This document shows positions 1 through 64,000 of a stretch of 64,000 bases of DNA, piece by piece. Location: sequence record PV231354.1; one strand, 5' to 3'. Below the pieces are notes generated by a model. The model was not told the DNA's origin. It did not search any database and saw only the letters and a list, made by a program, of their open reading frames with translations. The number at the start of each line of letters is the position of its first letter. The stretch's first letter is position 1. The position numbers and the translations under genes are program-made.

Positions 1-558
1 CCCGGCGTCGATCCAGGCGTTGCAGTTGGCCGTGCGGTCGTCGATCAGGATTTGGTGGTCCGAGTGCTTGCGGTGCATGAACAACTGCTTGCGCGAGGAG
101 GTCGTGCAGATGAAGCGCTCGTCGGCGATGCGCTGGCGACGATGGACATAGCCGTCGCGCTCGTTCATCCCCACCGGAACCTTGAAGACCTCTGCAAGCA
201 GCGTCTCCTCGATCCACCGCCGCTTGGCGTAGGCCGCGCCCTGGAAGAACGGCGCCGTCAGATAGTCGTCCTCGCTCGCACCGAACTTCGGCGACGCGGT
301 CAGGATGATCGGATCGGCCTCGGCGACGGCCTTGTAGAGATCGACGGCGCCCGGCATGAACGGCAGGGTCTCGAAGAAGGTCGTGCCCTTGATGACGTCG
401 TACATGCCTTGCTTCCACAGGTTCGCCTCGTCGTCCATGGCGTGGCTCGACTGGTTGAACAGCGGATCGGGCTTGAAGCCCAGGCGGCGGATGCCTTCGT
501 CGAAATCGGCGAGCACCCCGTCCATGTCGAGGTAGATGGCGTAGTTCTTCAGGTCCAT
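1..558 (-). CDS. HAD-family 5'(3')-deoxyribonucleotidase (NT5C-like), runs off the window
   Basis: Manual translation MDLKNYAIYLDMDGVLADF (DxD motif I) ... ILTASP ... ILIDDR. Confidence 0.85.
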   Translation of the reverse strand, partial: MDLKNYAIYLDMDGVLADFDEGIRRLGFKPDPLFNQSSHAMDDEANLWKQGMYDVIKGTTFFETLPFMPGAVDLYKAVAEADPIILTASPKFGASEDDYLTAPFFQGAAYAKRRWIEETLLAEVFKVPVGMNERDGYVHRRQRIADERFICTTSSRKQLFMHRKHSDHQILIDDRTANCNAWIDAG

Positions 559-560
559 GA

Positions 561-926
561 TCAGTTGCACTCCCGCAGTTCGCCCAGGCCGCCGACCTGG
601 ACGTCGCACTCGGCCAGGGCCTGCTCGCGCCGCTCGCACATGCCGATCAGGTCTTCGATGCAGTCGACCAGCATGCCCACCCCGTCATAGAGGTCGATCT
701 CCTGGTCCTCGGTCAAGGTCCCGCCCACCTCGGCGATGTTGCCGATGGCGCGGAACTTGGCCAGCTTGCCGCCCGGCTCCAGCAGCGCCTTGAACGCGGC
801 GAGGTTGGGGCTGGGCACCTGGGCGCCGGCCGTGACGAAGCCCGACAGCCGCGAGGCCACCCGCGCCATAGCCTCGTCGCGCAGGTCCCCGACCGGGCCT
901 TTGAGGGTCATGTTGACGACTTCCAT
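561..926 (-). CDS. hypothetical protein
   Basis: ORF tightly packed in the leftward operon. Confidence 0.75.
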   Translation of the reverse strand: MEVVNMTLKGPVGDLRDEAMARVASRLSGFVTAGAQVPSPNLAAFKALLEPGGKLAKFRAIGNIAEVGGTLTEDQEIDLYDGVGMLVDCIEDLIGMCERREQALAECDVQVGGLGELRECN

Positions 927-928
927 GT

Positions 929-1126
929 CTACTCCGGAAATTGGGCGTGCAGGCTCATGGCGATGCGCGCCAGTTCATAGGCGGTCTTGGTTTCCAACTC
1001 GGCGGTCGGCGTGCGCGCGATCTTGAGTTGGTCGCTCATCATGTGGATGGCGTGGATGATGTCGCTCTTGCGCCGCTTCTCGTAGTAGCGGTGCGAGACG
1101 GTGGCGCGGACCTCGACAATCGCCAC
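929..1126 (-). CDS. hypothetical protein
   Basis: ORF in operon. Confidence 0.65.
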   Translation of the reverse strand: MAIVEVRATVSHRYYEKRRKSDIIHAIHMMSDQLKIARTPTAELETKTAYELARIAMSLHAQFPE

Positions 1127-1513
1127 CTAGTCCCCCAGGCCCTGCATGGCGTTGTCGCGGCTGTCCTCGGCGTCGGGCCGCACCGCCAGTTCCGCCAAGA
1201 GGTCGACGTCGAGGTGGCGGTTGTAGATCGCCGCGCCCCGGTACTTGAAGAGTTCGCTGGCCTCATGCAGCAGCGCCCGCTCCACCGCCGCCCAGGCCGT
1301 CTGCACGATCTCGGTGTCGGTGGCGTAGTAGGAGAGCTTCCACTTGCGACCCTTCCAGGCCTCGGGCTCGCCCGTGACGGTGTTGACGCCGTCCTTGCAC
1401 GAGACCTGGAGCCAGACTTCCGCATGGCTCGTGTTCAGCAGGAACTCAAAGCCCGGATAGCTGATCTTGTCGACGACGTCGCGGATCGACTGCGGGGTGC
1501 GCATGTTCGCCAT
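1127..1513 (-). CDS. hypothetical protein
   Basis: ORF in operon. Confidence 0.75.
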   Translation of the reverse strand: MANMRTPQSIRDVVDKISYPGFEFLLNTSHAEVWLQVSCKDGVNTVTGEPEAWKGRKWKLSYYATDTEIVQTAWAAVERALLHEASELFKYRGAAIYNRHLDVDLLAELAVRPDAEDSRDNAMQGLGD

Positions 1514-1977
1514 CAGGGCCTCGACTTGATCAGTCGGCGCGGCTTGCGCCGGGGCGACTTGAAGGACATCAGCGGATAGCCACTACCCGCGTACACGGGT
1601 TCCGGCGGCGGGTCGGGCAGGTCTTTTGGGCGCTCCAGCGTGAAGCCGTCCAGGTCGAGGTCGTAGATCGACAGGCGCTCGCTGTAGCCGTAGCGGTTGT
1701 TGGCGAAGGTGATCCCGACATCGCCCATCGACGAGACCATGATCACCCGACAGGCCTTGCCGCCCTTGCGGCCGTAGAGGGCCGGCATGAAGCCCGCCTC
1801 CTCGATCGCCAGGGTCTCGGTGGCGTTGCCGGCGTTGAGCGCCAGGAAGCCCCGGACGATGGCCGGCAGCTTGTAGTCGCAGATCGCCCGGCCGTTGCTG
1901 ACCTCGTAGGGCATGCCGATCTTGCCTTCGATCACCGCGCCCAGGATTTCGGCGTCCGACATCGTCTCAGCGGTCAT
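1513..1977 (-). CDS. hypothetical protein
   Basis: Start reassigned to ATG at 1977, overlapping the upstream gene end. Confidence 0.7.
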   Translation of the reverse strand: MTAETMSDAEILGAVIEGKIGMPYEVSNGRAICDYKLPAIVRGFLALNAGNATETLAIEEAGFMPALYGRKGGKACRVIMVSSMGDVGITFANNRYGYSERLSIYDLDLDGFTLERPKDLPDPPPEPVYAGSGYPLMSFKSPRRKPRRLIKSRP

Positions 1978-2224
1978 AGGTGATCCTGTAGGGCAGGCCG
2001 CCGACGCAAATCTTGCCCCGGAGCCCGCTGGCGGTGGTGAAGGAAAAGCCCTGGCGGCCTTTGGTCCCGGCGCAGCCGAACCAGCGGCGATGGAAGCTGA
2101 CGATCTGAGAGCCGGTGTCGCGCTCGACAAGCCGCCGGGCGTGGTTGCCTTCCCAGCCGAGCGCCATCATCCCGATCGTCAGGAAGAAAACGCCCAGCGC
2201 GAACGTAGCCCAGACGGACCTCAC
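1967..2224 (-). CDS. small membrane protein
   Basis: N-terminal hydrophobic helix. Confidence 0.7.
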   Translation of the reverse strand: MRSVWATFALGVFFLTIGMMALGWEGNHARRLVERDTGSQIVSFHRRWFGCAGTKGRQGFSFTTASGLRGKICVGGLPYRITYDR

Positions 2225-2601
2225 GCGGCGACGAACCCGGCGATCACGTCGGCGACGACGCGGCGCTTCTCGACCGGCATGCTGGCCAGGGCCAGGATCG
2301 TGCCGGCGCCGATCTGGGCGACGGCGCTTTCCAGGTCGGCGCGACCGTCGGTCATGAAGGTCGGATCATCGACCGGCGGATAGAAGCTCTCGATCGGCTG
2401 CTTGAGGAAGCGGGCCGCGTCGTAGAGCTTGGAGGACGAGATGCGGTTGTCGCCGCGCTCGTACTTCTGGACCTGCTGGAACGTGATGCCCAGGGCGTTG
2501 GCCAGATCGCCTTGCGAATAGCCGGCGGCCTTGCGGGTGTTGCGCAGCTTCTGACCGACGTACTTGTCGACCGGGTGCGGGGTCTTGTCTTCGTCAGCCA
2601 T
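2221..2601 (-). CDS. XRE-family HTH transcriptional regulator
   Basis: VGQKLRNTRKAAGYSQGDLANALGITFQQVQKYERGDNRIS; start MADEDK at 2601. Confidence 0.9.
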   Translation of the reverse strand: MADEDKTPHPVDKYVGQKLRNTRKAAGYSQGDLANALGITFQQVQKYERGDNRISSSKLYDAARFLKQPIESFYPPVDDPTFMTDGRADLESAVAQIGAGTILALASMPVEKRRVVADVIAGFVAA

Positions 2602-3577
2602 TGGCGGCTTCCTCCTTCTTTTGCTGGCGGGCCTTGCGGCGGTGCGTGTAGGCCGCGCGCAGGGCCTGGGTGGTGTCGTCGTGCGCGCCCAGGTCAATCC
2701 CATCGGGCGCGACGACGCTGTTCTTCAGGCCGAACCGGTAGCCCTCGGCCTCCAGTTCGTAGAGCGCCTGCTCTTCGTGCATCTGGGCGAGGTGGCGGTA
2801 GTATTCCGCCAGGGCCAGTTCGTAGTCGCCCAGGAAGAGCCGCGCATTGCGCTCGGTCCCGGCGACCTCGGCGCGGAAGGTGAGCAGGAACCGACCAGGA
2901 CCGACATGCGTCAGCTTGTAGCCGGTCTCGGCCAGGACCTCCTCGACGGTCTTGACGACCTCGTAGATGTGGAAGGTCCACACCGACTCGATGTGGGTGT
3001 CGTGGTAGAGGTACTCGTGCTCGGGCTTCTGCTCGCCGATGTAGGGACCCCACTTGTGGTAGCGCCAGCCGCCGCGATCGGGCTGGTGCTCGCGGCGCAC
3101 CTCGACCATCGAGATGAAGTAGTTGGTGTCGGGGTCGTCGATCAAATCCGGGATCAGCGCCAGCAGTTGCTCGGGGCCGTCACAGACGCCGTAGCTGTCG
3201 ATAGGCTCGGCGATGCGCTTGTAGCCCTCGGCCACCGGCGGCAGGTCCTCGTTCTCCAGGTCGCCGACGACCTCGATCTTGTACTTGTCGTGCAGGAGCT
3301 TGATGCGCGCCTCGCGGCGCTCACCATCGGCCTTGATCCAGGCGCGGAACGCATCGGTGCGCTCCTCCTCGGTCTGGCCGGCCTTGTACTCAGGCCCCCA
3401 GCGGCCCCACTTGTCCTCGATCTTCTCGACGATCTCGTACTCGGGGTTCCAGGAGCCGAGGGCGAAGACGCCCTGGGCCAGCCGCTTGGGAAAGCCCGAG
3501 CGCTTGGTGCTCTCGGCGATCATGCGGGCGATGGGATCGACGGCCGAGGCCGGGCGCGGGGTGATGTCGTAGAGCAT
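2594..3577 (-). CDS. hypothetical protein
   Basis: 327-aa ORF with typical codon bias. Confidence 0.8.
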   Translation of the reverse strand: MLYDITPRPASAVDPIARMIAESTKRSGFPKRLAQGVFALGSWNPEYEIVEKIEDKWGRWGPEYKAGQTEEERTDAFRAWIKADGERREARIKLLHDKYKIEVVGDLENEDLPPVAEGYKRIAEPIDSYGVCDGPEQLLALIPDLIDDPDTNYFISMVEVRREHQPDRGGWRYHKWGPYIGEQKPEHEYLYHDTHIESVWTFHIYEVVKTVEEVLAETGYKLTHVGPGRFLLTFRAEVAGTERNARLFLGDYELALAEYYRHLAQMHEEQALYELEAEGYRFGLKNSVVAPDGIDLGAHDDTTQALRAAYTHRRKARQQKKEEAANG

Positions 3578-3876
3578 CAGGCGGTGCCCTGGGCGATTTC
3601 GTAGACGATCTTGGAGATGCCGCCCAGGTCCACGGTGAAGCGGTCCTCCGAGCCGTCGAAGATGTACTTCCCGACGCAGCCGATCGGCAGCATCTTGCCG
3701 TTGTCCAGGTAGATGGCGTGCGGGGTGGCCTCGACCACGCCCCGGATCGCGCCCTGCTCCTCGGTTGGCGCCATGTCGACGAAGGTATCCTTCGCGCCCT
3801 TGATGCGGACCACCGCCACGCGCAGACGCGCGCCGGGCTGGTTGAGCTTGGTGATCAGGTCTTGAACGGTCTGCAC
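3577..3876 (-). CDS. hypothetical protein
   Basis: First gene after the promoter at 3934; GAGGAG SD. Confidence 0.75.
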   Translation of the reverse strand: MQTVQDLITKLNQPGARLRVAVVRIKGAKDTFVDMAPTEEQGAIRGVVEATPHAIYLDNGKMLPIGCVGKYIFDGSEDRFTVDLGGISKIVYEIAQGTA

Positions 3877-3879
3877 GGG

Positions 3880-3934
3880 AACTCCTCTATGTCGTCGTCT
3901 CGACCCTTCTAGGTGGAGGTTCCCGTTCTGTCAA
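3880..3934 (-). promoter_or_regulatory. sigma70-type promoter with CGACGACA leader
   Basis: TTGACA(3934-3929)-N17-TAGAAG, then CGACGACATAGAGGAG. Confidence 0.8.
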
Positions 3935-3952
3935 CACACAACCGCCAACGAG

Positions 3953-3987
3953 GCAAAAAGAAACCGCCGACCCGAAGGCCGGCGGTT
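3953..3987 (-). terminator. intrinsic terminator
   Basis: AACCGCCG/CGGCGGTT GC stem around a TTCG loop, followed by TCTTTTT on the minus strand. Confidence 0.8.
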
Positions 3988-4007
3988 GGGAGGTGTGGGC
4001 TCGGGAA

Positions 4008-5867
4008 CTAGACGTCGAGGATGAAGAAGCGCTCGCTGGACGGGCCGTCGACCTCGACGATGAAGCCCGCCTCCAGCAGCGCCTCGATCGCCTTGCCGGT
4101 GTGGTAGAGCGACAGGTCGGACGCTTCGCTGATCCGGGCCAGCGAGAAGCCGACGTTCTGACCAACCTTGAGGTCTTGCAGCGACAGTTCGTTCAGGGTG
4201 GTGATCACCGCCCCGGCCGGGGCCAGTTCATACGCGCCTTCGAAGTCGCGATCCTCCGACAGACGCACGAGGCCTTCCTGCTCGATATTGTCGAGCAGCG
4301 AGGCCAGGAACTCGGGATCGACGAAGCCGACGTGGCTGCGGATTTCGCTCAGGTAGGCCGGGCCGTCGACGTCGACGGCGTTGAGGACCGCCAGCAGGGC
4401 GATGCCCGGCATGACCGCCACGACTTGCTCGGCCTTCTCCTCCTCGGAGATGTCGATCGGCACGCCCCCGCCGTTCGACAGAGGCACGATGGCTTCGTCC
4501 GGATGCAGGAGGATGAAGTCCTTGATCGCCCGCAGCGCCGCCAGGAAATGGTCCTTGGGGATTTCGTCGAGCTTGAAGGTGATGCGATCGTCGATGCCCA
4601 TGGGATAGAGCGCCCGCAGATTGGCGACGATGTCCTCGGGCCACGCGGCGAGCACCGTGTCCCAGAGAACCTTGGGCATCTGGAAGGCCCCGAAAGACAG
4701 GAACTGGTCGGGGGTGGCGGCTTCGACCGCAGCGATGGACTCGTCGATGCTGGCGGGCGTGTAGCCGCCCACGACGCCGTTTTGCGTCGCGTGGAGCACC
4801 TCGGCGGCTTCCTCGGCGCTCAGCCCCGTGATGACCTTTTCCACGCCCTCCTCGGGCTCCTGGAGCGGCTCCAGGGTCTTGAGGCGATCGCTCAGGCCCT
4901 GGATCGACTCGTAGGCGTCGGTCGTGTCGACGGCGAGCTTCAGGGTCAGGCGCTCGGGGCGGGCGCTGAACTCCTCGCCCGTGATGGTGTAGACGCCCTC
5001 GCGCTCCAGGATTTCCAGGTTCAGGAAGCGCCCCGTGTCGTTGAGGGCGCGGAAGCGCGCGTAGAGCATGTCCTGCTCAGTCAGATCGGTGAAGATGCCC
5101 TTGTCGAGCGCGAACAGCAGTTCGCTGCTGGAGAGGGTCTGCTCGCCCATGCCGGAGACCTCCTCGGGCTGGTCCTTCGTGAACCTCAGGCCCGGCCCGG
5201 TGGTCTCGGTTTCTTGAGGGATGATGGGGTCTTCGATCACGGGGGCTTTCTCCTTGAAAACGATGGAGGTCAGTTCGCTCAGCGAGACCGACCAGTTGGT
5301 GTCGACCTGGGCGGCGTAGCGGCCCGACATGGGGTTCCAGGCGACCTTGCCGATCTCGCCGCTGACCATCTTGTCCTCCCAGGCCGAGCGGAACATCACG
5401 TCGGCGCCGCCGAAGTAGTCCGTCAGGTGGCCCGCGAAGGTCTCGATGTCCTCGCGGGACGCCGGGCGCACCTCGCGCAGCGGGTAGGAATGGTGGACGC
5501 CGGGGCGCGCGTCTTCGATCTCGACGAAGATCGGCCCGTGGTCGGTGTGGAAGCGCTCGGTGTAGCCGATCATCTCGCCTTGCGGGGTCATGACCATCAC
5601 CGGCAGGGCCGAGAACTTGTGGTTCAGGCGGTCCACGTAGTCGCTGGGATAGGCGGTGGTGGTGTAGATGAGGTTGTCGCCCCGGCGCACGCCGCTGTAG
5701 TCGACGACGCAGAGCGGCGTGGCCACCGCACCGCTCGGGAAGCGCGGCCGATCAACGAACACTTGCCCGTCCGCCACCGGCGGGGAGACGCCGTGAACGT
5801 AGGGGACCACCTCGCTGTAGGTGGCGATCCAGGCGGGCTTGACCCGGTCAAGGAAGGTTTCGGTCAA
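4008..5867 (-). CDS. large acidic hypothetical protein, possible C-terminal winged helices
   Basis: 619 aa; LARISEASDLSLYHTGKAIEALLEAGFI is HTH-like. Confidence 0.75.
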   Translation of the reverse strand: MTETFLDRVKPAWIATYSEVVPYVHGVSPPVADGQVFVDRPRFPSGAVATPLCVVDYSGVRRGDNLIYTTTAYPSDYVDRLNHKFSALPVMVMTPQGEMIGYTERFHTDHGPIFVEIEDARPGVHHSYPLREVRPASREDIETFAGHLTDYFGGADVMFRSAWEDKMVSGEIGKVAWNPMSGRYAAQVDTNWSVSLSELTSIVFKEKAPVIEDPIIPQETETTGPGLRFTKDQPEEVSGMGEQTLSSSELLFALDKGIFTDLTEQDMLYARFRALNDTGRFLNLEILEREGVYTITGEEFSARPERLTLKLAVDTTDAYESIQGLSDRLKTLEPLQEPEEGVEKVITGLSAEEAAEVLHATQNGVVGGYTPASIDESIAAVEAATPDQFLSFGAFQMPKVLWDTVLAAWPEDIVANLRALYPMGIDDRITFKLDEIPKDHFLAALRAIKDFILLHPDEAIVPLSNGGGVPIDISEEEKAEQVVAVMPGIALLAVLNAVDVDGPAYLSEIRSHVGFVDPEFLASLLDNIEQEGLVRLSEDRDFEGAYELAPAGAVITTLNELSLQDLKVGQNVGFSLARISEASDLSLYHTGKAIEALLEAGFIVEVDGPSSERFFILDV

Positions 5868-5876
5868 GGCGGTCCC

Positions 5877-6341
5877 CTATTCGTTTGGAATGACGGACGC
5901 CGGGGCGTCCAGGTCGAAATTCTCGCCCTCATCGGTGAGGGCGAAGGTGGCGTAGCCGTCAGGGCTCTTGACCATGGTCAGCAGCTTGATCAGGCCGTGC
6001 TTCTCCAGCGCCTGGGCGGCGGGATAGTCGGCGTGCTTGTAGAAGACGTTGAGTTGCCCGCCTCGGCCCAGGATGCGCACGCTGCGCAGCAGCATGGCCT
6101 CCTGTTCGCTCAGCCCCAGCGCGCCCTTGATCCGCACGCGGGCGAGATGGACGTCGATCACGTGCGTCTGGCCCTGGTGCTCGAACTCGATGATCGCCAG
6201 CGGGCCGAACGATCCGTTGGTCACCGCCAGGACGACGCCCTCGAACTCGGTCGTTTTCCGCGCCGTGATGGGCACATAGTAGTCGAAGAAGACCGTCTTG
6301 CCCTTCATCACGTGGTGGGCCTGGGGCGCGACCGTGCTCAT
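5877..6341 (-). CDS. hypothetical protein with C-terminal wHTH-like motif
   Basis: ALEKHGLIKL...FALTDEG. Confidence 0.7.
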   Translation of the reverse strand: MSTVAPQAHHVMKGKTVFFDYYVPITARKTTEFEGVVLAVTNGSFGPLAIIEFEHQGQTHVIDVHLARVRIKGALGLSEQEAMLLRSVRILGRGGQLNVFYKHADYPAAQALEKHGLIKLLTMVKSPDGYATFALTDEGENFDLDAPASVIPNE

Positions 6342-6589
6342 GCCGTGGGGTCCTTCTTGCGGGCGGTGTAGTGGAACTCGTCGTGCATGCGCCCGTCCAG
6401 GGTGACCTCGTAGCCGGGACCCAGTTCAGCCAGGATGCGCGCCTCGATCTCGGAGAAGTCGATGTTGGCCATTGCGCGCTCGGCCGCCGCCGCCTGCTCC
6501 AGGAAGCTGCTCCTGATCTTGGCGCCGGCCTCGGTGCGGATCGGGATGTTCTGGATGGGCGGCTCGGACTTGGACAGACGCTCGCTCAT
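6338..6589 (-). CDS. 83-aa family-A DNA polymerase palm-like mini-protein
   Basis: RLSKSEPPIQNIPIRTEAGAKIRSSF, DFSEIEARILA and MHDEF resemble PolA motifs; start overlaps the gcrA stop. Confidence 0.75.
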   Translation of the reverse strand: MSERLSKSEPPIQNIPIRTEAGAKIRSSFLEQAAAAERAMANIDFSEIEARILAELGPGYEVTLDGRMHDEFHYTARKKDPTA

Positions 6590-7137
6590 CAGGCCCTCTT
6601 GATCTTGCCGACGTGCGAGGGGCGCGTGGCGGCCTTGTAGACGAACGGGCGATAGGCCACGCGGTGGTGCTCGATGCAGTAGACGCCCTGCTCGGTGCGG
6701 CACCCGCAATGGCCGAAGTTCTGGTCGGTCGGATCGCCGTAGGGCCAGCGGCACATGCCGCGCGTCAGCTTCAGCGTCGGGACCACGGTCTCGGGGCGCA
6801 CCGGGATCGGCGCCTGACCCTCGGGGACCAGTTCGATCTTCGGCTTCGACGGCTTCTCGGCCTTGGGCTTGGTGACCTTCTTGGGCTTGGCGACCTTGAC
6901 CTTCTTGATCTGGATGCCGTAGCCGCGCGTCTTCTTGCGGCGCTCCTGGAGCGGCAGGACCTTCTCGCCCAGTTCGCCCTTCTGGCGCAGGCGATCGCCC
7001 ATGCCGCAGACGGCGCTCTTGCTGCGCGGCTCGCTCAGCATTTCCCCGATCTGCTTGGTCCCGACAGGCTCTGCCCAGAGCTTCTTCAGCAGGGCGATGT
7101 CCTCGGCCAGCCAATCCGACTTACGCTTCTTCACCAC
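6589..7137 (-). CDS. gcrA: GcrA cell-cycle regulator homologue
   Basis: N-terminal W..EDIALLKKLW...QIGEML...SKSAVCG...RL; C-terminal L...MCRWPYGDP...FGHCG...YCIEH. Confidence 0.9.
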   Translation of the reverse strand: MVKKRKSDWLAEDIALLKKLWAEPVGTKQIGEMLSEPRSKSAVCGMGDRLRQKGELGEKVLPLQERRKKTRGYGIQIKKVKVAKPKKVTKPKAEKPSKPKIELVPEGQAPIPVRPETVVPTLKLTRGMCRWPYGDPTDQNFGHCGCRTEQGVYCIEHHRVAYRPFVYKAATRPSHVGKIKRA

Positions 7138-7145
7138 CTTGTACG

Positions 7146-7331
7146 CTACTCCTGTTCTGCTTTGGCGGGACGCCGGCTTCTGGACTGACGCGGGACGAAC
7201 ACCAGGGCGACGGTCGAGCCGCCGGTGTACTTGGTGCGGCGGCTATAGAGCCAACCGCCCTCGATTTCCAGGCGCTCGGTCACCTGACCATCGCCCTCGT
7301 CGATCTTTTCCCATTTCGTCTTCTTGGCCAT
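7146..7331 (-). CDS. small hypothetical protein (GGWLY...FVP type)
   Basis: GAGGAG SD; resembles 14253..14549. Confidence 0.75.
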   Translation of the reverse strand: MAKKTKWEKIDEGDGQVTERLEIEGGWLYSRRTKYTGGSTVALVFVPRQSRSRRPAKAEQE

Positions 7332-7333
7332 GA

Positions 7334-7383
7334 CGCTCCTCGATTTTCGCCGGCACCCTAGAGGAGCGCCGATGTGTTGACAA
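7334..7383 (-). promoter_or_regulatory. leftward sigma70-type promoter
   Basis: TTGTCA(7383-7378)-N17-TAGGGT(7360-7355). Confidence 0.6.
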
Positions 7384-7410
7384 GCGCCAAATGGCTCTGG
7401 CTGGCGAGTG

Positions 7411-7463
7411 TTGACAAGGCGGCGGTGGTCCCTTAGAAGGGCGGCGACGACAACGAAAGGAGG
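7411..7463 (+). promoter_or_regulatory. sigma70-type promoter + CGACGACAACG leader + SD
   Basis: TTGACA-N17-TAGAAG; motif at 7445. Confidence 0.85.
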
Positions 7464-7468
7464 CGCCG

Positions 7469-7768
7469 ATGCGCTACGTTCTGGAGTACATGGACTGCGA
7501 CGACCAGATCGTCCAGGTCGACTTCGAAGCCCCCACCCGCGCCTCGGCGATCGCCAAGGCCAAGCGCCTCTTCGTGAAGGCGGTCGAGGCCAGCGGCCGG
7601 TCGATCTTCACCGGCTACATGTTCGAGGACCACTCGATCACCATGAAGGTGAAGCTGGTCCCGTTCGGCACCCTGAGCCGCTACCTGGGCCTGGGCAAGG
7701 TCACCGCCGCTAACATCTCGTTCGACGACCGCGACGCCAAGATCGCCCGCCAGGACATGGCCGCATGA
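7469..7768 (+). CDS. hypothetical protein
   Basis: AGGAGG SD. Confidence 0.8.
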   Translation: MRYVLEYMDCDDQIVQVDFEAPTRASAIAKAKRLFVKAVEASGRSIFTGYMFEDHSITMKVKLVPFGTLSRYLGLGKVTAANISFDDRDAKIARQDMAA

Positions 7769-7977
7769 TCCGGGTCGAGGACGTTCAGCCCGGCTTCATC
7801 TATCGCGGCGGCAAGAGCGGCGCACTGCGTCAAGTGGTCAGCTACGGCGCCAACGAGAGCTTCGTCTGCTGGGCCAACCCGCACGATCGCCTGCCCTATG
7901 GCGGCTTCCTCAACACCACCTGCACCAGCCGGGCGTCCTTCGCTCGCTGGGCCGACAAGATCGAGGAAGAGGTTTGA
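7765..7977 (+). CDS. hypothetical protein
   Basis: ATGA overlap with upstream gene. Confidence 0.75.
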   Translation: MIRVEDVQPGFIYRGGKSGALRQVVSYGANESFVCWANPHDRLPYGGFLNTTCTSRASFARWADKIEEEV

Positions 7978-8261
7978 TCACCACCTTCCTGCGCTGCACC
8001 CATCGCGACGAGGCCGGCCGCCGGTACTTCGAGTTCCGCGAGCCCGACCTCGTCCAGCGCCTCTATGTCCGCAAGCCGCAGACCGAATGGGAAGAAGGCT
8101 TCCCGATCATCCTGGAGGACTTCTACAACGGCTCCTCTGGCGGCAAGACCCTGTACCGCGCCGGCAAGACCCAGGGCCTGGGGATCAGCGCGTTCTTCCG
8201 CGCCTTCCCCGAGGTCTTCACCCTGATCGTCCTGCCTCAGGAGGTGCTCGATGCCGCGTAA
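7974..8261 (+). CDS. hypothetical protein
   Basis: Overlapping start/stop. Confidence 0.7.
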   Translation: MITTFLRCTHRDEAGRRYFEFREPDLVQRLYVRKPQTEWEEGFPIILEDFYNGSSGGKTLYRAGKTQGLGISAFFRAFPEVFTLIVLPQEVLDAA

Positions 8262-8514
8262 GAAACGCCCCGACCTGCCCGTCACCGTCGCCGACCTCAA
8301 GGCGTACCTGGACAAGTTCCCGGACGACATGAAGGTCGGCATCCGCAGCGGCGGTGGTCGCTTCACCGGCTTCACCGAGGTCGAGGTGTACAACCTCACC
8401 ACCTATGGCTCGGCGAGCGATCGCCTGACCATGGAGACCTCGCGTGGGGCCACCATCTTCAAAGGCTACAAGGGTAAGATTTCCGCGCCCTTCGACGCCC
8501 TCATTTTCGACTAG
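8251..8514 (+). CDS. hypothetical protein
   Basis: GGAGG SD. Confidence 0.75.
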   Translation: MPRKKRPDLPVTVADLKAYLDKFPDDMKVGIRSGGGRFTGFTEVEVYNLTTYGSASDRLTMETSRGATIFKGYKGKISAPFDALIFD

Positions 8515-8522
8515 GAGGGACC

Positions 8523-8777
8523 ATGAGCAACCGCGTTTGGATCGAACTGGAAAAGCCCAAGACGGCCGAAGAAGGCAAGGCGCGCGCCGCGCTGCTCTGC
8601 AAGATGCTCGCCCGCCTGGGCGTCGAGTACGGCCGCTATCCCGCCGTCTTCTGGAGCGAGCGCGACGGCAACTACGCCTTCACCCTCGACGGCGCCGGCA
8701 GCTACGCCGTCTGCGAGGGCGCCGAGCCCGGCCACTGGTACAACCTGGACTCCATCATCGAGGCGTTCGAGGCGTGA
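8523..8777 (+). CDS. hypothetical protein
   Basis: GGAGG SD. Confidence 0.75.
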   Translation: MSNRVWIELEKPKTAEEGKARAALLCKMLARLGVEYGRYPAVFWSERDGNYAFTLDGAGSYAVCEGAEPGHWYNLDSIIEAFEA

Positions 8778-9172
8778 CCCAGGACACCTTCCCGCCGATC
8801 CGCCCCCGCGACGCCAGGGACGAGGAAGTCCATGGCTTCGTCGTCCGCTACGGCTGGTTCTGGAACGTGACCCTGCTCAACGGCACGATCCTGGCCTTCG
8901 ATCCTGACGACGTCGACCCGTGCCGCTACGGCGTCACCGACAAGGACGCCTTCCGCAACCTCGCCGGCCCGGTCGAGACCATCGTCTCCTACGAGTGCGT
9001 CCAGGGCTGGCACGCCAAGGCCAAGCACCTGTCGGGCTGGACCGAGAAGCACGACGACCGGCTCGAAGCCCTGCGCACGGCCTACCGGCGCCTGGAGGAG
9101 CAGCGCGAACGCAACAGCCGGGCGCTCGAAGAGCACGGCGGCATCTTCCAGTTCCTGGAGAAGCAGGACTGA
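8774..9172 (+). CDS. hypothetical protein
   Basis: GTGA overlap; start reassigned. Confidence 0.7.
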   Translation: MTQDTFPPIRPRDARDEEVHGFVVRYGWFWNVTLLNGTILAFDPDDVDPCRYGVTDKDAFRNLAGPVETIVSYECVQGWHAKAKHLSGWTEKHDDRLEALRTAYRRLEEQRERNSRALEEHGGIFQFLEKQD

Positions 9173-9173
9173 C

Positions 9174-9362
9174 GTGACCAACGAGGAGATCACCTTCGCG
9201 GGCCTGATCAAGGCCATGGAGGACGCCCGCCGTGAAGCCCGCGCGGTGGGCGATCTCCTCAAGGCCGCCGAGATCGACGGCTGGTTCAAGGAGCACGCCC
9301 GGATCATCCGGGTGATCCGCGACAAGGCCGAGGCCGAAGAATTCGACAATCCGTTGGCGTGA
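9174..9362 (+). CDS. hypothetical protein
   Basis: ORF in operon. Confidence 0.7.
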   Translation: MTNEEITFAGLIKAMEDARREARAVGDLLKAAEIDGWFKEHARIIRVIRDKAEAEEFDNPLA

Positions 9363-9367
9363 GAGTG

Positions 9368-9420
9368 TTGACAGTCTCGCCGCGCCCGGCTACAAGCCTC
9401 CTCGACGACAACGCAAGGAG
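9368..9420 (+). promoter_or_regulatory. sigma70-type promoter + conserved leader
   Basis: TTGACA-N17-TACAAG; CGACGACAACG at 9403. Confidence 0.8.
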
Positions 9421-9426
9421 CCTGTC

Positions 9427-10590
9427 TTGACCGATTTCCCGATCATCCGCGCCGCCATTGAAGGCCGCCGCGCCGCTGGTTTCGACACCGTCCTGGCCAA
9501 CGCCGACGCCTTCGCTGCCGAGGGCGTGCTGATCAAGGCCGAGTTCGAGGACATCAAGGGCGTCTTCAGCCGCTGCCTCTCCGACGCCTGGGAAGTCGTG
9601 CGCAAGCGCCACTTCTTCATCGACCACGCCCTGCGCTCCAAGGAAGTCGAGGACCTCTTCTGGAGCTTCTCGATCCCCTATCCGCACGTCATGCCGGGCT
9701 TCCTGAAGAAGACCCTGGCGGCCAAGAACATCCCGGCCAACGTCCGCGAAGACCTCGTGGCCCTGTTCAACGAGGGCATCGCCCTCAACGACAAGCTGGT
9801 GGCACTCAAGCCTCTGATCGGCAAGCGCGCGCCCAAGAAGACCAAGGTCGAGATCGAGCGCGAGGGCAAGGAACGCACCTGCCAAATCTGCGGTCGCGGC
9901 ATCCTGGCCGAGGGCGGCATCATCGCCCACCACGGCTACACCCGCCCCTACGAGGGCTGGCAGACCGCCTCCTGCTCTGGCGCCCGCGAGGTTCCGTTCG
10001 AACTGAGCCGCGACGAACTGGGCAAAGAGATCGCCGCCCTGAAGGCGTGGCGCGTGCGCAAGGTGAACGAGCGCGCGGCGATCGAAGCCGAGACCGTCAA
10101 GCTGATCCTGAAGTATCAGGTCTCCGAGCAGGACCCGCGCAAGGCGCAGGGCTTCAAGCTGACCGTCGATCGCCAGATCGAAGTCACCCGCGACACCTTC
10201 GAGGCCCTGAAGGTCTCCACGCCCGAGGCCTTCTCGGGCAAGTACAACCCCCGCAAGGAGGGCAAGTACACCTACGAGGCCCTGACCTTCGACGGCCTGA
10301 AAGAGCAGGCCCTGGGCATGGTCGACATCGAGATCGGCCGCCTGGACAACGACATCCTGCGCCAGCAGGCCCGCTATGACGCCTGGAGCCAGAAGGCGAT
10401 CTTCGCCAAGGGCCGCTATTGGTTCATCGGTGATGAGGTCCAGACCGCCGACGGCGCGGTGGGCAGCATCAAGGGCTTCTACCAGCACTATCCGCCGCAG
10501 CCGGGCGACGTCGCGGGCGGCGTGCGTCTCGGGGCCGAGACCAGCGGTTTCGTCTCCTGGAACGTCGAGAGCCTGGAGCCGGTGGCCTGA
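9427..10590 (+). CDS. hypothetical protein with a possible Zn-binding C-x2-C/H/C motif
   Basis: 387 aa; TCQICGR...HHGY...SC. Confidence 0.8.
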   Translation: MTDFPIIRAAIEGRRAAGFDTVLANADAFAAEGVLIKAEFEDIKGVFSRCLSDAWEVVRKRHFFIDHALRSKEVEDLFWSFSIPYPHVMPGFLKKTLAAKNIPANVREDLVALFNEGIALNDKLVALKPLIGKRAPKKTKVEIEREGKERTCQICGRGILAEGGIIAHHGYTRPYEGWQTASCSGAREVPFELSRDELGKEIAALKAWRVRKVNERAAIEAETVKLILKYQVSEQDPRKAQGFKLTVDRQIEVTRDTFEALKVSTPEAFSGKYNPRKEGKYTYEALTFDGLKEQALGMVDIEIGRLDNDILRQQARYDAWSQKAIFAKGRYWFIGDEVQTADGAVGSIKGFYQHYPPQPGDVAGGVRLGAETSGFVSWNVESLEPVA

Positions 10591-10991
10591 TGCGCTTCGT
10601 CTCCCCAAACCAACCCTACTGCCGCTGCTGCGGCAAGCCGATCAAGAAGTTCACGCTCCGGCACTCGTTTGGCAAGAGCGAGTACAAGGACCATGGCTGG
10701 TCGATCTCGCGCACCGAGAAACCGATGTCCAAGGAGGAACTCCAGCGCGCGGTCAACGGCCGGATCATCTCGTTCACCTGGGACCACGAGACGACCTACG
10801 ACGCCAACTACGAGCCGATCCGCACGAAGACCTTCATCGGCGAGGCCAACGTCTGGGACGGCGAGACCTACGAGGCGCAGTTCTTCTGCACCATGCGGTG
10901 CGCCGCCGCGTTCGGGGAAATGGCCGCCCGTGAATATCCGGGCCTCCACACCCAGACCTACGCTGACGCCATGAAAAAGAGGGAGGGCTAA
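10590..10991 (+). CDS. Cys-rich hypothetical protein
   Basis: CRCCG...FCTMRC. Confidence 0.75.
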   Translation: MRFVSPNQPYCRCCGKPIKKFTLRHSFGKSEYKDHGWSISRTEKPMSKEELQRAVNGRIISFTWDHETTYDANYEPIRTKTFIGEANVWDGETYEAQFFCTMRCAAAFGEMAAREYPGLHTQTYADAMKKREG

Positions 10992-11713
10992 TGTCCGACG
11001 AGATCAGGAAGACCCACGAAGCCTTCGGCGTGATCGGCTACAGCCACACCCAGGGCGACACCGATCTGGTCGGCGTCGACTACGCCCAGGGGCACTACGT
11101 GTCCCTGACGATCAAGACGGCGATCGCCTACGAGGGCGAGACGCACGATCGCTTCCACGGCGACAAGTACATCTGCAAGGTGTCGATGAGCGAGGTCCAG
11201 TGGGCCTCCTTCATCGCCAACCCCAACCGGGGTGACGGCGTGCCCTGCACCTTGCAGTTCTACCGTGACCCGCTGACCGGCGAGCCCAAGCAGCCGAGAT
11301 ACCTGCGCGAGCGCCTGACCCGCATCGACCGCACCCGCGAGGCCGTCACCGCCCGCGCCAAGGGCCTGTCGACCAAGGTCAAGGAAGCCCAGGCCGAACT
11401 CCAGCGGCTGATGGACGGCGGCCCGATCAAGAAGGGCGATCTGAAGGCGCTCAAGGACCTGCTCTACTTCGCCAACCAGGACATGGACATGAACCTGGGC
11501 TACTTCGTCGAGCGGGTCGAGGAGACCATCGACAAGGCGGTGGTCGACGCCAAGGCCCAGGTCGACGCCCACGTCGACTTCGTGGTCCGGGAACTGGGCG
11601 TGCGCGCCCTGGGCTCGCGGCTGCAAGCGGCGATCGACGCGGGCCATGAGCCGGGCGCGGTCGGTCAAGCCCTGCTCGACGCGATAGCCCCACCCCAGGA
11701 GCCGCCGACGTGA
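10991..11713 (+). CDS. hypothetical protein
   Basis: TAATG overlap, SD present. Confidence 0.8.
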   Translation: MSDEIRKTHEAFGVIGYSHTQGDTDLVGVDYAQGHYVSLTIKTAIAYEGETHDRFHGDKYICKVSMSEVQWASFIANPNRGDGVPCTLQFYRDPLTGEPKQPRYLRERLTRIDRTREAVTARAKGLSTKVKEAQAELQRLMDGGPIKKGDLKALKDLLYFANQDMDMNLGYFVERVEETIDKAVVDAKAQVDAHVDFVVRELGVRALGSRLQAAIDAGHEPGAVGQALLDAIAPPQEPPT

Positions 11714-11952
11714 GGACGCCCCGCTTCCTGAACCGCTGGCGCGACCGCGACCTCGCCGAGGAGAAGGCCTTCCAGACCAAGGGTCTGGCCTTCGCCCACG
11801 CCGCGCGCATCGCCAGCCGCCTGGGCGAGATCGTTCGTGTCGAGCATCAGGAACCCATCAGCCAAGCCTCCCCGAACTGGGCGGTGGTCGAGAAGTGGAG
11901 CTTCCACCCCGACGGCCGCATGACCCGTGACCTCAAGAAGGAAGTCCTATGA
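11710..11952 (+). CDS. hypothetical protein
   Basis: GTGA overlap. Confidence 0.7.
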   Translation: MRTPRFLNRWRDRDLAEEKAFQTKGLAFAHAARIASRLGEIVRVEHQEPISQASPNWAVVEKWSFHPDGRMTRDLKKEVL

Positions 11953-12443
11953 CCCGCAGCACCACCGAGATCATCGCCCGCATCAAGTCCCTGGAGAACG
12001 ACACGTCGGACTTCTTCGGCTTCCAGACGGGCGATCTCGTCTGCTATCTCCCCTTCGCCGACGCCAAGCCCTGGCTGAACGAGAACGCGACGGCCGAGGC
12101 CTGGACGCCCAGCGTCAACACGCCCGAGGCGATCAAGTCGACCATCCACGACTACATGTCGTTCGCCTGGGACAAGGCCAACAACTGCCGGGGCCTGTCG
12201 GCCGGCCGCTCACTAGACCACATGAAGGCTTGGCTCTGGCTCTACGGCGCCGACGAAGCCTGGATCGAGGCCCTGCGCCTGGACAACTACACCATGTACG
12301 GCAAGCCCCAGCTTCGCGCGATCTGCGAGCACTTCGGCTGGGACTGGACCCAGTGGGATGACGGCTGCTGGACCAACAACGAGGGCGCGGCCGGCTACAG
12401 CCCGGACGAGGTCGAGCGCGTCGGCGTCCTGGCTGACGCCTAG
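11949..12443 (+). CDS. hypothetical protein
   Basis: ATGA overlap. Confidence 0.8.
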   Translation: MTRSTTEIIARIKSLENDTSDFFGFQTGDLVCYLPFADAKPWLNENATAEAWTPSVNTPEAIKSTIHDYMSFAWDKANNCRGLSAGRSLDHMKAWLWLYGADEAWIEALRLDNYTMYGKPQLRAICEHFGWDWTQWDDGCWTNNEGAAGYSPDEVERVGVLADA

Positions 12444-12457
12444 TTGGCGTTAGAGTG

Positions 12458-12513
12458 TTGACAGTCATTGGGGCCTCCTCTATATCCACCCTCGACGACA
12501 ACGAGGAGGCCCC
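12458..12513 (+). promoter_or_regulatory. sigma70-type promoter + conserved leader
   Basis: TTGACA-N17-TATATC; motif at 12493; 11-bp inverted repeat 12470-80/12503-13. Confidence 0.85.
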
Positions 12514-12514
12514 G

Positions 12515-14263
12515 ATGACGACCGAGACCATGACCCTGAGCTTCCGTATCGAAGGCGCCGCCCTGGTGGAGCGCGCCCGCGACCGGGTCATCGAAGGCGC
12601 CTGGGAGCATGGCCTGCGCATCCTCGTCGAGGGTCTGCACGGCATGACCTACGAGATCGCCATCGACATCCTGATGGGCAAGTACACCCTGGGCGGCTGG
12701 TCCTCGGACCCCGAGGGCGTCTACCTCACCGAGCAAGACCCCGAGGACGAGACCTTCAAGCGCTACAAGGAGACGTTCGACTTCCAGTTCGCCGGCGTCT
12801 TCAAGGACGAGACGGGCCGCATCATGCGCCCCTACGCCATCGTCGACAGCTACGGCAAGAAGGACTTCGACTCCAAGTACCGCTACGACCACGCCCGCGC
12901 GCGCGGCTCGGACGAGTTCCTGTCGCGCCCGGTGCGCTACCACGACATCCTGGGCAAGGACCCGATCGACTGGGCCTATCGCGCCCTGCATTACGCCAAC
13001 CTGCCGCAGCAAGACATCGTCAAGCGGGTCAAGAACCCCGGCGAATACCACGGCACGATCCAGGAGATGGCCGCGCTATTCGAGGTCATCCACGACTACC
13101 CCAAGCTCCTGCTGCCCTACGTCACCAACAGCGCCCAGGAGGCCGTCGACAAAGCGGTCGCCTCCGGCCGCCGGATGGAGAAGCGCGGCTATGTCCACGA
13201 GTACGGCCCCAATGATCCGTTCGCTGAGTTCCACGCCGTGACGACCACGGCGATCGACAACTTGCCGCCCCAGTGGGTGATCGAGAACCAAGCCTATGAG
13301 CCCCCGGCGCCGGTCAAGGCCCTGGAGGACTTCAAGCAGGGCGTCGCGAGCGCCCCTGATGAGGTCTCGGCGATGAACCGGATGATCGTCAAGGAGGTCA
13401 ACGCCGGCACGAGCATGTCGACCGCCATCGCCCTGGCCCGCGCCAAGATGGCGCTGATGGGTGGCATGGCCGAGGACCCTGAAGAGCGCATGTCGGCGAT
13501 TAACGCCCACTTGGCGGCGGAGGCCGAGCGCGCCGAAGGCAAGTCCAACGAGACCTACCGCAAGGCGATCCAGGAGCAGGCCGCCGGCGACTACTTCGAT
13601 CTCGTGTACACGGGTAAGGGTGGCGAGGAGGTGACCCTGAAGGTCCCGACCGCGCCGTTCGAGAAGTGGTGCCTGTGGCGCACCGCCGGCGCTCACCTCG
13701 CCAAGCCGTGGAAGCGCGTCACCTATTCGGGTCTGAAGTGCTTCGGCGACGACCCCTATCACACCGACTGGGTCATCGGCGCGGGCCTGGAGCCCGAGGA
13801 TTGGCCGACCCGCAGCGACGACCCGCTGCACAAGGCCGCCTGGGACAAGCGCTTCGAGGTCGCCCAGAGCAAGATGGGCGGCAATCTGGTGGTCCTGCTG
13901 GGCACGGGCTTCGTGACCGGCAAGATCAAGCACCTCAAGCCGGGCGAGACCCTGGAGCGGGGGCAGATCGGCGTGATCCGCAACGCTGGCCCCGACTACG
14001 TCCAGGCCGCCGTCAGCGCGATCGACAACAACGCCGCCCTGATCACCGAGAACGGCGGCAACGTCGCCCACCTCGTCACCGAGTTCCGGGACAAGCCGCT
14101 GCGTCTGGTGCGCATCGCCGACGCCCGCAAGATTTTCAAGGACGGCATGGAGGTCGACCTCGACCTGGATAAGGCATGGCGCCGTATCTACGAAGGCTCG
14201 CGCGGTCCCGCGCCGGGTGACCTCTACCTGCCGCCGGAATGGGAGATTCAAGATGACGCATGA
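12515..14263 (+). CDS. protein with C-terminal PEP-utiliser phosphohistidine swivel domain
   Basis: GQIGVIRNAGPDY...ALITENGGNVAHLVTEFR...FKDGMEVDLD; start reassigned to the ATG after the SD. Confidence 0.8.
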   Translation: MTTETMTLSFRIEGAALVERARDRVIEGAWEHGLRILVEGLHGMTYEIAIDILMGKYTLGGWSSDPEGVYLTEQDPEDETFKRYKETFDFQFAGVFKDETGRIMRPYAIVDSYGKKDFDSKYRYDHARARGSDEFLSRPVRYHDILGKDPIDWAYRALHYANLPQQDIVKRVKNPGEYHGTIQEMAALFEVIHDYPKLLLPYVTNSAQEAVDKAVASGRRMEKRGYVHEYGPNDPFAEFHAVTTTAIDNLPPQWVIENQAYEPPAPVKALEDFKQGVASAPDEVSAMNRMIVKEVNAGTSMSTAIALARAKMALMGGMAEDPEERMSAINAHLAAEAERAEGKSNETYRKAIQEQAAGDYFDLVYTGKGGEEVTLKVPTAPFEKWCLWRTAGAHLAKPWKRVTYSGLKCFGDDPYHTDWVIGAGLEPEDWPTRSDDPLHKAAWDKRFEVAQSKMGGNLVVLLGTGFVTGKIKHLKPGETLERGQIGVIRNAGPDYVQAAVSAIDNNAALITENGGNVAHLVTEFRDKPLRLVRIADARKIFKDGMEVDLDLDKAWRRIYEGSRGPAPGDLYLPPEWEIQDDA

Positions 14264-14549
14264 ACTGATTATGGTCCAGGTGGGTGGGCAAGCCCATTCG
14301 CACTTCTCGATCGAGACGCGCGAGGCCGAGGTGCCGGGCGGAAAGCTCTACATCACCACGGCGCATGCCGGCGAGAACTGCGAGGCCATATCGGTCGCCC
14401 AGACCTTCGTGCCGACGCCGCCGCCGTCTAAGGTCGTGACCATCCCCGACGAGGTGCTGCGCGACCTGATGAGCCGCAAGGACGTCGCCAGCGGGCGCTC
14501 GCTGCTCAAGAAGTGGCTGTTCGCCCACGGCCTGGAGCTTGAGGCCTGA
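14253..14549 (+). CDS. hypothetical protein (GGKLY...FVP type)
   Basis: Resembles 7146..7331. Confidence 0.7.
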   Translation: MTHELIMVQVGGQAHSHFSIETREAEVPGGKLYITTAHAGENCEAISVAQTFVPTPPPSKVVTIPDEVLRDLMSRKDVASGRSLLKKWLFAHGLELEA

Positions 14550-14728
14550 TGCCGCTCTTCAGCTTCAAGGCTACGGTCACCTACCACGACGACGTCGTGA
14601 TCGACGCCGAGGACGAGGACCACGCCCGCGAACTGGTGGCTGAGTCTGGCTTCACCGGAAGCCACATCGTCAGCCACGACGCCGACCTTGACCCCGAGAT
14701 CAAGCTCCACCTGGACGAGGAGGACTGA
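14549..14728 (+). CDS. 59-aa acidic hypothetical protein
   Basis: Manual ORF MPLFSFKATV..., fills the gap, TGATG overlap. Confidence 0.7.
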   Translation: MPLFSFKATVTYHDDVVIDAEDEDHARELVAESGFTGSHIVSHDADLDPEIKLHLDEED

Positions 14729-14729
14729 C

Positions 14730-15236
14730 ATGGCCGATTTCAGTGAGGCCCGGCGTGCGGTCGCGACCGAGGAACTGATCACGCGCCTGAAGGCCCTCAA
14801 GGACCTGGAGGACGCCCGCGACATCCCGGACGAGGAGACCAAGTCGGCGCTGGCGGCGGCGATCCTGCGCCTTGGTGAGTACGAGGATGAGGTCCAAAGC
14901 AACAAGGCCACGATCGCGCGCCTTATGGGAGCCATCCATGCCTGGAGGACGATGGTCACCCAGGACCAGGGCGCGCCCGACTTCAAGCGCGCCGCCGCCC
15001 ATCTGCACGTCTTCTCCACCTTCTACGACCGCATGTGGGCGATCGTTCGCACCTTCGAGAAGGCCGTGGATGAGACGGGCCTGCTGAACAAGACTGGTCC
15101 TGATCCGATCCGCCGGCTGATCTGGAAGTACATCCGCCACGATCTGGCCGGCGAACTGGGCTCGTCCATGCTCTGGTCGCACCGCAACGCCGTCGCCGCC
15201 CTCAAGGGCCTGGAAGATGCGGAGCCGAAGGTTTGA
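14730..15236 (+). CDS. hypothetical protein
   Basis: GAGGAGG SD. Confidence 0.75.
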   Translation: MADFSEARRAVATEELITRLKALKDLEDARDIPDEETKSALAAAILRLGEYEDEVQSNKATIARLMGAIHAWRTMVTQDQGAPDFKRAAAHLHVFSTFYDRMWAIVRTFEKAVDETGLLNKTGPDPIRRLIWKYIRHDLAGELGSSMLWSHRNAVAALKGLEDAEPKV

Positions 15237-15445
15237 GCCGCCGCTACACCGGCCCGCGCTTCTGGGTCTCCGAGGACGGCCACGTCCACCAAATCCAGGA
15301 CGGCGTCACCAACGTCGTCGCCACCCTCTCCCCGGACGAGATGAAACGGCTGCGCAAGTGCGGTTGGAACATCGGCTCGTCCACCCGCCGCTACGCCTAC
15401 AACCCCGCCTCAATTCTCCGCAACGCCCTGGGAGCCGCCCGATGA
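15233..15445 (+). CDS. hypothetical protein
   Basis: Overlapping start/stop. Confidence 0.65.
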   Translation: MSRRYTGPRFWVSEDGHVHQIQDGVTNVVATLSPDEMKRLRKCGWNIGSSTRRYAYNPASILRNALGAAR

Positions 15446-16014
15446 TCGACCCGAAAGCCACGCTCGCCCAGCAGACCGAGTCGTTCCTCGGCGACGGCCG
15501 GGCGCTCGCCGAGGTCTGCCAGCGGGAGGGCACCTATAATCTCGCCGACCAGACCCTGGCCTACATCGCTGACGCCGAGGCAATCATCGAGGCCCAGCGC
15601 GCGCGGATCGTCCAGTTTCAGGAAGAGAAGCTGCGCAACTGGGGGACCAACAACGCCTACCTGCGCGTGATCCAGGAGTTCATCGCCGGCCGCGCAAACC
15701 CGCATCTCAAAGCGCTGCAAGACCTCGGCGGCATGACGATCGTCCAGGGACGGCAACTCCAGCAGACCATCGACAAGTTCAACGCTACGCTGCGTGCCGA
15801 GGGCATCTCCGGGAAAGAGTTGACCGGCAAAGGCAAGCGGCTGATGGACCTTGTCGAGTTCTTCGTCTTCCATGAACTTCATCGCGTGGCGTGGTACATC
15901 GAGAAGTTCGTCGGCCGCGACATCCATTTAGCCGTCGCCGGCCTGACGCCGGCCGACATCAAGGACCTTCCCAACCCCGACCCGCCAGCGCAGGCCCAGG
16001 AGATGCCCTCGTGA
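15442..16014 (+). CDS. hypothetical protein
   Basis: ATGA overlap. Confidence 0.75.
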   Translation: MIDPKATLAQQTESFLGDGRALAEVCQREGTYNLADQTLAYIADAEAIIEAQRARIVQFQEEKLRNWGTNNAYLRVIQEFIAGRANPHLKALQDLGGMTIVQGRQLQQTIDKFNATLRAEGISGKELTGKGKRLMDLVEFFVFHELHRVAWYIEKFVGRDIHLAVAGLTPADIKDLPNPDPPAQAQEMPS

Positions 16015-16238
16015 TCGACTACGTCTACCGCAAAGACCCGCGCGGCAGCGACTACGGCGCCCAGCGGATGGACCTGAGTGAAGCCCTGGCGGTGGTCGCG
16101 GCCGAGAAGCAGGACTTCCTCATTCGCTTGGTCGAGGTCCTGCACGAGAACAACCTCCTGCGCGACGCCGACGTGCTGGAGTTGCTCGGCAAGGGCTGGG
16201 GCCTGGAGGCCTACGACGTCCTGTACGTAGACGATTGA
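16011..16238 (+). CDS. hypothetical protein
   Basis: GTGA overlap. Confidence 0.7.
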   Translation: MIDYVYRKDPRGSDYGAQRMDLSEALAVVAAEKQDFLIRLVEVLHENNLLRDADVLELLGKGWGLEAYDVLYVDD

Positions 16239-16290
16239 CAACACTCTCGCGCCAGCATAGAAGCCTTCTCGACGACAACGAAGGAGGCTT
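16235..16290 (+). promoter_or_regulatory. sigma70-type promoter + conserved leader
   Basis: TTGACA-N17-TAGAAG; motif at 16270. Confidence 0.85.
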
Positions 16291-16292
16291 CC

Positions 16293-16664
16293 GTGAAGCT
16301 CGCGACCCAAGACCGGACCGATCCCCGCCTGAACGCCGACTACCGCCTGATCAAGGCGGTCTTCTACTACGGCGGCCCGGCCGAGTACCCGATCCACCTG
16401 GACGAACGCTGGAGTGCGGTGACGCCGGCCCAGGTCGAGGACCAGATTTCGGTCCTCTGCCGCGACCTCGCCAAATGCGCGGGCAACACCCTGGCGCCGG
16501 CGACCTTCTACGAGCGCGCCAAGCTGAGCTTCGCCGAGGTGCCGCCGGTGTCCGACGAGTTCTGGGGCCTGATCTCCGAGACCACCAAGCAGAACATCCT
16601 CGCCCTGAAGGATCGCTTCACCGTCCACGGCAGCGGCTTCATGCTCTCGTGGGCCAAGGTCTGA
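16293..16664 (+). CDS. hypothetical protein
   Basis: AGGAGG SD. Confidence 0.8.
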   Translation: MKLATQDRTDPRLNADYRLIKAVFYYGGPAEYPIHLDERWSAVTPAQVEDQISVLCRDLAKCAGNTLAPATFYERAKLSFAEVPPVSDEFWGLISETTKQNILALKDRFTVHGSGFMLSWAKV

Positions 16665-17002
16665 TGTGCCATCTGGCTCACACCCAGGGATGCCGCGAGT
16701 GCCCGTTCAAGCGCACCGCCGCGCCCGGCTGGCTCGGCGCCGACACCCCCGAGGGCTTCCTGCGCGCGACCATGTCGGGTAGCGTCCAGATGCCCTGCCA
16801 CATGACCGTCGACTACGACGCCGACGACTGGCGCGAGCAGGCGGCCGACGCGCCGTTCTGCGCCGGCGCGCTGATCTTCCTCAAGAACATCTGCAACCTG
16901 CCGCATGATCCGAAGATCGTCGCGGCCCGCGCGCAGGTCGAACCCAACCGCGAGGACTACTTCGCCCGTCCGGACGAGTTCCTGGCCCATCACGGAGGCT
17001 GA
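16664..17002 (+). CDS. Cys/His-rich hypothetical protein (DUF6283-like pattern)
   Basis: CRECPF...PCH...CAGAL. Confidence 0.7.
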   Translation: MCHLAHTQGCRECPFKRTAAPGWLGADTPEGFLRATMSGSVQMPCHMTVDYDADDWREQAADAPFCAGALIFLKNICNLPHDPKIVAARAQVEPNREDYFARPDEFLAHHGG

Positions 17003-17003
17003 C

Positions 17004-17282
17004 ATGACCAAGCCCGCCCAGTACCGCGTCCGCGCCTTCACGCGCCGCCTGCCGCCCCAGCGTGGCTATCTCGACCACGACATCGTCCACATGCAGGTCC
17101 TGGAACTCAAGCGGTGGTTCGGCTGGCAGACCATCGACGAGGAGGTCGTGCCCGACCACGTCAAGATCAGCAGCGGCGCCCTGGGCGACACCGGCGGCTG
17201 GGTCTCGAAGTTCACCAAGCTGGGGACCTTCGGCCGCGACGGCGTCTTCACCCTGCACCCGCACGTGGAGGCCAAGCTCTGA
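17004..17282 (+). CDS. hypothetical protein
   Basis: GGAGG SD. Confidence 0.7.
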   Translation: MTKPAQYRVRAFTRRLPPQRGYLDHDIVHMQVLELKRWFGWQTIDEEVVPDHVKISSGALGDTGGWVSKFTKLGTFGRDGVFTLHPHVEAKL

Positions 17283-17704
17283 TGCGCCTGTTCCTGATCA
17301 TCTTGGCGACGATCCTGTGGCTGGGCGACACCGCCCGCGCCCAGTCCTTCCGCCTGTCCCAGCCGCTCAACTACGGCAGCGATCTCCACTACACCGAGAC
17401 GCGCGACGCCTCGGCCTCACGTGATCCGCTCAAGCGGGTGATCGCCGACCTGTCGCGCTCGCCGACGGTGACGATCGAGCGGGCCTGGACCTATGCCGAA
17501 CTCGCCGGCGCCCAGACCACCTGCGGCGAGATCATCCTCAACGGCCGCCACCAGAAGTTCGTCCTCCAGCAGGGGCCGAAGACCGCCGTGATCGGCCCCG
17601 CCATGCCCACCGAGTTCTGGAGCCTGGATGTCCAGGACTACCAGTTCCGCAACGCCGGGTGCCTGCGCGACCGCGCCGCCCAGATCATCCCGCCGCGCTT
17701 CTGA
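17282..17704 (+). CDS. putative secreted protein (Sec signal peptide)
   Basis: MRLFLIILATILWLGDTARA|QS. Confidence 0.7.
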   Translation: MRLFLIILATILWLGDTARAQSFRLSQPLNYGSDLHYTETRDASASRDPLKRVIADLSRSPTVTIERAWTYAELAGAQTTCGEIILNGRHQKFVLQQGPKTAVIGPAMPTEFWSLDVQDYQFRNAGCLRDRAAQIIPPRF

Positions 17705-17721
17705 TCCTTGGCCGTCTTGTG

Positions 17722-17775
17722 TTGACAAAGGCAGGTTCGCCGGCCTAGAACGTCATCGACGACAACAAAGGAGGC
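17722..17775 (+). promoter_or_regulatory. sigma70-type promoter + conserved leader
   Basis: TTGACA-N18-TAGAAC; CGACGACAACAAAGGAGG. Confidence 0.8.
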
Positions 17776-17778
17776 CCC

Positions 17779-18135
17779 ATGCCGCTGTATGATTTCCCGA
17801 CCGGCCCGACCACGATGGAAGACATCGAAGCGTTCGTCGCCGGCGCCCAGGCGGTGGTCAACGCCCAGATGGCGAAGACCTTCCCGAACGTGAGCCCGCC
17901 GGTCCTGACGATCGAGCCGGTGCGCGCCAACAGCCAGTTCGCCAAGATCGTGGCAAGCGACCGCGCCCAGCGCTCGGTCTGGGCGTTCGTTCGCCTGGAG
18001 AACGGCCTGATCTACAAGCCTTCCTCCTGGAAGGTCCCGGCCAAGCACGCGCGCGGCACCATCCACTCCGCTGGCCACGGCGCCGAGTACGTCGACTGGA
18101 CCGGCCCGCGCTACATCAAGGACATGCGCCCGTGA
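17779..18135 (+). CDS. conserved phage hypothetical protein
   Basis: SVWAFV...GLIYKPSSWKVPAKHARG. Confidence 0.8.
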   Translation: MPLYDFPTGPTTMEDIEAFVAGAQAVVNAQMAKTFPNVSPPVLTIEPVRANSQFAKIVASDRAQRSVWAFVRLENGLIYKPSSWKVPAKHARGTIHSAGHGAEYVDWTGPRYIKDMRP

Positions 18136-18401
18136 GCATCTTCACCGTGATCTTGTCGCAGTACGATGAGCAGCGCGTCTACATCGTCGAAGCCGGCAAC
18201 AACATCAACGCCCTGGCGCACGCCAAGCGCGTGGCGGAGTCGCACGACGAGAAGGGCTCGACCTGGAACCTCAACGTGATGTTTGTCGGCGCGTCCGACA
18301 TCGCCATGAAGAGCCAGGGGCTGAAGGTCATCGACCTGCGGGTCGACGAGACCGTCGCACCCATACGCCTGCCCACGGCCGAACGCGTCGGGGGCTGCTG
18401 A
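18132..18401 (+). CDS. hypothetical protein
   Basis: GTGA overlap. Confidence 0.7.
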   Translation: MSIFTVILSQYDEQRVYIVEAGNNINALAHAKRVAESHDEKGSTWNLNVMFVGASDIAMKSQGLKVIDLRVDETVAPIRLPTAERVGGC

Positions 18402-18943
18402 TGCCGGACCTGATCGACGCCCGCGCCATCAACGTCGACCCCTTCGCGATCGTCACCGATCGCCTGGAGGGCTCGATCACCCTGGTGCGGCTGGCCGAGG
18501 CCGGCCGCTACCGCCACGGCGGCGCGCTCCTCTACTTCCGGGGTCGCCAGATCGACACGGGTCTGAAGGGCGTCTCCTACGTCTACGATGACGAGACCAA
18601 CGCCAGCCACCTCGAATACTGGGGCGGCTACGAGGATCGCATCCTCGCCCGCTTCGCCTCCAAGGACGACGCCATGAAGGCCCTGCACGATGGGCTGGCG
18701 GCGCGCGCCGAGGTCGACATCCTGGTCAAGCAGGCCCAGGCCATGCTCCAGGCCCTGACCGACCTGCGCGACCGGCGGTTCAAGGAGACCGTCCAGGCCC
18801 AGGAACGCGACGGCGTCCAGCGCGATGGTTGCGAGGTCTGCAACGGCTCGCGCGGTGGTGTGCCCGGCAACGAGAACGTCGTCGACGGCAAGGTGGTCTG
18901 CGACTACTGCCACGTCGACATCATGGACGCGAGGAAGGGCTGA
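18401..18943 (+). CDS. hypothetical protein with C-terminal Zn ribbon
   Basis: CEVC...CDYC. Confidence 0.75.
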   Translation: MPDLIDARAINVDPFAIVTDRLEGSITLVRLAEAGRYRHGGALLYFRGRQIDTGLKGVSYVYDDETNASHLEYWGGYEDRILARFASKDDAMKALHDGLAARAEVDILVKQAQAMLQALTDLRDRRFKETVQAQERDGVQRDGCEVCNGSRGGVPGNENVVDGKVVCDYCHVDIMDARKG

Positions 18944-19164
18944 TGGGCTCCTACACCTACTGCCCCAACCGCACGTGCGGCGCCGGCCTCGGGCCGCCCT
19001 CGATCCGTGAGGTCGTGGAGAACGAGCGCAAGTGCCCGCACTGCGGCGGCGACGTGCCGGTCTACGACTCCCTGGCCGACGTGCTGGAGCGCATGGAGGG
19101 CAAGATCGAGGAACTCCAGGAGGAGGTCCGCGTGCTGCGCGAAGGAGACGACCTTGGGTCTTAG
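18943..19164 (+). CDS. Zn-ribbon/coiled-coil small protein
   Basis: CPNRTC...CPHC. Confidence 0.75.
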   Translation: MGSYTYCPNRTCGAGLGPPSIREVVENERKCPHCGGDVPVYDSLADVLERMEGKIEELQEEVRVLREGDDLGS

Positions 19165-19510
19165 AAAAATCCCGCCCGCCCATTCGTGGTTCTCGGCGAT
19201 GGCCTTCCGGACGGCGTTCAAGAAGCCGGGCCACGAAGAGCGTCTCAAGCGCCTTCAGGCGGTCCAGGCCGCCCGGCTCTCGGGCTCGGAACTGCGCGAC
19301 CCGCTGATGAAGAAGCTGGTGCGCGAGGGCCTCGTGCGCCTGCACCGGCCGGCCAACGCCGAGTTCTACAGGCAGTCCAAGGGCGGCTTCATGAAGCGCA
19401 CCCAGGCCTTCCTTACGCCCGCTGGCGAAGCCTATCTGGCGGACCCGGCGCATCATCCCGTTCCGAAGTCGGAGCGCACCGAGAAAGCCAAAGGGGTTCG
19501 CGGCAAATGA
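19154..19510 (+). CDS. wHTH-like hypothetical protein
   Basis: KLVREGLV...FLTPAG. Confidence 0.65.
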   Translation: MGLRKIPPAHSWFSAMAFRTAFKKPGHEERLKRLQAVQAARLSGSELRDPLMKKLVREGLVRLHRPANAEFYRQSKGGFMKRTQAFLTPAGEAYLADPAHHPVPKSERTEKAKGVRGK

Positions 19511-19956
19511 TCAACTGGAAGGACCCCTTCGGCTTCGAAGCCCGCCGCCTCGCGCGTGAAGCGCTCTGGGCAGAGCAGGCCAAGGAGACGCGGGCGCGCA
19601 ACCTCAAGCGCGCCCAGGAGACCGGCACGCACTGCATCAAACAAGTCGCCGCCGATCGGTTCTTCGTGCTGTTGCGCGACACGAACGGGCGGTATCGGAC
19701 GATCCAGCGGGACGGCAAGGTCGCGTCGCAATACCCCTGCAACGCCCACGTCATCCGCACCCTGGAGCAGGCCAAGGACTTCGGGCGCATCGCCGAGCGC
19801 AACTTCCGCGAGGAGGTGGCCGAGGAGGTCGAGCGCCTGACCAGCCACGAGAACTTCTACCACCCGACCGAGTACGAGCCCGTGCCGGCCAAGGAGGCGC
19901 GCGCCGAGGACATCGTCTTCGTCGAGGCGGTCTCCACGTGCTGGAGCCGCCGCTGA
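19507..19956 (+). CDS. hypothetical protein
   Basis: ATGA overlap. Confidence 0.7.
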   Translation: MINWKDPFGFEARRLAREALWAEQAKETRARNLKRAQETGTHCIKQVAADRFFVLLRDTNGRYRTIQRDGKVASQYPCNAHVIRTLEQAKDFGRIAERNFREEVAEEVERLTSHENFYHPTEYEPVPAKEARAEDIVFVEAVSTCWSRR

Positions 19957-20153
19957 TGGAGACCCGCGCAGACGCCGTCCAGGCCGTCGCCAAGGCCCTC
20001 TACGAGCGTCAGTGGGCGCGCGGCGGACAAGTCGTCCCGCCGCCCTGGGAGACCTTGCCGCCTCGGTTCAAAACGCCGTTCCTGGAGACGGCCGAGCTTT
20101 GCGTCGACATCATCATCGAACACGTCAGGAACACCAGCCATGAACCGTCGTAA
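19956..20153 (+). CDS. hypothetical protein
   Basis: TGATG overlap. Confidence 0.65.
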   Translation: METRADAVQAVAKALYERQWARGGQVVPPPWETLPPRFKTPFLETAELCVDIIIEHVRNTSHEPS

Positions 20154-20781
20154 TCTCCTGCTGGGCGCCGGCGCGGCCGTCATCGCCGCCGGGGTCGCCC
20201 AGGCCCAACCGGTCCACGTGTCGGAGGTCAAGCCGACGGCCTATTCGTGGTACTCCAGCTACGAGACGGGCATCCGCCAGCGCGACACCCACGACACCCG
20301 CTACACGATCCGCTGGGAGCAGGGCGCGATGCAGCACCCGCATGCCGCGCTCGTCAGGAAGTGGGTCCGCGAGACCATCGACAGCGGCTACCTCTACTGC
20401 TTCGGCGACATCCACTGGATGGATCGCAAGGTCCGCCTGGAAGACGTCCACATCGTCATCCGGCCGGGCAAGAAGGTCTGGAACCACGTCACCGGCTACA
20501 CCGACGAGGAGGGCCTCCAGATCGAGGTCAACGAGGCTGGTGCGGTCTTCGCGCCGTTCGGCCTCGCCTCGACCCATGGCCTGACCTACGTCCGCGAGTC
20601 GATGCGCGACACCTACTATGTCCGCAAGCCGTACCTGCGCTACGACGAGGAGCGCGAGCTTCGCTTCGCCCTGGGCGACGACCCGCAAGGCTACCGCGCG
20701 CCGAACTCCAAGGTCGGCTTTGACGACCGGATGTGGACCGAGGTCCTGAAGGACCTGGAAGCCAAGAAGGCCCAGGCCTGA
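20140..20781 (+). CDS. protein with twin-arginine (Tat)-like signal peptide
   Basis: MNRRNLLLGAGAAVIAAGVAQA|QP. Confidence 0.75.
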   Translation: MNRRNLLLGAGAAVIAAGVAQAQPVHVSEVKPTAYSWYSSYETGIRQRDTHDTRYTIRWEQGAMQHPHAALVRKWVRETIDSGYLYCFGDIHWMDRKVRLEDVHIVIRPGKKVWNHVTGYTDEEGLQIEVNEAGAVFAPFGLASTHGLTYVRESMRDTYYVRKPYLRYDEERELRFALGDDPQGYRAPNSKVGFDDRMWTEVLKDLEAKKAQA

Positions 20782-21278
20782 TGATCCGCTCCCGCAACGA
20801 GCCGCCCGAGGTCACCGCCGGCAAGATGCAGGAGCGGTGGGCCGCCCAGAGAGCGAGCATCCATGGGATGCTCTGCCTACCACACACCCTGAACGCCAAC
20901 TGGCAGCAGGTCAGCGCGATGATCTGGGCGCACTGCGACGGGCGGGTGGTCGGCGAGTGGCAGGACCGCCCGGTGCCGGGTTGGACAGCCGAGCATATCC
21001 AGGCGCCGTTCGACATCTGCATGGTTCAGGACCCGAACGCCAAGACCCTCCAGGACGCCGATCTGGCGCTGCGGATGATCACCACCCTCCTGCCCGACGC
21101 GGCCCTTGAGATCAAGAAGTGCAAGGGGCGGGACGGCGAGTGGGAGACGCTGATTGACACCCGTTGCGCCCAGGTCGCCAAGCATCGGGGGATGATCTGG
21201 GGCTTTGGTCCTGGCATCGCCCTGGCGACGTGGCGCGCCTACTTCAGCTACCTTCAGAAGGAGCCCACCTATGACTGA
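20781..21278 (+). CDS. hypothetical protein
   Basis: TGATG overlap. Confidence 0.7.
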   Translation: MIRSRNEPPEVTAGKMQERWAAQRASIHGMLCLPHTLNANWQQVSAMIWAHCDGRVVGEWQDRPVPGWTAEHIQAPFDICMVQDPNAKTLQDADLALRMITTLLPDAALEIKKCKGRDGEWETLIDTRCAQVAKHRGMIWGFGPGIALATWRAYFSYLQKEPTYD

Positions 21279-21492
21279 CATCTTCGACGAGGTCGAGCGC
21301 CGGCTGAACCGCAAGCGTCCGACCTTCTGGCTTCACCGGATCGCGATCGTGATCATCGTCGTCATCGGCCTGCTGGTCGTCGCCGGCGCCGCCATCCAGG
21401 TCTTCAATCCGACCCTGGCGACCCAGTGGCAAGCTCGTCAGGACGCGGCCTACGACCGCGCCTACGAGGAAGCCCGGCGGCGGGGCGAGTAA
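21271..21492 (+). CDS. small single-TM protein
   Basis: AAGGAG SD; hydrophobic helix. Confidence 0.75.
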   Translation: MTDIFDEVERRLNRKRPTFWLHRIAIVIIVVIGLLVVAGAAIQVFNPTLATQWQARQDAAYDRAYEEARRRGE

Positions 21493-21974
21493 TGGCCGGC
21501 CCGCAGTACAACTGGGAGCCGGCTTCGACCGCCGACGGCGTCAAGCTGACCGAGCACGTGATCCGGGGCGAGATCGTCCCGATCTGCGTCGGCGCGTCGC
21601 TGCACGCGATCGAGATGCACGCCATCATGGGCGAGCGGCTCTACCGGGCCTTTGGGACCATGTCCGGCGACGCCGACTGGACCCAGGCCGAGATCGGGAC
21701 GCCCCAGACCCATCCGCTCGACGGGCAGGACCTCAACGCGCTGGATTACCACACCAGGGTCCGCGAGGAGTACCGCCGCGACATCGCCACGGCCGGCGGC
21801 CGGCACCTGATGATCTGCCGCAAGACCGACGATCTCCAGGAACTGCTCGCCCTGATCCCGATGGACCTGCGACGGCGTCACGAGATGGCCAACCTGATCA
21901 CCCTGGTGGCGCGGATGCTGCTCATCGAGAACACGCCGCGCACGCTCTCCGACTCCAAACTGAAGCGCTTCTGA
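21492..21974 (+). CDS. hypothetical protein
   Basis: TAATG overlap. Confidence 0.75.
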   Translation: MAGPQYNWEPASTADGVKLTEHVIRGEIVPICVGASLHAIEMHAIMGERLYRAFGTMSGDADWTQAEIGTPQTHPLDGQDLNALDYHTRVREEYRRDIATAGGRHLMICRKTDDLQELLALIPMDLRRRHEMANLITLVARMLLIENTPRTLSDSKLKRF

Positions 21975-21975
21975 C

Positions 21976-22515
21976 ATGATCTCCAACCGCCTCGACTTCA
22001 CCAGCAACGATCTCTGGCCGCCCAAGGTCGACTACGAGATGAAGAAGCTGCGCTACGACACCGCGCTCGACGCGCTGGAGATCGTCCATCCCAAGAACCG
22101 CCTGGGCAACCGGGTCGACGTCTCCCACATCTGCTCCTACCTGATGAACGGCCGCGTCAAGGGCGTGCTCGACCACATCGCCAGCACCGGCGTCGAGGAC
22201 CCGCGCGAGCAGACCTTCAAAATCCTGCGCATCCTGGAGAGCCAGGAGTTCGTCACCAATGACGGTGGCGATTGGTCGCTGACCGCCACGGGCGCGATCT
22301 GGCATCTGGTCGCTGACAACCACCCTTCCGGCTGGGCCGAACTGGGCGCCCTGCTCCAGGACATCCGCCTGCAATGGTGGTCGCGCGCCGCGATCACCAA
22401 GGCCATCCAGGAAACCCGCTATTTTTCGCTGCGTCCGGGGCATGATGTGCTGAGCGTCGCCTTTGATCTCACGGCGCTTCAACAGCCGCTCGACGGGTGG
22501 AACGGATGGCGCTGA
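21976..22515 (+). CDS. wHTH-like hypothetical protein
   Basis: ILRILESQEFV...WSLTATG. Confidence 0.7.
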   Translation: MISNRLDFTSNDLWPPKVDYEMKKLRYDTALDALEIVHPKNRLGNRVDVSHICSYLMNGRVKGVLDHIASTGVEDPREQTFKILRILESQEFVTNDGGDWSLTATGAIWHLVADNHPSGWAELGALLQDIRLQWWSRAAITKAIQETRYFSLRPGHDVLSVAFDLTALQQPLDGWNGWR

Positions 22516-23045
22516 GCGAGGAGGCCTGGGACAGCCTGATCCTCGACCTGCGCAACGCTGTCGAGGCCGAGGATCGCGAGGCCTGGGACGAGGCGATCCA
22601 GGCCCTGGAGAACGCCTTCGACGAGCATGTCGACGGCCCGCTGGAGACCCACCCCAACACCCTGGCCTGGAAGAAGAGCGCCGACGAACGCAAGCGCTTC
22701 CTGGCGGGCTGGTCGTACTGGGGTAGCGGCGCCCGCGATGTGCCGGCCGAGTACAAGGGCGACATGATCTTCAATCGGGGCCGCAGCGCCGCCGCCACCG
22801 CCCAGGACATGAGCGGCCTGCACCGGACCCTGGCGTCCTGCAAGCATCCGCAGTCCTACCGGATCGAAGGCGGCGACAATCTCCACCTGCCGCGCTACCC
22901 GGCGGTCTATGGCTCCTACGAGGTCCACATCTGCCGCCTCTGTCGCGGGTGGAAGACGATCGGCCACGGCGAGCGCCAATGGCACGAGGGGCCGTATTTC
23001 GACGCCTACGAGAAGGCGATGCGTGAGGAAGAGGAGCGCTGCTGA
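22506..23045 (+). CDS. hypothetical protein
   Basis: ORF in operon. Confidence 0.75.
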   Translation: MALSEEAWDSLILDLRNAVEAEDREAWDEAIQALENAFDEHVDGPLETHPNTLAWKKSADERKRFLAGWSYWGSGARDVPAEYKGDMIFNRGRSAAATAQDMSGLHRTLASCKHPQSYRIEGGDNLHLPRYPAVYGSYEVHICRLCRGWKTIGHGERQWHEGPYFDAYEKAMREEEERC

Positions 23046-23737
23046 TGCTCTACGTGTTCGGGGACATCCACGGCCGCATGGACCTGCTGGAGAAAGCGCG
23101 CCACGTCATCCGTGTACGCGGCGACGCCACCCGCCTGATCTTCCTGGGCGACTATGTCGATCGCGGTCCGCAGAGCCGCGAGGTGGTCGAGGCCGTGATG
23201 GAGCTTCACCGCCAGGGCGAGATCGCCCTCAAAGGCAACCACGAGCAGATGATGGTCGATAGCTGGCGGATCGCCAACTACGGCGCGCTCTCCAAGATGT
23301 GGGTCAGCAATGGCGGCAAGCAGACCCTGAAGTCCTACGGCGCCGGCGACAACGCCTGGAACGCCCAGTGGGACATGATCCCCCAGGAGCATATCGACTG
23401 GATGGACGGCCTGCCGACCATGCACGTCGCGCCCGGCCGGGTCTTCGTGCATGCCGGGCTGATGCCGGGCATCCCGCTTGATCAGCAGGACGAGGAGTGG
23501 ACCCTGTGGATCAGAGACCGCTTCCTGCTGGGCAAGCCGGGCGACTTCACCCACCACGTGATCCACGGCCACACCCACACCGTGCCGGTCTTCAAGGAGG
23601 AGCCGTCCGAGCCGGAGCTTCTGCCCCACCGGACCAACCTCGACACCGGCGCGTTCTTCACCGGCGTCCTGGGCGTGGGCGTTTTCGATCCGAACGAGAC
23701 CGCCGGCCCGGTCGAGGTGCTCAAGATCACGGTGTGA
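23045..23737 (+). CDS. Ser/Thr protein phosphatase (PPP/metallophosphoesterase, lambda NinI-like)
   Basis: GDIHG, GDYVDRG, GNHE, HAG, HGHT and DTG motifs. Confidence 0.92.
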   Translation: MLYVFGDIHGRMDLLEKARHVIRVRGDATRLIFLGDYVDRGPQSREVVEAVMELHRQGEIALKGNHEQMMVDSWRIANYGALSKMWVSNGGKQTLKSYGAGDNAWNAQWDMIPQEHIDWMDGLPTMHVAPGRVFVHAGLMPGIPLDQQDEEWTLWIRDRFLLGKPGDFTHHVIHGHTHTVPVFKEEPSEPELLPHRTNLDTGAFFTGVLGVGVFDPNETAGPVEVLKITV

Positions 23738-23739
23738 CG

Positions 23740-24354
23740 ATGTCGTTTCTGGACCGCATGCGCGAGTACATCACGGCCGACCTGAAGATCGTGGAGCACC
23801 TCACCCGCCGGTTCAGCCGGAAGCCGGAGGAGCCCGTGACCGGGATCGCGCCCCAGCCGATGACGCCGAACTGGGGCAACGTTCTTCCGCAATTGCCTCA
23901 GGCCGGCGTCGGCGGTGGTGGTGGGGCATCGCACTTCTACTACCCCGGCGTCGGCGGTGGTGGCGGCTATGTGAGTGGCGGCTCCGGCGGTGGGGCCAGC
24001 GGCACATCGGGGCAGGTCCTGGCCTACGACGGCCAGAACGCGGCCTGGAGGCCCGCCCCAGTCCCCACGAAGGTGAAGGCCAACAAGCCGGCGGGGAGCT
24101 TCAAGGACCTCAACGCGACCGAGGAGGCGGTGGTCCACAATGTTGCCCAGTACGAGGGGACAGAACTCGTGCGCGAGAAGGACGGGATGTTCTCCTATTG
24201 TCGCAACGGCGTGGCCCTGGCCCAGGACCGCGTCCGCTCCCGCACGGTCAACGTGTTGATCAAAAAGAAGTTTCTGGACGTGATCGAGTTCGGGGAGCGC
24301 GGCGAGGCCCTGGTCTGCGGGCTCGACTCCAACATCATGGTCCACGGCCGCTAG
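23740..24354 (+). CDS. Gly-rich protein with C-terminal domain related to the 41517-46141 family
   Basis: LVREKDG...RSRTVNVLIKKKFLDVIEFGERG. Confidence 0.7.
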   Translation: MSFLDRMREYITADLKIVEHLTRRFSRKPEEPVTGIAPQPMTPNWGNVLPQLPQAGVGGGGGASHFYYPGVGGGGGYVSGGSGGGASGTSGQVLAYDGQNAAWRPAPVPTKVKANKPAGSFKDLNATEEAVVHNVAQYEGTELVREKDGMFSYCRNGVALAQDRVRSRTVNVLIKKKFLDVIEFGERGEALVCGLDSNIMVHGR

Positions 24355-24361
24355 AAAGTGT

Positions 24362-24414
24362 TTGACAACACTCTCACGCCAACATAGAACCCTCCTCGAC
24401 GACAACGAGGAGGG
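24362..24414 (+). promoter_or_regulatory. sigma70-type promoter + conserved leader hairpin
   Basis: TTGACA-N17-TAGAAC; CCCTCCTCG-ACGACAA-CGAGGAGGG. Confidence 0.85.
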
Positions 24415-24418
24415 CCGC

Positions 24419-24838
24419 ATGGCTTACGTAATTCCCGACCTGAGCACCTTCACCTTCACCGACCCGTCGGTGGAAAGCTTCGCCAGGGCCATGGTCTCGG
24501 CGATCGAGGCCAACCAAGCGATCATCGACGAGTTCGCCAAGAGCCTGATCGAGAGCCCGGTGCGCGCGCTGGAGCGCAGCCTGTCGGTCAAGCTGGCCGC
24601 CGTCCGTCAGAACGCGGCGAAGGAAGCCCTCGAACAGACCCTGGACACGCTCCTGCACGGGACCGACAAGACCTGGGCGGTGATCAAGCTGGAACTCCAG
24701 CAAGCGCTCCTGCATCTCGTGGTCTACCACGCGTCGCGGTCGACGCGCTCGACCAACGCCGAGGCCAACGACATGGAGCGCTTCGACCTGCAAGCCAAGG
24801 CCGAGTTGCTCGACCGCGTCATGAAGGGCCGCTTCTAA
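24419..24838 (+). CDS. hypothetical protein
   Basis: ATG after the SD. Confidence 0.75.
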   Translation: MAYVIPDLSTFTFTDPSVESFARAMVSAIEANQAIIDEFAKSLIESPVRALERSLSVKLAAVRQNAAKEALEQTLDTLLHGTDKTWAVIKLELQQALLHLVVYHASRSTRSTNAEANDMERFDLQAKAELLDRVMKGRF

Positions 24839-25080
24839 TGCGCGGCGTCGAGGTCAACGAGAGCTATCAGACCGAGCAGCGCTCGTTTGATGGCCAACTC
24901 GCCGGCAAGTACGGCGCTGCCTCGGGCGGCCCGGACCTGACCCGTGAACAGTGGCAGGCGATGCAGCGGGCCGACCGCAAGCGCTTCGCCGGCTTCATCA
25001 TGGGCGCCTTCGTGTTCATCTTCTGCCTGACCTGGGTGATCAACGATCTGACCCACTTCGGCGCGGCCCTGCCCTTCTAA
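24838..25080 (+). CDS. small single-TM protein
   Basis: FAGFIMGAFVFIFCLTWVI. Confidence 0.7.
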   Translation: MRGVEVNESYQTEQRSFDGQLAGKYGAASGGPDLTREQWQAMQRADRKRFAGFIMGAFVFIFCLTWVINDLTHFGAALPF

Positions 25081-25090
25081 GCGAGGACCC

Positions 25091-25396
25091 ATGACCCAGG
25101 CGCTGACCTTCGAAACCACGTCGTCCCGGCTCGCCGTCGAGGTCAGCAGGGACGACTTCCTGGCCCTGACCGTCGCCGAGGAAATCCTGGCCAAGGGCAA
25201 CTACCTGTCGCCCCATCTCAGCGCCCGGCTGGAGAACATCAACGGCGTCTGGGAGGTCGAGTACAACGGCCACTTCGGGGCCTACATCCACCTGACCCTG
25301 GACACCGAGGACGACACGCCCGAGGTGCGCCAGCAGATCGCCGACATCATCACCGACCAACTGGCCAAGGCCAGGGTCTGGAAGCGGGAGCGCTAG
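25091..25396 (+). CDS. hypothetical protein
   Basis: GAGG SD. Confidence 0.75.
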   Translation: MTQALTFETTSSRLAVEVSRDDFLALTVAEEILAKGNYLSPHLSARLENINGVWEVEYNGHFGAYIHLTLDTEDDTPEVRQQIADIITDQLAKARVWKRER

Positions 25397-25397
25397 G

Positions 25398-25781
25398 ATG
25401 CAGAGCCACGATCAGCGCCTCGCCGAGGCCCTCGCCATCACCACCCAGCGCCCGGCCTGGATCGAGAAGAAGGGTGATCGCTACCACGTCATCACCAAGG
25501 GCGTGCTGTTCCCCAACACGCGCAATGCCATCCACAAGACCTGGAGCCGCCGCGCCGGCGCCCTGGCCTGCATCCAGCAGGACGGCTACACCCTCCTCGA
25601 CGGCGACTGCCCGCTGCCGGAGGTGACCCAGGCCCAGCGCGACGCCTACCAGTTCCAGGGCGCCGAGCGGCGCGAGGCCGTCGAGATGCTGAGCCGCGAA
25701 CTGGGCATCCACCAGGACGAAATCCGCCGCGCGTTGCGCAACCTCGAAGGCAAGGGCCTCATCCAGTTCGGCGGGCGCTGA
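25398..25781 (+). CDS. protein with C-terminal HTH
   Basis: LSRELGIHQDEIRRALRNLEGKGLI. Confidence 0.75.
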   Translation: MQSHDQRLAEALAITTQRPAWIEKKGDRYHVITKGVLFPNTRNAIHKTWSRRAGALACIQQDGYTLLDGDCPLPEVTQAQRDAYQFQGAERREAVEMLSRELGIHQDEIRRALRNLEGKGLIQFGGR

Positions 25782-25802
25782 TAGCAGCTTGGCGTTTGTG
25801 TG

Positions 25803-25855
25803 TTGACAGGCCCAGTCCGGTTCTGTAGACCTCTGCTCGACGACAACGAGGAGGC
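25803..25855 (+). promoter_or_regulatory. sigma70-type promoter + conserved leader
   Basis: TTGACA-N17-TAGACC; motif at 25838. Confidence 0.85.
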
Positions 25856-25859
25856 CCCC

Positions 25860-26066
25860 ATGCCGCATCTGAGCAAACAGTCCTACAGCTTCGACTACAC
25901 CAGCGACGCCCTGGCGGCGGCCGGCGAGTTCGAGGCCCTGACGACCGAGTTCTATCGCTACGAGACGCGCTACCTCTACGACGCGGCGCGCGCGATCGTC
26001 GGCGTCGAGGTCCGCGTCATGGACGAGGACGGCTTCTTCGTTGGCTACGTGGCGGGCGAGGCCTAA
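25860..26066 (+). CDS. hypothetical protein
   Basis: ATG after the SD. Confidence 0.75.
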   Translation: MPHLSKQSYSFDYTSDALAAAGEFEALTTEFYRYETRYLYDAARAIVGVEVRVMDEDGFFVGYVAGEA

Positions 26067-26069
26067 GCC

Positions 26070-26465
26070 ATGATCAGCCACAACATCGATCCGCGCATCG
26101 GCGTCCTCAACTCGGGCGTCTACTATGCCTACGTCAACGGCTATCACCAGCCCGAGACGCGCGGCACGCTCGAAGAGGTCGAGATCGCCCTGGGCGTTCG
26201 CAAGCCCAAGCCCGCGCCGGCTCCCCTGGTGGAAGTCCAGGGCCGGGGCGGTCGCGTCTCGGTGCAGTTCGGCACCATCAACGGCAAGCCCCTGACCCTG
26301 ACGATCAGCGAGGCCGACAGCGTCTGCGCCGACGTCGAGTGCGGGCGCCACGGCTGCTCGCTGTCGCTGCTGGACGACTTCGGCACCATCGGCGAGGACG
26401 GCCCCAAGGTGTCCCAGAAGACCATCGACAAGATGATCGACTGGGCGCTGACGAAGGGCTGGTGA
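26070..26465 (+). CDS. hypothetical protein
   Basis: ORF in operon. Confidence 0.75.
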   Translation: MISHNIDPRIGVLNSGVYYAYVNGYHQPETRGTLEEVEIALGVRKPKPAPAPLVEVQGRGGRVSVQFGTINGKPLTLTISEADSVCADVECGRHGCSLSLLDDFGTIGEDGPKVSQKTIDKMIDWALTKGW

Positions 26466-26674
26466 TGAGCAGCACGCGCATCGCCGCCGAGGTCCTGGAG
26501 GCCATGAAGAGCACCAACGACCCGGCCCTCCAGGAGCGCCGCGTCGGCGCGGTCCTGGCCGAATATGCTGGCGATCCCGACACCTTCGATCTCGAAGGGC
26601 TGAGCCCGACGTCTCGGCGGATCGTCCACGAAACCACGCTGCACTGGCGGGCGCACCTGCGCCTCCGTGCATGA
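26465..26674 (+). CDS. hypothetical protein
   Basis: TGATG overlap. Confidence 0.65.
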   Translation: MSSTRIAAEVLEAMKSTNDPALQERRVGAVLAEYAGDPDTFDLEGLSPTSRRIVHETTLHWRAHLRLRA

Positions 26675-26700
26675 AATTTTAATCTGGAGAGGGCCTTAAG

Positions 26701-28737
26701 TTGCTGAATTTCCAACCGTTTAAGACGGCCGTCGCGGCGCAGTTCGCCAAGATGTCCAAGGGCCAACTCTACCGCGTCGAGGTCGACAAGGACCTCCTGT
26801 GGCAGACCTACCTCGCCGCCTTCCCGCCGGGCACGGACCCGATGTTCCGCGCGCGCACCGAGCACAACTGCTCGTGCTGCCGCGCCTTCGTGCGCCAGGG
26901 CGGCGACGTCGTGGCCATCGTCGACAACAAGATCGTCACCCTGTGGGACATCACCGTTCCGGGCGAGCCGGCCTACCAGCAGGTCGCCAACAGCCTCGCG
27001 GGCCTGATCCGCTCGCGGCCGATCGCCGACGTCTTCCTGCACGACCAGAAGTCGATCGGCACCGACCGCAGCGTCGAGTCGCTGCTGGGCGGCGATGACG
27101 TGGTCTGGAACCACTTCTACTGCGACGTGCCCCAGCAGTTCGTCAAGAAGCGCACCGACATCCCCACGGCGCTGCACGGCCCGCGCATGGCGGCCGAGAC
27201 GCTGCTGCGCGCGGTGACCGACATCAGCCGCGAGGCGGTCGAGACCGTGCTCGAACTGGTCGCCCAGAAGTCGGTCTACCGAATCGAGGAGCACAAGGCG
27301 ACCGTCGAGGCCTTCCGGGCGATGCAGAACAGCTTCGCCGGCAAGACGGGCCTGGACGCGACGCTGCACGCCTGGACCACGGCCACCAAGGGCGAGGTCT
27401 GGGGCTCGGTGATCGGCATCAAGAACACCGTGATCGGCTCGCTGCTGCTCGACCTGTCGGGCGACATGGAGATCGAGGACGCGGTCAAGAAGTACGAGAC
27501 CAAGGTCGCGCCGCAGAACTACAAGCGCACCTCGACGATCGCCACCAAGCGCCAGATCGAGGCCGCCAAGAAGACGCTGGAGGACCTGGGTCTGACCTCG
27601 GCCCTGGAGCGCCGCTATGCCGTCCTGACGGACGTGTCGATCAACGACGTCCTGTTCGCCGATCGCTCGGCCAAGGCGGCGCTGAGCGCGGACGTGTTCT
27701 CGGAGATGGCGGCCGAGGTGGGCGAGAAGACCAAGTCGTTCGACAAGGTCGAGGAGGTCCCGATCGACCGCTTCCTGAGCGACATCCTGCCCAAGGTCAC
27801 GTCGATCGAGGCCCTGGTCGAGAACCGTCTGGCGGGCAACTTCGTCAGCCTGATCGCGCCCAAGAACCCGACGGCCGGCAACCTCTTCAAGTGGGGCAAC
27901 AACTTCTCCTGGTCCTATGCCGGCGAGGTCGCGGACTCCATCAAGCAGCGCGTCAAGGCCGCTGGCGGTAACGTCTCGGGCGACCTCTGCTGCCGCCTGG
28001 GCTGGTTCAACCACGACGACCTCGACTTCCACATGTACGAGCCGGGCGGTGGTCACATCTTCTTCCGCGAGAAGGTCTCCGAGCGCACGCGTGGTCAACT
28101 CGACGTCGACATGAACGCCGGGCGCGGCACCACGCGCTCGCCGGTCGAGAACATCTTCTATGGCGACCGCAAGCGGATGAAGGAGGGCGTCTACGAACTG
28201 AAGGTCCACCAGTTCGATAACCGCGACGCCTCGCGCGATCCGGGCTTCGAGGTCGAGATCGACTACCTGGGCGCGGTGACCAAGTTCGCCTACGCCAAGG
28301 CCCTGCGCTACCAGGAATACGTCACGGTCGCCAAGTTCGAGTACAGCCACGCCGGCGGGATCAAAATCCTGTCGTCGCTGCCGTCGTCCTCGGCGAGCAA
28401 GGACGTCTGGGGCGTGAAGACCGAGACCTTCCGCAAGGTCAACGTCGTCATGCTGTCGCCCAACTTCTGGGACGGCGAGCCGGGCGTCGGCAACAAGCAC
28501 TTCTTCTTCATGCTGGAGGGCGGCATCAACGAGGACGGCGCGCGCGGCTTCTACAACGAGTTCCTCAAGGACTCGCTGAGCCCGCACCGCCGCGTCTTCG
28601 AGATGCTGGGCTCCAAGCTGAAGCCCGCGCCGGCCGCCGAGCAACTCTCGGGCCTGGGCTTCTCGTCGTCCAAGCCTGACACCCTGACCGTCAAGGTCTC
28701 GGGCGCCTTCACCCGCGTTCTGAAAATCAAGTTCTAG
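26701..28737 (+). CDS. large conserved phage protein with YfaP/DUF2135-like segment
   Basis: EHNCSCCRAF; DLDFHMYEP...GQLDVDMNAG...PVENIFY. Confidence 0.75.
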   Translation: MLNFQPFKTAVAAQFAKMSKGQLYRVEVDKDLLWQTYLAAFPPGTDPMFRARTEHNCSCCRAFVRQGGDVVAIVDNKIVTLWDITVPGEPAYQQVANSLAGLIRSRPIADVFLHDQKSIGTDRSVESLLGGDDVVWNHFYCDVPQQFVKKRTDIPTALHGPRMAAETLLRAVTDISREAVETVLELVAQKSVYRIEEHKATVEAFRAMQNSFAGKTGLDATLHAWTTATKGEVWGSVIGIKNTVIGSLLLDLSGDMEIEDAVKKYETKVAPQNYKRTSTIATKRQIEAAKKTLEDLGLTSALERRYAVLTDVSINDVLFADRSAKAALSADVFSEMAAEVGEKTKSFDKVEEVPIDRFLSDILPKVTSIEALVENRLAGNFVSLIAPKNPTAGNLFKWGNNFSWSYAGEVADSIKQRVKAAGGNVSGDLCCRLGWFNHDDLDFHMYEPGGGHIFFREKVSERTRGQLDVDMNAGRGTTRSPVENIFYGDRKRMKEGVYELKVHQFDNRDASRDPGFEVEIDYLGAVTKFAYAKALRYQEYVTVAKFEYSHAGGIKILSSLPSSSASKDVWGVKTETFRKVNVVMLSPNFWDGEPGVGNKHFFFMLEGGINEDGARGFYNEFLKDSLSPHRRVFEMLGSKLKPAPAAEQLSGLGFSSSKPDTLTVKVSGAFTRVLKIKF

Positions 28738-28749
28738 GAAAGGAAGACC

Positions 28750-29166
28750 ATGGAAAACATCTTCGAAGTCGCCTCGCGCGAAAAGTACCGCTACGAGTCC
28801 GCCAAGGGCCTCATCTCGACCGAGGACCTGTGGGACCTGCCGCTGACCAGCGACACGGGCAAGGCCAACCTGAACGACATCGCCGTGGCCCTGTTCAAGC
28901 AGGTCAAGGACCTGGACGACATCTCGTTCGTCAAGCCCAAGACGCTCGACAAGACCGTCGCCCCGCGCCTGGAGATCGTCAAGGCGGTGATCGCCTACCG
29001 CCAGGACGAGAACCGCAAGAAGCTGGAAGCCAACACCAAGCGCGAGACCGCCCGCATCCTGCAAGAAGCCATCAGCGCCAAGCGCTCCGAGAAGATCGCC
29101 GGCACCCCGCTGGAAGAACTCGAAGCGCAACTGGCCGCGCTGAAGGCCGAGGGCGTCGAGGCCTAA
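28750..29166 (+). CDS. conserved phage hypothetical protein (coiled coil)
   Basis: GLISTEDLWDLPLT. Confidence 0.8.
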   Translation: MENIFEVASREKYRYESAKGLISTEDLWDLPLTSDTGKANLNDIAVALFKQVKDLDDISFVKPKTLDKTVAPRLEIVKAVIAYRQDENRKKLEANTKRETARILQEAISAKRSEKIAGTPLEELEAQLAALKAEGVEA

Positions 29167-29173
29167 TCGGCTG

Positions 29174-29230
29174 TTGACAACACTCTAACGCCAACATAGA
29201 AGGGCCTCCGACGACAACGCCGGAGGCCCT
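29174..29230 (+). promoter_or_regulatory. sigma70-type promoter + conserved leader hairpin
   Basis: TTGACA-N17-TAGAAG; AGGGCCTCCG/CGGAGGCCCT 10-bp stem. Confidence 0.85.
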
Positions 29231-29234
29231 TTTC

Positions 29235-29573
29235 ATGCAAGCCGAGAACTACACGCAGAACCTGAGCGACTGGTCCCAGTATCGCAACAATGGTCGCGGG
29301 GGCTGCGGCCTCAAGCGTGCCGAGGGCACGATCTCCAAGCGCGCCTATGAGCGCCTGATCCGCGAGGCCAAGCGCGACTTCCTGGCCGGCTTCGACATCG
29401 ACTGGTCCAAGTACGGCGAGCCGACCGTCACCTTCTACGACATGCTGACCGCCCAGATCGAGTGGCCTAACCTGAAATCGGGTCAGTTGATCACGCTGAC
29501 CCAAATCTGGTTCGAGCGAAAGACCGGCGAAATTCTCCAGGCCGGCTCCAACCACGGGAGCCTGACCCTGTGA
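29235..29573 (+). CDS. hypothetical protein
   Basis: ATG after the SD. Confidence 0.75.
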   Translation: MQAENYTQNLSDWSQYRNNGRGGCGLKRAEGTISKRAYERLIREAKRDFLAGFDIDWSKYGEPTVTFYDMLTAQIEWPNLKSGQLITLTQIWFERKTGEILQAGSNHGSLTL

Positions 29574-30046
29574 GCGACACCGCCAAGACCCCCAAGACCT
29601 TCACCGCCGACGAGATCGCCACCGCCATGGCGGCCCAGAACCGCGCCTTCCGCCGCATGGAAGCGCGGGCGGTCGAGAATGAGCGCGAGGCCGGCGAGCG
29701 CCGCCAGCAAATCGCCCTGGACGACCTGCGCCGCGAGATGATGGCCGGCGCCCGTGCCAACGTGGAGCGTGGCGTGTACACGCTGTCGACCCTGGAGTGC
29801 GACGAGTACCGCCACACCAATGTCGTGCTGGCCGAGGTCCGCACCCGCGTCTTCGCCGCCCGCCTGTCGTTCTCGGACGAGGACGCGGCCTGGACGATCG
29901 AGGCGATCATCCGCCGCTACCCCGGCGGCCCGGCCCGCGTCCTGGAGAAGGAAGTCCTGACCCAGCAGGCGGCCTGGGACTTCTTCAACGAGGTCGTCGA
30001 GCGCTTCTACAACACCGCCGGCTTCATCTGCCGCGTCGACTACTAG
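29570..30046 (+). CDS. hypothetical protein
   Basis: GTGA overlap. Confidence 0.75.
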   Translation: MSDTAKTPKTFTADEIATAMAAQNRAFRRMEARAVENEREAGERRQQIALDDLRREMMAGARANVERGVYTLSTLECDEYRHTNVVLAEVRTRVFAARLSFSDEDAAWTIEAIIRRYPGGPARVLEKEVLTQQAAWDFFNEVVERFYNTAGFICRVDY

Positions 30047-30059
30047 GGAGGACCCCGAC

Positions 30060-30524
30060 ATGATGGCTCACCTGATCCTGAACACCGCCCAGCAGCGCAC
30101 CATGAACGAGGTGTCCGACGCGCTGGCCTACCTGATCCGCAACGACGGCGACCCCAACAGCGCCGGCGAGGGCTACTACAACATGCTCCACCTGGACCGG
30201 ATCGCCGACGACGTCACGGGCCTGTTCGCCCCCATCGGCGAGCGTCCCCTGGCCAGGACGCTGTTCGACGTCCAGGCGACCTTCCGGGGCTACTGGAAGG
30301 GCCAATACCCCAAGGTCGAGACCCTGAAGACCTGGGCCGCCGAGTTCCGGCCGCACTACAAGAACCTGGAGCAGGTCCGCTACATCAACCGCCCGCCGGT
30401 CGAGCCCAAGACGGTGCGCGAGGAGGTCATGGCCAAGCTCTCGAAGAGCTACACCCAGGCCGAGATCAGCGTCTTCCTGGGGAACCTCGAACAGCACGGC
30501 TTCGCGGTGATCAAGGCCGGCTAA
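30060..30524 (+). CDS. hypothetical protein
   Basis: GGAGG SD. Confidence 0.75.
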   Translation: MMAHLILNTAQQRTMNEVSDALAYLIRNDGDPNSAGEGYYNMLHLDRIADDVTGLFAPIGERPLARTLFDVQATFRGYWKGQYPKVETLKTWAAEFRPHYKNLEQVRYINRPPVEPKTVREEVMAKLSKSYTQAEISVFLGNLEQHGFAVIKAG

Positions 30525-30544
30525 ACTTTGTTGGCGCGAGAGTG

Positions 30545-30598
30545 TTGACAGCAGCGTCCTGACGCCATAGAACCCTCTCGACGACAACGAAGGAGGCC
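30545..30598 (+). promoter_or_regulatory. sigma70-type promoter + conserved leader
   Basis: TTGACA-N17-TAGAAC; motif at 30579. Confidence 0.85.
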
Positions 30599-30601
30599 CC
30601 G

Positions 30602-30988
30602 ATGGGCGCGCAACTGGAAATCAAGGAAGTCTTCGCCGCCTCGCAGGACGCCGTCTATTCCTGGCGTGGCGAGGAAGGTGACGAGTACCGCGTGATGAGC
30701 CTCGTCCACGTCCAGACGATGGACGGCCGCTGGTTCCTGATGCCGGCCATGCGCCCCTACTCGGACGTCGAGCGCTTCGACTTCGAGATGGCCTGCGAGG
30801 GCGAGCCCCTGTTCGGCATGGCGACCGTCTACTGGGACGCCGAAGCCTTCGCCGCCAAGGTCCGCGCGCGCGGCGTGATCCGCCCGGAGTTCTGGGTCGA
30901 GTATCAGCCCGACACCCGCACGACCGAGCAGCGCTTCGAGGACATGTGGATCGAAGAGCAGTACGACCGCATGGGGTACGCCGCATGA
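30602..30988 (+). CDS. hypothetical protein
   Basis: ATG after the SD. Confidence 0.8.
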   Translation: MGAQLEIKEVFAASQDAVYSWRGEEGDEYRVMSLVHVQTMDGRWFLMPAMRPYSDVERFDFEMACEGEPLFGMATVYWDAEAFAAKVRARGVIRPEFWVEYQPDTRTTEQRFEDMWIEEQYDRMGYAA

Positions 30989-31227
30989 GCGCCCGCCAGA
31001 AGCAGACCGTGATCGACAAGCTGGAGAAGACCTACAAGTCGATCCAGGCCCAGCAGGCGCGCGGCATCAACTGGGGCACCAAGGCGTGCCTCGAACTGGT
31101 CGACCGCTACAACGACCTGAAGGCCGAAGCCACCCGCGTCGGCGGCCATAGCAACCCCGAGTGGAAGGCCTACTGCGAGCGCCACGGCTCCAGCGTCTCC
31201 CACGACGGCTACGATCTGTGGGCGTGA
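30985..31227 (+). CDS. hypothetical protein
   Basis: ATGA overlap. Confidence 0.7.
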   Translation: MSARQKQTVIDKLEKTYKSIQAQQARGINWGTKACLELVDRYNDLKAEATRVGGHSNPEWKAYCERHGSSVSHDGYDLWA

Positions 31228-31229
31228 TC

Positions 31230-31472
31230 ATGTCCCGCACCGTCAAAGTCGAGCGGGGCACGACGACCTACTACGTCACCATCGACGAGGCCGGCGAGGT
31301 CATCGCGATCTCGGGCATGGCGGTGGTCGGCAAGGTCCCGCGCCACAAGGGCGGCAAGCGCCGCGTGCCCTGGAGCGGCGCGCACTGGCACGCCGGCTAC
31401 AAGACTCCGATCCCGCAACAACTGCGTCCCATCGCCGAGGACGCCATCCGACAGAAGGAGACCAACCCTTGA
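31230..31472 (+). CDS. hypothetical protein
   Basis: ORF in operon. Confidence 0.7.
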   Translation: MSRTVKVERGTTTYYVTIDEAGEVIAISGMAVVGKVPRHKGGKRRVPWSGAHWHAGYKTPIPQQLRPIAEDAIRQKETNP

Positions 31473-31864
31473 GCCTGCAACAGATGCACCCATTCCTGAA
31501 CCCGGCCCTACCCTACAGCGAGGAGGAGCAAAAACTCCTCGCGGGCTTCAAGGCCGGCGGTGGTCCGGCCGAGGATATCCCCCTGGTCGTCGCTGTTCCC
31601 CGGTTGAGGGCCAAGCTGCTCGAAACGGTGACCTACGACCACGAGGTCCTCGAAGACAACAATGCCGCGCCGCGTGACTTCTGGCACGTCCGCGCCCGCC
31701 TGGGCGGCGACGAGGGCCTGACCACCGACTGGATGAAGTACGGCGAACTGGGCGATCACAAGAAGCGCCTGCCCGACGACATTATCCGCCGCGTCGAGGC
31801 GCAGGTCTTCACGGACCTCTTCTACGCGCTGCTGCAAGGCCTGGGCCTGGAGGACTTCTATTGA
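31469..31864 (+). CDS. hypothetical protein
   Basis: AAGGAG SD. Confidence 0.7.
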   Translation: MSLQQMHPFLNPALPYSEEEQKLLAGFKAGGGPAEDIPLVVAVPRLRAKLLETVTYDHEVLEDNNAAPRDFWHVRARLGGDEGLTTDWMKYGELGDHKKRLPDDIIRRVEAQVFTDLFYALLQGLGLEDFY

Positions 31865-32208
31865 CCGCCCTGATCTCCAAGGAGGAGGCGTTGCAACTGA
31901 TCGACGACCTCCAGACCACGTTCTCGACCCTGCGGATGCAGGTCGGGCCGGCGAACGACGACATATCCCAGGAGCGCCTCAAGCGCCTGCTGGCCTATGT
32001 CGAGCAGGACCCCGACGTCCCGCCGATCGAGGCCTACGCCAAGCGGCCCATCAGCCCGCAGTTCCGGGCCGAGATGGTCAAGCACGCTGAGCGCTGCGAC
32101 GGCGAGGTCGACCTCATGAAGGGCGGCCCCTACACCCGCACGACCTGGGTCCACAGGCGTTCGGCCGACATCCTGCGCAAGCTCGTCACCTTCCTGGACA
32201 AGGACTGA
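31861..32208 (+). CDS. hypothetical protein
   Basis: Overlapping start/stop. Confidence 0.7.
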   Translation: MTALISKEEALQLIDDLQTTFSTLRMQVGPANDDISQERLKRLLAYVEQDPDVPPIEAYAKRPISPQFRAEMVKHAERCDGEVDLMKGGPYTRTTWVHRRSADILRKLVTFLDKD

Positions 32209-32210
32209 TC

Positions 32211-32666
32211 ATGCCCGGAACCCTTCTCTGCCTCAATCCCGACGGCGCCAACTTCCAGGCCCAGGCCGTGCTCGCGGTGGTCCGCGACATGCTGGGCGAG
32301 GACTTCGAGCCCTCCTGGAGCACCGACCTGGGCGAATACCTCGCCGAGCCGCGTCTGGCCCGCTTCGATAACAACCGCGTCGCCGGCTACGTGATCTGGA
32401 TGCCCGACAGCCGGGCGTGCGCCTGGATGGGTCCCGAAGGCTGGCGCCAGATCAACATCACCTTCTACCAGCACGGCGTCAGCGACCAGATCGTCGTCAA
32501 CGGCTGGCGCAAAGCCTATCGTGAAGACCTGCCGCCCACTCGCCACGACATGCCCGACGTCGAGGAGATGCACCGCCGGCAAATCTTCGAGCAGCACGAG
32601 ATCGTGCCGGCCGCCGAGTACATCATCCACCTGCTGACCGAGTTCTGGGAGGAAGGCAATACGTGA
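32211..32666 (+). CDS. hypothetical protein
   Basis: ORF in operon. Confidence 0.75.
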   Translation: MPGTLLCLNPDGANFQAQAVLAVVRDMLGEDFEPSWSTDLGEYLAEPRLARFDNNRVAGYVIWMPDSRACAWMGPEGWRQINITFYQHGVSDQIVVNGWRKAYREDLPPTRHDMPDVEEMHRRQIFEQHEIVPAAEYIIHLLTEFWEEGNT

Positions 32667-32998
32667 CCGACTATGACGCCTGCCTGACCAACTGGGTCAT
32701 CTGCCTGACGCCGATCCCGGTCATCGTCCGGGGCGACGCCGTGCCCGAGCCGGGCGTGGTGCTCGTCGGCGAGATCATGCAGGACCGCAAGAAGCGCTGG
32801 CCGGACGGGCGTCTCGTCCACACCTCGGTGCTTCTGAGCGCGCGGGAGTTGATCAAGCCGGGCGAGGTCGTGCGCACCCTGCGCAGCCACTACCTCCTGG
32901 GCCGACCCGCCGAGGAGATCACCCTGCGCCATAGCCTGGGCGCGATGTTCGCCCAGGTCGTCATTCAACCGCTTGACAACACTCTCGCGCCAACCTAG
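32663..32998 (+). CDS. hypothetical protein
   Basis: GTGA overlap. Confidence 0.7.
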   Translation: MTDYDACLTNWVICLTPIPVIVRGDAVPEPGVVLVGEIMQDRKKRWPDGRLVHTSVLLSARELIKPGEVVRTLRSHYLLGRPAEEITLRHSLGAMFAQVVIQPLDNTLAPT

Positions 32999-33060
32999 AA
33001 GGGTCGTCGACGACAACGCCTGTCCGAAATTTGTACACAGATTTCGGACATAATAGGAGG
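32973..33060 (+). promoter_or_regulatory. sigma70-type promoter + leader with an extra hairpin
   Basis: TTGACA-N17-TAGAAG; motif at 33008; TGTCCGAAAT/ATTTCGGACA inverted repeat. Confidence 0.85.
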
Positions 33061-33065
33061 TCCAG

Positions 33066-33497
33066 ATGTCCTACACCGAAGCCCACATGGAAGCGCTGGT
33101 CGCCTTCCACCAGAACGAGATGGACGTCGGCGACGGCGCCTGGGGGCGCTACGTCAAGACGCTGGAGCAGCGCACCGGGATCGAAGACCTGGACGGCGAC
33201 AACTCCGAAGAGGCCCGCGCCTACTTCTGCGACATGGGCTACTCGCTCGACGACACCTTCGACATGTTCCAGAAGGGCGTGTCGCTGGCCGACGCCGAGA
33301 CCGCGATCCTGCGTTCGTGCTATGAGGCCGCCACCCGCGCGGCGCTCGCCGGCGTCAAGGGCCTGACCGAGGCCCAGGAGCGCGCCCAGGCGGCCGGCAA
33401 GACCGACTATGTCGCGCAACTTCAGAAGCAGATCGACAGCCTGATCGACGGCGAGAGCGCCGAGGCCTCGGCGGTCGAACGCGCGGCGGGGTGCTGA
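33066..33497 (+). CDS. hypothetical protein
   Basis: AGGAGG SD. Confidence 0.8.
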   Translation: MSYTEAHMEALVAFHQNEMDVGDGAWGRYVKTLEQRTGIEDLDGDNSEEARAYFCDMGYSLDDTFDMFQKGVSLADAETAILRSCYEAATRAALAGVKGLTEAQERAQAAGKTDYVAQLQKQIDSLIDGESAEASAVERAAGC

Positions 33498-33499
33498 CC

Positions 33500-33718
33500 A
33501 TGAGCTTCCACCGCAGCCCCCTTCCTGGCCCGCCGGAGCAGGCCGACGAGCGCTACAAGTTCATCGACATCGATGGCCGGCGCTACAAGGTCTACCGCTC
33601 GGGTCACGTCTCGGTCCTGATCCAGGGCACGGGCAAGCGGGCCGGCTACACCCGCTCGCTGACCCACAACAGCATCATCGCCGCGCGCGTGCGCTTCGCC
33701 TCGGGGTGGTTCGCATGA
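33500..33718 (+). CDS. hypothetical protein
   Basis: ORF in operon. Confidence 0.65.
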   Translation: MSFHRSPLPGPPEQADERYKFIDIDGRRYKVYRSGHVSVLIQGTGKRAGYTRSLTHNSIIAARVRFASGWFA

Positions 33719-34107
33719 GCAAGCCGTCGATCGCGGTGGTGGGGTTCGTCTCCTCCACGCCCAACTTCTTCGAGATCGTCGACCTCAAGGTCGTCGACGA
33801 CAGCCGCCGGCCCGGCGACGGGCGCATGTTCGCCCGCGACGCCGACACGGTGAACCCGTGCCCGCCCTGGGTCGAGTTCCAGATCGTGCTCGGCGTCTTC
33901 GACACCTACGAGCAGGCGGCGGCGGCGCGCGAGAAGTCCCGCGCCGACTACAAGGCCGCCGGCGCCGAGGTCGAGAAGACCAACGGCGAACTGATGCGCG
34001 CGACCCGCGCCTATGAAGCCGCCATCCTCGCCCACAACGAGGCCAAGACCGAGCAGCGGCGCGCCAGCCGGCAGGCCTTCCTCGGCACCCCCACCGACTA
34101 CCGCTAG
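33715..34107 (+). CDS. hypothetical protein, paralogue of 34793..35161
   Basis: GF...PNFFEIVDL; coiled-coil C-terminus. Confidence 0.75.
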   Translation: MSKPSIAVVGFVSSTPNFFEIVDLKVVDDSRRPGDGRMFARDADTVNPCPPWVEFQIVLGVFDTYEQAAAAREKSRADYKAAGAEVEKTNGELMRATRAYEAAILAHNEAKTEQRRASRQAFLGTPTDYR

Positions 34108-34115
34108 GAGGTCCC

Positions 34116-34319
34116 ATGACCAAGTACGTCATCCCCATTCAGGTCGACTTCCTGATCGCGCCCGCCAGGGGCGATGTGATGCAAACCCTGCTGTCGCGGA
34201 TCGAGGCGATCCTGGACGAAGAACTCAGCATCATGCTGAGCGACGCGCCCGACCGGGTCATCGCCCTGAGCCCCGTCAAGGGTCTGCACCAGCGGACCAC
34301 GACGACGGAGGAGACCTGA
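34116..34319 (+). CDS. hypothetical protein
   Basis: GGAGG SD. Confidence 0.7.
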   Translation: MTKYVIPIQVDFLIAPARGDVMQTLLSRIEAILDEELSIMLSDAPDRVIALSPVKGLHQRTTTTEET

Positions 34320-34320
34320 C

Positions 34321-34812
34321 ATGGCCCAGGAATACCAGACCTACACCGTCAAGGGCTCCTGGCCCTTCCCGACCGACATGCTGCGCTACGACGACGCCAA
34401 GCCGGCGACCGTCTTTGCCAGCGAGACGATCAACCGCCTGTCGGGCGACTACGCCCCGTCGCGCGAGAGCATCCGCGACGAGGTCGAAATCAGGCTGATC
34501 CGGATCAAGCGCGGCCTGCCGGCGATCGACCGCTGGGAGTCGTTTGGCTGGAAGGTCGTCAACGGCGACGAGGACACCCAGTACGCGATCGCGGTGCGCA
34601 ACCCGCCGCCGCTGGAACCCACGCCCTACGAGAAGCTGCGCGCGGCGGTCAAGGACGTGATCGCCGAACTCGACTACACGCCCAAGTACGTCTACGCCCG
34701 CGAGGACGACCTGGGCAAGCCCCTACCACCGCGCCTGATGTGCGCGCTGAACGAACTCACCAACACCTACAACGAAACTCCGGAGGCCCGACATGGCAAT
34801 GACCACCCCTGA
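34321..34812 (+). CDS. hypothetical protein
   Basis: GAGGAG SD. Confidence 0.75.
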   Translation: MAQEYQTYTVKGSWPFPTDMLRYDDAKPATVFASETINRLSGDYAPSRESIRDEVEIRLIRIKRGLPAIDRWESFGWKVVNGDEDTQYAIAVRNPPPLEPTPYEKLRAAVKDVIAELDYTPKYVYAREDDLGKPLPPRLMCALNELTNTYNETPEARHGNDHP

Positions 34813-35161
34813 CGGGCGCTACGCCATCGCCGGCTTCACCGGCTGGTCGCCCCAGCACTTCAAGGTCGTCGACCTGGACACCAAGTCCGTCAACGTCAGC
34901 GGCTGGGAAGACGAGGAGCAGGACTTCGCCCTGACGCTGGACGGCGAGCGCTTCTACTACGACGTCATCAAGGCGCGCTTCGCGACCGCCGAGGACGCCG
35001 TGGGCAACCTCACCGCCGCCCAGGAAGCCTACGCGCTCCACGACAAGGAGGTCGAGGCCTTGAGCGAGGAACTGGAAACCCTCAAGCGCAAGCTCGAACT
35101 GGCCGTCTCGGCGCGGGGCCGGGCCTACCGCAAGGCCATGAAGGGCGTCGACCTCGGATGA
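34793..35161 (+). CDS. hypothetical protein, paralogue of 33715..34107
   Basis: GF...PQHFKVVDL. Confidence 0.75.
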   Translation: MAMTTPDGRYAIAGFTGWSPQHFKVVDLDTKSVNVSGWEDEEQDFALTLDGERFYYDVIKARFATAEDAVGNLTAAQEAYALHDKEVEALSEELETLKRKLELAVSARGRAYRKAMKGVDLG

Positions 35162-35433
35162 TCGTCTTCCTGCTCTGCGCCATCCCCTACGTCCTGGTCG
35201 GCGGCTGCATCTACGCGGCCCTGATCGACCGCTACGTCACGCGCGAGACCACCGGAAGCTCGGACGATGAAGTGGGCGCCCGGCTGATCTACGCGATCTT
35301 CTGGATGATCGCCATCCCCCTCCACCTCCTCGCAATCCTGTTCGACATCCTGCGGCATCGCGCCTTCCGTCAGCGCCATAAGCTCCGGACCGGCCACGAC
35401 ATCGGCCCCTGGACCTATACCGGCTGGCTCTGA
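35158..35433 (+). CDS. small 2-TM membrane protein
   Basis: Two hydrophobic helices. Confidence 0.7.
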   Translation: MIVFLLCAIPYVLVGGCIYAALIDRYVTRETTGSSDDEVGARLIYAIFWMIAIPLHLLAILFDILRHRAFRQRHKLRTGHDIGPWTYTGWL

Positions 35434-35450
35434 GCCTTGGCTGCGATGTG

Positions 35451-35503
35451 TTGACAAGGCTGCGCGGCCTCCTGTAGAAGACCCTCGACGACAACAGGAG
35501 GCC
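35451..35503 (+). promoter_or_regulatory. sigma70-type promoter + conserved leader
   Basis: TTGACA-N18-TAGAAG; inverted repeat GGCCTCCTGT/ACAGGAGGCC. Confidence 0.85.
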
Positions 35504-35506
35504 CTC

Positions 35507-35989
35507 ATGCCTGACAACTCGAACTTCGACGCCGCCGTCCTCGTGGGCGTGGAGATCATCAAGACCAAGCCGGAAGGGCTGACCGCCCTGGAGGCCGTCC
35601 AGCGGTTCCAGCACCAGTCGCCGGACTTCGTCGACCTCGTCACCCGCTTCAACAAGCTGACGGCCGCCTTGCCGGCGGTGGTCAACGGCCATCACCTCCA
35701 GTCGACCTGCGCCGAGTGGGTCCTCAACGAGTCCCAGCAGCGCATCACGCTGCCGTTCGAGACCATCGCCCAGCGCGTGGAATTCTACGCCCAGCAGATG
35801 ACGATCCCGGCCTACGGCTACCTGATGGATCGCTACAAGGAAAACCTCGACAGCAAGATCGCCACGGTGCGCGGCTGTCTGACGGACCAGAACTATCTCG
35901 GGGCCAGCTACAACCTCCTCGACCTGGAGGAGACCTTCCAGGAGATGGTCGACCGTCACGACGATCTGGTCTCGGACGGCTACCCCTGA
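35507..35989 (+). CDS. hypothetical protein
   Basis: ATG after the SD. Confidence 0.8.
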   Translation: MPDNSNFDAAVLVGVEIIKTKPEGLTALEAVQRFQHQSPDFVDLVTRFNKLTAALPAVVNGHHLQSTCAEWVLNESQQRITLPFETIAQRVEFYAQQMTIPAYGYLMDRYKENLDSKIATVRGCLTDQNYLGASYNLLDLEETFQEMVDRHDDLVSDGYP

Positions 35990-36061
35990 TGAGCGCTTGC
36001 GCCGCTCCAGGCCCCGGCCTAGCTTCCCCGCGCCGCGCTGTTGCGGCTCAGAGGATTCGTT

Positions 36062-36322
36062 ATGGACAGGCTCAAGGTCAAACTCTTCGCCAGGGGCGTG
36101 CAGACCGCCGCCGAGGCGCTGGTGAACGCGATCGACGCCCTGCCGGCTGGCCCGGAGAAGGATGCGGTGGTCGCGGCCGAGAAGACGCTGCATGCGCGGC
36201 TGAACTACGGCGCCGTGCGCGCGGGCGACTTCTTCGGCGACGAGTCGATCACCTTGATCGGCACGCGCCGCACCGGCGGCGAGGACAAGCCGGACGCGCC
36301 GGAAGTTCCGCCCGGCGGCTGA
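36062..36322 (+). CDS. small protein with GG + Pro-rich C-terminal tail
   Basis: ...TRRTGGEDKPDAPEVPPGG. Confidence 0.7.
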   Translation: MDRLKVKLFARGVQTAAEALVNAIDALPAGPEKDAVVAAEKTLHARLNYGAVRAGDFFGDESITLIGTRRTGGEDKPDAPEVPPGG

Positions 36323-36332
36323 CGGGTGCATC

Positions 36333-36857
36333 ATGGGCCTGACGGGGTGCAGCTTTGCGCTCCTGACGGCCGGCTCGGTCGCCTTCGCGGTTGACCGTGG
36401 GGGCAGGGCGCTCAAGGCGAGCGGCCTGCTCCTCCTGGCGACCTGGGCGTTCTCGGTGACCGTCGGCAAGGTGCTGGTCGCCGCCTACAAGCCCTACATC
36501 TACGCCTGGGTCGACGGCATGTTCGCCGGCGCCATGGGCGTCATGATCTCCGCCCGCTACCAGCGCTGGCGCGCCGGGCTCTTCGCCCTGGCGATCCTCC
36601 AGATGGGGCTCCATCTGGCCATGCTCGGCTACTGGGATTTCACCCTGGCGGCCCGCCGGCTGCACGTGCTGTCGCTCAACATCACCTACGCCCTGGAACT
36701 CTTCGTGCTCACGATCGGCGCGGTGGTCTACCGCCCTGGCGCGGACGACGATATGCCGGTGATCATGGAGGTCCAGCACCACCTCGTGGGGCAGGACGAC
36801 GGCACGCTGCTCGATTGGCTTGAGTGTGTTGACAAAGCCGGACGGCCCGTCCTATAA
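36333..36857 (+). CDS. multi-pass (~5 TM) membrane protein
   Basis: Several ~20-aa hydrophobic segments. Confidence 0.75.
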   Translation: MGLTGCSFALLTAGSVAFAVDRGGRALKASGLLLLATWAFSVTVGKVLVAAYKPYIYAWVDGMFAGAMGVMISARYQRWRAGLFALAILQMGLHLAMLGYWDFTLAARRLHVLSLNITYALELFVLTIGAVVYRPGADDDMPVIMEVQHHLVGQDDGTLLDWLECVDKAGRPVL

Positions 36858-36882
36858 CCCCCTCGACGACAACGAGGAGGCC
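36829..36882 (+). promoter_or_regulatory. sigma70-type promoter + conserved leader
   Basis: TTGACA-N18-TATAAC; motif at 36864. Confidence 0.85.
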
Positions 36883-36885
36883 CCC

Positions 36886-37314
36886 ATGCCGCAGCCCAAG
36901 ACCGCCACGATCTCCCGCGCGCTCGCCTACTTGGCGATCACGGGCGGCACCAACTGCCTCACGATCAACACCCGGATCGCCCTGCACCCCTATCACAAGC
37001 TGGTCCCGGTCACGTACAAGATCGGTGACACCGAACTGACCCGCCACGTCTACAAGCTCACCGACGAGGGCCAAGCCCTGGCCGAGAAGAGCAAGCTCTG
37101 GAAGGGCCACCAGAAGCTCGTCGAGATGGGCTTCAAGTTCCAGGCGCGCCGGCGTCAGTCCTCGCGCTTCCTGTCCTACGATCACGCGACCGACGACTGC
37201 CGCAAGGATCGTCGCGGCGCGTTCATCTCCGGCGACAGCCCCTACGCCCAGCCGGCGCCGGGGCAGACGCCCGAGGGCAAGAAGGACTGGGACTACATCA
37301 AGGTGGAGGTCTAA
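36886..37314 (+). CDS. hypothetical protein
   Basis: Start reassigned to the ATG after the SD. Confidence 0.75.
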   Translation: MPQPKTATISRALAYLAITGGTNCLTINTRIALHPYHKLVPVTYKIGDTELTRHVYKLTDEGQALAEKSKLWKGHQKLVEMGFKFQARRRQSSRFLSYDHATDDCRKDRRGAFISGDSPYAQPAPGQTPEGKKDWDYIKVEV

Positions 37315-37317
37315 GCC

Positions 37318-37704
37318 ATGGCTACCCGCACCGCGTTCGACATCCTCACCGACGCCGCCCACCTGATCGAGCGCAACGGCTGGGCTCAAGGCAAAGCAGT
37401 CCAGGCCGGCCCCGCCGCCGCCGACTGCCCAACCTGCGCCAATCTGGCCCTGGGCGACGCCGCGCGCTTCCGCAGCGAGGTCCTCGGCGCCAACTACCAC
37501 GCCTACCTGGAAGCCCAGGTGGCGCTCCTCAAGTACCTGAAGATCAGCATCGCCCCGGCCCTGCTGAACCAGACCACCAAGGGCTCCCTGATCGTCGACT
37601 GGAACGACGCGCCCGAGCGCACGGCCGCCGAGGTCGTCGCCGCCCTGCGTGGCGCGGCCTACGCCCTGGTGGGTGACGGTCTGGTGGAGGCCAGCCTCGC
37701 ATGA
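37318..37704 (+). CDS. DUF6197-like protein (WNDAPERT motif)
   Basis: LIERNGWAQG...WNDAPERTAAEV. Confidence 0.7.
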   Translation: MATRTAFDILTDAAHLIERNGWAQGKAVQAGPAAADCPTCANLALGDAARFRSEVLGANYHAYLEAQVALLKYLKISIAPALLNQTTKGSLIVDWNDAPERTAAEVVAALRGAAYALVGDGLVEASLA

Positions 37705-37997
37705 TCTGGCAAGGAAGAGCCCTGCGTGTTTCGTTCGGCGACAATCTCGTCGCCGAACTGACCAAGCTGCGCGTACCGCCTTCGACGTTCGGCCTGTCCG
37801 AGACGCCCTCGAAGGACCAGCCGCACATGAAGCTCTACGACGTCTGGGACGTCATGGGCGAGCGTCAATTCCGTGACCTGGGCGTGCCGGCCAATCCTCA
37901 GTACGGGCGCGATGTCAGCGGGATGTGGACGAACGGCGACATGTGGATCACGCCGCAGGAAGCCGCCCAGATCATCGAGCAGAGGAAGCAATCGTGA
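37701..37997 (+). CDS. hypothetical protein
   Basis: ATGA overlap. Confidence 0.7.
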   Translation: MIWQGRALRVSFGDNLVAELTKLRVPPSTFGLSETPSKDQPHMKLYDVWDVMGERQFRDLGVPANPQYGRDVSGMWTNGDMWITPQEAAQIIEQRKQS

Positions 37998-38389
37998 CCG
38001 TCGCTCATGACCTCGCCCGCGCCTGCCGGCTGATCGAAGTCCATGGCTGGGCGCAGGCCCGCCCGGCGGCCGAGCGCAATCCGACCGCCGCGCCGGACGG
38101 CACGATGGCCTACTGCACCACCACGGCGATCCACGAGTCCTGCAAGTTCGAGGGCCGTTCGGACGATCCGCGCTTCGTGATCGGCTACAGCAACCGCGTG
38201 CGCGACTGCTTCGCGGCCGTGCTCGACATCGTCAAGCCCGAGCGCGATCACCTCTTCGACCGCAGCAATCCGATGCTGATCTGGGCCTGGAACGATGCGC
38301 CCGAGCGCACCGCCGACGAGGTCATGGAGACGCTGCACCAAGCCGCCGTCACGATGGCCGACAAACTGGGACTGGGAGACGACGACTGA
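37994..38389 (+). CDS. DUF6197-like protein, paralogue of 37318
   Basis: LIEVHGWAQ...WNDAPERTADEV. Confidence 0.7.
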   Translation: MTVAHDLARACRLIEVHGWAQARPAAERNPTAAPDGTMAYCTTTAIHESCKFEGRSDDPRFVIGYSNRVRDCFAAVLDIVKPERDHLFDRSNPMLIWAWNDAPERTADEVMETLHQAAVTMADKLGLGDDD

Positions 38390-39045
38390 TGACCAGCTAT
38401 GTGACCAACGATTCCGATGGGCGGGCCTACGTGGTCAGTTCGCGCGGGGTGATCCGCAACGGCACGACCGTCGTCATCGTCGCCAAGGACAACCGCGACA
38501 TCGACGGACTGATCGGCGTGCTGGCGGTCGAGCGCGACCGCGAGACCGTCACGGTTCAGGCCGGATGCCGCCACATCCAGGTCGAGCCGGGCATGGTCAG
38601 CGAACTCAAGATGGGCCAGCGCATCGGCGATCCCGAGGCCAACGAGCACCTCGCCCACATCGCCGAGATGGTCGGCGAGGGCGATGACGTGGGCGCGGCC
38701 TGGGAGAGCGTCCAGGCGATCATCACCGAGCGCGACACCCTCAAGGCCGCGATCGATACGGCCCTGGTCCAGATCAGCGGTGGTCTCTGCTACTTCACGG
38801 CCGACGCCAAGCACGCCCAGTTGAAGGACGCCGAGAAGACCCTGGAGCGGGCGCTGAACGGCGGGCAGGCCCCGATCGAAAAGCGCCTCTACGCCGAAGA
38901 ACCGGGCGATGACTGGAGCCTGGAGCTTCACGTCTTCCACGCCGCCAACAACCCCAACCTGCCGGCCGCCACGCGGGAGCTTCTCAAGACCCTGTGGAAG
39001 GCCTATTGCGCCCTGGAACAACGCTGCGAAGGAGCCGCCACGTGA
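38389..39045 (+). CDS. hypothetical protein
   Basis: TGATG overlap. Confidence 0.75.
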   Translation: MTSYVTNDSDGRAYVVSSRGVIRNGTTVVIVAKDNRDIDGLIGVLAVERDRETVTVQAGCRHIQVEPGMVSELKMGQRIGDPEANEHLAHIAEMVGEGDDVGAAWESVQAIITERDTLKAAIDTALVQISGGLCYFTADAKHAQLKDAEKTLERALNGGQAPIEKRLYAEEPGDDWSLELHVFHAANNPNLPAATRELLKTLWKAYCALEQRCEGAAT

Positions 39046-39590
39046 ACATCCTGCAAGACCTCCTCGCCCAGCCCGAGCACATGACCGACGCCTATGCGTC
39101 CTGCATCTCGATGCGCATCGGCGACACCCTGGCCAGCCCCAAGCGCCAGGACCTCTTCGACCTCGCCACCACGCTGACGAGCATCTCCCACGCCATGCTG
39201 GCCCAGGCCCCGCAGGCGACCCGCGACGCCATCATCCACGACAAGGCCGACATGGGCGATCCGATCATGGCCGCCTTCCGCCTGGGGCAACTCTCGATGG
39301 CCGGCGAGATCATGGGCTACGAGGCGACCCGCCGCGCGGACGACGACATAATCGACGTGGTGAAGGCCAACCTCGGCGTGCTCTCCGACATCCGCGAGGG
39401 CCGCAACACGCCGTCGGAACTGGCGATGCAGTTTGGCATGACCGGCAAGGAACTGAAGGTGCTGGTCCGGGTGCTGGAGCACAAGGGCCTCGTCGTTACC
39501 GTCACCAGCAGCACGCCGGGCGTCTACGAGGCGCGCCTGACGCCGCTCGCCCATTCGATCCTCGACATGCTGAAAGAGAAGGCCGCATGA
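39042..39590 (+). CDS. wHTH (MarR/ArsR-like) protein
   Basis: TPSELAMQFGMTGKELKVLVRVLEHKGLV...RLTP. Confidence 0.75.
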   Translation: MNILQDLLAQPEHMTDAYASCISMRIGDTLASPKRQDLFDLATTLTSISHAMLAQAPQATRDAIIHDKADMGDPIMAAFRLGQLSMAGEIMGYEATRRADDDIIDVVKANLGVLSDIREGRNTPSELAMQFGMTGKELKVLVRVLEHKGLVVTVTSSTPGVYEARLTPLAHSILDMLKEKAA

Positions 39591-40192
39591 AGCCGCTCGT
39601 CACCCTTCGCGCCTGCCCGCCGGGCGTCTTCCGCTACGACGGCCTGCTCTTCTGCAAGACCGAGTACGGCACGATCATCGGCCGCAAGGACGCCGTGGAC
39701 AAGCCGCACGTCTACGAGATGACCGACCGCTCGGACGTCTACTGCCTGGGCTCTGGCGAGTATTTCTGGGGCGGCGTCGAGACCGCCGAGGATCGCGAGA
39801 ATCTGATGGTCGAGCCGATCGACATCGCGGCGCTCGACTCCATTGCCGAGACCGACAAGATGGTCCAGGCAATCATGGAGGCGGTGGGCTTTGCCTCGCT
39901 CTACGACAACGGCGCGGGCATGTACGCCCGCAACGTCCTGCGCGCCATCCAGTCGGGCAAGTACGCGGCGTTCGAGGCCCTGCTGCCGCCGCATGTTCCC
40001 AGGGATGGAACGGTGGTCCGCGAGGACCCGCTGAAGATCACCCAGGAGACGCGCGACATCGTCGGCGACGCCTTCGGCACCGTGGCGCTGATCCAGGTCG
40101 AGGACCCCGAGGCCGCGCCCATCACCTTCACCCTGGCCGAGGTCGACGCCCTGCTGACCGCCCAGCGCCGCAAGCTGGAGGCCGACCTGTGA
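39587..40192 (+). CDS. hypothetical protein
   Basis: ATGA overlap. Confidence 0.75.
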   Translation: MKPLVTLRACPPGVFRYDGLLFCKTEYGTIIGRKDAVDKPHVYEMTDRSDVYCLGSGEYFWGGVETAEDRENLMVEPIDIAALDSIAETDKMVQAIMEAVGFASLYDNGAGMYARNVLRAIQSGKYAAFEALLPPHVPRDGTVVREDPLKITQETRDIVGDAFGTVALIQVEDPEAAPITFTLAEVDALLTAQRRKLEADL

Positions 40193-40779
40193 AGCTGGAT
40201 CGCACCCTTTCCGAGGTCGAGTTCCGCGTCCTGACCTATCTGGGTCTGCGCAAGGGCAAGGCCACGACCGTCGGCCAAGTCGCCGCCAATGTGCCGGGGG
40301 CGGGCGGCAAGGCCGGTGAGGTGCTTGAAAGCCTGCGCGATCTGCGCGTGGTGTCCAAGATCGACGCCGAGCACTTCTGGAGCTTCGTGATCCACGAGCG
40401 CGGCGTGGCCTATCTGAAGGGCAAGACCTCCAACGGCGCCAAGAAGCGCAAGAAGGCCCTGCCCCCGACGCCGCTGCTGCATGAGCGGCTCCAGACGATC
40501 CTCGACGAGAGCATCGCCGGCATCGAGCATCCCTCGCAGGTGGCGATCAACGTCTGCGTGCCTCGCGCCGACCTCCAGGAGGCCGTCAGGGGCCTCAAAG
40601 CCCGCGAGGTGTCCACCGGCCTGCCCGAGGACTTCCTGGCCGGCTGGGACGATCTGAGGCGGGCGATCACCGCGATCGAGACGGCGACCCTCCACTCGAT
40701 TGGCGAGGCCACCCGCTGGCTCGAAGAGGAACGCCAGAAGTTTGACACCCTGGTCCGCGACACGGCAAGGAACGCATGA
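40189..40779 (+). CDS. N-terminal wHTH protein
   Basis: LSEVEFRVLTYL...TVGQVA...LESLRDLRVV. Confidence 0.7.
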   Translation: MKLDRTLSEVEFRVLTYLGLRKGKATTVGQVAANVPGAGGKAGEVLESLRDLRVVSKIDAEHFWSFVIHERGVAYLKGKTSNGAKKRKKALPPTPLLHERLQTILDESIAGIEHPSQVAINVCVPRADLQEAVRGLKAREVSTGLPEDFLAGWDDLRRAITAIETATLHSIGEATRWLEEERQKFDTLVRDTARNA

Positions 40780-41102
40780 CCCCCAAGACCTTCATCGATA
40801 AGCTGCGCGTGGGCGCCCAGAAGGCGCTCGCCCGCTCCAAGGCCTGGACGCCCGAGGAGAACATCATTCTCCAGACCCTGGTCTGGGCGCCGGCCAACAT
40901 CCAGAAGCGCTCGGACCTCTACGTAGCCGGCGTCATGCGGGGCATGCTGGCCCTGATCTCGACCATGAGTGGCAAGGTCTCCGAGGAGATCAAGACGCTG
41001 CTCTGGATGGCCGGCGAGGCGACCGAGATCGAAGCGCCCGTCCCGGACGATCAGGTCCAGGCGGCCTTGACCGCGCTCGACGCCCTGCACGCAAGGGGCT
41101 GA
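40776..41102 (+). CDS. hypothetical protein
   Basis: ATGA overlap. Confidence 0.75.
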   Translation: MTPKTFIDKLRVGAQKALARSKAWTPEENIILQTLVWAPANIQKRSDLYVAGVMRGMLALISTMSGKVSEEIKTLLWMAGEATEIEAPVPDDQVQAALTALDALHARG

Positions 41103-41103
41103 C

Positions 41104-41517
41104 ATGCTGTCGCGTTCGGCGCGCCACGCGCAGATGACCGGCAAGACCGACACGCCCGACCTGATTGCGCGAGGCTACTGGCACAAGGGCCAGTGGGTGC
41201 GCAACACCATGGCCAGCCGGCTCAAGGCCTATATCGACCGCGTGCCCGACGTGCGGTTCTTCGAGGACGAGAAGGGCTACTATCCGGGTATCATGCTCGA
41301 CCTGGGCGGCGATCGCTGGAGCATCACGCCGATCACCGGGCGGTTCAAGCGGGACGGCGAGGAAATCCCCGCCCCGCCGTTCTCCGACGTCTCGGCCCGG
41401 CAGTTCAGCCTCGCCCTGATGCGCAAGCTGGAGAAGGAGGGCGCGCTGGTCGCCGCCGTGCTCGACGTGCGCTATGACGGCAAGACGACTGTAGCGCGCT
41501 TTGATCCCGTGACCTGA
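41104..41517 (+). CDS. hypothetical protein, possible member of the wHTH-like array
   Basis: KLEKEGALV. Confidence 0.7.
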   Translation: MLSRSARHAQMTGKTDTPDLIARGYWHKGQWVRNTMASRLKAYIDRVPDVRFFEDEKGYYPGIMLDLGGDRWSITPITGRFKRDGEEIPAPPFSDVSARQFSLALMRKLEKEGALVAAVLDVRYDGKTTVARFDPVT

Positions 41518-41801
41518 TGCCCAAGCTCTGGAACAAGCCCGTCCCGCTGAAGGCCCAGCCGATCCCCTACCAGATCGAGCGCTATCTGCTCAACCACCGC
41601 GACGTGCGGCTGGTGCGCGGACGCGACGGCTGGTTCCGACTCCAGGGCCGCACGGGGGTCAACCACTTCCGCAGCGTGCCAGGGTCGGGGCGCTACTCGG
41701 CGCGCACCGCCATGCTCTGCGTCGACAGCCTGTGTACGGTCGAGTCGTTCGACGAGTGCAATCGGCCCGACGTGATCGGCCTGCATCGGGACGTCATCTG
41801 A
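41517..41801 (+). CDS. wHTH-like array member
   Basis: LCTVESFDECNRP. Confidence 0.7.
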   Translation: MPKLWNKPVPLKAQPIPYQIERYLLNHRDVRLVRGRDGWFRLQGRTGVNHFRSVPGSGRYSARTAMLCVDSLCTVESFDECNRPDVIGLHRDVI

Positions 41802-42166
41802 TGTGGTGCGATCCCAAGGTCCGCGCCCGGCGCCTGATGCTGCCGCGCAACGACGGCAAGGTGCGCTTCAACGGCACCGACTTCCCGTCGCTGATCTGCG
41901 CGGCGACGGCCTCGGTCCTGCTCGACAAGATGTGGAAGAGCTTTGACCAGCACCCGATCCTGCTGCGGCGGTCCGACGGCGATTTCGACCTCGACTGCGA
42001 TCCCATCGGCCTGGAGGAGGACCGGCTGACGTTCGAGGCCGACATCGTGATCTCCCGGCGCATCGCCATGAACTTGGTCGAACTGGGCTACCTACTCGTC
42101 GTGACGAGCACCGAGCGCGGCGCGCCCCAGCGCCTGGAAGTGGCCGACGTGCCGAGGCGGACCTGA
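41801..42166 (+). CDS. wHTH-like array member
   Basis: LVELGYLLVVTSTERGAP. Confidence 0.7.
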   Translation: MWCDPKVRARRLMLPRNDGKVRFNGTDFPSLICAATASVLLDKMWKSFDQHPILLRRSDGDFDLDCDPIGLEEDRLTFEADIVISRRIAMNLVELGYLLVVTSTERGAPQRLEVADVPRRT

Positions 42167-42447
42167 TGGCGAGGTCCCGTGTACGCGTCAGGATCACCCA
42201 GCTTCGCTACCTGGAGGTGCGTGCGAAACTCCAGCGCGGGCCGTGGAAGCATCTGATCCGCGCCTATCGCGGCTGGCGCTGCTACAATCCCGCCACCGGC
42301 ACGACCGATATGGCCGAGCGCTACAGCGACGACACGGTGCGGCGCATGGTCGCAAGCGGGACGCTGGACGTCCACGAGTTCGACGAGGACGGCGTGGTCC
42401 AGGTCTATCGCCTGGGCAAGGCCTTCGACGGCTGGAGGTCGTCATGA
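42166..42447 (+). CDS. wHTH-like array member
   Basis: MVASGTLDVHEFDEDGVVQVYRL. Confidence 0.7.
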   Translation: MARSRVRVRITQLRYLEVRAKLQRGPWKHLIRAYRGWRCYNPATGTTDMAERYSDDTVRRMVASGTLDVHEFDEDGVVQVYRLGKAFDGWRSS

Positions 42448-42797
42448 AGTACAAGTGGATGGCCAACCCCTACTACGCCCAGATAGGGTTCTCGCCCCAT
42501 CAGGCGCGCTACTGGGACGTCGAGAAAGCCATGGTCCTCAACCTGTGGGACGACATCGGCCGCGTCGGCGGGCTCGAAGACCCCAGCCACTGGAAGCTTG
42601 TCTGGAGGCCCTTGCAAGTGGGCCGCGAAGGGCGATATGTCCTGGTCACCGCCCAGGCTGGAATCGCCTACCCCATGGCGTACCCAAAGGGCTATCGCGG
42701 CGCGATCGTGGAGATCGCCGCCGATGAGGACTGCCGGCTGCGGCCGACGGTGCGGGACGAGACCGGGCGGATTCTGGAGTATCGGGGCGTCCAGTGA
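42444..42797 (+). CDS. wHTH-like array member
   Basis: LRPTVRDETGRILEYR. Confidence 0.7.
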   Translation: MKYKWMANPYYAQIGFSPHQARYWDVEKAMVLNLWDDIGRVGGLEDPSHWKLVWRPLQVGREGRYVLVTAQAGIAYPMAYPKGYRGAIVEIAADEDCRLRPTVRDETGRILEYRGVQ

Positions 42798-43417
42798 AGA
42801 GCGATTGGCGCGAGACCTTGGCGGCGGCGTTCGACCGGCCCCTCCCCGTGGAGGAGCCGGTGGCGGACCCCTATGCCTTCGATCCCAACGCGCCGCCGCT
42901 GATCCTCGACCTCACCCCGGACGAGAAGCTGTCGCTGACCGAGTACCGCTGGGCGGCGCTGGACGCGTCGGGCGCGGTCATGGGCGAATTCTGGGCGATC
43001 TCCCAGGCGGCCGAGGCGCTCGCCACCTTCCTCTACCCAGGCTTGGCCAGCTACGCGCGCGGCGGGCACACCGGCCGGCTCAAGGCCAACCGCCTGCGCC
43101 GGCTGAGCGAGGCCCAGAACTGGCGCTGCTGCTACTGCCATGGGCAGATGCGCATGCCCCACGACTGCGACGGCCCCAACGAGCCGGACATGGCGACGCT
43201 GGAGCACGTCACCCGCGTCACCGATGGCGGTGGTAGCACCTGGGACAACCTGATCGCCGCCTGCCAGACCTGCAACTCCCATCGCGGGAGCGTCATGCCC
43301 CTGAAGTGGTGGAAGCTGCGCCAGAAGCTCCTCCCCGATTGGCCGGCCTGCTCGCCGATCACCGACGCGGCCCGCTACGCCCTGCGCGGCTATGGGCTCT
43401 TGCGGCGCGGGTGGTGA
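42794..43417 (+). CDS. HNH endonuclease
   Basis: CCYC...TLEHV...GG...NLIAACQTCNSHRG. Confidence 0.88.
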   Translation: MKSDWRETLAAAFDRPLPVEEPVADPYAFDPNAPPLILDLTPDEKLSLTEYRWAALDASGAVMGEFWAISQAAEALATFLYPGLASYARGGHTGRLKANRLRRLSEAQNWRCCYCHGQMRMPHDCDGPNEPDMATLEHVTRVTDGGGSTWDNLIAACQTCNSHRGSVMPLKWWKLRQKLLPDWPACSPITDAARYALRGYGLLRRGW

Positions 43418-43463
43418 CAACCGTTTTTGGTTGTAAAGTGAGTTCACAACCTTTTTCGGTTGT
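43417..43463. promoter_or_regulatory. two 18-bp palindromic operator-like sites
   Basis: ACAACC-N6-GGTTGT at 43417-43434 and 43446-43463. Confidence 0.65.
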
Positions 43464-43475
43464 AGCGCGACTGTG

Positions 43476-43530
43476 TTGACGAGGTAACGAAAGCGGACTA
43501 AATGTAGGGCCTCGACGACAACGAAGGAGA
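43476..43530 (+). promoter_or_regulatory. sigma70-type promoter + conserved leader
   Basis: TTGACG-N17-TAAATG; motif at 43513. Confidence 0.75.
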
Positions 43531-43536
43531 CCCCGC

Positions 43537-43725
43537 ATGCCTAAGACCTGCGTCAAGATGGGCGATCTTGGCCTCGGCTGGTACGCCAGCAGCTACAGCG
43601 ACGACTCGATGACCGTGCGCAATCCCGAGAAGGGCCTGCGCATCGACCTGGAGTCCGAGAGCGTCGAGCGCCTGCGCCAGTTCTTCGCCCAGGCCAAGGC
43701 CGAAGCCGCCGGGCGCGCCGCATGA
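43537..43725 (+). CDS. hypothetical protein
   Basis: AAGGAG SD. Confidence 0.75.
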   Translation: MPKTCVKMGDLGLGWYASSYSDDSMTVRNPEKGLRIDLESESVERLRQFFAQAKAEAAGRAA

Positions 43726-43931
43726 CGGCGATCGGCGCGGTCTTCACCTACTTCATGTTCTTCTGCTTCCTGCTGGTCCTGGCCTGCCTGATCGAGCGCG
43801 ACGGCGACTACACGCCGCCCGACAAGGCCGAGAAGCTGTCGCTGCCGGTGATCGTCCTGCTGGCGATCGTCGCGGGCGCCGCCACCATGGGGCTGGCCTG
43901 GGCGATCCGCTATCATCGGGGCTTTTGGTGA
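43722..43931 (+). CDS. small 2-TM membrane protein
   Basis: Two hydrophobic helices. Confidence 0.7.
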   Translation: MTAIGAVFTYFMFFCFLLVLACLIERDGDYTPPDKAEKLSLPVIVLLAIVAGAATMGLAWAIRYHRGFW

Positions 43932-44392
43932 CCTCGCACGTCTCGCTCAAGAAGGTGACCACCGGCTTTGGCCTGACGCCCTCGGCGATCCCCGGTGTGA
44001 CGATCGTCCTGCCGACGATTTCGCAGGTCATCCACCCGCGCATCCAGGCCCGCATCGACAAGCTGACCCTCCAGTACAAGCAGGCCAAGGACCGCGCCCG
44101 CCGGCGCCAGAGCTTCAAGCTCCAGGCCCTGCTTGACGAGACGCTGCCGGGCAAGGTGGTCTTCCACCGCACCGCCGGGGGTTTCTACAAGGCCGACTTC
44201 ACCGGCACGGTGGAAGAATTTCAGGCCATGAGCCGGCTGCTGCTGCATCCGCTCTTCCTCCACGCCTGGGGCATCCGCTCGCTCAAGCCGCTGATCGCCG
44301 ACGGCGCCCTGGTGGTCGAGGCGATGGACGAATACTGCCGGCCGTTGACCGTGCGCTTCGTCGACAACATCTGGACCTATGATGACGCGTAA
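43928..44392 (+). CDS. wHTH-like array member
   Basis: LIADGALVVEAMDEYCRP. Confidence 0.7.
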   Translation: MTSHVSLKKVTTGFGLTPSAIPGVTIVLPTISQVIHPRIQARIDKLTLQYKQAKDRARRRQSFKLQALLDETLPGKVVFHRTAGGFYKADFTGTVEEFQAMSRLLLHPLFLHAWGIRSLKPLIADGALVVEAMDEYCRPLTVRFVDNIWTYDDA

Positions 44393-44762
44393 GCGCAAGT
44401 TGACGGTGATCAAGAAGGGCCGGCGCCTCACCGAAGTGGAGAGCGGGGTCACGGTCACCGAGGCCGAGGCCACGGTGATCGGCCTGCTCGCGCGCGGCAC
44501 GCGCCTGAAGTTCGTCGACCTGGGCGACGACGGCTATTATCGGGTCCACTCGCTCTGCACGGCCGATCTCCAGAAGATGATGCAGGGCGAGCGATCCGGT
44601 GCCCGTGTCTACTGCTACACCACGCGCTTTGCCCGGCCCACGATCGACAGCCTCGTCGCCACCGGCTGGCTGGCGCCGGTGCTCTCCGACGAGAACGGCC
44701 GGCCGCAGATGCTGGTCGCGCCGGGGCTGGCCGGCGCGTTTCTCCAGGAGATGTTCGCTTGA
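44379..44762 (+). CDS. wHTH-like array member
   Basis: LVATGWLAPVLSDENGRP. Confidence 0.7.
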   Translation: MMTRKRKLTVIKKGRRLTEVESGVTVTEAEATVIGLLARGTRLKFVDLGDDGYYRVHSLCTADLQKMMQGERSGARVYCYTTRFARPTIDSLVATGWLAPVLSDENGRPQMLVAPGLAGAFLQEMFA

Positions 44763-45073
44763 AGCGACTCCAGCCTCACGTCCGTCTCGTCCTGCTGGTC
44801 CAGAAGATGGGCTACGCCACCACCGAGCCGCTGCTGCGTCGCGAGGCGCGCGGCTGGATCGTCACCTCGGCCGCCCGCGTGGTCGGGCGCTTCCGGGCCT
44901 ATGACGCCGAGCCGGGCCTGACGTTTAACCCGCTGGAAGCCACGGGCTTTGCGTTCTCCACGATCGAGCAGGCGATCCGGTACGAGCGGCTGAAGATCGA
45001 GCCCAGCGCCTGGAACCAGCACAAGCGGCCGATCGAGTACCGCATCACCGACTACTTTGGGTCCGGCCGATGA
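44759..45073 (+). CDS. wHTH-like array member
   Basis: IEPSAWNQHKRPIEYRI. Confidence 0.7.
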   Translation: MKRLQPHVRLVLLVQKMGYATTEPLLRREARGWIVTSAARVVGRFRAYDAEPGLTFNPLEATGFAFSTIEQAIRYERLKIEPSAWNQHKRPIEYRITDYFGSGR

Positions 45074-45402
45074 GCAGCGCCATCCACAAGCTTCGCTCCC
45101 TGTTCGACCTGATCCAGAAGAGCTACCCGACGGCCGAGATCAGGCTGGAGCAGCAGGGCGGCGACGCCTACCGCGTGAAGATCGTCGAGTATGACGGCGC
45201 CGCGCGCGTCGGCTTCTACAGCGACCGCCTCGGCCAAGCCTTCACCCGCGAACTCGTCACGCCCGGCTTGCAGCGCCAGGGCGCGCGCTATCGCATCGGC
45301 ACGGTGCGCGAGGCGCTCAAGCGCTGGCCCACCGCCGTGCTCACGCCGACGGCCTGGAACGAGTCGCTCAAGCCCATCGACTACCGGCTGCTGCTCGCAT
45401 GA
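45070..45402 (+). CDS. wHTH-like array member
   Basis: LTPTAWNESLKPIDYRL. Confidence 0.7.
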   Translation: MSSAIHKLRSLFDLIQKSYPTAEIRLEQQGGDAYRVKIVEYDGAARVGFYSDRLGQAFTRELVTPGLQRQGARYRIGTVREALKRWPTAVLTPTAWNESLKPIDYRLLLA

Positions 45403-45731
45403 GATCGGCCGGCGCCCAGTTCCTCGACGTGATCAACGCGATCGGGCTCTACCCGTCTGAGACGGCCAAGCTGCTCCACGTCGAGGGCGACCGCTTCGTC
45501 CTGGAGGTCCCGCGCCGCGAGCGCTGGACGATCGGGGGCGACTACGGCTATGTCGCCCTGAACCCGCAGGGGCGTGTCGTGTACGCGGCACACCCTGCGC
45601 TGGCCAAGCCCTGGCGCCGGCGCACGTTCGAAGAGGCGGTGCGCACCTCGCCCGGCTGGCTGGCCCTGGAGGTCACCGCGCGCGATCAGAACCTCACCCC
45701 GGTCGGCTACACGTTGAGGGCGGTGCGATGA
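45399..45731 (+). CDS. wHTH-like array member
   Basis: LEVTARDQNLTPVGYTL. Confidence 0.7.
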   Translation: MRSAGAQFLDVINAIGLYPSETAKLLHVEGDRFVLEVPRRERWTIGGDYGYVALNPQGRVVYAAHPALAKPWRRRTFEEAVRTSPGWLALEVTARDQNLTPVGYTLRAVR

Positions 45732-46141
45732 AGCGCAAGATCAAGGTCCCCAGGTACACCCAATTCGAGCGCGCCTATCGGGCGCTCCTGATCCTGTCCC
45801 AGGACTATGCCGACCAGCCCTGTGACGGGTTCCCCGGCCGCGTCACGCTGGAGCGCCGCGAGTTCGGGCGCTGGGTGTTCCTTTGGGACAACCTGCCGAT
45901 GTGGGTCAACAACGACGCGGGCATGGTGCTGGTCGCGCGCGCCGAATTCGGCAAGCCGATCGCCCACTTCACCACCAAGACCGTGCGGACCATGATCCTG
46001 GCCTCGCGCGGTACGGTGCGCGCCTACGACGGCGACGCCTATTCCACGCGCCAGCCGCTGGGGCTGCTGCTGCCCGAGGCCTGGGACCAACAGGCGCGCG
46101 TGATCTGCTATCGGGTCTTGCCCCTCTCGGTGACTCTCTAG
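45728..46141 (+). CDS. wHTH-like array member
   Basis: LLPEAWDQQARVICYRV. Confidence 0.7.
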   Translation: MKRKIKVPRYTQFERAYRALLILSQDYADQPCDGFPGRVTLERREFGRWVFLWDNLPMWVNNDAGMVLVARAEFGKPIAHFTTKTVRTMILASRGTVRAYDGDAYSTRQPLGLLLPEAWDQQARVICYRVLPLSVTL

Positions 46142-46153
46142 TAAGGCTTCATT

Positions 46154-46507
46154 ATGAGCCTGAAAACCCTCCGCCCCGATCCTGAAGAGCGCGCCGCGCT
46201 CACCGAATTCTTCCGCACCACGCGCCTGTCGTGGATCATCCTGCCTGCCTCGGCCAAGCACTTCGTGGTGCGCCGCCTGGGCAAGGACGACGACATCAAG
46301 CGGTTCCTGAAGTTCATCGGCCACAAGGTGGTCGAGACTGGCGAGGGCCGGCCGACGTGGTTCCACATCGAAGACCTGGGCGACGCGCTGATGACGAACG
46401 CCGCGCGCGGCGACCTGACCGACCGCATCGGCGCCAACGGCTGGGGCTACGCAATCTTCGCGCCCGTGCCGCACGATGACGCGATTGACGACCGTCGTGA
46501 CGCTTGA
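46154..46507 (+). CDS. hypothetical protein
   Basis: ORF in operon. Confidence 0.7.
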   Translation: MSLKTLRPDPEERAALTEFFRTTRLSWIILPASAKHFVVRRLGKDDDIKRFLKFIGHKVVETGEGRPTWFHIEDLGDALMTNAARGDLTDRIGANGWGYAIFAPVPHDDAIDDRRDA

Positions 46508-46688
46508 CATCCGCAGGGCGGTCTATTAACCCTCTTCCCCGACATTAACAGTATGCGAGAAATTGAGGTCTAGGGCGCCGCTTACCCGGCTCCCCGCCTG
46601 CGCAGCCCCCAGACCCTGGAAGGGTGTCGCCCGGAGGCGCCGTAGGCGAACGCCGAAAATTTTTCGATACAAGAGGGGAAATATACCA

Positions 46689-47807
46689 ATGCCCAAGGGT
46701 CCCGTGCTCGACAAGTTCGTCAAGGGCAAGCGCTACAGCCAGCGGGAGTTCCTGCGCCTCGTCCTGGACACCGTCACGGCCATCACCGCCCTGCCGACCT
46801 ACGAGCGGGGATGCCGCGCCCGCGACGTCGCCGAGCGCTTTGGTGATCCGGCCTGGGGCGAGCGCGATAATCTCCAGATCATCGCCGTCACCCTCAACAA
46901 CCTGAAGAACCGCAACTACGTCCGCTCCCCCGAGCGCGGCCTGTTCCTGGTCAACGAGGGCAAGGCCAGCCTGGGCCTGGACGTGCAGGAGCAGATCGAG
47001 ATCGCCGTCGCCGACGTGCTCACCGCGCAGGGCGGCTACGGCCGGCGCAAGGTGATCGACGTCGCCATGGGGGCCGAGCGGTGGTCCAAGGAGCAGGTGA
47101 CGATCAACCGCGTCATCAACCAGAACGACCGCATCCGCCGCGACTACAAGGGCATGGCCTACGCGCTCTACAACCTCGCGCCCGAGGAACTCGCCCTGCT
47201 GCCCCAGCAGGGTCGGTGGCTGCATCTCCAGTCGGCCGCCGGCCTGCGGATGATCACCGGCAAGCCCACCCACGACATCTACAATCTGATCGAGAAGGCC
47301 GCCCGCCAGCAGTACCGCAACATCGGGGCGATCTTCCGGCTGGTGCTCGACCACATCGACGAGGAGTTCGTCGACGGCCTGGAGAACGACGACGACCTGC
47401 ACGACGCCATGAAGGCCTACACGCGCGCCTTCTCCGACATCGACTCGGCCGCGAAGCGGCTTATCGAGGAGCGCTACGGCCCGGCCGGCGACAAGTTCAC
47501 CGCCCTCCAGCAGAAGGGCTGGTCGCTCGACGAGATCGACACCGCCCGGCGCGACGCCCTGCTCGACTACGATCGCGACGCCCCGCTGCGGCTGATCGAC
47601 CTCTTCTGTGAGGGGGACGCCCATGCGCACGAGCGCGCGCCGATCGCCTTCTATGAGGCCTTCGCCAAATGGGCCGGGCTGGACGCGCCGGCGCTCAGCC
47701 GGGGCATCATCATGGCCGACCTGTCGCGGATCAAGCGGATGAGCAAGCTGGACGCCCTCGAAGACGGGCCGCTGCCTGGGTATGAGGACGCCGCGCCGGC
47801 CGAGTAG
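46689..47807 (+). CDS. protein with tandem wHTH-like N-terminus (possible replication initiator)
   Basis: RARDVAERF...LNNLKNRNYV...GLF; GAGGGG SD; start reassigned. Confidence 0.65.
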   Translation: MPKGPVLDKFVKGKRYSQREFLRLVLDTVTAITALPTYERGCRARDVAERFGDPAWGERDNLQIIAVTLNNLKNRNYVRSPERGLFLVNEGKASLGLDVQEQIEIAVADVLTAQGGYGRRKVIDVAMGAERWSKEQVTINRVINQNDRIRRDYKGMAYALYNLAPEELALLPQQGRWLHLQSAAGLRMITGKPTHDIYNLIEKAARQQYRNIGAIFRLVLDHIDEEFVDGLENDDDLHDAMKAYTRAFSDIDSAAKRLIEERYGPAGDKFTALQQKGWSLDEIDTARRDALLDYDRDAPLRLIDLFCEGDAHAHERAPIAFYEAFAKWAGLDAPALSRGIIMADLSRIKRMSKLDALEDGPLPGYEDAAPAE

Positions 47808-47820
47808 GGCTGGCCGGCCC

Positions 47821-48060
47821 CTACTCACTATAGGTCAAATGTGTACCCATATGTGTAAGCATGTTAATATACCTGTATGGGCATGCCACCCCTCCTATAC
47901 TTCTCCCTAGTCATTTGTGTATAACTATATAATACACTCTTATTATAACACACCATCTACTCACATTAATAACCAACTTTTAGATATATAGATACTTCTC
48001 CTTAGATGGGGGGTATAGAGAGGAGAAAATGAGCAGGATTGAGGGCTAGAAGTTTAATAG
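47821..48060. other. AT-rich non-coding island (candidate origin unwinding element)
   Basis: Hand count 88/240 G+C (~37%) in an otherwise high-GC window. Confidence 0.6.
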
Positions 48061-48125
48061 TCCTACTTTCTGCCGCCGGCAGGATCGAAACCAGCCGCGT
48101 CGGTCCTACCCGGCACTACCTGCCG

Positions 48126-48200
48126 GCCATACCCGACCGAAATCATCGCCCTACCTGACCGATCCCCGTCGCCAGCCATACCCGACCGATCCCCGTCGCC
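48126..48200 (+). repeat. interleaved direct repeats (iteron-like)
   Basis: GCCATACCCGACCGA at 48126 and 48175; GACCGATCCCCGTCGCC at 48157 and 48184. Confidence 0.7.
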
Positions 48201-48298
48201 GGCCGAAACCACCGCCCAACCCGGTAGCCGATAGCTGGTGACGCGCGTTCAGGTCCCGGAGGGAGAGCGCAGCGTTTCCAGGCCGCGTCGGCGGGGAG

Positions 48299-48327
48299 TT
48301 GACAGTCGTGGTTAACGACGCTAGATG
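48299..48327 (+). promoter_or_regulatory. sigma70-type promoter without the conserved leader
   Basis: TTGACA-N17-TAGATG. Confidence 0.6.
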
Positions 48328-48407
48328 TCGTGAATCTTGACATGCGGTGGTCTGCATGAGAGACATGGTTAACGAGATGGACCCACTTGGTCCCTCGGGA
48401 GCCGCTC

Positions 48408-49118
48408 ATGATCACCGCCCCCACCCTGCGTTCGACCAACCCCCAAGACCCGCGCCCGACCCATGTCGACCGCGACGTCCAGGTGCTGGCCATCAGCACG
48501 GCCCTGCCGGCGATCCTCGACTGGGCGCGCCTGCACCAGCCGGGCTTTGATGAGACCCACGCCGAGCACGCCCTGATCATCGCCCTGGAACTGGGCGGCG
48601 CGGACGCCTTCCGCATGGGGGTGGTGCTGGGCACCAAGTTCAACTGGCCGGTCGACTACACCTTGGTGCGGGCGATGAGCGCGGTGGTCGAGGCCCTGCC
48701 CACCGCCTACCGGGCGGTGACCGGCCGCTGGGCCGCCCGCACCGGCATCCGCTTCCCCGCCAAGGAAGGCGACACCATCGAGTTCCTCTCGGCCGCCGGC
48801 AAGCGCCTCGTCGGCAAGGTGGTGGGCGTCAGCGCCCTGACCGCCACCGCCTACGTCCAGCCCTCGAACGGGACCGAGTTCACCGATCCGCCGATCGAGA
48901 TCGCCGCCGAGGCGGTGGTCGCCAACGTCACCCAAAACCGCTTCACCCCTGAGACCCCGATCCTGGGCGCGCGCTACGACGATGCGCCGGCCCTGGGTGC
49001 GGCGGCCGAAGCCGCCAGGGTCAAGACGGCCGCCGGCGCGGCTTCGCCGCAGACCCCGGCGCCCTTCCCTCATCTCACTGACTTCCGCCCGGACCCCGAC
49101 GGGCCGGCCATCGCCTAG
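48408..49118 (+). CDS. hypothetical protein (KOW/SH3-like segment)
   Basis: KEGDTIEF...GKVVGV; start uncertain (48387 or 48408). Confidence 0.7.
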   Translation: MITAPTLRSTNPQDPRPTHVDRDVQVLAISTALPAILDWARLHQPGFDETHAEHALIIALELGGADAFRMGVVLGTKFNWPVDYTLVRAMSAVVEALPTAYRAVTGRWAARTGIRFPAKEGDTIEFLSAAGKRLVGKVVGVSALTATAYVQPSNGTEFTDPPIEIAAEAVVANVTQNRFTPETPILGARYDDAPALGAAAEAARVKTAAGAASPQTPAPFPHLTDFRPDPDGPAIA

Positions 49119-49127
49119 AGCAGGACC

Positions 49128-49304
49128 ATGAGCCTTTCCTACATCGACGATCCCGAGGAGTGCATCAAGGACGCGCTCGACCTCGATTTGCACGAGGTGG
49201 CGGTGGTTTGCCGCGACGCGTCGGGCGAACTCTACGTCCTGACCAATGTCAAGGGCCGGCGCCTGGAGCGCCTGATGGCCGACGGCGTGGACGTGACCGA
49301 ATGA
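49128..49304 (+). CDS. 58-aa hypothetical protein
   Basis: Manual ORF MSLSYIDDPEE..., AGGA SD. Confidence 0.65.
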   Translation: MSLSYIDDPEECIKDALDLDLHEVAVVCRDASGELYVLTNVKGRRLERLMADGVDVTE

Positions 49305-49582
49305 TCGCCGCCCACCAGCGCCCCTGCATGACGCCCGGCTGTCACTACCACATCCATGACAGCCCCGGCCGCATCCAGATCACCATCGACCTGCCGGCCG
49401 GCGTGTCGCTGAAGACCAACCAGCACGAGGTGCTGCACCTGATGGCCGAGATGGGCGTCGCCGCTGCCCTGGCCAATGACGGACAGGTCGAGCGCATCGA
49501 TCTGGCGAGCATGAAGCTCTACCAGGGCGCGTTCGAGAAGATGGCCGCCGAGCCCGATGACGACGCTGGCGGTGGTGCATGA
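49301..49582 (+). CDS. hypothetical protein
   Basis: ATGA overlap. Confidence 0.7.
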   Translation: MIAAHQRPCMTPGCHYHIHDSPGRIQITIDLPAGVSLKTNQHEVLHLMAEMGVAAALANDGQVERIDLASMKLYQGAFEKMAAEPDDDAGGGA

Positions 49583-50094
49583 AGATCATCGGCGTCGACC
49601 CCGGCATCTCCGGCGGCGTGGTGCTGCTCGACACCGAGGCCTGCTCGCTGACGGTCGCCGACATGCCCACCGAGCCCTCGACCAAGGGCCGCAGGCTCGC
49701 CTCCTCGGCCCTGCTCACCGTCTTCCTGCATGACGTCCAGCCCGATCACATCTTCCTCGAAGAGGTCGGGGTTCGTCCTGGCGAGGGCGCGGTCGGGGCC
49801 TTCTCGTTTGGTCGGGGCCTGGGGCGCCTGGAGGGCGTGGCGGCCGGCACCCGCACGGCGCTGACCACCGTCACCCCGCAGGAGTGGAAGCGCGTCACCA
49901 AGACGCCGGCCGACAAGAAGCGCGCCATCGCCCGCGCCTACCAACTCTTCCCCCGCTGCGTGAAGCTCTTCCAGGGGCCGCGCGGCGGTGAAAAGGACGG
50001 GCGCGCCGAAGCCGCCCTGATCGCCTTCTACGGGGCGATGAAGCTCGGCGTCGTCCCCAAAGCCCCCATCGAACCGGCGGAGTTCCCGGCTTGA
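49579..50094 (+). CDS. RuvC-like Holliday junction resolvase
   Basis: IIGVDPG, FLEEV, FSFG..LG, PQEWK, DGRAEAALIA. Confidence 0.88.
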   Translation: MKIIGVDPGISGGVVLLDTEACSLTVADMPTEPSTKGRRLASSALLTVFLHDVQPDHIFLEEVGVRPGEGAVGAFSFGRGLGRLEGVAAGTRTALTTVTPQEWKRVTKTPADKKRAIARAYQLFPRCVKLFQGPRGGEKDGRAEAALIAFYGAMKLGVVPKAPIEPAEFPA

Positions 50095-50744
50095 CCCAGC
50101 CCCAGTACCTGACGCGCGCGCAGCTTCCTCGCCAGCGCCTCCCGCTTCGCCGGTTGTCGCCCGCCGATCGCTCCGGCCCGATCCCGACCTATGACGGCGA
50201 CTACTCGTTCACCGCCGACCACCTGATCGACGATCCACGCGAGCCCAACATCGTGCCGATCGGTCTGCTGGACGAGCGCGGCGAGATGCTCCTGAAGGTC
50301 CACATGCCCATCAAGGTCAAGATGGGTTTCGCCCTGCCGCCGTCCGATCGTGACGACGCCGACGAGGTGGTCGCCTACGTGCCCGAGAGCCAGCTTATCG
50401 TCTCCGACATCGGCCTGGGTCAGGGCTTCGTCACGCCCAAGGAAGCCGACGAGGCCGAAGACCTGGACCCCGAGGACGACGAGGATGAGGGCGAGACCAC
50501 CGTGTCGATCCGCATCCCCGCCACCGAGTCGGTCATCGCCGCCCATGGCGCTATGCAGGAGGCGGCCGAGGCCGTCGCTGATCAGGTCACCGCCATGCAC
50601 GTGGCGCTCACTCCTGAGGGTCTCATCGTCCTGCGCGGTCTGGCCTCGGCCCAGACTGACGCGCTGATCGCTTTCCTCCAGGCCGCTCATGCCGCGCGCC
50701 AGGAGGTCACCCAGGAAAAGGTCGATGGCGGACAAGCAGCCTGA
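50091..50744 (+). CDS. acidic hypothetical protein
   Basis: ORF in the packaging operon. Confidence 0.7.
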   Translation: MTQPQYLTRAQLPRQRLPLRRLSPADRSGPIPTYDGDYSFTADHLIDDPREPNIVPIGLLDERGEMLLKVHMPIKVKMGFALPPSDRDDADEVVAYVPESQLIVSDIGLGQGFVTPKEADEAEDLDPEDDEDEGETTVSIRIPATESVIAAHGAMQEAAEAVADQVTAMHVALTPEGLIVLRGLASAQTDALIAFLQAAHAARQEVTQEKVDGGQAA

Positions 50745-51021
50745 TCTCTCCACCCGCGTGGGCGCGGCGCGCCATCACCGTGCCCACGATGCGGCGCTCG
50801 ACGCCTCGGTCTGCGCCTTCCACGACGCGGTGCGGATGTACACGGGCCTGACCGCCCAGGTCGACCTCAAGAAGGTCCGCCCCGCCATTGTCGAGGACTA
50901 CCGCCTCAATGCGATCGCCGCGTTCGAGGCCCTGCTCGACAACATGAAGAACGCCAGCGACGCGCTGGCCATCCTCAACGCAGTGCGCGCGGCCGATCCG
51001 CCCAAGCGCCCGGAACTCTGA
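50725..51021 (+). CDS. hypothetical protein
   Basis: Start reassigned to ATG 50725. Confidence 0.65.
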   Translation: MADKQPDLSTRVGAARHHRAHDAALDASVCAFHDAVRMYTGLTAQVDLKKVRPAIVEDYRLNAIAAFEALLDNMKNASDALAILNAVRAADPPKRPEL

Positions 51022-51025
51022 TCCC

Positions 51026-51832
51026 ATGCCTCGCCTCGCCAACGACCGCCAAGAAACCTACGCCATCATGCGCGCCAAGGGCATGAAGCCTCCCCAGGCG
51101 GCGGCGGCGGCCGGCTATGTCGCGGGCTCGGCCGTCTACAGCGAACTGGAGAAGGACCCCGACATCAAGGCCCGCGCCCAGGAACTGCTCGACGAGAACA
51201 ACCTCAAGCGCGACCAGATGCGCACGGCCGCCACCGAGGCGGCCAAGGTCGTCGGGCAGATGAGCGGCGTGTCCAAATCCTGGGTGCTCCAGAAGCTGGC
51301 CGAGAACGCCCAGATGGCGGCCCAGGACGGCGACTACAAGGAGAGCAACGCGGCTCTGAAGCTGATCGGCGATGAGTTCGGCATGTTCACCGGCGCGTCC
51401 GGCGAGGGCACCGACCAGGGTGACGGTAAGCGCGCCTACGACCTCGACACCATGAGCGCCCTGCTCGACAAGGCCGCCGAGAGCCTGCCCGCGCCGGCGC
51501 CCAAGGTTGACCCCAACGTCGCCTTCGACCTGATCGCTGGCCAGGGCGAGGCCGCCAAGCGCGCCCGCCAGAGCCGCGCCTTCTCCGACGGCGAGGAAGC
51601 CGACATGGCCTTCACCGAGGCGGCCGACATCGACGCCGTGCCCGACGGCCCCTGGTCGGGTCCCGCGCCGGAAGACTTCCTGAGCGACGAGGAGCCCGAG
51701 GCGATGGTCGGGGAATCCTTCGAGCGCATCGATCCCAAGACCTCTCCCGAAGAGATCATGGCCCGCATCACGCAGGCCGACCAATCCCCGACTTCCAGCG
51801 ACGATCGGCCCAAGCGCCGGTCCTCGCGCTGA
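51026..51832 (+). CDS. terS: terminase small subunit
   Basis: N-terminal RQETY...QAAAAAGY HTH pattern; directly upstream of terL. Confidence 0.75.
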   Translation: MPRLANDRQETYAIMRAKGMKPPQAAAAAGYVAGSAVYSELEKDPDIKARAQELLDENNLKRDQMRTAATEAAKVVGQMSGVSKSWVLQKLAENAQMAAQDGDYKESNAALKLIGDEFGMFTGASGEGTDQGDGKRAYDLDTMSALLDKAAESLPAPAPKVDPNVAFDLIAGQGEAAKRARQSRAFSDGEEADMAFTEAADIDAVPDGPWSGPAPEDFLSDEEPEAMVGESFERIDPKTSPEEIMARITQADQSPTSSDDRPKRRSSR

Positions 51833-51845
51833 CCACTGATCGTCT

Positions 51846-54578
51846 ATGACCTTCTATCCCATGGAGGACCGGGCCAAGGCTCGCTCCGTCGTCACCAACC
51901 TGCTGGACCTCCAGCGCGAAGCCGTCAAGGTGGGCCGTCAAGGGCTGATCCTGCCGCCCGAGCGCAAGCAGTTGATCACCCAGTTGACCGAGACCGAGGA
52001 TCACACCCGCTGGGTGGACCTCTTGGGTCAGTTCGCCGATCGCGTCCAGACCGATCACCTCTCGCGCCTGAAGCCGATCGCCAAGGACGACTTCAACGCC
52101 TTCTGCGAGTACGTCAACCCCGACGAGCCGCCGGCCTCCAAGTGGCACGTCTTCCTGACCGGCACGCTCCAGGAGATCGAGAACAACCCCGAGCTTGAGC
52201 GCTTCGTGCTCAACTGCCCGCCGGGCCACGCCAAGCCGCTGGACGTCGACACCGAAGTGCTGATGGCTGATGGCGCCTGGAAGCGTCTGGGCGACATCCA
52301 GGTGGGCGACTACGTGGTGGGCGAGAGCGGCGCGCGCTGCAAGGTCACCGCCGTCCATGAGCAGGGCGACCTCGACACCCTGAAGATCACCACCGCCCAC
52401 GGCCGGCAGATCATCGCCGCGCCCGACCACTCGTTCCGGGTCGGTGACGGCTGGAAGCCGGCCGACAAGCTGCGCCCCGGTGACGCCCTGTCCGTCGTCG
52501 GCGCCGCCAACCTCAACTACGACGCCAGCGGCAAGTCGATCGACCACTTCGAGCTTGCCGCCTACCTCCAGGCCAAGGGCGGGCGCTCCTACTTCCACCG
52601 CGTCCACAAGAGCGGGCCGAAGACCTACCGCAACGTCTATCTGTGGACGTCCGACCACCGCGAGGCCAGCCAGATCAGCACGTGCCTCAAGCGCATGGGC
52701 GTGGCCTTCAAGGGGCGGCTGGCCAAGACCGAGAAGGTCTGGAAGATGCGCCTCTCGACCGAGTGGGGCGACGCCCTGGCCGAGGAGTACGGCCTGGACG
52801 CCAAGATCGACGCGCGTCGTGTTCCGGCCTTTGTCACGAAAGGCGACGAGGAGCAGATCGGCCGCTACCTGTCGACCCTGACCTCGCTGGCCGGCGAAGC
52901 TCCCGAGCGCTACACCATCCCGCGTCTGGTGCTCTACTTCAAGAACCCCGACTTCGCCACCGACGTCCAGCGCCTGTTCGCCGCCGTCGGCGTCAACGCG
53001 CGCATCGAGCCGCGCAAGACCGGTCGCACCCGGCTGCACATCTCCGGCGCCGATCTCGAAGCCTACTTCGCCGCCGGCCTGACCTACACCGGCCCCAACG
53101 CCGACAAGCTGCCGGCCAAGCGCGCGGCGTTCCCGACCGCGCCCTCGACGCTGGCCGATCACGTCACCTGGATCGAGCCGCATGGGGTGCGCCCCTGCCG
53201 CTGCCTGACGGTCGAGAACGAGCACACCTTCATCGCCCAGGGCGTGGTGGTCCACAACTCGACCTACGCCTCGCGCCTGTTCGTGGCGTGGCGCCTGGGC
53301 CGCGATCCGCGCCAGAAGATCATCGGCGGCGGCCACTCCCAGCGCTTCGTCGAGAACGAGTTCAGCGGCAAGATTCGCAACCTCGTGCGCACGCCCCAGT
53401 TCAAGGACGTCTTCCCCGGCGTGGTCATCGACCATGCCACCTCGGCTAAGGACATGTGGGCGATCGCCGGGCACGGCGGGCAGTACGCCGCCAAGGGCGC
53501 CGGTCAGGCCATCCACGGTCTGCGCGCCAACTTCGTCTGCGTCGATGACCCCTATCCGTCGATCCAGAAGGCCGAGAGCGGGGCCTACCGCGAGGAAGTC
53601 CGCACGTGGTTCTTCGGTGACGTTGGCTCGCGTCTGTTGCCGCTCGCTAAAGTATTCCTCATCATGACGCGCTTTCATGAGGAAGATTTGACGGGTACCA
53701 TCCTCAAGTACAACCAAGACGCACTTGTGGAGTCTGACCGTTACCACATCGTCGAAGCGCCTGCTCTGTGTTACGACCCCGAGAACGACGTCCTCGGCAG
53801 GGCGCTCGGCGAAGTTTTGTGGGACTACTATGACTTGCATTACTTCAAACGGAAGCGCTCCGAGTGGAAGTACCAAAGATTTGCTTTGGTTTATCAACAA
53901 CTTGCGGACGCGGCCTCGGACACGTCGATCGCGTCCAAGTTCCAGACCTACCAGCACCTGCCGCACCTGGACCCGAAGGTCCTCAAGGCGCGCATGGACG
54001 CGGGGCATGTTGACGATCGCGGCCGGCCGATCCCGGACCGCAAGGAGCACTTCCGCCGCATCGTGACCTCGGTCGACGCGGCCCAGAAAAAGGGCGCGCG
54101 CAACGACTACACGGTCGTCCAGGTGTGGGGCGAGACCCACGATCGCAAGCACTACCTGATCTACCAGGAGCGCAAGAAGGTCGAGATCAACGACCTGATC
54201 GAGATGGTCGAGCGCATCTCCAAGCGCTTCGACGTCGACTCCATCCTGGTCGAGGACAAGGGCAACGGCACGGCCTACATCCAGGCGCGGGGCCAGACCG
54301 ACAACCAGCGGCGGCTCGCGCCGGCCCCGATCGAGGCGATCCAGGTCCCCAGCACCTACTCCAAGGAGTTCCGCTTCAACGAGGTCATCCCGATGATCGA
54401 GGCCCAGGAGGTCTACCTGCCCGACAAGGCGCCGTGGCTCGACCTCTTCATCCGCGAAGTCGGGCAGTTCCCCGAAGGCGCCCACGATGACCAAGTCGAC
54501 GCCATGACGCAGTACCTCCGCTGGGCCAAGTCCAAGCGCACGCGGTTCGGCGCGCGCAAGGTCGGCTCGATGGGCTGA
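51846..54578 (+). CDS. terL: terminase large subunit (intein-interrupted)
   Basis: Walker A PPGHAK|ST split by the intein; Walker B-like VCVDDP; nuclease SVDAA..., NDYT, VEDK, HDDQVDAMTQ. Confidence 0.93.
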   Translation: MTFYPMEDRAKARSVVTNLLDLQREAVKVGRQGLILPPERKQLITQLTETEDHTRWVDLLGQFADRVQTDHLSRLKPIAKDDFNAFCEYVNPDEPPASKWHVFLTGTLQEIENNPELERFVLNCPPGHAKPLDVDTEVLMADGAWKRLGDIQVGDYVVGESGARCKVTAVHEQGDLDTLKITTAHGRQIIAAPDHSFRVGDGWKPADKLRPGDALSVVGAANLNYDASGKSIDHFELAAYLQAKGGRSYFHRVHKSGPKTYRNVYLWTSDHREASQISTCLKRMGVAFKGRLAKTEKVWKMRLSTEWGDALAEEYGLDAKIDARRVPAFVTKGDEEQIGRYLSTLTSLAGEAPERYTIPRLVLYFKNPDFATDVQRLFAAVGVNARIEPRKTGRTRLHISGADLEAYFAAGLTYTGPNADKLPAKRAAFPTAPSTLADHVTWIEPHGVRPCRCLTVENEHTFIAQGVVVHNSTYASRLFVAWRLGRDPRQKIIGGGHSQRFVENEFSGKIRNLVRTPQFKDVFPGVVIDHATSAKDMWAIAGHGGQYAAKGAGQAIHGLRANFVCVDDPYPSIQKAESGAYREEVRTWFFGDVGSRLLPLAKVFLIMTRFHEEDLTGTILKYNQDALVESDRYHIVEAPALCYDPENDVLGRALGEVLWDYYDLHYFKRKRSEWKYQRFALVYQQLADAASDTSIASKFQTYQHLPHLDPKVLKARMDAGHVDDRGRPIPDRKEHFRRIVTSVDAAQKKGARNDYTVVQVWGETHDRKHYLIYQERKKVEINDLIEMVERISKRFDVDSILVEDKGNGTAYIQARGQTDNQRRLAPAPIEAIQVPSTYSKEFRFNEVIPMIEAQEVYLPDKAPWLDLFIREVGQFPEGAHDDQVDAMTQYLRWAKSKRTRFGARKVGSMG
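52236..53258 (+). mobile_element. 341-aa intein with degenerate LAGLIDADG domain
   Basis: PLDVDTEVLMADG...APDH...RCLTV..HTFIAQGVVVHN|S. Confidence 0.9.
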
Positions 54579-54641
54579 TTAACCATCTTCGTTCACCCTG
54601 TCCGGGCCTGTTAACCTTAACACACCGAGGGTTAACAGGCC

Positions 54642-54785
54642 AGGGACCCATCGAAATTAACCCTTGGGGACCCAGGGAAATCATCAGCCGGGGACCCTGC
54701 CAAATTCAACGCTGGGGACCCACCGAAATCATCCCTCGGGGACCCTAGCAAATCGTGGCTCGGGGACCCTGGCAAATCAAGGAGC
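54642..54785 (+). repeat. 6 x 24-bp tandem array GGGGACCC-N4-AAATY-N7
   Basis: GGGACCC at 54643, 54667, 54691, 54715, 54739, 54763. Confidence 0.9.
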
Positions 54786-54790
54786 CGGCG

Positions 54791-55024
54791 ATGGCCGAAC
54801 TCATGAGCCTGCTGTTCAACCTCGCCCCGTTCCTGCTGGCGGCGATCATCGTCTACCACGTCCTGGAGGCCTTCTGGGCGGTCTGCCTGTGGGTCTACGG
54901 CCTGCGCACCCTGTGGAAGGTCCACCGCGACGACCTGTGGGAGGCGCTGAGCCTGGAGCGCGCCCTGAGCCCGTTCACCCATCACCGGGACATGAACGGC
55001 AACCTGCCGCGCCCGCCGACCTGA
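54791..55024 (+). CDS. small membrane protein
   Basis: AAGGAG SD in the last repeat; hydrophobic N-terminus. Confidence 0.7.
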   Translation: MAELMSLLFNLAPFLLAAIIVYHVLEAFWAVCLWVYGLRTLWKVHRDDLWEALSLERALSPFTHHRDMNGNLPRPPT

Positions 55025-55032
55025 TGCCCTAA

Positions 55033-55056
55033 GTCACGGACTGTAGGTTTCATGAC
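55033..55056 (+). promoter_or_regulatory. 24-bp dyad site (GTCAY-N14-RTGAC), copy 1
   Basis: GTCACGGACTGTAGGTTTCATGAC. Confidence 0.5.
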
Positions 55057-55338
55057 AAGGTGGATTATTCCACAACGATTTCAAGGGCTTATCGCCATGT
55101 CGCTCCGCCGTCTCGTCCACGATCTGGCCGTCCGCTTCGTCGTTTTGGGGTGGATTTTTGCTCAAAAGCCCCAGAAATGGGCTCCAAAAGGGCATAATTT
55201 TCAGCCCAATCCGCCGGCCGAGGTCGTCCAGGACTGGCGCTTCATCGCCCTAGCCGTCGGCGCCAGCACCGCCGTGCTCTGGGCCGCATGCACAAGACGG
55301 TCGATCCGTCAATACCTCGCGTGGCGCAACCCCCGCAT

Positions 55339-55362
55339 GTCATAGACTAGGGCTTTCGTGAC
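55339..55362 (+). promoter_or_regulatory. 24-bp dyad site, copy 2
   Basis: GTCATAGACTAGGGCTTTCGTGAC. Confidence 0.5.
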
Positions 55363-55392
55363 GACCTCACGTTTACGTTACTGGATAAACCC

Positions 55393-55548
55393 ATGCCCCA
55401 CCTCGGTTTCTGGCTCTCTGCCGCCTGCATAGCTCTGGCCTGGGTGATCTGGGCCGCCGCCCGGCTGATCCGCCGCGATCGCCAGCGTCGCGCCGCTGGA
55501 GCGCGCCTGGGCCGGCGCACCGCAGCCGCCCATATGCGCCATATCTGA
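55393..55548 (+). CDS. 51-aa TM/basic peptide
   Basis: Manual ORF MPHLGFWLSAACIALAWVIW...; weak SD. Confidence 0.4.
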   Translation: MPHLGFWLSAACIALAWVIWAAARLIRRDRQRRAAGARLGRRTAAAHMRHI

Positions 55549-55594
55549 GCCCTTATCGCCCTTTAGGGCTCAGATACGCGACATTACGGCCCTC

Positions 55595-55751
55595 TTGACG
55601 CCCTCGTGTTCCTCTGAACGCGGGGGCGTTTTGACGTCGGCGCATTTCCCTCTTGACGCGCGAGCATTTCAACGCCGGAGCGTTTTGACGCGGGCGCATT
55701 TTCGATTCAACGCGCGAGCGTTTTGACGTCCGAACGTTTTTCAACTTGACG
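55595..55751 (+). repeat. degenerate TTGACG/TTCAACG repeat tract
   Basis: TTGACG x6; GCGTTTTGACG at 55626, 55680, 55718. Confidence 0.65.
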
Positions 55752-55779
55752 TCGTTTCATTTACCACGAGCGCCTTAGG

Positions 55780-56005
55780 GTTAACCGCCGAGCCTGGGAA
55801 TGGTTAAGGCCCGTTAACCATGTTTGTTAACCCTCAAGGCGTTAACCTATCACCCGTTAAGGTTAACGCACCCCGGCCATTAACCCTGAGCGTGTTAAGG
55901 TTAACGCCCCATTAAGGTTAACAATTAAGGTTAACGCGCCCGGTAACCCTGCCGTCGTTAAGGTTAACAAACATGGTTAACGGGCCAGACCGGCGTTAAC
56001 CTTAA
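55780..56005. repeat. GTTAAC/TTAA-dense tract (CtrA half-site-like)
   Basis: 19 TTAA and 11 GTTAAC counted. Confidence 0.8.
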
Positions 56006-56022
56006 CGGCGCGCGTCCCAGGC

Positions 56023-56058
56023 CATACCCGGTAGGGCCGTCAGGCCCTACCGGGTATG
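56023..56058. repeat. perfect 16-bp inverted repeat
   Basis: CATACCCGGTAGGGCC-GTCA-GGCCCTACCGGGTATG. Confidence 0.85.
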
Positions 56059-56110
56059 ACTCCGCTGGCCAGCGCCAGCCGGCGAGCCCGGCGCCGATTT
56101 TCTTTCGGCG

Positions 56111-56125
56111 TTTACTTTTTGTTAA
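56111..56125 (+). promoter_or_regulatory. CtrA box promoter
   Basis: TTTA-N7-TTAA, CTA 10 nt downstream. Confidence 0.7.
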
Positions 56126-56190
56126 GAATTGGCGTCTAGTGTCCTCCTTGTCGGGGCCAGCCCCGGCGCTCTTTGACATTGTGAGGCAAC

Positions 56191-56379
56191 ATGATTCCCT
56201 CTGAAGTTCTGAATCCGCGCGAGCACTGGACTCCCGTCGCCTCGCGCGAGGAAGCCGAAAAGATCGCCGCGCGCTGCACTGAAGGCGACCCCGTCGGCCG
56301 CTACTACGTCGAGGAAAAGGGCGCGGCCTACGCTGTCGCCTATGACGACGAGGCGGGCGAATTCGTCGCCTACCTGTAA
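56191..56379 (+). CDS. hypothetical protein
   Basis: GAGG SD. Confidence 0.7.
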   Translation: MIPSEVLNPREHWTPVASREEAEKIAARCTEGDPVGRYYVEEKGAAYAVAYDDEAGEFVAYL

Positions 56380-56391
56380 ACCTTTTGTTAA
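56377..56391 (+). promoter_or_regulatory. CtrA box promoter
   Basis: TAAA-N7-TTAA. Confidence 0.7.
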
Positions 56392-56441
56392 GACCTGACC
56401 TCTAAACAGGGGTCAGGTTCAACCCCTGGAGGCCCTGCCCC

Positions 56442-56828
56442 ATGCCCAACCCCGGACTCTTTCGCGCCATGGCCAAAGTCGCCAAGCCGGTGATTAAGGC
56501 CTATCACGCCGATTTTGAGATTCACGACGCCAAGGTGATTCACGGCCTAAAGGACGGCGATGTCATCTTGTGGGCGCCGGATGCGCACGGAACGACTCTT
56601 ATCGTCCTGGCGCGGGCTGGACGGCCCAACCATCGCGCCGCCGAACACTTCGAAGCCGCCAAGGCCCGCAACGCCCCCGCGTGGTTTGTCGCGTCGCTGT
56701 ACCATGACGGCGAGTCGGGTCACTGGAGCCTTTCGCCGGCGCCGGACGCGCCCGAAATCGTCGCCCGCTTCGCCGAACAAGCCGCCCGCGACACCGCCCC
56801 GGACCCGGTGCGCGAGCTACACCTTTAA
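56442..56828 (+). CDS. hypothetical protein
   Basis: GGAGG SD. Confidence 0.75.
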   Translation: MPNPGLFRAMAKVAKPVIKAYHADFEIHDAKVIHGLKDGDVILWAPDAHGTTLIVLARAGRPNHRAAEHFEAAKARNAPAWFVASLYHDGESGHWSLSPAPDAPEIVARFAEQAARDTAPDPVRELHL

Positions 56829-56839
56829 CCTTTTGTTAA
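56825..56839 (+). promoter_or_regulatory. CtrA box promoter
   Basis: TTAACCTTTTGTTAA. Confidence 0.85.
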
Positions 56840-56890
56840 GACTTGACCTCTAAACAGGGGTCAAGTCCAACCCCCTGGAGGCCCTGCCCC

Positions 56891-57430
56891 ATGTCTGCAA
56901 TCGAAACCGTCAACCTCTCGCGCGGCCGTGTTCTCACGGTCGAAATCGACGACTGCGCGCAAGAGCCCTACGCGGGCGACAAGGGCGTGCGAATCGTCGT
57001 CCTGCATCGCCAGTGGACGAATCCCGCCGCCGGCCTGCTGGACTCGGTCGAGGACGTCCAAGCCTTCGAGGCGGAGAACGCCGCGCCCGACTCGCCTTGG
57101 GCGATCTTCGCGCTATGGGTTATGGACCATAGCGGCCGGACCTTCAAAGCCGGCGCGCTGGGCGCCGGAAACCCGTTCGGCGCCGGACCCTATGCCCAGT
57201 GGGATAGCGGCCGGGTCGGAGTCATCGCCCTGGCGCGCGACGAGTGGCCCGCCGCCGACCTGACCACGGCGCAAAGCGTCGCCTCCACCTATCAGGCATG
57301 GGCCGAAGGGGAGGTTTACGAATACGTCATTTCGAACAAGCGGGGCGACGTGCTCGACTCGTGCGGCGGGTTCTACAGCGTCGAGGAAGCCTTGACCGAA
57401 GGGCGCACCGCCGCGCGGGTGAAGGCGTGA
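56891..57430 (+). CDS. conserved phage hypothetical protein
   Basis: WDSG..., WAEGEVY...DSCGGFY; start at the ATG after the SD. Confidence 0.75.
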   Translation: MSAIETVNLSRGRVLTVEIDDCAQEPYAGDKGVRIVVLHRQWTNPAAGLLDSVEDVQAFEAENAAPDSPWAIFALWVMDHSGRTFKAGALGAGNPFGAGPYAQWDSGRVGVIALARDEWPAADLTTAQSVASTYQAWAEGEVYEYVISNKRGDVLDSCGGFYSVEEALTEGRTAARVKA

Positions 57431-57621
57431 GGGTCGCCCGCGACGCCTTCGCCGTGTTCTGGACCCTCCCCGCCGGGGGCGTCCAGTTTCACGCCGACAT
57501 GAAGCGGGCGCTATACCCGACCGCCAAGGCCGCCGCCGACGCCTTCGCCGCCATGTTCCCCGGTGATCGCGTCCAGAGCGTGCGCGACGGCTCCGGCCGC
57601 TTCCTGCCCTTCAAGGCCTGA
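57427..57621 (+). CDS. hypothetical protein
   Basis: GTGA overlap. Confidence 0.6.
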   Translation: MRVARDAFAVFWTLPAGGVQFHADMKRALYPTAKAAADAFAAMFPGDRVQSVRDGSGRFLPFKA

Positions 57622-57626
57622 CAGAA

Positions 57627-57661
57627 CGCCCCGGAATCTTTTTCCGGGGCGTTTACTTTTT
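57627..57661 (+). terminator. intrinsic terminator overlapping the next CtrA box
   Basis: CGCCCCGGAA/TTCCGGGGCG stem + TTTACTTTTT. Confidence 0.8.
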
Positions 57662-57666
57662 GTTAA
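57652..57666 (+). promoter_or_regulatory. CtrA box promoter
   Basis: TTTA-N7-TTAA. Confidence 0.7.
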
Positions 57667-57730
57667 GGAATGGCGTCTAATGTCCTCTTGCGGCCGGGCA
57701 ATCCCGCCCCGCCGCCCTGGATCAAGTCCG

Positions 57731-58078
57731 ATGCAAACCGTTCCCACTGGTCACCGCTTCACCCGCTACGGGCAAACCTACGTTGTCCGCCCTGGCCTTC
57801 GCTATGTGCCGGAGGCGCAAGCCGCCGACGTTTCGCGCCGGGGCTGGACCCTGCAAAATTCCGACCTTAAGGCCCTGCTGGGCTGGGCGCCAAAACTCCC
57901 CCGCGAAGCCGTCGCCCCGGTCATGATTGGTGACGTGTCGGTCTACGTCATGAGCGCGGCCGAAGCCGCCGCCCGCAAGCCGAAGAACAACCGGCCGCAC
58001 CGCGTGACGGCGGTTTGCCCCGGATGCGCCGCCCATGTCCCCGCCGGGCGCCTCTCGCAACACAAGTGCAAGCTTTAA
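57731..58078 (+). CDS. hypothetical protein with C-terminal C2H-type Zn motif
   Basis: CPGC...LSQHKC. Confidence 0.7.
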   Translation: MQTVPTGHRFTRYGQTYVVRPGLRYVPEAQAADVSRRGWTLQNSDLKALLGWAPKLPREAVAPVMIGDVSVYVMSAAEAAARKPKNNRPHRVTAVCPGCAAHVPAGRLSQHKCKL

Positions 58079-58089
58079 CCTTTTGTTAA
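58075..58089 (+). promoter_or_regulatory. CtrA box promoter
   Basis: TTAACCTTTTGTTAA. Confidence 0.85.
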
Positions 58090-58137
58090 GACCCGGCCGC
58101 TAGAGTGGCCGGGTCAAACCCCTCTGGAGCCCCTCCC

Positions 58138-58659
58138 ATGCCGGAATTTATCCTTGACCAGTCGGGCGCGGTTGAACTGCCCGCGCCGACCCCCAACGCC
58201 GCGCCCGCCGCCTATGAATTCGGCGACCTCGACGACTTCACCCAAGGCTATATCGAGGCCCTGTTTTTCACCGAGTCGTCGCCGGCCTTCATGCGCGCCG
58301 AATGGTTCGGCGCCGAGTGTCAAGAGGCCTTGGAGGAAGGCACGGCGGACGGGAACATTCCGGGCGATGTCGGATTCGCCGACCTCGCGCCCGCCACCCT
58401 GGCGCGCATCGTCGCCGATTGCGCCGACTTCCAACGCGACCACGCCGACACCCTGGCTAAGGCCTATGACCACGGCGGCGCGTCGGGCGACTATGACGAC
58501 GCCGCCGCCGGCCGTGATTATTGGTACACCCGCAACGGCCATGGCGTCGGGTTCTGGGATCGCGGACTCGGCGAGATCGGCGAGGCCCTGAGCAAGGCCG
58601 CCCGCTACAGCGAGCAAAACGCCTCTTTCGAGGATGACGAAAAGGTCTATCTCTCTTAA
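58138..58659 (+). CDS. conserved phage hypothetical protein
   Basis: YIEALFF...TRNGHGVGFWDR. Confidence 0.8.
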   Translation: MPEFILDQSGAVELPAPTPNAAPAAYEFGDLDDFTQGYIEALFFTESSPAFMRAEWFGAECQEALEEGTADGNIPGDVGFADLAPATLARIVADCADFQRDHADTLAKAYDHGGASGDYDDAAAGRDYWYTRNGHGVGFWDRGLGEIGEALSKAARYSEQNASFEDDEKVYLS

Positions 58660-58670
58660 CCTTTTGTTAA
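58656..58670 (+). promoter_or_regulatory. CtrA box promoter
   Basis: TTAACCTTTTGTTAA. Confidence 0.85.
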
Positions 58671-58751
58671 GACTTGGCCTCTAGGGTCAGGTTGTCCCGG
58701 CGCCGGGGCTGGAACCCCCGGCGCATCCATTCCGTGAAAGGAATCCATACC

Positions 58752-59498
58752 GTGTCTTTTGGTCAATTCTCCGCCGACGCCCGCGCCCCGCTGTCGAAAG
58801 CCGCCATGCTGGACGCCCTCCCCGCCGCGCGCCGTGACGCTCTGGTCAAGTCCAGCAAGCCGGCGCGAAACACGCTCGATTACACAACCGCCGACGGCGT
58901 GCGCCGCGTGCGCTTGCATGACACCGACGTCCTGACGTTCCACGTTGGCGGCGCCGTCGAGATCAACACGGGCGGCTGGAATACCCTAACCACGCGCGAC
59001 CGAATCAACACGTTCGCCCCGCCTCACGTGCGCGTCTACAGCGACAAGGGCCGCGCCGTGGTTCACGCCTTGCCGGCCGGTGACGGCGCCGTCACGTGGT
59101 CCAGCCCCGCCGCGTCCAAGCCGTTCGCCAAGCGCGCCACCGTTCACCCGGACGGCCGAATCGAAGTGGACGCGACCGTCAAGGAACTGGAGGCGATTCC
59201 TAGCCTCATCCGCCGCTATCTGGAGGCCTTCAAGGCCGGTTTCCCGTTCAACTCGTCGGGTGACCCGTGGATGACGCCCGGCGCCCTTGTCGCCCCGGAA
59301 ACCGCCCTTGACTGGCTGGGCGCCGACACCGGCAAGCCGTACCTGTTCGACTCGATCCTGTTTCACGCCCATGTCGCGGCCGGCCTGACCGAAGAGGGCG
59401 CGGCGTTCTACATGCGCGAGGCCGCCCGGCGCGGCGTCGACAAATTCAATCTCGGCCGCATCCGGCGCTATCTGAAGCGTTGCCTTCGCGAAGCCTAG
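58752..59498 (+). CDS. conserved phage hypothetical protein
   Basis: LHDTDV...INTGGW..LTTRDRIN. Confidence 0.75.
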   Translation: MSFGQFSADARAPLSKAAMLDALPAARRDALVKSSKPARNTLDYTTADGVRRVRLHDTDVLTFHVGGAVEINTGGWNTLTTRDRINTFAPPHVRVYSDKGRAVVHALPAGDGAVTWSSPAASKPFAKRATVHPDGRIEVDATVKELEAIPSLIRRYLEAFKAGFPFNSSGDPWMTPGALVAPETALDWLGADTGKPYLFDSILFHAHVAAGLTEEGAAFYMREAARRGVDKFNLGRIRRYLKRCLREA

Positions 59499-59507
59499 AC
59501 CCTGCCC

Positions 59508-59540
59508 GGCCGCGCCTCCCCTGGCGCGGCCTTTCTTTTC
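59508..59540 (+). terminator. intrinsic terminator
   Basis: GGCCGCGCC/GGCGCGGCC stem + TTTCTTTT. Confidence 0.8.
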
Positions 59541-59550
59541 CGTGTACGCG

Positions 59551-59565
59551 TTAACTTCTTGTTAA
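59551..59565 (+). promoter_or_regulatory. CtrA box promoter
   Basis: TTAACTTCTTGTTAA. Confidence 0.85.
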
Positions 59566-59635
59566 GACTTTACGCGCTAATGTCCCCTTGCCGCCGGGCA
59601 ATCCCGCCCCGCCGCCTCTCAAAGGATCGCCACCC

Positions 59636-60256
59636 ATGGCCCGCCTGATCAAAGCCAAGTCCACCGCCGAACAAGCCGAAGCCCTGGCCAGCCTGCAAAA
59701 AATGCTCAAGCCGGGCGACACGGTTTATCCCGTGCTGCGCCACGTCTCGACCTCCGGCATGATGCGAGTCATTGACCTGATTATCCCGGTCACGGTCGAG
59801 ACGTCGCAAACCCTGCCGGCCGGCGCGCGCGGCTTCAAGATCGGCGTTCAAGCCTATGCGACCCCGCCGGAGCGCAACGCCCCGCGCGCCTTCTCAACCG
59901 GCGCCGTGACGGCTTTCGACGCCGACACCGTGACCATTGCCTATCAGGCCACCGCCGACGGCCGGGGCGTGGCGGAGTCGGTGACGTGGCCCCGTGGTCA
60001 GGTCAAGTTCTACGCCAAGAGCAAGCGCCCCGGCGTCCGCTCGATCGGCTGGCTTGCCGCGAAGGCCATGGGCGACACTTTCGACGCCGACCGCCAAGGA
60101 ATCAAGGTCGGCGGGTGCGGAATGGATATGGGCTTTCACCTCGTTTACAGCCTGGGCCGCACGCTCTGGCCGAAGGGAACGAAAAAGCCGCACGGCTCGC
60201 GCAATGGCGAGCCCGACCGCGACGGCGGTTATGCGCTGAAACATTCCTGGCTTTAA
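59636..60256 (+). CDS. conserved phage hypothetical protein
   Basis: RHVSTSGMMR...GCGMDMGFHLVYSL. Confidence 0.8.
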   Translation: MARLIKAKSTAEQAEALASLQKMLKPGDTVYPVLRHVSTSGMMRVIDLIIPVTVETSQTLPAGARGFKIGVQAYATPPERNAPRAFSTGAVTAFDADTVTIAYQATADGRGVAESVTWPRGQVKFYAKSKRPGVRSIGWLAAKAMGDTFDADRQGIKVGGCGMDMGFHLVYSLGRTLWPKGTKKPHGSRNGEPDRDGGYALKHSWL

Positions 60257-60267
60257 CTTTTTGTTAA
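60253..60267 (+). promoter_or_regulatory. CtrA box promoter
   Basis: TTAACTTTTTGTTAA. Confidence 0.85.
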
Positions 60268-60333
60268 GAGTTTAGCCGCTAATGTCTCCTTGCGGCCGGG
60301 CAATCCCGCCCGGCCGCACCCGGAACCAAGCCC

Positions 60334-60606
60334 ATGACCCGCGCTCAAGTCCTCGCCGAAATCGCCGCCCTTGAAGGCGTCCAAGCCCGTTTCGTCACCG
60401 AAACCAAGGAATTCCGCGTCACCCTGACCTTTGGCCCGCTTCCCATGGGGCGCGGCTCGCAAGCCTGGATGAACGCCCGCCGGGAAGCCGTCGCCTACTA
60501 CACCGAAGACAAGGCCGACGCCCTGGCCACCGCCCGCGACATGTCGGCCCGTTGGGTCGCCATGACCCCCGCGCAACGTGATCACCTGTACCGCAACGCC
60601 GCGTAA
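60334..60606 (+). CDS. hypothetical protein
   Basis: AYYTEDKADAL. Confidence 0.75.
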   Translation: MTRAQVLAEIAALEGVQARFVTETKEFRVTLTFGPLPMGRGSQAWMNARREAVAYYTEDKADALATARDMSARWVAMTPAQRDHLYRNAA

Positions 60607-60617
60607 CCCTTCGTTAA
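60603..60617 (+). promoter_or_regulatory. CtrA box promoter
   Basis: GTAA-N7-TTAA. Confidence 0.7.
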
Positions 60618-60670
60618 GACCCGGCCGCTAGAGTGGCCGGGTCATCAACCCCCCGCAAGGATCGCCCGAC

Positions 60671-60949
60671 ATGCGCAAGCCCCTGACCCAAGAGCAAAAG
60701 GCCCGCCGCCGCGCGCAACGCCGCGCCGCCCGCCTGACCTGGAGCGACGAACGCCGCGCGGCCGAATACGCCCGCCAATCGCGCTTTTTCCTGATGATCG
60801 CCGAACGCGCCCAAGTCGCGGGCGACCGCACCGAAGCCGCCCGCCTCGCCACCGTCGCGCAACGCAAGGTAACGAACTGGCGCATGGCTCAAGCGTGCGC
60901 CCGCATCAACGCCCTTTCCGTCCACGCCTGGGCCGCTGTCGCGGCCTAA
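60671..60949 (+). CDS. basic hypothetical protein
   Basis: AAGGA SD; Arg-rich. Confidence 0.75.
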   Translation: MRKPLTQEQKARRRAQRRAARLTWSDERRAAEYARQSRFFLMIAERAQVAGDRTEAARLATVAQRKVTNWRMAQACARINALSVHAWAAVAA

Positions 60950-60966
60950 CCGGAGAACCCCGCCCC

Positions 60967-61290
60967 ATGCCCCCGATGACTCACCCTCACGCCCTGGCCT
61001 TGATCGCGCTCGCTGAAAAGGTCTTGCCCCTGACCCGGCTGGACCCGCTGAATCAGCGCGCCGCCGCTGTCGATCTTATCGGCGACCTCTACAGCCTCGC
61101 CGACTCCATCGACGCCACCGCCGGCCACTTGGTCGCCGCTGTCAACGGCGCCTTGCGCGACGGCTGCGAGGGTTACGCGCCCAAGAGCCGCGCCGCCGCC
61201 GCTGTCGCCAGCGTCCGCGCCGACGAACTGCGCGCCGCCCTGGAAGCCTACACCGAAGCCGCCGCCCTGGCCCTGCCGAAAGTCGCCTGA
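60967..61290 (+). CDS. Ala-rich hypothetical protein
   Basis: GGAG SD. Confidence 0.7.
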   Translation: MPPMTHPHALALIALAEKVLPLTRLDPLNQRAAAVDLIGDLYSLADSIDATAGHLVAAVNGALRDGCEGYAPKSRAAAAVASVRADELRAALEAYTEAAALALPKVA

Positions 61291-61291
61291 C

Positions 61292-61876
61292 ATGACCGTC
61301 ACCCGCTACCGCCTCCCGCCCGCCGGCCGTGTCGCCCGCGAACTGTCGGAAACCCATTTCGCCGCCCATGACCTGCTAGGCCACGTCAACGGCGCCGCCC
61401 TGACGCCCGACGACGCCCGCAAGCTGGCCAAGACTCGCGACTCGCTCATGACCTTCGCCGCCGGCGCCTATACGTTCAAGGCCCCCGACTCCGTGCTCGC
61501 AACCCTGCTTTGGGTTGTCGAAATGGCGCAAGAGCGCGCCACCGACTCCGACTTCAACACGGCGCGCGAAGCGCTGGACGAACACGACGCCTTAGCGTTC
61601 GTCACCGATTGGCTAGAGGCGCACGGGCTGGACGTGGCCCGCATCCGGGGCGCCGAGTTGAGCGCCGAAGCCCGCGCTTCGTTGGTTGAGGAAGCGAACG
61701 CCGAACAAGCCAAGCTCGACGCCCTGGAAGCCGCCCAGAACCCCGAAACGGCCGCCGACGTGATCACCGAAGCCCTCGCCCCGTTCCTGGGCTCCACGGT
61801 CGCGGAAAACCACGCCGACGACGTGCTAGACGCCCTCACGCGCGCCGGCTTCACCCTGACCCGCAAGGAGGCCTGA
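61292..61876 (+). CDS. hypothetical protein
   Basis: ORF in operon. Confidence 0.75.
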   Translation: MTVTRYRLPPAGRVARELSETHFAAHDLLGHVNGAALTPDDARKLAKTRDSLMTFAAGAYTFKAPDSVLATLLWVVEMAQERATDSDFNTAREALDEHDALAFVTDWLEAHGLDVARIRGAELSAEARASLVEEANAEQAKLDALEAAQNPETAADVITEALAPFLGSTVAENHADDVLDALTRAGFTLTRKEA

Positions 61877-61880
61877 AACC

Positions 61881-62369
61881 GTGCGCACCGTGACCCGCAA
61901 CGCCGACCCCGCAAAGATCATCGGGGGCTATCTCATGAGCGCCCAACGCTCCGGCGCCCTGACCGCCTCAGACGAGGTTATCGCCACGCTTGAGGCCGCC
62001 GGCTATGTCATCGCCCGCCGCCGCGACGTGTTCACCGATACCGGCCAAAAGCTGGGCGCCGTCCTGGCGTCGCTTTATGACGCCGTGCCGAATTCGGCCG
62101 TCCGAACCCAACGCCTCGCCGACGCTCTGAAGCCGGCGCGAGATTACGTCTATCAGCCCCGGTTCCGGGTTGTGCTGGACGCCGCGCCGGGCGCTCGCCT
62201 CACCGACTGCGAAACCGGCGCATGCGTCTATTTCCAGCCGGGCGACGACGCCGACGCCTTCCGCGAAGAGTTTGGCCCGTGGGTGCGCGACGACGCCCCC
62301 GAAACGGCCGAAGGCCAGCCCCTGGCCTCGATGATGGACCCGACCGCCGAAGAGTATTTCAGCGGCTAA
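61881..62369 (+). CDS. hypothetical protein
   Basis: AAGGAGG SD. Confidence 0.75.
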   Translation: MRTVTRNADPAKIIGGYLMSAQRSGALTASDEVIATLEAAGYVIARRRDVFTDTGQKLGAVLASLYDAVPNSAVRTQRLADALKPARDYVYQPRFRVVLDAAPGARLTDCETGACVYFQPGDDADAFREEFGPWVRDDAPETAEGQPLASMMDPTAEEYFSG

Positions 62370-62393
62370 GTCATCAAACCTACCGTCTATGAC
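62370..62393 (-). promoter_or_regulatory. 24-bp dyad site, copy 3 (inverted)
   Basis: Reverse complement GTCATAGACGGTAGGTTTGATGAC. Confidence 0.5.
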
Positions 62394-62550
62394 ATGTCAC
62401 GGGCTGAATACTTGGCCCGTGACGACTTCCACTAGTAAAGCTCACGCCTGTTTTCGTGACATAGCGCAAGGAACTGAAATCGTTGGAAAAACTCCTAGAG
62501 GGTCACAAAGTTCTGGTTTGGCTGCTGCTTCTGGCTTGCCTCTGGCGCTT

Positions 62551-62565
62551 TTAACCCTTTGTTAA
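62551..62565 (+). promoter_or_regulatory. CtrA box promoter
   Basis: TTAACCCTTTGTTAA. Confidence 0.85.
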
Positions 62566-62639
62566 GACTTTACCCGCTAGGGTGACTTTGCGGCCGGGCA
62601 ATCCCGCCCCGCCGCCCTTCCTTCTCTGGAGCCGCTACC

Positions 62640-63080
62640 ATGCAAACCGCTTCCGTGATCCTCCCCGCCCAAACCCTGGCCGGCGCCGACCTTGGCCCCG
62701 TGCTGATGGTCTTCGCCCTGGAACTGTCGCAGCACTTCGGCGACGTCGCCCAAGCCCCGACCGTCGAGCGCTGGACCGATGAGGCGACGGGCGCCGAATT
62801 CGTCGCCGACTGTGTGGCGTTCACGGTGTCGGCGGACTGGACCGCCAAGGGCGGACGCATGGCGCGCCGCCTGGAGAACATGGCCGCCCGCTACGCCGCC
62901 CCGTGCGAGGCCCCGGCCCTGACCGTCCAGCACGCCGACGGCTCAACCGTCTACGTCGCCGCCCTGGAGGCCCTGGCGCGCCCTGCCCCGGTGCAAGGCC
63001 CCTCGCGCATCGCAGACCCGGCTTTCCTGCCCCGCCAGCGTGAGGACAAGGCCGCCCGCTTCGAGCGCCTGACCGCCTAG
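62640..63080 (+). CDS. hypothetical protein
   Basis: GGAG SD. Confidence 0.75.
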   Translation: MQTASVILPAQTLAGADLGPVLMVFALELSQHFGDVAQAPTVERWTDEATGAEFVADCVAFTVSADWTAKGGRMARRLENMAARYAAPCEAPALTVQHADGSTVYVAALEALARPAPVQGPSRIADPAFLPRQREDKAARFERLTA

Positions 63081-63104
63081 GCCCTGGCCTAGCCTCTCCC
63101 CTTG

Positions 63105-63137
63105 GCGCACCGCCTCGCAAGCGGTGCGCTTTTCTTT
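63105..63137 (+). terminator. intrinsic terminator
   Basis: GCGCACCGC/GCGGTGCGC stem + TTTTCTTT. Confidence 0.8.
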
Positions 63138-63142
63138 GCGTA

Positions 63143-63157
63143 TTAACTTGTTGTTAA
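63143..63157 (+). promoter_or_regulatory. CtrA box promoter
   Basis: TTAACTTGTTGTTAA. Confidence 0.85.
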
Positions 63158-63225
63158 GAGTTTAGCTGATAGTGTCTCCTTGTTGGCGGCGCATCCCGCG
63201 CCGCTCCTCTCTTGGATCGCTCGAC

Positions 63226-63618
63226 ATGGCCCGCCCTTCTGACCTGCTCAACGTCAACGCCGCCCGCGTCCTGGCTTGCCTCGAAGCCCTGGCCGGCGTC
63301 GTCAAGACCGCCCCGGAAGCCGACCGCGCCGCCTTTTCCTTCCTGCTGGACGCGGCCGAATTCGTCGCCTCCTGGCGCCGCAACCATACGGAAACCGACC
63401 GTCGCCGCGCCTACGGTGCGGCGTGCGCGGCGCAAGCCCTGGCCCTGACCAATGCCTATCAGCCCGCGACCATGCAAGGCGGGGCGGTGCGCCGCGCCCT
63501 GGGCGCCTATGCCGCCGCCCTTAAGCTGCTGCTGGACGGCGAGCCGGTGCAAGCCGTGCGCGCGGCCGAAGGCGCCGCCCAAAGCGTGCGCGGGCGCTTC
63601 GCTAACACCCGCATCTAG
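63226..63618 (+). CDS. Ala-rich hypothetical protein
   Basis: Start reassigned to ATG 63226. Confidence 0.7.
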   Translation: MARPSDLLNVNAARVLACLEALAGVVKTAPEADRAAFSFLLDAAEFVASWRRNHTETDRRRAYGAACAAQALALTNAYQPATMQGGAVRRALGAYAAALKLLLDGEPVQAVRAAEGAAQSVRGRFANTRI

Positions 63619-63632
63619 TAACCTTTTGTTAA
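63618..63632 (+). promoter_or_regulatory. CtrA box promoter
   Basis: GTAA-N7-TTAA. Confidence 0.7.
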
Positions 63633-63676
63633 GACCCCCTGGCCTATAGTCAGGGGGTCGCAAGGAGACACCCGAC

Positions 63677-63868
63677 ATGACCCGCCCCGGCCCCGCCTCG
63701 CTCCTCTCGCCCGCCGCCACCTTCTCGGCGCATAACCTGACCCTTCCGGGCGCTCGCCCTATGCCCCTGCCCAAGGCGCAAGGCCTGACCTATGGCCAGT
63801 GCATCGCCCTGGGCGCGAGCCTGGGCTTGCTGGGCTTCCTCGCCTTGCGCGTGTTCGGTCTGGTCTGA
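63677..63868 (+). CDS. small protein with C-terminal TM helix
   Basis: AAGGAG SD. Confidence 0.7.
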   Translation: MTRPGPASLLSPAATFSAHNLTLPGARPMPLPKAQGLTYGQCIALGASLGLLGFLALRVFGLV

Positions 63869-63898
63869 CCAGACCCCCGGCGCCCCCGGTCGCCTCGC

Positions 63899-63931
63899 GG
63901 TAGGGCTGTCCCATATTGAGACGGCCCTACC
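63899..63931. repeat. 12-bp hairpin related to 56023-56058
   Basis: GGTAGGGCTGTC-N9-GACGGCCCTACC. Confidence 0.7.
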
Positions 63932-64000
63932 GGGGTAGTGTTTCTTTTTGGGACGAGGGACCCAAAGGCCCCCTACGTTAACCATTTTTGGCGGCGCCCC

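Follow-up and report, generated by a model that had tools for sequence, protein, structure and literature searches.

How are the orphan genes in the terminal repeat of Caulobacter phage RBC8 transcribed, and does the host response regulator CtrA govern them? The DNA analyzed here (the window, 64,000 nt) is the last 64 kb of PV231354.1, with 100% identity to RBC8, a phiCbK-like phage whose host, per the sequence record, is Caulobacter vibrioides CB15. Phages of this group are pilus-dependent. An earlier, sequence-only reading had proposed that twelve TTAA-N7-TTAA boxes near the right end of the window are CtrA promoters. All 12 lie inside the direct terminal repeat (DTR), which is present at both ends of the RBC8 genome and contains one further feature of note:

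53799 to 64000, plus strand: DTR, right-end copy, 10,202 bp; these final 10,202 nt are identical to the genome's left end.
55775 to 56010, no strand assigned: dense TTAA/GGTTAAC cluster with inverted repeats (19 TTAA per ~225 nt); includes the match at 55901 but does not count as a promoter module.

Exact TTAA-N7-TTAA occurs eight times in the window against 0.03 expected. With up to one mismatch there were 13 matches against 0.8 expected, and none of the shuffles got to 13. All 13 fall in 55901-63632, i.e., the last 8.1 kb and within the DTR, and none was found in the rest of the window, which bears out the earlier statement that 7469-46507 is free of boxes. Such a strong positional skew of CtrA-type boxes is a property of the “LPEG” phages of Mascolo et al., whose CtrA sites are concentrated in one genome region. 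A recount over the window gave the same 12 box starts as before, seven of them perfect and five deviating at one position of the first half-site. The thirteenth match (perfect, 55901) was absent from the earlier list; it is located in the TTAA/GGTTAAC cluster and lacks a promoter context. Each of the 12 boxes ends in TTAAG and is then followed by CTA (ATA at 63143), at a distance that is 10–11 nt when counted from TTAA, as the earlier reading did, and 9–10 nt when counted from the G. From each box to the downstream TAnnGT hexamer there are 11–12 nt. The boxes are on the coding strand with start codons 59–97 nt downstream, and together with the hexamers they form the following modules, which we assigned to classes A and B by the hairpins considered below:

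56111 to 56142, plus strand: module 1, -10-like hexamer TAGTGT (56137-56142) after box TTTACTTTTTGTTAA (56111-56125); gene served, 56191-56379.
56377 to 56408, plus strand: module 2, class A, hexamer TAAACA after box TAAACCTTTTGTTAA; gene served, 56442-56828.
56825 to 56856, plus strand: module 3, class A, hexamer TAAACA after box TTAACCTTTTGTTAA; genes served, 56891-57430 and 57427-57621.
57652 to 57683, plus strand: module 4, class B, hexamer TAATGT after box TTTACTTTTTGTTAA; gene served, 57731-58078.
58075 to 58106, plus strand: module 5, class A, hexamer TAGAGT after box TTAACCTTTTGTTAA; gene served, 58138-58659.
58656 to 58687, plus strand: module 6, class A with an additional leader hairpin, hexamer TAGGGT after box TTAACCTTTTGTTAA; gene served, that ending at 59498 (true start likely GTG 58752).
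59551 to 59583, plus strand: module 7, class B, hexamer TAATGT after box TTAACTTCTTGTTAA; gene served, 59636-60256.
60253 to 60285, plus strand: module 8, class B, hexamer TAATGT after box TTAACTTTTTGTTAA; gene served, 60334-60606.
60603 to 60634, plus strand: module 9, class A, hexamer TAGAGT after box GTAACCCTTCGTTAA; four-gene operon served, 60671-62369.
62551 to 62583, plus strand: module 10, class B, hexamer TAGGGT after box TTAACCCTTTGTTAA; gene served, 62640-63080 (phiCbK gp018 ortholog).
63143 to 63175, plus strand: module 11, class B, hexamer (A)TAGTGT after box TTAACTTGTTGTTAA; gene served, 63226-63618.
63618 to 63650, plus strand: module 12, class A, hexamer TATAGT after box GTAACCTTTTGTTAA; gene served, 63677-63868.

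The description of these promoters as “gene by gene” was slightly overstated: most do serve one gene, yet 12 boxes precede 16 genes, and those at 57427-57621, 60967-61290, 61292-61876, and 61881-62369 lack an individual box. All 12 boxes are intergenic. The overlap with the upstream gene in six cases (56377, 56825, 58075, 58656, 60253, and 60603) consists of the stop codon only, and the ORF ends place that TAA inside the first half-site, as had been noted; in addition, the first base of box 63618 is overlapped by a TAG stop. Units in the DTR are separated by canonical terminators at four junctions or by a stop codon fused to the box at six. The reported extension of terminator T-runs into boxes 56111 and 57652 was also observed:

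56090 to 56112, plus strand: weaker terminator-like hairpin, T-run reaching into box 56111.
57624 to 57654, plus strand: intrinsic terminator, T-run coinciding with the first half of box 57652 and its spacer.
59508 to 59531, plus strand: intrinsic terminator, canonical, 20 nt before box 59551.
63104 to 63130, plus strand: intrinsic terminator, canonical, 13 nt before box 63143.

A consensus scan of the box region found no sigma-70-type -35 or TTGACA of their own for the boxes on the plus strand. Consensus sigma-70 promoters were at chance level there (1.4 expected and two found, each on the minus strand), in agreement with the earlier reading.

That CtrA sites had been reported in such phages is correct: Mascolo et al. 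(2022; Front Microbiol 13:918015; PMC9437464) found them concentrated in the DTRs of phiCbK-like phages, upstream of orphan genes. Their work resembles ours in phage group, motif, and location, and their set includes CcrRogue, which has 90.8% identity to the window over the DTR, although not RBC8 itself. By EMSA, CtrA~P bound the phiCbK gp005 and gp018 promoters and the shift was lost on mutation of the box; in lacZ fusions in ctrA401(ts), gp005 was down >29-fold and gp018 5-fold (PMC9437464). The EMSA and ctrA(ts) reporters that the sequence-only reading had proposed as tests have therefore largely been performed, in a relative. The gene at 62640-63080 is the ortholog of phiCbK gp018 (70.5% identity), and box 62551 is like the gp018 promoter in box, spacing, and TAGGGT hexamer. 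The promoter of gp005, the strongest one tested, has CAGGGT at the hexamer position instead of TAGGGT.

The same grammar was common to 75 distinct modules from RBC8, phiCbK, Rogue, Swift, Magneto, BL57, BL10, and Colossus, with the consensus [T/G]T[A/T]AC-y-T-y-TTG-TTAA-[G/C], N, cTAGgGT and a box-to-hexamer spacing of 11 in 50 modules and 12 in 24. Minus-strand genes are preceded by reversed boxes, and the design in Brevundimonas phage Bajun matches. Because of the enrichment in the DTR, the fixed spacing, the lack of sigma-70 promoters, the 75 modules, and the phiCbK experiments, we consider it very probable that the 12 RBC8 boxes are activator sites of host RNA polymerase promoters that need CtrA~P. 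We infer that all twelve act like the promoters of gp005 and gp018, a tested ortholog existing for one of the twelve. The core of the earlier CtrA-promoter reading thus stands on enrichment, spacing, and the phiCbK EMSA and reporters, and is not new. The fixed distance between box and -10-like hexamer, the stop and terminator overlaps, and the hairpins are not described in the searched text of PMC9437464.

In the proposed mechanism, CtrA~P, a winged-helix response regulator of the OmpR family, would bind both TTAA(C) half-sites of a box that takes the place of the -35 element and would recruit sigma-73 RNA polymerase to a weak -10, so that twelve promoters could express the 16 orphan genes of the terminal repeat. 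With a start predicted ~7 nt past TAnnGT, the box would extend from about -38/-39 to -24/-25. In PhoB/OmpR-type promoters, a tandem winged-helix dimer site likewise replaces the -35 and ends about 10–12 nt before the -10; in RBC8 the regulator and motif differ, and any contact of CtrA with sigma region 4 would be putative. Further counterparts are the CtrA full-site promoters of the host Caulobacter crescentus (e.g., ctrA P2, fliQ, and fliL; Zhou et al. 2015, PMC4287350), in which a single TTAA-N7-TTAA lies over the -35, with a degenerate first and perfect second half-site, and CtrA~P activates. The motif's 5' base is at -39 in ctrA P2 and near -35 in host full-site promoters (PMC4287350), and the half-site pattern is described for fliQ and fliL (PMC11264516). 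All 12 phage boxes have the form used for host CtrA-full promoters, i.e., a TTAA-N7-TTAA site of which one half-site may be degenerate. Compared with the host promoters, those of the phages show much less variation (TTGTTAA[G/C], T-rich spacer, TAGnGT) and are packed one per gene, with hairpins specific to the DTR.

When in the host cell cycle these promoters would act is less clear-cut, and two schedules were considered. The view of the sequence-only reading, that they fire immediately in the infected swarmer cell like the G1-class host CtrA promoters pilA and sciP, is plausible, if somewhat short of probable. Swarmers contain CtrA~P, and the G1-class promoters are repressed in S phase by MucR and not by SciP (PMC6169604, PMC4287350). 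In mixed cultures, phage mRNA already made up 14% of transcripts at 15 min post infection, and 41% of phiCbK genes were at their peak by 15 min. DTR genes would, moreover, enter the cell irrespective of which genome end leads; their entry ahead of other genes, as the sequence-only reading supposed, would depend on the polarity of entry. On the other hand, host promoters that have a full TTAA-N7-TTAA at -35, 52 in number, reach their maximum at 60–120 min, in the predivisional cell (PMC4287350), and CtrA-activated promoters are blocked by SciP in swarmers (PMC4287350, PMC6169604).

That behavior of host full-site promoters matches the “lytic deferment” favored by Mascolo et al. (2022) over swarmer-stage expression, in which the promoters are silent in swarmers and turned on in the predivisional cell when CtrA has been re-made and phosphorylated, so that the lytic programme is delayed. 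We regard this as a reasonable possibility while leaning against it. The model comes from the group behind the EMSA and reporter work (PMC9437464) and is a hypothesis that has to accommodate the abundance of phage mRNA at 15 min. A wait of ~1 h by the DTR genes would also expose linear phage DNA, and TTGACA-type promoters in the unique region could launch the programme independent of CtrA.

There is a likeness to phi29, in which phage early promoters are wired to a host response regulator (Spo0A) that reports developmental state, although Spo0A represses the phi29 promoters whereas CtrA activates those of phiCbK. The pre-early (first-step-transfer) region of phage T5 also resembles the RBC8 DTR in being a roughly 10-kb terminal repeat with small orphan genes read inward, and phiCbK-like phages have other T5-like traits (Gill et al. 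2012). For first-step transfer in RBC8, the likeness is one of gene location in the DTR. The T5 pre-early promoters are strong, constitutive, and sigma-70-dependent, whereas those of the RBC8 DTR are predicted to depend on an activator.

At six junctions a hairpin in the sense strand was found around the predicted -10 (class A); in the first of them it begins directly after the box, and its loop and 3' arm contain the -10 hexamer:

56392 to 56419, plus strand: class A hairpin, 12 bp, z -5.3.
56840 to 56867, plus strand: class A hairpin, 12 bp, z -6.0.
58090 to 58115, plus strand: class A hairpin, 11 bp, z -6.8, covariation.
58671 to 58693, plus strand: class A hairpin, 10 bp, z -3.7; folds in the sense strand only, because four of its 10 pairs are G.U.
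60618 to 60643, plus strand: class A hairpin, 11 bp, z -6.8, covariation.
63633 to 63659, plus strand: class A hairpin, 11 bp, z -6.9, covariation.

The stems are stable (z -3.7 to -6.9) and covary: 99% of cells were paired, compared with 33–55% in slid controls, with changes on both sides in 5/10 pairs, and all wobbles were G.U in the sense orientation, with no A.C. Since the 5' arm lies upstream of any usable start site, only read-through RNA could fold the hairpin. These properties, together with the lack of a terminator before class A boxes, would suit class A elements (6 of the 12) that are mainly RNA elements of a polycistronic transcript and not active promoters, an AU-rich single-stranded tract plus a stable hairpin serving in processing, 3'-end protection, or pausing. 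We consider this unlikely. The box and the loop C-T-A are invariant across class A while the stems vary, which fits a -10 function, and the box-to-hexamer spacing is that of class B and of the tested phiCbK gp018 promoter; promoter and RNA roles can, in any case, coexist. We treat the class A modules as putative promoters. Class A stems are not canonical intrinsic terminators: no U-run follows them (the next letters are TCAACCCC, AAACCCC, ATCAACC, or GCAAGG), and they were absent from the terminator scan.

Across the 75 modules, TTG at box positions 9–11 is nearly invariant and the spacer is T-rich, a conservation that goes beyond the need of CtrA binding alone and may reflect a further constraint at the level of RNA polymerase or RNA. 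The resemblance of this TTG to the start of TTGACA and the large GGTTAAC/TTAA array in the DTR could point to a reader other than CtrA (sigma-73 polymerase alone, with TTGTTAA as a short-spaced -35, or a phage TTAA-binding protein), but this is very improbable, as the 12 nt from TTGTTA to the hexamer are too few for a sigma-70-type -35/-10 pair, the phiCbK reporters work in uninfected cells (no phage protein is required) and are dead in ctrA401(ts), and box mutation abolishes the CtrA~P shift, results that largely refute such a reader for gp005 and gp018.

CtrA-dependent promoters remain our preferred reading of the boxes, and at six or seven junctions they are followed by a hairpin at the predicted 5' end of the mRNA, four of these with the exact core GGCAATCCCGCC:

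56150 to 56167, plus strand: leader hairpin, variant type, weak, z -1.9.
57690 to 57715, plus strand: class B leader hairpin, core GGCAATCCCGCC, z -3.5.
58700 to 58724, plus strand: leader hairpin of module 6, z -2.1.
59590 to 59615, plus strand: class B leader hairpin, core GGCAATCCCGCC, z -2.0.
60291 to 60318, plus strand: class B leader hairpin, core GGCAATCCCGCC, z -5.7.
62590 to 62615, plus strand: class B leader hairpin, core GGCAATCCCGCC, z -3.5.
63185 to 63205, plus strand: class B leader hairpin, variant loop GCGCATCCCGCGC, z -3.6.

The leader core GGCAAUCCCGCC did not vary among 19 distinct copies, which came from six phages, and was not found elsewhere in the 64-kb window. We found no earlier description of class A or leader hairpins in the literature. 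We tentatively suggest, as a possibility that is not the probable one, that the CtrA promoters of the DTR carry a second, RNA-level code made up of the class A and leader hairpins. If a factor of the phage or the host recognizes the hairpins, they could serve in mRNA protection, processing, or antitermination; the class A hairpin may instead couple upstream transcription to the next promoter. Were such a code to exist, early gene expression would pass through two gates, CtrA acting at the DNA level and structure at the RNA level.

Searches of the window revealed eight exact copies of TTAA-N7-TTAA (hereafter, box; a putative site for the host regulator CtrA), where 0.03 were expected. With up to one mismatch there were 13 matches versus 0.8 expected, a number that no shuffle reached, and all of them were confined to 55901–63632. 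The sequence-only reading had listed 12 of these as CtrA promoters, and it was right in the positions, in the split into seven perfect and five one-mismatch boxes, in the TTAAG ending followed by CTA (ATA once) at 10–11 nt past the TTAA, in the six TAA stops that lie within a first half-site, and in the two terminators whose T-runs extend into boxes 56111 and 57652. Box 63618 is also overlapped by an upstream TAG stop (63616–63618). The 13th match, a perfect one at 55901 that was absent from that list, lies in a cluster of TTAA and GGTTAAC and is not a promoter. The description of the promoters as "gene-by-gene" holds for most genes; there are 12 boxes for 16 genes, so four genes lie downstream of a neighbor without a box of their own. 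Consensus sigma-70 promoters occur in the box region at chance level. The observation is thus a real one.

Boxes in the window (class A, hairpin enclosing the -10-like hexamer; class B, hairpin at the predicted mRNA 5' end)
56111: class B, weakly
56377: class A
56825: class A
57652: class B
58075: class A
58656: class A, also with a class B hairpin
59551: class B
60253: class B
60603: class A
62551: class B
63143: class B
63618: class A
Class B leader hairpin, RNA sequence: GGCAAUCCCGCC

The window was found to be the final 64,000 nt of phage RBC8 (PV231354.1), and 53799–64000 (10,202 nt) is identical to the left genome end. This segment is therefore a direct terminal repeat (DTR), and all the boxes described here lie in its right-hand copy. 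The repeat starts inside the large-terminase gene (51846–54578), of which the left genome end consequently has just the 3' part; in relatives the large terminase is annotated as intein-containing. Across an 8.5-kb region the window shares 100% identity with the Caulobacter phages RBC8 and RBC11, and the identities to CcrRogue, CcrSwift, and ϕCbK are 91%, 86%, and ~78%, respectively.

Earlier reports of CtrA sites in such phages, which the sequence-only reading had mentioned, were confirmed in Mascolo et al. 2022 (PMC9437464). These authors found that predicted CtrA sites concentrate in the DTRs of ϕCbK-like phages, where they precede genes of unknown function, and that sites have been gained and lost between relatives; CcrRogue, with 23 sites, was among the phages studied. 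In their EMSA experiments CtrA~P shifted upstream fragments of ϕCbK genes gp005 and gp018 and did not shift box mutants, and lacZ fusions of both promoters, active in the wild type, lost nearly all activity in ctrA401(ts) (PMC9437464). By blastp, RBC8 has no gp005 ortholog, and the gene at 62640–63080, which follows box 62551, is the gp018 ortholog (70.5% identity). The gp018 and 62551 promoters have box type, 12-nt spacing, and TAGGGT in common. These data bear out the promoter reading, and the 12 RBC8 boxes are very probably promoters activated by CtrA~P. With RBC8, a new isolate from this phage group, the finding re-discovers a result already published and partly tested.

We aligned, anchored on the box, 75 distinct modules (box plus -10-like TAnnGT hexamer) from RBC8, ϕCbK, Rogue, Swift, Magneto, BL57, BL10, and Colossus. 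The consensus was [T/G]T[A/T]AC-y-T-y-TTG-TTAA-[G/C], with 11 nt between box and hexamer in 50 of the 75 modules and 12 nt in 24, and with TAGGGT, TAGTGT, TAATGT, and TAGGTT as hexamer variants. The second half-site and the TTG preceding it are near-invariant and the first half-site is looser, as it likewise is in the host fliQ and fliL promoters (PMC11264516). Minus-strand genes in relatives carry the entire module in inverted orientation, and an identical design was found in Brevundimonas phage Bajun, of the same subfamily. Little of the design is seen downstream of the terminase gene in Lacusarx. CcrSC uses TTAA composites otherwise, upstream of TTGACA promoters. When viral contigs were scanned with TTAACNTNTTGTTAAG, most matches were isolated chance ones in unrelated contigs, and the sole locus with multiple matches has Colossus-type modules.

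In activator-dependent promoters of the OmpR/PhoB family, a tandem winged-helix dimer takes the place of the -35 element, and the layout of the modules suggests a promoter of this kind. Transcription would start ~7 nt past the hexamer, which would place the 5' base of the box at -38/-39. As activating full CtrA motifs in the host have their 5' base near -35, e.g., -39 at ctrA P2 (PMC4287350), the box would stand at the -35 position. TTGTTA is not itself a credible -35 element, being just 12 nt, and so too close, from the hexamer.

In the class A promoters, a hairpin of 10–12 bp starts immediately downstream of the TTAA, and the hexamer falls within its loop and 3' arm (z-scores -3.7 to -6.9). 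When orthologous promoters from six phages were aligned, 99% of the cells were paired, versus 33–55% in slid controls, and both sides had changed in 5 of 10 stem pairs. All wobbles were G.U in the sense strand, with zero A.C, and the C-T-A in the loop is invariant. On the strength of these patterns, class A DNA seems to encode both a -10 element and a sense-strand hairpin, the latter seemingly formed solely by read-through RNA from the upstream gene. A DNA cruciform or protein-dimer site was rejected based on the covarying stems and on wobbles valid in the sense strand only, and a standard terminator because no U-run follows the stem.

The class B promoters have a G+C-rich hairpin 6–8 nt past the hexamer, that is, at the predicted mRNA 5' end. 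Its core, GGCAATCCCGCC, is invariant among 19 distinct copies and in the window occurs at these promoters only, and its outer stem covaries (87% of cells paired versus 34–54% in slid controls). The simplest reading, based on 5' stem-loops in E. coli, would be a 5'-terminal hairpin that protects the mRNA; the loop, being invariant, may have a specific partner. A conserved CTCCTTG before the hairpin was considered as a boxA-like RNA element and rejected, because transcription is predicted to start downstream of it. We could not find this RNA layer, of either hairpin class, described earlier. The text of PMC9437464 has zero matches for hairpin, stem-loop, RNA polymerase, or transcription start, and one for "sigma", within the reference list; Gill et al. 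2012 contains no description of these promoters.

During these analyses we noted several other features. The TTAA cluster at 55775–56010 has 19 TTAA in ~225 nt, a 34-nt inverted repeat (55808–55841/55953–55986), a composite TTAA-N2-TTAA-N7-TTAA-N2-TTAA (55895–55922), and most of the 17 GGTTAAC in the window (1.5 expected). Similar clusters are present in ϕCbK, Colossus, and Bajun, and CcrSC has a palindromic version ~45 nt upstream of TTGACA promoters. Just 5' of the cluster, 55590–55750 has ~54-nt direct repeats with six TTGACG motifs (a Caulobacter -35-like heptamer), which may be elements of an iteron or a promoter type. The stretch between the cluster and the first promoter holds a hairpin (56023–56058) with a perfect stem of 16 bp, a loop of 4 nt, and no T-run. 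Six tandem 24-nt repeats, GGGGACCC-N4-AAAT-N8 (54643–54780), lie between the terminase stop and the first DTR gene (54791). The CtrA-type 8-mer TTAACCAT occurs six times in the window (0.13 expected), including at 54579, directly after the terminase stop, and at 63978, near the DTR end. A promoter-like TTGACA-N17-TAGATG (48299–48375) has GGTTAAC in its spacer, an operator-like position. Adjoining box 62551 upstream is a 180-nt non-coding stretch (62370–62550), which has a lower G+C content than the flanking DNA and contains several GTCAC/GTGAC repeats. In Colossus (sequence L008; near 1902, 3467, and 8240, minus, and 5076, plus) and BL57 (sequence L006; near 2292, minus), box promoters control a conserved G+C-rich element, ...CCGGGCGGGACCCGG...GGGCTCTTCGAACCGTAGGGGCGC..., without an obvious reading frame, which may be a small RNA and is absent from the window.

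None of the 19 DTR proteins had a Pfam match above threshold, the ten largest had no PADLOC match, and PHROGs matches were solely to families of unknown function (e.g., the protein at 58138–58659 to PHROG 1915, E = 1e-41). An Rfam search of the DTR gave a single sub-threshold miRNA match, caused by the large palindrome at 55813–55981. The annotated start of RBC8_011/341 (58692) is 4 nt past a -10-like hexamer. GTG 58752, just preceded by AAAGGAA, agrees with the promoter and with the PHROG 19389 alignment (residues 22–268), and is therefore probably the true start, 20 codons downstream of the deposited one.

The weak point of the sequence-only reading is timing. It had proposed that host cell-cycle state licenses the first-entering genes individually, CtrA~P being abundant in swarmer cells; first entry of the DTR genes is plausible because the DTR is at both genome ends. 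Firing in the infected swarmer is possible, although we hold it only tentatively. In mixed cultures, phage RNA accounted for 14% of total transcripts at 15 min after infection, which counts against waiting, and the host has a separate G1 class of CtrA promoters that MucR1/2 keep off in S phase (PMC6169604, PMC4287350). However, the 52 full-site host promoters track CtrA levels in predivisional cells (PMC4287350), and SciP blocks CtrA-activated promoters in swarmers (PMC6169604, PMC4287350). Based on these two properties Mascolo et al. proposed "lytic deferment", in which the phage waits and these promoters stay silent in the swarmer; this is a somewhat more doubtful reading, which fits the host data but has the 15-min transcript level against it.

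Overall, a virulent phage very probably ties a whole block of its genes to the master regulator of the host cell cycle, an idea that is published and partly tested, and infection would thereby read the developmental state of the host. The interest rests in the details, namely the promoter grammar, the two hairpin classes, and the timing question. The window adds a clean, very uniform natural set of 12 predicted activator-only promoters, with an exact grammar valid in two host genera. Uniform promoters, grammar, and hairpins together make the question of swarmer versus later expression directly testable.
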